A DNA stretch of 15,114 nucleotides from a bacterium. Its GTDB lineage: Bacteria > Zhuqueibacterota > Zhuqueibacteria > Oceanimicrobiales > Oceanimicrobiaceae. The DNA lies in assembly GCA_046757025.1 (NCBI GenBank), contig JBHHXN010000127.1, positions 1 through 15,114 on the forward strand. The letters are read 5' to 3'. The position numbers and the translations under genes were made by a program. Positions 1 through 15,114 of this stretch are shown one piece after another. Numbering within the stretch: position 1 is the stretch's first letter; each line of letters opens with the position of its first letter. Under the pieces are notes generated by a model, which searched no databases, was not told the DNA's origin, and was given only the letters and a program-made list of their open reading frames with translations.

Positions 1-15
1 ACTCCTCGCAATGAC
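1..15. repeat. 3' end of a REP-like intergenic repeat (…CTCCTCGCAATGAC type), truncated by the window edge
   Basis: actcctcgcaatgac matches the end of the widespread GATTGCTTCGTCGC…CTCCTCGCAATGAC palindromic repeat family; only 15 bp are visible. Confidence 0.4.
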
Positions 16-94
16 TGCACTGATAATAAGGAATCGCACTACTAGAAACGCCTCTTGTGCGGTCGCAACTAAAAAGTAAAATATCTTCAAGAAA

Positions 95-439
95 CTAAAT
101 CGCACACAATTTGGCACGATCGACGGTTCTCACTTTTTCAGCATCTTGCCGCACAGATTCCTCATCGGACAGCCACTCAGCGATAAATGGTAAAAGATCA
201 GAGACATACCGTTCATTCGTTGAAGGATTCAATCTATAATTGACCCATTTGCCGACTTTTTCATCCAGAATGAACTCCGCGTCTCTTAAAATTGACAGAT
301 GCTTGCTTACCGTGGAAGTGGCTAATTGCAAAACTTCGGCAATCTCGCAAACGCATAATGAACGAACTTCCAGCATCTTTAGAATTCGAATTCTGTTCGG
401 ATCCGACAAAGCTTTAAAAAGTTTGATCAGACTTCTCAT
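95..439 (-). CDS. arsR: ArsR/SmtB family metalloregulatory transcriptional repressor (As/Sb-sensing type)
   Basis: FKALSDPNRIRIL start, LCVCEI motif (ELCVCDL-type alpha3 site), STVSKHLSILRDAE HTH helix, GKWVNY wing, extra C-terminal Cys. Confidence 0.9.
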   Translation of the reverse strand: MRSLIKLFKALSDPNRIRILKMLEVRSLCVCEIAEVLQLATSTVSKHLSILRDAEFILDEKVGKWVNYRLNPSTNERYVSDLLPFIAEWLSDEESVRQDAEKVRTVDRAKLCAI

Positions 440-447
440 ATTTTGTC

Positions 448-467
448 ATTTCGTTATATGTCGAAAT
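448..467. promoter_or_regulatory. Probable ArsR operator (imperfect inverted repeat)
   Basis: ATTTCG-ttatatgt-CGAAAT lies 9 bp upstream of the arsR ATG and overlaps the predicted -10 box. Confidence 0.65.
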
Positions 468-493
468 ATAATAATTGATTGCTAAATTGTCAA
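465..493 (-). promoter_or_regulatory. sigma70-type promoter of arsR
   Basis: Minus strand: TTGACA (493-488), 17-bp spacer, TATATT (470-465). Confidence 0.7.
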
Positions 494-943
494 TCTAAAT
501 TAAAATAATTGAATAAAATCACCTGTAAAGCGATTTTATTTGAGCGGCGAAATTTCGTCGCAAGTCGCTGAAAATTCGCTCACAACCGCACGGATACGCC
601 TTATTTGCATCTCTGATATATTATCTAAGTTTATTAGAATCAGTCAACTAAATCCAGGTGAATATTTCAATAATTTCTGGCATGAAGTTTGAGGATATAA
701 TATCAAAAAATCACATATCCACAAAAAACGAACCTTTTAATAATTAAATTTTTATCTCATTTAACACATATAATTGATTATGATTCACGACTTTTGTATT
801 AATAGTAATATTTTATAAAACGTCTGTTGTTATGTACAGAACTTACGAAAAACCAATATTCTATTTTAATCGTTTTATCCAGGATTTAATTCAAGAAACC
901 AAAATTAATTTTATTATTTAAGTTAAAAATAGGAAAAATATAA

Positions 944-1963
944 ATGAAGCTCAAAATTATGGTAATGGGTGTCGGATTGCTTACGGTTTTAGTTTGCACA
1001 GTCTTTTCACAGGATAAATTCAGCGGTTACATGTTTGGTGACTACTATTATATGGCAAGCAATCACGATGCGGATCTGGAAGGGGCCAATGGATTCTGGC
1101 TGCGTCGAATCTATTTCACTTATGACAGAGGGCTCAGCGACCAGTTTTCTATCCGCATGCGTTTTGAAATGAACACGGCCGGAGATTTTTCCAGCAAAAG
1201 CAAGATGTCACCCGTTATTAAAGATGCTTACTTAAAATGGAAGAAAAATCAACATAGCATCCTTTTTGGAATTTCTCCCACTCCGACCTGGGATGTGATA
1301 GAAAAATTCTGGGGATACCGCTCCGTTGAAAAAACCGCGCTCGATTTACAAAAATTCGGTTCTTCCAGAGATTTTGGTCTATCCTTTAAAGGCACGCTCG
1401 ATTCTGAAAAAAGAGTCGAATACCATTTGATGGTCGCCAACGGCAATAGCAACAGTTCCGAAAACAATGAGGGCAAAAAAATCTTGTTCGCCCTGACCGG
1501 CAAATTTAAAAATGGCGTACTCATTCAAGGTTATGCTGATTTTGATGAACGGCCCGGCGAAACAAACCGTTATACCTTGCAAGGATTTGCCGCAATCCAG
1601 AAAGAAAACTTCAGAGTGGGGGTGCAATTCGCGCATCAGAATCGTCAGGTTGCTGGGGGCAATGACCAGAAACTGCAGATCGGATCGGTTTTCGGCGCTG
1701 CTAAACTTTCAGACAAAGTCTGGGGGTTCGCCAGAATCGATCGCACATTTGATCCGAATCCAGATGGCAATAAAATATCTTACATTCCGTTTGACAAAAC
1801 CGCCAAATCCAATTTCATCGTAGCCGGCATTGATTTTCTACCGGCCAAAAACGTACACCTAATTCCCAACATCGAAGCGGTGCTTTACAGTGACAACGAT
1901 GCTGGGACCAGTCCGGACACAGACGTCATACCTCGATTCACGTTATATTTTTCCTGGAAATAA
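944..1963 (+). CDS. Outer-membrane beta-barrel porin, OprO/OprP (anion/phosphate-selective)-like
   Basis: Sec signal peptide, F.LRR.Y and KDAYL.W motifs, SRD.G and NG.. motifs typical of this porin group, amphipathic beta strands, aromatic C-terminus (TLYFSWK), AGGA RBS. Confidence 0.7.
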   Translation: MKLKIMVMGVGLLTVLVCTVFSQDKFSGYMFGDYYYMASNHDADLEGANGFWLRRIYFTYDRGLSDQFSIRMRFEMNTAGDFSSKSKMSPVIKDAYLKWKKNQHSILFGISPTPTWDVIEKFWGYRSVEKTALDLQKFGSSRDFGLSFKGTLDSEKRVEYHLMVANGNSNSSENNEGKKILFALTGKFKNGVLIQGYADFDERPGETNRYTLQGFAAIQKENFRVGVQFAHQNRQVAGGNDQKLQIGSVFGAAKLSDKVWGFARIDRTFDPNPDGNKISYIPFDKTAKSNFIVAGIDFLPAKNVHLIPNIEAVLYSDNDAGTSPDTDVIPRFTLYFSWK

Positions 1964-1988
1964 AAAGAGGAGGAAACAGAGGAAACAA

Positions 1989-2768
1989 ATGGATAACAGA
2001 ACAAGAAGCAGGAGACAATTCCTCAAAGCAGGAGCTACCGCCGCTGGTGCGGTTGTGGCCGTAGCCGGTTCCAGAGTTGGGGTTGCCGCTCCCACCAGCA
2101 ACCGACCGCGCTGGGGCTTCCTGATCGATCTCGATCGCTGCATTGGCTGTAAAGCTTGCGCTGTCGCTTGTAAGACAGAATCCGAAGTGCCTCTTGGGGT
2201 ATTTTGATCAAGTGTGAAAGAGCTGGACCACGGCAAATAAACAAACACGAAACGGAGTTTTGTTCCCAGGCTTTGTAATCACTGCAAGAATCCCGTGTGC
2301 CTGGAAGTTTGCCCGGTAGATGAAATGGAAGCAAAATTCGTCTGGTCGGATGGCACCGTGGAGAAATACACGAAACGCGCAACCTATCAACGACCAGATG
2401 GGGTGGTTCTGGTTGACCAGGAACGTTGCATCGTTTTTGGTGCCTGTGTTGACGAGTGTCCTTACGTCGTGCGTTTTCTCAATCCCGCAAAGCAGACCGT
2501 TTCTGAAGACGCCGTCGGAGATAATCCGGCCGACAAGTGCGATCTCTGTGTTCATCGTTTGGATGCTGGACTGGTACCAGCCTGTGTGAACACCTGTCAA
2601 GCGCAAGCTAGGGTTATTGGAGATTTGAATGACCCAGATAGTGAAATATCAAAAATAATCACATCGAGGAAGGTAGCTGTTCGACTCCCTGAAAAAGGCA
2701 CGGATCCTCAATGCCGTTATGTATCTCTAAATCCAGCAACTTACATAAAAGGGAGGGACACACGATGA
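1989..2768 (+). pseudogene. Tat-exported 4x[4Fe-4S] electron-transfer subunit (TtrB/NrfC/SrdB-like) of a molybdoenzyme complex, inactivated
   Basis: One continuous frame from ATG 1989 (GAGG RBS). It contains the SRRQFLK Tat motif, IDLDRCIGCKACAVAC, PRLCNHCKNPVCLEVCP, CIVFGACVDECPY (one Cys lost) and ADKCDLCVHRLDAGLVPACVNTC. In-frame TGA at 2205-2207 and TAA at 2238-2240. Confidence 0.88.
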
Positions 2769-2830
2769 AAGATAAAATGAAATTAGGAAGACGTGATTTC
2801 TTGAAATCTATGGGGTTGACAGGAGCTGCC

Positions 2831-2983
2831 TACGGTTATCCAGTTAGCTCCGCATGAGGAGATACCTGCATTCGCAGGTATGACAACCGAATCTGTCACT
2901 CCTGTGAATACAGGAGTCTCCGACGAAACTGCTCTAGTATTTCTCGGATAGAATGTATTTGCTGAGCTAACTGGATAACCGGA
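2831..2983. mobile_element. 153-bp non-autonomous MITE
   Basis: TIRs TACGGTTATCCAGTTAGCTCCGCA (2831-2854) and reverse complement of 2960-2983 (22/24 identical). Flanked by the 9-bp direct repeat GGAGCTGCC (2822-2830, 2984-2992). No transposase. Confidence 0.92.
2858..2921. repeat. Inverted doublet of REP-like hairpins (GTCATTCCCGCGAA.GCGGGAATC-type) inside the MITE
   Basis: GGAGA-TACCTGC-attc-GCAGGTA-TGACA (2858-2885) and inverted TGTCA-CTCCTGT-gaat-ACAGGAG-TCTCC (2894-2921); both have perfect 7-bp stems. Confidence 0.75.
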
Positions 2984-3276
2984 GGAGCTGCCGCGACCGG
3001 TTCCGGTCTGCTGGCGATGGAAAAAGTCTTTGGTTCCGCTTTGAAAGGCAAAGTGCTGCCAGTCGTGCAAACCCTGTTCCTGAAAAATTCAGGTATTTAG
3101 ATTTTGTAAGGTGTTGAATTGTTAAATACCATCTGCTCGCTTTCCCCCTAAAAGACGCGGCAGAAATAACAAAGAATGATTTTCATTCAATCCTCTTAAA
3201 TGGAATCGGTAACACCTGAATTATCTCCACTGACAATGCTACCAATTCAATCTCGATCATTTTTTATTGCGAGCGC

Positions 3277-3305
3277 TTGACAAATATTTTTAGTATGCGT
3301 ATTAT
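3277..3305 (+). promoter_or_regulatory. sigma70-type promoter upstream of the MBL-fold gene
   Basis: TTGACA (3277-3282), 17 bp, TATTAT (3300-3305). Confidence 0.65.
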
Positions 3306-3350
3306 TCATTCGACAAATCTTTTTTTAAAAAAATAGTAATGGAGGGGCCA

Positions 3351-4076
3351 ATGAATCCATTTCTAAAAATATTTTTAGCAGCTATTCTATTCATACCAGG
3401 GTCAGCCCTTGCACAAAATCAGGGAAAAAGCAATGATACAATCTCCTTTAAGCCGATCAACCATGCTACATTCGTAATCACCACCAAAAAACTCACGATT
3501 TTTGTTGATCCCGTCGGCGAGGCAAAGCAATATGAAAAATTTTCTTCACCTGATATGATACTTATCACGGATGTACACCGCGACCACCTGGCGCCAGACC
3601 TGGTCAATTCACTAAAAACCCAAAAAACGGTTGTCATCGGTCCCAAAGCGGTGGTTGACCGATTAAAACACGGCGAGGTACTCCAAAATGGCGAATCGAA
3701 ATCTTTCAACAACGTAAAGGTGGAAGCGGTGCCCATGTACAATTTAACAGAGGGGAGACTAAAATTTCATGAAAAAGGCCGCGGCAATGGCTATGTCGTG
3801 ACCCTAAAAGATAAAAGAATCTACATTTCAGGAGATACGGAAGACATCAAAGAAATGAGAGCTCTCAAAAACATCGATTATGCTTTTGTGTGCATGAACC
3901 TGCCCTACACCATGACCGTGGAACAGGCGGCATCGGCGGTGTTGGAATTCCAACCGAAAACGGTTTTCCCGTACCACTACCGCGGTACCAGCGGCATGAG
4001 CGATGTTGAAAAATTCAAAAGCCTGGTTAGCAAGAATAAAAAAATTAACGTGAAATTATTGGATTGGTACGAGTAA
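3351..4076 (+). CDS. Secreted MBL-fold metallo-hydrolase (Lactamase_B_3/UlaG-like)
   Basis: GGAGG RBS before ATG 3351 (alternative ATG 3339), signal peptide ending SALA-Q, HATF, IFVDP, ITDVHRDH, H..GRGNGYV, YISGDT, PYHY motifs. Confidence 0.88.
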   Translation: MNPFLKIFLAAILFIPGSALAQNQGKSNDTISFKPINHATFVITTKKLTIFVDPVGEAKQYEKFSSPDMILITDVHRDHLAPDLVNSLKTQKTVVIGPKAVVDRLKHGEVLQNGESKSFNNVKVEAVPMYNLTEGRLKFHEKGRGNGYVVTLKDKRIYISGDTEDIKEMRALKNIDYAFVCMNLPYTMTVEQAASAVLEFQPKTVFPYHYRGTSGMSDVEKFKSLVSKNKKINVKLLDWYE

Positions 4077-4130
4077 TTCCATAACTCAAATTACAATCCT
4101 GTTGGAATAAAAATCATTGCAGGTAGCTAT

Positions 4131-4172
4131 GGGGGGGGAGTATAGGGTATAGGGTATAGGGTATAGGGTATA
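4131..4172 (+). repeat. G8 tract plus heptamer tandem repeat (TATAGGG)4 TATA
   Basis: Read directly: gggggggg ag tataggg tataggg tataggg tataggg tata, followed by degenerate heptamers. Confidence 0.9.
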
Positions 4173-4333
4173 AGGAAATATGGCATAGAGCGTAGTATAA
4201 TTCAACATTCAAACACGAATGACTCGTCCTCTATTCGGCTATCCACCTCTTCCATCCTGTCCACCAAATTTTTGGAGAGGATTGACAGCATGATAAAAAT
4301 AGAGGTAACTTTCCGGAAAAGACTACAAACAAC

Positions 4334-4978
4334 ATGCCTGACTATTTGGACATAGAGAGTTGGAAAAGACGCGATCAGTTTTATTTTTTCAAAGAATACG
4401 ACCATCCATTTTTCAACATTTGTGCGAATGTGGATGTCAGCCGCTTGCATCGCTTTGTTAAAGATCAAAACACCTCATTTTTCAAGGCCTCGCTGTTTTT
4501 GTCTTTGAAGTCGACAAACAACGTTGAACCATTTCGCTATCGACTTAAAAACGACGAGGTAGTAATTTACGAAACCATTCATGCCGGTTCAACCGTTCTC
4601 AATGACGATGAGACGTTTAGTTTTTGTTATTTCGATTATTTTGAAAGCTACCGGCAGTTCGAGCAAAATGCCGCAAATGTCTTAATCGCCCACCGGCAAA
4701 AGGCCACAAAACTGCATCCACAGGAGGACCGGGACGACCTCATACACTATTCCATGATTCCCTGGATTTCATTTAGCAGCTTTGCGCATGCTCGCCGGTT
4801 CCATACTCAGGATTCCATTCCCAAAATGGTCTTTGGCAAATTTCATGAAATGAATGGTAAGCTGAAAATGCCGGTGTCTGTGGAAGTCCACCATGCTCTG
4901 ATGGATGGCATTCACGTGGCAAAATTTTTCGATAACTTTCAGAAATTGCTAAATGATCCCGAAAACTCTTTAGTTTAG
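4334..4978 (+). CDS. cat: Type A chloramphenicol acetyltransferase-like (CatA-like O-acetyltransferase)
   Basis: W.RRDQF.FF N-terminus, S.IPWISFSS, P.MVFGKF, MPVSVEVHHALMDG.H catalytic motif; 214 aa. Confidence 0.88.
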   Translation: MPDYLDIESWKRRDQFYFFKEYDHPFFNICANVDVSRLHRFVKDQNTSFFKASLFLSLKSTNNVEPFRYRLKNDEVVIYETIHAGSTVLNDDETFSFCYFDYFESYRQFEQNAANVLIAHRQKATKLHPQEDRDDLIHYSMIPWISFSSFAHARRFHTQDSIPKMVFGKFHEMNGKLKMPVSVEVHHALMDGIHVAKFFDNFQKLLNDPENSLV

Positions 4979-5119
4979 TTTTCACTTTGAGCTCAAAGCA
5001 AATTTGTATCATGCATTACACATTAAATCTTAATTTTCCGCTTGTTATACAAAATAAAATCAAAATCACTTAAAATCAATTTAGAATGATCTTTACACTT
5101 TAGATAAAGGAGTCTCACC

Positions 5120-5509
5120 ATGAGCGATGCAAACAACCAGGAAGTTGGAATGATAACCTGGACTGACCTGACCGTGGAAAACGCCGAGGAAATCAAAGAA
5201 TTTTACCGGCAGGTGGTGGGCTGGAAATCCGATTCCGTGGACATGGGCGGTTATCATGATTTTAACATGAATGCCCCGGCAAGTGGCCAAACCGTGGCCG
5301 GCATCTGTCATGCACGCGGCGGAAACGCCGAGCTGCCCGCTCAGTGGTTGATCTACATCACCGTCCAAAACGTGCAAAAGAGCGCAGACAATTGTGTCAC
5401 GCTTGGGGGAAAAATTTTGAGCGGACCTAAAAGCATACCCGGACACGGCAGCTATTGTGTGATTCAGGATCCCGCTGGTGCCGTAGCAGCCCTTTTCGAA
5501 CCTGAGTGA
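5120..5509 (+). CDS. VOC (glyoxalase/bleomycin-resistance) family protein
   Basis: W.DLTV.NAEEIKEFY..VVGW, WLIYITV, GGKIL.GP, CVIQDPAGA..AL motifs; AAGGAG RBS. Confidence 0.9.
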   Translation: MSDANNQEVGMITWTDLTVENAEEIKEFYRQVVGWKSDSVDMGGYHDFNMNAPASGQTVAGICHARGGNAELPAQWLIYITVQNVQKSADNCVTLGGKILSGPKSIPGHGSYCVIQDPAGAVAALFEPE

Positions 5510-5525
5510 AATTAGGCTACCTTCC

Positions 5526-7532
5526 ATGGTCGAAAAGGCAAACCACTTCTGTACGGGAATTCTGTACAGTATCTTTTTTCTGTTTTTTTTACAATTGCTT
5601 TCCGACTTTATCGAAGCAATTTATGCCTTTGGTCTGTTAGCCACCAGCTTAACCGTGGAAGTGGCTAGCTTGCTGTTCCTTTTTTCTCCGGCCATTTTGC
5701 TGTTGCGCAAAACCCCTCTTGGTAACAGGCCACTTTTGCTCATTGGATATTTGATTCTCGTATGCCGGGTTGTGGAACCGTTGCTGAATACGCGCTGGAA
5801 AATGTTAGTGGCGGGTCTGGGTGTAGCTGGCTTTTTAATATTTTTTCCTTCTCTTCTTCGGAATCAGCCGAAATCTTCTGCTGAAACCCGGGCACAAATT
5901 GCAGGCGCGGGCCTGATCCTGGCGTCAGGAATGTCCATTTTATTTCGAAGCGCTGGCTCCGGTTTAGACTATTCTACCTTTCACTGGCATCAAATTATCG
6001 GATGGCTACTGGCAATCACCGCGGCTATTTTACTGTTTGCAGAAATGTCAACCAGGCGAGGCTGCGACGTGCAGGCATCTGAGAAAAACGGCCAGCAAAC
6101 CGCAGGCGCTTCCTTAAAAAAAGTCCTGCCGCTTTGCCTGGGAATCATCAGCGTATTCAGTTTGTTCTATTTCGCCTATGCCGCGCCCAATGTCATGAGC
6201 CGATGGACCGGCGTTGACCTGGCCGTCATCGTATCGATAATGATGTTCGCGATCGTTGTTTTCAGTTATTTTCTAATTGAAGGAGACAAAGCGGCCACAC
6301 TCTTGAACCCGAAAACGGTCTTACTCTGGAATGTTTTATTTGTCATTTCATTGACAGCGACGCTTTTCATGCATCAACTAAATTTCCCACATGATGCAGG
6401 CGAATTTCCAATTTATACGCCTCCGATTTCTCTGTACAAACATATCCCGCTCATAACCACGCTGCTCCTCTTTCCCATTCTCGTGATCGACTTTATGCTT
6501 TTCGTGCGCCAGTTGACTATCCTGCAACCTCCACCTCGTCTTGTGGCTGGCGGTTTTTTGGTGAGCACTTGCTATTTATTTCTATTAATACTGGGGCACA
6601 TTTTTACCACGGTTTACGATTACATTCCTGTGGTGGGACCCTTATTTCGAGATAAATTCTGGCTGGTATTTTTAACGCCCGGACTGACTCTGCTCTTGCC
6701 TCTCTTTTGGCTGAAAAATGATTTGTTTGCAGGAGGGCGTGCTGCAAACCGAGCACCTCTACCGCGAGCGTGGCTTGGAACTATTGTGCTTCTTAGTCTC
6801 CTGACAATACTGGCCATCTTTTTGACCAGAGCCAGGCCTGTTCTCCCCGTAAAAAACAAAACCGCTCTAAGAATATTAACTTTCAATGTTCAGCAAGGGT
6901 ATGACCAAAATGGCCAAAAAAATTGTGATGGACAGCTCAGATTGATTCAGAAAATCGATCCCGACGTCATTGGATTACAGGAAACCGACAGCAACCGCAT
7001 CGCGGGCGGAAACTCCGATCTGGTTCGTTATTTTACTGATCGCTTGAACCTTTATTCATATTATGGCCCCAAAACCGTAACAGGAACTTTTGGCATCGCC
7101 CTGCTATCCAAATATCCAATCGAGAATCCGCGCACTTTTTTTATGCACAGTGTCGGTGAGCAAACCGCGACTATCACAGCGACCATTTCTGTGCAGGGCA
7201 AACCCTTCAGCGTATTCGTCACGCATCTCGGCAATCAGGGGCCCATGGTACAACAACAGGCAATTTTAAAAGAAGTCAAAGGGAAGCGGCATCTCATTCT
7301 CATGGGAGATTTTAATTTTAAACCGGCTTCAGAGCAATACGTTGCGACGACTCAAAATTTACGCGATGCTCTGTTACAGAAATGGCCGCAAAGTCTGGAC
7401 AAGACTTCACGTCATGCCGAAGAGCGTATCGATCACATTTTTGTGATGCCAGATATTGAGGTGATGGATACGCGTTACATTTTGAACTCGGAGTCCGATC
7501 ATCCGGCGGTGGTTGCGGAGATTAAATTGTAA
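5526..7532 (+). CDS. Polytopic membrane protein with C-terminal endonuclease/exonuclease/phosphatase (EEP) domain, Cwh43/PGAP2IP-like
   Basis: About a dozen hydrophobic helices in the first ~435 aa, then LRILTFNV, PDVIGLQE, GIALLSKYPI, THL, ILMGDFN, RIDHIF, SDH EEP motifs. Confidence 0.82.
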   Translation: MVEKANHFCTGILYSIFFLFFLQLLSDFIEAIYAFGLLATSLTVEVASLLFLFSPAILLLRKTPLGNRPLLLIGYLILVCRVVEPLLNTRWKMLVAGLGVAGFLIFFPSLLRNQPKSSAETRAQIAGAGLILASGMSILFRSAGSGLDYSTFHWHQIIGWLLAITAAILLFAEMSTRRGCDVQASEKNGQQTAGASLKKVLPLCLGIISVFSLFYFAYAAPNVMSRWTGVDLAVIVSIMMFAIVVFSYFLIEGDKAATLLNPKTVLLWNVLFVISLTATLFMHQLNFPHDAGEFPIYTPPISLYKHIPLITTLLLFPILVIDFMLFVRQLTILQPPPRLVAGGFLVSTCYLFLLILGHIFTTVYDYIPVVGPLFRDKFWLVFLTPGLTLLLPLFWLKNDLFAGGRAANRAPLPRAWLGTIVLLSLLTILAIFLTRARPVLPVKNKTALRILTFNVQQGYDQNGQKNCDGQLRLIQKIDPDVIGLQETDSNRIAGGNSDLVRYFTDRLNLYSYYGPKTVTGTFGIALLSKYPIENPRTFFMHSVGEQTATITATISVQGKPFSVFVTHLGNQGPMVQQQAILKEVKGKRHLILMGDFNFKPASEQYVATTQNLRDALLQKWPQSLDKTSRHAEERIDHIFVMPDIEVMDTRYILNSESDHPAVVAEIKL

Positions 7533-7580
7533 GCGATTTTGCTTAGTACACGCGCTATCATGTTGATTTTTGAGAGAGTG

Positions 7581-7628
7581 GGTGTTCACGCTTTAGCGTG
7601 TTTTCCGGCAAGCTGAAGCTTGAACACC
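7581..7628. repeat. REP doublet (REPIN-like) between convergent genes
   Basis: GGTGTT-CACGC-ttta-GCGTG (7581-7600) and inverted CAAGC-tgaa-GCTTG-AACACC (7609-7628). Confidence 0.75.
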
Positions 7629-7680
7629 AAATCTTCCACCGATGATGAATCGCTCAGTTTAGGGATAATTTCAATTACCC

Positions 7681-9480
7681 TCAACCCGTCACTTTTCTCA
7701 CCATGGCCCGTCCCACAAACCGGAATTTATCGCCCAGTGCAAACCGTTTGAGCACGGTTTTTACCACCCCTTTGGTAAACCGGGTGCGTTTGGAATAATC
7801 GATTTTCACATCCACGATCACGGGTTGGCCCTTAGCAGCAAGTTTCAGTGCAGTGGGAATCACGGTATCGAGCGCGTCATTCTGCTGGATTTCCAGAAAA
7901 GCCGCGCCGGTGGCCGTGGCGATACCTACCAGTTTAATTTCGCCAAGAACCGTGCAGACCTTACGGTTGTACGGTATTTCCTGGCCTTGCGAAATTTGCG
8001 AAAGCTCGCCGTCATGAAACACGAAATACACCACCCCCACATTGTGCGTGGCGGCGGTCAGAATCTCCAGACCGGTCATCAAAAAAGCGCCGTCGCCCAC
8101 AATACCCACCACCTGCTTTTCAGGATTCGCAAGTTTGGCTGCGATAGCCGCAGGTACGCAATATCCCATACAATTAAAATCCGTAGGTAAAATGAAGTGT
8201 TTCGATTGATAAACTGGAAATAGCTCGGCGGCTAAATAAGTGTGGTTGCCATCGTCCACCACCGTGATTGCCTCGTCATCCAATCTGGCGCGAAGTTTCT
8301 CAAAAAACAGGGCGGGATTTACGGCATCTGCCATGACATGCTTTTTCCATTCGTTCAGGTAAGCCGCTTTGTCCAACTGAATTTGGTTTCGCAGAGGTCC
8401 TTTTTGCCGCACAGGCTGAAAGCCGTCATCTTTAAGCGCCTGCAACAGAGCCTGCAAAACCGCAGCCGCATCGCCGGCCAGGCTCACTTTAGCAGGATAA
8501 TTTTTATCGAACACAGCCGGGTCGATATCGATGTGAATGTGATTCTCCGGTACGGCTACACCGAAACTGCCGGTTGGAATTTCGCTGAAGCGGGCGCCCA
8601 CCGTCAGCAGGCAATCGCAATCTTTGAAGGCGTTTTCAGCCGCGGGAACGGAATGCCGGCCGAATCCCATGCCAGTATGCAGCGGGTGATTGGCTGGAAA
8701 GACGCTCAAGCCCTGCAGGGTGGTAGCCACCGGCACCTCCAGTAATTCCGCTAATTCAATCACCAGCTCTGGACAGTCCCGGCAGCCCCAGCCGAGAAAC
8801 AAGCCCGGCGATTTTGCAGCTTTGAGCAATTCGACTGTCTGCTGAATCTTGGATACATCTACGATGGTTTTCTCTTCCACCGGTTGAAATGTCGGCAGAA
8901 CCCCGACCTCGCCTTTGAACAACTGAATATTCACGGGAATTTCCACAAACACCGGGCCCGGGAATCCAGAAGTCGCCACTCGATACGCCTCAAAAATGGT
9001 CGGCACGATCTGCTTGTGGTCTTCGATTAAAAACGTCTTTTTAGTCACACCGGCCAGAACCCGATGTTGATCCCATTCATGCAGTTGATAGGATTTGTCG
9101 AGATCGCGACGAATCCCGCCGCAGATGATGAGCATGGGAATGCCATCGAGATACGCCTCACCGATGCCGCTCATAGCGTGGGTGACGCCGGCAGCCGGCA
9201 CGATTACCAGTGTTCCGATATTATTGGTCGTACGGCTGACGGCATCGGCCATGAATGCCGCACCGCCTTCGTGCGTCACCAGTACCGGCTGGATCTTCTG
9301 CGATTTGTTCAGCTCGTCGTAAATCTCTGTGTTGTGAACCCCCGGGATTCCGAAGGTGTGGGTGACCGGCAACTGCTCAAGGGCATAAACACACAAAAAG
9401 GCACCGGTTTTTTTGAGCGTTTTTTTTGACGTACTCTCCACTCTCTCTTCTGCTTTACTCATTTCATTAGTCGTTTGCAT
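7681..9480 (-). CDS. Thiamine-diphosphate-dependent enzyme, acetolactate synthase large-subunit-like
   Basis: FGIPGVH, THE (catalytic Glu), PGPVFVEIP, MGYCVPAAIAAKLA, GDGAF ThDP-binding motif. ATG 9480 is preceded by AGGAGG, so it is preferred over 9531. Confidence 0.9.
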   Translation of the reverse strand: MQTTNEMSKAEERVESTSKKTLKKTGAFLCVYALEQLPVTHTFGIPGVHNTEIYDELNKSQKIQPVLVTHEGGAAFMADAVSRTTNNIGTLVIVPAAGVTHAMSGIGEAYLDGIPMLIICGGIRRDLDKSYQLHEWDQHRVLAGVTKKTFLIEDHKQIVPTIFEAYRVATSGFPGPVFVEIPVNIQLFKGEVGVLPTFQPVEEKTIVDVSKIQQTVELLKAAKSPGLFLGWGCRDCPELVIELAELLEVPVATTLQGLSVFPANHPLHTGMGFGRHSVPAAENAFKDCDCLLTVGARFSEIPTGSFGVAVPENHIHIDIDPAVFDKNYPAKVSLAGDAAAVLQALLQALKDDGFQPVRQKGPLRNQIQLDKAAYLNEWKKHVMADAVNPALFFEKLRARLDDEAITVVDDGNHTYLAAELFPVYQSKHFILPTDFNCMGYCVPAAIAAKLANPEKQVVGIVGDGAFLMTGLEILTAATHNVGVVYFVFHDGELSQISQGQEIPYNRKVCTVLGEIKLVGIATATGAAFLEIQQNDALDTVIPTALKLAAKGQPVIVDVKIDYSKRTRFTKGVVKTVLKRFALGDKFRFVGRAMVRKVTG

Positions 9481-9482
9481 TT

Positions 9483-11105
9483 TTATCCTCCTGCGATGGC
9501 GTTTGCTGCGATTCTGCCGGTTAGAACACAACTACCCAAAAAGGTTCCTTCCAGCGAACGTTTACCATGAATGCCCCCGCCGCCAAAGCCGGCGGCTTCT
9601 CCTACTGCGTACAGCCCGGAAATGGCGTGACCATTTTTGCGCAACACTCGGCACTTAAGATCCGTTTGGATGCCGCCCAGACTTTTGCGGCTCAAAATAA
9701 ATTCCCGGATGGCAATCAGCGGCAACGCTTTGGGATCCAAGATTTTTTGGAATTTGCACAGCCGCATTCGGTCACCGCGATAACTGCGAAAATTCGTGAG
9801 TCGACGCAATTGCTCGTCGTTGAAAAAGCGAACGCCGCGCTCGATTTCAGCATCGTATGCCGCTATTTCATCAGTCAGCAGATCAGCGTCCACCTGATAT
9901 TCGTTGTCCAGTTCATTCATTTTACGGGCGAGCTCGGCAACAGAATCTGCGGTGACGAAATCCGGTGACTCATGAAGCAAGCGCTGCACCAGTTTTTTGT
10001 TGCCAAACACGACATCCAGAATCAAACGCAACTTCTTTTTTTCACGAAAAGCGGTCATGTAATCGCTGCCCGAAACCGCCAGCTCTTTGACTGCAATTTT
10101 CCAGTTGAGAATTTGCCAGGAATATTGACCTGGCTGCTTGCAGATTTGCTCAACCAGATAGCGCGTATCCGTGTATCCCACCAGCGGTGGCGGGCCGATG
10201 CGCTTGCCCAGCGCATTCATCCACAACGCCGAACGCGGCGGCACCAGACTCAATCCGTGTTGCCAGCGCTCCGGCTTTGGGTGAGGAATGCCCGCGGCGT
10301 AGTGCCACTGTCGATCGAGATGCGTGACATTCCCTCCTGCTTCCTCCACCAATTCATGCAGCATACCATCGGCATATCGATGCGAACCGTTCAGTATGGT
10401 TTTCGGCGGTTCCCCCCAATCACGGTTCCAGTAGCTGCGCACTTTGCTCAAATCGCCGCCGCAAATTCCGCCAGCAGCCACCACCACCGCTTCACCAGTT
10501 GCAGAAAATGCTTCCTCGTTTGCTTCCAGAACGCCAGCACAGCCGGTGATGGCGCCATTTTGCATAATCAGATCATTGACTCGATGCCCAAATTTCATCT
10601 GCAGGTTTTTTCTTTGTGGATGCCGTTCGAGATGCGCCAGGATGGATTCGACCATGCCGCGGCCCGTGCCCCAGGCAATATGCCAACGCGGCACGGAATT
10701 GCCGCGATAGAACATGCCGCGTTCCGGCCAGTTCACTACCGGCAAAAATTCCACCGACTTCTCAGTTAACCAGTTAAAGATGTACTCCAACGAGCTGTAT
10801 ACATACATTTCAGCCCACTTGCGTGGCCAGTGATCGGCAGCGTCAAATTGGGCGTAGCTCAACCAATCAGATAGCGCCAGCTCAGGCTGATCGCGAATGC
10901 CGGACTTGCGCTGCATTGGCGTATCCACTATCATGATGCCGCCGAAAGACTCTTTAGCAAGACCGCCAAAATTTTCCTGCCGGTCGCGGTCTAAAATGAG
11001 CACGTTTTTACCGTATTCTAACAGCTCATACGCGGTGACAATTCCCGCCAGACCGCCGCCAACGATGATCACCTCTGCGGAATAGTGATTTTTGCTGCTC
11101 GACAA
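9483..11105 (-). CDS. FAD-binding dehydrogenase (FAD_binding_2; KsdD/fumarate-reductase flavoprotein-like)
   Basis: IIVGGGLAG Rossmann motif, GGLAKESFGG, NSVPRWHIAWGTG, RKSLGGIQTD, GLYAVGEAAGFGGGGIHG, LEGTFLGSCVLTGR; TTG start. Confidence 0.9.
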   Translation of the reverse strand: MSSSKNHYSAEVIIVGGGLAGIVTAYELLEYGKNVLILDRDRQENFGGLAKESFGGIMIVDTPMQRKSGIRDQPELALSDWLSYAQFDAADHWPRKWAEMYVYSSLEYIFNWLTEKSVEFLPVVNWPERGMFYRGNSVPRWHIAWGTGRGMVESILAHLERHPQRKNLQMKFGHRVNDLIMQNGAITGCAGVLEANEEAFSATGEAVVVAAGGICGGDLSKVRSYWNRDWGEPPKTILNGSHRYADGMLHELVEEAGGNVTHLDRQWHYAAGIPHPKPERWQHGLSLVPPRSALWMNALGKRIGPPPLVGYTDTRYLVEQICKQPGQYSWQILNWKIAVKELAVSGSDYMTAFREKKKLRLILDVVFGNKKLVQRLLHESPDFVTADSVAELARKMNELDNEYQVDADLLTDEIAAYDAEIERGVRFFNDEQLRRLTNFRSYRGDRMRLCKFQKILDPKALPLIAIREFILSRKSLGGIQTDLKCRVLRKNGHAISGLYAVGEAAGFGGGGIHGKRSLEGTFLGSCVLTGRIAANAIAGG

Positions 11106-11234
11106 TTTAATTTCTCAGTACTTAATAAATAATATTTGTTTCCAGTTAAAAGATGTAGCAATAGACAATAACTGCCAATAAATAAGTATTAAGACCTTAT
11201 TCTATTGTAAAACTTGAATTGATTATTAGGCGGT

Positions 11235-11277
11235 GCCCCCCCTTTGTCCCCCCTCAAAGGGGGATTCAGAGGGGGGC
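11235..11277. repeat. GC-rich REP-like hairpin (CCCCC…AAGGGGGATT…GGGGG type), possible terminator or RNA-stabilising stem
   Basis: gccccccctttg-tccccc-ctcaaa-ggggga-ttcagaggggggc folds into one long stem within AT-rich intergenic DNA. Confidence 0.65.
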
Positions 11278-11345
11278 TGCACAAATTCTTATCAAAGATA
11301 TTTTAAACCGAACGTTCGTGAATAAATATATTTCAAAAGCGGAAC

Positions 11346-12476
11346 TCAACGCCCAAACTCATCTATTACCCTTTTCAAATGATCATCATATTTTACCGAC
11401 ATTTCCTGCCAGTCATATTTTTTTACTACCGATTGTAAACAATTATTTTGCAGATGGTCACGATTTTCAATAATGTAAACCAATTGCGCCACCAGCTCAT
11501 CAAAGCCGTGATAAAAATATTTTGCATGCAGCTCAGTTGGAATCAGCTCTGGATAAGCCAAACGTTGTGGCAGAACTGGCCAACAACCACAGTACACAGC
11601 CTCCACCACGCTGGCGCCAAAAAAATCCTGGTGGGAGGTCACGGGCAAAATGTCTGCGCGCCAGAGCCATCGGGCGTACTCAGCGAAATCTTCCACAAAA
11701 CCAAATTGCACCACTTTGCTACCGAGTCGTTTTCGCCCTTCCTCGAATTCTGCCGGCTGCTGGCTGAAACACTCCCCAAGCACCGCGACCTCGAATTGCC
11801 AGCCCTCCTCTGCCACCGCAGCAAGCGCCTGAAAAAACTCGGTGGGATTTTTATCGAACTCCCAGCGGTGATTCCAGAGAATTAGCGGCCTGCATGATTT
11901 CGAATGTGGGTTGGCGCGCTCAATATTATATTTATCGAATCGCCTCAGATCCAGACCCAGTGGCAAAACCTGACTTTTGCTTCGAATCAAGTCCATATTT
12001 TCTAATTCCCGGTGATCAGGGAAATGCTTCAGAAAACGCTGCAACTCTTCAAAAAAAGAGTCTTTGTGAAAAGACGAATTAAAAAAAACCGCATCAGCGG
12101 CCAGCGCGCTGGCGTAGTTGATAAATCCGTAGTGCCGGTCGCGTTGATGAACAACATCGCGATCATTTGGCGACCAGGGGTAGGTCAACTGGTTTTCGTG
12201 GAAGTAAAGTGCCACTGGCAGGTCAGCGGTCATTTGCCTGGTTAAAGTCAGAAACGTAGTCAGGTCAAGCATATCCGTTGCCAGCAGCAGATCGGGTTGG
12301 AAGTTCGATTCAAAAAATTGCCGGGCCAGAGAAACCGCGCCGCCGTGCATGCGCCATTTCCAGAATTTGCCAGACAAGCTCAGTATTTCAACCTGGTGCT
12401 GACTGTGCTCAACATACCCCTCAGCCCAGGCCTTATGGGAGCCGGTAAAATAGGGTTCGAGTATTAATATTTTCAC
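11346..12476 (-). CDS. DUF3524-containing GT-B glycosyltransferase (GTDC1 / tRNA-queuosine alpha-mannosyltransferase-like)
   Basis: LEPYFTGSH..W, KWRM.GGA, YFHENQLTYP, N..SALAAD.V.FNS.FH, ILWNHRWEFDKNP..FF, HQDFFG.SVVEAV.CG..P.LP.RL.YPE motifs; GTG start. Confidence 0.88.
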   Translation of the reverse strand: MKILILEPYFTGSHKAWAEGYVEHSQHQVEILSLSGKFWKWRMHGGAVSLARQFFESNFQPDLLLATDMLDLTTFLTLTRQMTADLPVALYFHENQLTYPWSPNDRDVVHQRDRHYGFINYASALAADAVFFNSSFHKDSFFEELQRFLKHFPDHRELENMDLIRSKSQVLPLGLDLRRFDKYNIERANPHSKSCRPLILWNHRWEFDKNPTEFFQALAAVAEEGWQFEVAVLGECFSQQPAEFEEGRKRLGSKVVQFGFVEDFAEYARWLWRADILPVTSHQDFFGASVVEAVYCGCWPVLPQRLAYPELIPTELHAKYFYHGFDELVAQLVYIIENRDHLQNNCLQSVVKKYDWQEMSVKYDDHLKRVIDEFGR

Positions 12477-12570
12477 TGCACTTTTAAGTCATTTTTTCTA
12501 ATGGAGAATCTGAACAAGTTTCAGTTTCAAAGAGCAATAGGTGCACTTGATTTTCTCAGTTAGCCCGATT

Positions 12571-12723
12571 TCAAAGTGCTATTTTGAAATTTATTGTGTT
12601 TTGTCCTTTACCACTGTTACCACATAGTGACAAGCCATCGTCATGGTCATCCAACATGATCTGGCCGTCACAATTGCTTCACTTGTATTCGCCTTTTCCA
12701 GGTTTTTCTCCCACATGATACAA
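12571..12723 (-). pseudogene. Small zinc-ribbon-type protein (GEKPGKG.Y.C..C family) with an in-frame TGA at the first Cys position; pseudogene or possible selenoprotein
   Basis: Translation from TTG 12723: MYHVGEKPGKGEYK*SNCDGQIMLDDHDDGLSLCGNSGKGQNTINFKIAL*. TGA at 12681-12679. Not in the ORF track. Confidence 0.62.
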
Positions 12724-12891
12724 ATTATTTCAGCTTCAGACTTCAATGGTTACAGGTTTATTTGGCGGTATTCTTTGTTCGTGCTGAAAAAGAAAAATCC
12801 CGCAACTTGGACATAAATTCAGAATGTATCTATGATCAGTTGAGGGATAATAAATCTTGATTCCTGCCCATCGAGAATGGCTGGAAGATAA

Positions 12892-13194
12892 TCAAAAATC
12901 AGTAGCGTCAAAGATATTTTTGTTTATCAGAATCTCATTGTATTGCGCACCATCCATCGGACAATTTAGCAAATCAATTGCCTCTGAGTTTTTGTCAAGC
13001 TTTAATTGCTTTCGTATAAGTAGCAACAAACTTTTGCCTAATTCCTTCTCTTTCTTGGAATGTGAGAAATATGTATAAGCTCCGGTCTCTTTTCCTTTGT
13101 GTTCATGATGAAAATATATGTGATGGCTATTTTCTACCTTACGGAATCCCTTCTTAGACAAACTCTTCATAGCCTTTCGACGGTCAATTGCCAT
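12892..13194 (-). CDS. HicA-like toxin (dsRBD-fold mRNA interferase)
   Basis: Basic 100-aa protein with L.KKGF…NSHHIYF (equivalent to the HicA GSH catalytic His), then T.FSH…ELGK.LL..I.KQL. Confidence 0.68.
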   Translation of the reverse strand: MAIDRRKAMKSLSKKGFRKVENSHHIYFHHEHKGKETGAYTYFSHSKKEKELGKSLLLLIRKQLKLDKNSEAIDLLNCPMDGAQYNEILINKNIFDATDF

Positions 13195-13637
13195 TAAGAA
13201 GCCTCTTCAAAAAGCTGTTCGTAAATCTCTTTCAGTTTTTTTGCCTGACCTGTTACTCTATCCCAGGTAAGCTGTTTGTAATGTTTATAGAAATAAATAA
13301 CGTGCTGGCAAAAATCCTCAATTGCTTCTTGTTCGTTATCTCCAGAAGCATAGATTTCAAGAGATTCATTTTCAGCGAAATAGGTACCATTTTCTCTGGT
13401 AATCACAACTTCGATTGGTTTAAATGAATAGACTTTTAGACCTGTAGCTTTGAATTGCCATTTCGGAAATGTTTTCGCCCAAGTTCTCTGCAAATATTCT
13501 TTAGGATCAAAATCAACTGCGGTAGATTCTAATGAGTCAACCTCATAATCACCAAAAGGAATATCGAACTTTCTACTTCTTATCCAATCGTAACTATCTT
13601 CAATATCCTGGTAGGCTTGCGCATTAGCAAAATTCAT
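13194..13637 (-). CDS. HicB-like antitoxin (partial RNase H fold) with ~70-aa N-terminal extension and no C-terminal DNA-binding domain
   Basis: PIEVVITRENGTYFAENESLEIYASGDNEQEAIEDF..H matches the HicB-N pattern (strand-strand, A.G.T.EEA helix); acidic; TAATG overlap with the HicA-like gene. Confidence 0.62.
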   Translation of the reverse strand: MNFANAQAYQDIEDSYDWIRSRKFDIPFGDYEVDSLESTAVDFDPKEYLQRTWAKTFPKWQFKATGLKVYSFKPIEVVITRENGTYFAENESLEIYASGDNEQEAIEDFCQHVIYFYKHYKQLTWDRVTGQAKKLKEIYEQLFEEAS

Positions 13638-14341
13638 ATTTTTTCACCTCGTAGATATTGTCTATATTTTTCAGTGATGGACTTTTCAAATAGTGCACGA
13701 GCTTCGACGTGAGCTTGTTGCACATTCTTCTCAATGTTCTTTATCGACAAGTTTTCTTTCATACCGAAATCAATGTCCAAAATAAATACTTCGTGACAAG
13801 TTTTGGGTTCGCTTGCTGTTTGAAGCTTTGTCGTAATGGATCCCTCTTTTATTCTTGTCACAAAAGTCATGTCTAAATTCTCAAAATCCGCACCGTTTGT
13901 GTTTGGAAAGTCCAGTTGAAAGTTAAAGAAATCGGCTAAAGGAACCAATCCACCTTCTCTACCAAACGGGATCACATTGATATATCTCCAACCCAAACGA
14001 GTAGGTTCTTGGATTTCATATGTGCCTAAGAGTGCTTTCCAGGAATTCAAGAATTCGCTTATAAACTTCTTATGACCTTCGTACTTTTTATCATAGTGAG
14101 AGAATTTGTCAATTGATAATAATATTCCCGCGTCATTTTCCACATTTTCAAATCTATATTGCAATAAAGCTGGAGCACCACCACCAGGAGGAAGATATGG
14201 AACTAAAATGTTTGGATACTTTTCTTTAATCCTCCCATAATAATCGTTTCTCCGGCATTCTATTTCCAAATTCCGTTGAAAACGTAGTTCACAAACCACC
14301 TCGATCAATGGTGAATTAAGGTAAACTTCATTTAGATTCAT
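13634..14341 (-). CDS. TIGR04255-family-like protein
   Basis: Y.NSPLIEVVCELRF N-terminus, Y..HK.F, R.GWRYINVI, FILDID, AH..AR.LFE.SITE. ATG 14341 preferred over TTG 14383. ATGA overlap with the next gene. Confidence 0.8.
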   Translation of the reverse strand: MNLNEVYLNSPLIEVVCELRFQRNLEIECRRNDYYGRIKEKYPNILVPYLPPGGGAPALLQYRFENVENDAGILLSIDKFSHYDKKYEGHKKFISEFLNSWKALLGTYEIQEPTRLGWRYINVIPFGREGGLVPLADFFNFQLDFPNTNGADFENLDMTFVTRIKEGSITTKLQTASEPKTCHEVFILDIDFGMKENLSIKNIEKNVQQAHVEARALFEKSITEKYRQYLRGEKI

Positions 14342-14694
14342 ACTTGATCGATTATTGTTGGTTATACGTATATATGTGCTCAATGATAGTCAAAACACAC
14401 AAAATAATCAACACATTTCTTCGCACTACTCGTAACCGGAATAAAATTTTTCGATATATCAAAAACGTCCAAAGAGTACAATTTCTTCAATCCGTGTGGA
14501 TTCGATGGATGACTTGAGCTACTAAGAAATAGATTCAATCCAAAATTCAATAAGAAACAGGGTAGAACGTGAAAAGAAATACGCCTCTGTTTCAACAGCT
14601 TTAAAATGTGTTAGATATCCAAATTATTTATGATAATTTTGTCCCAACTAATTGTTTTCTACTGAATTGGTCCATGGAATAGACCATTAATGAA

Positions 14695-14994
14695 TTATCT
14701 AAGTTGAACCCCACATTTTGAACAGAATTTTGGATTAATGGATTTCCCAAGATATTTTTCACAGGAATGACATCTCCAATTTATAAACGAAAAAATAAGT
14801 GCCCCAACTACTGCTGCGAAACCAATTACAAATACTATATTATTCGGGAGTCCAAAAAAGTTCGATTGTGGATTATCACCAAGCCAAATTATAATAATAA
14901 AGACTAACACCAATGGTACAGAAACCATAATCTGACGCGTTCTGTTGGTTCTGAATTGACTTGCCATTCGTTGGTCTAATGTTTTGATTTCCAT
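14695..14994 (-). CDS. Small membrane protein with two TM helices and a C-terminal CxxC…CxxC zinc ribbon
   Basis: GGAGG RBS, two hydrophobic segments, WRCHSCEKYLGKSINPKFCSKCG. Confidence 0.75.
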   Translation of the reverse strand: MEIKTLDQRMASQFRTNRTRQIMVSVPLVLVFIIIIWLGDNPQSNFFGLPNNIVFVIGFAAVVGALIFSFINWRCHSCEKYLGKSINPKFCSKCGVQLR

Positions 14995-15114
14995 CCCTTC
15001 CTCCGAATTATTAATTTATTCAAGTTTCGCAGTTGTGTAATCAATTGTTTTGTAGTGCATTTTCTTAACCGGCATTCACATAATTCCTTATAATAACTAT
15101 CGTTAGAGAAATTC

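Follow-up and report, generated by a model that had tools for sequence, protein, structure and literature searches.

Positions 12892 to 14341 of the window (the whole 15,114-nucleotide stretch of DNA that we analysed) hold three minus-strand genes, encoding in order of translation a TIGR04255 protein, a likely antitoxin and a putative HicA-like toxin. The first-pass annotation had described the genes as translationally coupled through two stop/start overlaps, and both overlaps can be read directly in the sequence. The features are as follows.

13634..14341, minus strand: gene 1, a TIGR04255 protein of 235 aa counted from an ATG (ORF call, NCBIfam)
13645-13650, within gene 1: Shine-Dalgarno-like GAGGTG (sequence)
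13634..13637, minus strand: gene 1/gene 2 overlap, ATGA stop/start (sequence)
13194..13637, minus strand: gene 2, a likely antitoxin of 147 aa, pI 4.7 (ORF call, profiles)
13449..13529, minus strand: antitoxin residues 37-63, predicted TIGR04255-binding segment (complex prediction, conservation)
13275..13439, minus strand: HicB-N-like core of gene 2, residues 67-121 (HHalign; weak match to PF12910, E 7e-4; weak match to 3k6q, E 0.25)
13192..13196, minus strand: gene 2/gene 3 overlap, TAATG stop/start (sequence)
12892..13194, minus strand: gene 3, a HicA-like putative RNase toxin of 100 aa, pI 9.5 (Pfam, alignments)

An alternative TTG start at 14383 would extend gene 1 to 249 aa. The -4 overlap recurs among relatives, linking the first and second genes in 43 of 86 pairs.

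The operon is indeed more AT-rich than 7681-12476, as had been remarked, with a GC content of 0.361 versus 0.508 for that block and 0.472 for the genome; when the genome was cut into 3925 tiles of 1450 bp, 0.6% of them had a GC content as low as this, which suggests horizontal acquisition. The stretch is present in four public DNA runs, all from one hydrothermal-vent study, and in no RNA dataset among the runs listed. One public metagenome contig covers 12855-14852 with 2 differences; its run is possibly the window's own source, so the contig shows only that the operon assembles in one piece. In metagenome runs X3 and X4, contigs about 90% alike to the gene 2 region (13306-13663) represent a second related copy in the same samples.

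A Pfam scan placed a glycosyltransferase and a small membrane protein next to the operon. The glycosyltransferase (11346-12476) matches QTMAN_N, the N-terminal domain of tRNA-queuosine alpha-mannosyltransferase, at E 5e-64, here in a bacterium. The membrane protein (14695-14994, 99 aa, strong RBS) probably has two membrane helices, ends in a CxxC zinc ribbon, matches no family above cut-off, and was not seen upstream of related operons. It sits just inside a dispersed repeat, AT-rich and about 130 bp long, whose end lies at 15010-15114. The repeat has 43 other BLAST matches in the genome, many of them at the ends of contigs, and its depth in metagenome contigs is high; it is possibly an IS end or a MITE. 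The repeat looked like an integron site, an identity we rejected on finding no copy in either gap flanking the operon.

Identity of the three proteins

Gene 1 bears out its assignment to TIGR04255, scoring 103.7 bits against a cut-off of 30 over model positions 2-249 of 252 (NCBIfam), and is the only family member found in this genome. The AF2 model (pLDDT 96.6) contains two strand-strand-strand-strand-helix units, and the protein (pI 5.9) is thus predicted to form a two-repeat curved alpha/beta sheet; the two halves align to each other with an HHalign probability of 2%, so the two-repeat reading is based on predicted secondary structure only. Fold matches of the model all have Z below 8, the top ones being guanido kinases (Z 7.7, 7.6 for McsB and 7.4, with 173-186 residues aligned at an rmsd of 3.8-4.7), followed by spermine synthase/AdoMetDC (7.0, 6.6), a Rep initiator (6.8) and TBP (6.5). 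Foldseek gave E about 1e-3 and TM about 0.3 for the TBP and Rep-initiator matches, and the C-terminal half alone matched START-like folds at Z up to 5.9. SecB was not among the matches listed from the whole-model and C-half searches, in which Z reached at most 7.7. In addition, PF02556 (SecB) matched none of 111 TIGR04255 members at E 0.1, and HHalign of the whole protein and of its halves gave at most 1.2% with SecB, compared with 98.6% for a positive control. The suggestion that TIGR04255 might be SecB-like is thus not supported by sequence profiles, while the middling fold matches listed leave a SecB fold possible.

Other searches with gene 1 returned little. PDB sequence and profile searches gave no significant match; the ESM Atlas clusters matched were all TIGR04255 or hypothetical, and the C-half led to one unnamed 143-aa cluster at 0.88, no more than a lead. 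A single-protein query found no relatives in viral contigs. PADLOC models matched 0 of 87 members at E 1e-3 and, among 111 members, produced only two unrelated single matches. We found no paper on TIGR04255 (CHP04255) in a literature search that had most subscription papers outside its scope.

Gene 2 consists of an N-terminal extension (73 residues before the core in our extension comparison), a HicB-N-like core and a short helical tail. The core (about residues 66-121) aligned with a HicB N-terminal profile at an HHalign probability of 88.5% (E 2.7e-6, 56 columns) when a broad alignment was used and 41.8% with a narrow one, in line with the HicB-N-like fold first read from the sequence; the profile is thin, built from 5 sequences whose source locus is a pair labelled HicAB-like by eye, standing before a SecB-family gene. 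The protein has no Pfam match above cut-off and no significant match in PDB searches. No RHH or HTH family was matched in Pfam at E 1, and just about 26 residues lie beyond the core. The C-terminus belongs to the conserved core and the extension is N-terminal. We came across no longer, fused form of gene 2, a weak negative.

Gene 3 matches HicA_toxin (PF07927) at E 3.8e-5 with 24.2 bits, under the cut-off of 27, and one of four scanned homologues (P0168) lies barely above it at 27.2; alignment with a single HicA sequence gave an HHalign probability of 1%, and PDB sequence and profile searches from gene 3 had no significant match, the profile search recovering no solved HicA structure. In HicA toxins the catalytic histidine is conserved and located at the start of strand 2. 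The earlier reading had rested the HicA-like assignment on an SH motif. The assignment stands at this sub-threshold level, while the S23-H24 pair proved not to be conserved in close homologues; H25 (codon 13120-13122) and S44-H45 are the invariant residues, in 15 of 15 close homologues. Both histidines are missing in two of 16 wider homologues. Beyond the HicA region, gene 3 carries a helical, CP-containing C-terminal part of about 35 residues. Judged from its sequence, gene 3 is likely a divergent HicA-like RNase toxin. Some related toxin genes are broken: L032/L151 has an internal TGA, and in L150 the gene is interrupted.

A family of operons with exchangeable components

TIGR04255 is not rare: among the genomes searched it was found in 24 of 167 from the window's phylum and, for two other phyla, in 43 of 401 and 51 of 301, compared with 0 of 14 controls. 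From searches that each contributed at most their best 30 loci, we retained 82 with a full TIGR04255 gene and at least 900 bases downstream. A coupled small second gene follows in 76 of these and a third gene as well in 74. The same rule applied to ORFs of 220-300 aa in this genome, a control that takes in spurious ORFs, found a second gene at 97 of 847 and a triplet at 30 of 847. The eight non-triplet loci (L006, L007, L023, L034, L044, L048, L087, L090) are mostly cases of start calling or distance. The proposal that TIGR04255 is a dedicated third component is thus upheld by its recurring linkage to toxin-antitoxin-like pairs, a linkage whose absence would have spoken against the proposal. 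The operon turns out to belong to a large modular family, in which unrelated proteins also fill the first-gene slot; the first-pass annotation had noted neither point.

The third gene is highly variable, with 84 examples falling into 19 clusters. Among cluster representatives, Pfam cut-offs were passed by PIN (7 loci in three clusters, 3 of 3 representatives), PemK (2 loci) and DUF7689 (6 loci); HEPN (10 loci) and HicA (6 loci) matched weakly. By eye we labelled 31 loci as ART-like, which have no Pfam match and a weak PDC-M32B match, and 19 loci plus 2 fusions as MazF-like from a QxCD motif, again with no Pfam match. The QxCD family (170-230 aa; L010, L011, L026, L040, L041, L062, L066, L079, L080, L090), which also lacks a PDB match, is by its sequence a candidate new toxin family. 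PDB searches with two other third-gene families gave no significant match.

In a quickly built tree with 91 TIGR04255 proteins, the 8 third-gene labels require 15 changes where the minimum would be 7, indicating that toxin-antitoxin units have repeatedly been swapped behind the same first gene. Swapped toxin-antitoxin units have likewise been reported for SecB in toxin-antitoxin-chaperone (TAC) systems, in the available part of the source (PMC3581621). The 11 HicA-type TIGR04255 proteins form one side of a branch with support 99. In two loci of one genus (L014, L016), the TIGR04255 protein continues into a fused antitoxin-like tail of about 130 aa, and a QxCD-family gene follows directly; three further apparent fusions (L038, L042, L092) were rejected as long upstream frames. 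With TIGR04255 at the head of operons containing so many unrelated toxin-like genes, it probably represents a safety catch or infection sensor of a new type in toxin-antitoxin systems.

To view the arrangement from the toxin side, we examined 37 loci from alignment searches with gene 3 and classed 30, leaving out three at contig edges, one with no match, a near-duplicate that was interrupted, and two (L131, L145) upstream of which no ORF was found. TIGR04255 is the first gene in 11 loci, another gene takes its place in 8, 8 are solo pairs, and in 3 the antitoxin is fused to another domain. Five of the eight other first genes are mutually similar and DUF3467-like (an assignment by weak Pfam matches, best E 4e-5), one is similar to these by eye only, and two are unrelated. 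The DUF3467-like genes (106-124 aa; L124:380-721, L126:539-913, L127:573-902, L138, L142, L148) are coupled upstream of an antitoxin and HicA-like pair whose antitoxins have long N-terminal extensions, making them a candidate second partner family for the slot; the literature search described above gave no relevant account of DUF3467. The slot is also filled by an 83-aa protein (L125:603-854) and a 151-aa protein (L146), and in L135 and L136 the antitoxin core follows about 275 extra residues in a protein of 353 aa. One DUF3467-like locus, L124, nests inside a starred clade of TIGR04255-linked toxins, a swap of partner.

Antitoxin extensions are longer where a partner gene is present: 62-80 residues precede the core with TIGR04255 (n=11) and 59-103 with other first genes (n=8), giving 59-103 for all partnered antitoxins (n=19) versus 37-51 in solo pairs (n=8). 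Independent tree contrasts for this pattern number only 2 on starred, well-supported branches (sign test p 0.5) and 5 on all branches, and with alternative starts the extensions of three solo antitoxins could reach 54, 54 and 66 aa (the last in L143).

A predicted complex and the switch it would serve

When gene 1 and gene 2 were submitted to complex prediction, the median score was 0.69 and the best control reached 0.02; among reference cases, a score of 0.69 was attained in 116 of the 157 solved complexes and in 2 of the 215 mismatched pairs, a calibration that is approximate here since the prediction was fed with custom alignments. The runs share at least 80% of contacts, with a partner pLDDT of at least 74. 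In the model, the antitoxin contacts TIGR04255 through residues 37-63 of its extension and through some of its core, with T39 predicted to meet E18 and D191 and F57-P58-K59-W60 to meet TIGR04255 residues 124-137 and 225-229. The predicted interface pairs conserved residues of both partners: position 39 is Ser or Thr in 16 of 17 aligned close homologues of the antitoxin and P58 is present in all 17, and E14, E18, R20, Y87, R115, R119, Y120, N122, D189, D191, H211 and F218 are conserved in gene 1. TIGR04255 is accordingly predicted to bind the antitoxin extension within its conserved groove. The groove residues E18, R115, R119, D189 and D191 are kept in 11 of 11 members of the HicA branch, whereas across 91 TIGR04255 proteins E18 is found in 47, D191 in 71 and H211 in 51. 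Invariance within the branch and variation elsewhere are as expected of a binding site with partner specificity.

The reading towards which we lean is that the operon is a chaperone-dependent toxin-antitoxin switch, in which TIGR04255 clamps the extension of the HicB-like antitoxin until it is displaced by stress or by a phage protein. TIGR04255, translated first, would capture the N-terminal extension as it emerges, and the antitoxin so stabilised would hold the HicA-like RNase neutralised. A competitor would free the extension from TIGR04255, and the freed antitoxin, being unstable, would be lost, releasing the toxin and shutting off translation. The gene order fits this model, as synthesis of the chaperone would precede that of the antitoxin, whose N-terminal extension would be the first part off the ribosome. 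The instability of unbound antitoxin, its loss upon competition, toxin release and translation shut-off are proposed by analogy with TAC systems; for CmdTAC and HigBAC, phage proteins have been shown to act as competitors (PMC11618068, bioRxiv 2024.02.24.581848).

The same predicted contacts could be read differently, with TIGR04255 as an enzyme that sets antitoxin stability by modifying or cutting it at Thr39, for instance by phosphorylation, instead of a passive holdase. Guanido kinases do head the fold matches, and the conserved Thr39 is predicted to lie against E18 and D191 in a groove lined by Arg, Asp and Glu. Z values under 8, however, may reflect a mere common arrangement, HHalign gave at most 0.23% against 26 McsB sequences, and the groove residues differ between subfamilies, unlike a fixed catalytic site. 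We consider an enzymatic role improbable.

Another possibility is that TIGR04255 binds nucleic acid through a TBP-like saddle, stands in for the antitoxin's missing DNA-binding domain and represses the operon together with the antitoxin. This would agree with the TBP and Rep-initiator fold matches and with an antitoxin devoid of RHH or HTH, whereas the HicB antitoxins of TAC systems have an RHH, according to the accessible part of one report (PMC3581621). It is hard to reconcile with the acidic pI of TIGR04255 and with a conserved face that the antitoxin extension is predicted to occupy; moreover, of 53 inverted repeats, the 25 longest included no clear operator palindrome, and promoter-like sites are at chance frequency (13 vs 10.2 +/- 3.2). 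A regulator of this kind seems very doubtful.

Genes 2 and 3 might instead be a self-sufficient HicBA-like pair, with TIGR04255 a passenger exerting no control, as might be suggested by the 30 classed loci, 8 of which are solo pairs and another 8 of which have a different first gene. The shorter extensions of the solo pairs, the triplets at 74 of 82 family loci and a predicted complex that passes its controls all speak against this, and we give it very little credence.

The phage trigger, taken alone, is the step of which we are least sure, and we would put its chances slightly below even. The three-protein mechanism could serve a general stress response or selfish addiction instead; this alternative overlaps our preferred explanation, since the mechanism is common to both and the trigger alone differs. 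Consistent with a role outside defence, HicA-type loci are flanked by ordinary genes, the window's operon itself has metabolic neighbours, and TAC of M. tuberculosis is described as stress-responsive in the part of the source seen (PMC3581621). The neighbourhood check for defence islands gave a mixed picture. In 16 loci with flanks of about 5 kb (5 HicA-type and 11 picked for long contigs; 122 of 159 ORFs scanned), the raw count was 6 with RM, AbiE, Hma or PDC neighbours, 2 ambiguous (L188, L197) and 8 with no clear defence neighbour, all 5 HicA-type loci being among these 8. One triplet (L190:5044-6837) lies between hmaA and hmaB, another (L189) adjoins type I RM and AbiE genes, and a copy on a Rhizobium plasmid has a ubiquitin-like/ThiF gene cluster alongside. 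A ShosA match (L183) and a DndA match (L192), which we take to be a likely DprA and a likely cysteine desulfurase, were excluded as defence evidence in themselves. In the portion of the DefensePredictor supplement available, two TIGR04255 proteins carry the label 'Predicted novel defense gene', in 2 of 8 occurrences (PMC13092281). Together with the modest phage defence of the similarly built three-gene system DS-42, discussed below, the RM, AbiE, Hma and ThiF-type neighbours argue against a purely non-phage function, which we regard as unlikely, if well worth keeping in mind.

Comparison with known systems

HicAB type II systems resemble the window's operon in pairing a basic HicA-like protein bearing a conserved His with an acidic partner that has a HicB N-terminal-like core. 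Unlike in HicAB, the antitoxin here is encoded before the toxin, lacks RHH/HTH and has a long N-terminal extension, the toxin has about 35 extra C-terminal residues, and a third coupled gene is present.

DS-42 (PRO1), found by DefensePredictor, comprises a 238-aa hypothetical protein, a 190-aa hypothetical protein and an effector, and gave a -log EOP of 1.1 with smaller plaques on Bas1, as far as the accessible text goes (PMC13092281). Like the window's operon it has three genes, and its first protein shows a similar strand/helix pattern, a likeness compared by eye only; its effector is described in that text as an MBL-fold hydrolase, unlike the HicA-like gene 3. Our reading would offer a candidate mechanism for DS-42, for which the accessible text gives none. 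HEC-07 and RnlA/LsoA join an AdoMetDC-like or TBP-like alpha/beta domain to an RNase toxin, according to the available part of the source (bioRxiv 2024.01.29.577857), and the fold search with the TIGR04255 model gave Z 7.0 for spermine synthase 3c6k and 5.0-5.3 for LsoA/RnlA. In those systems, however, the domains are fused in the toxin chain, and the resemblance is at fold level only (Z < 8, with no PADLOC match). The PADLOC candidate PDC-M32 has weak matches in the family, PDC-M32B to one third gene of the ART type (E 8e-5) and PDC-M32A to one cognate second gene (E 1e-4); this likeness concerns another branch of the family and not the HicA-like pair, and no TIGR04255 protein matched PDC-M32.

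The closest parallel is offered by TAC systems, exemplified by M. tuberculosis HigBA-SecB, HicAB-SecB, MqsRAC, HigBAC and CmdTAC. In the parts of these papers available, the chaperones described are SecB-like only and are encoded after the antitoxin (PMC3581621, PMC5105189, PMC11618068, bioRxiv 2024.02.24.581848). A helicase acting like a TAC chaperone is mentioned elsewhere, with TIGR04255 absent from the accessible text (PMC13069673). With most subscription papers outside the search, we found no non-SecB TAC among the literature matches listed from 2023 on, and no description of the present three-gene TIGR04255 design.

TAC and TIGR04255 operons have in common three genes, one partner family that occurs with unrelated toxin types including HicA, a sporadic distribution, and an antitoxin extension, which here is predicted to be partner-bound. 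They differ in that the TAC partner is SecB, whereas here it is a 235-aa two-repeat protein with no detectable SecB similarity; in that TAC antitoxins carry their tag at the C-terminus and the window's antitoxin its extension at the N-terminus; in the RHH of the TAC HicB antitoxin, which the window's antitoxin lacks; and in the TIGR04255 slot, which, unlike in TAC, is also filled by at least one other family (DUF3467-like). The order toxin-antitoxin-chaperone becomes partner-antitoxin-toxin here and in relatives, confirming the reversal that had been noted at the outset, and SecB-type loci used as controls (L107-L113, L119; MqsRA-, HigBA- and HicAB-like by eye) show the toxin-antitoxin-SecB order. 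Because three defining features of TAC fail, namely SecB homology, gene order and the C-terminal tag, we do not class the operon as a TAC.

More tentatively, TIGR04255 may found a second class of chaperone-addicted toxin-antitoxin systems, one that evolved independently and is SecB-free, mirror-ordered and N-terminally tagged. It would be a plug-in sensor of phage proteins that serves at least six unrelated toxin types, DUF3467-like and other small beta-rich proteins would be interchangeable sensors, and DS-42 would be a validated member; as a whole, this proposal is possible but falls short of being probable. Should TIGR04255 do the work of a chaperone with another fold and in mirrored order, a large set of sensor-toxin modules would have been missed so far. 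For the uncharacterised TIGR04255 family, the analysis provides a testable role and names the residues on which to begin: T39, E18, D191 and H25. Taken together, the operon likely works like a TAC although it is not one, and if TIGR04255 does the chaperone's job with another fold and a mirrored layout, chaperone addiction arose more than once.
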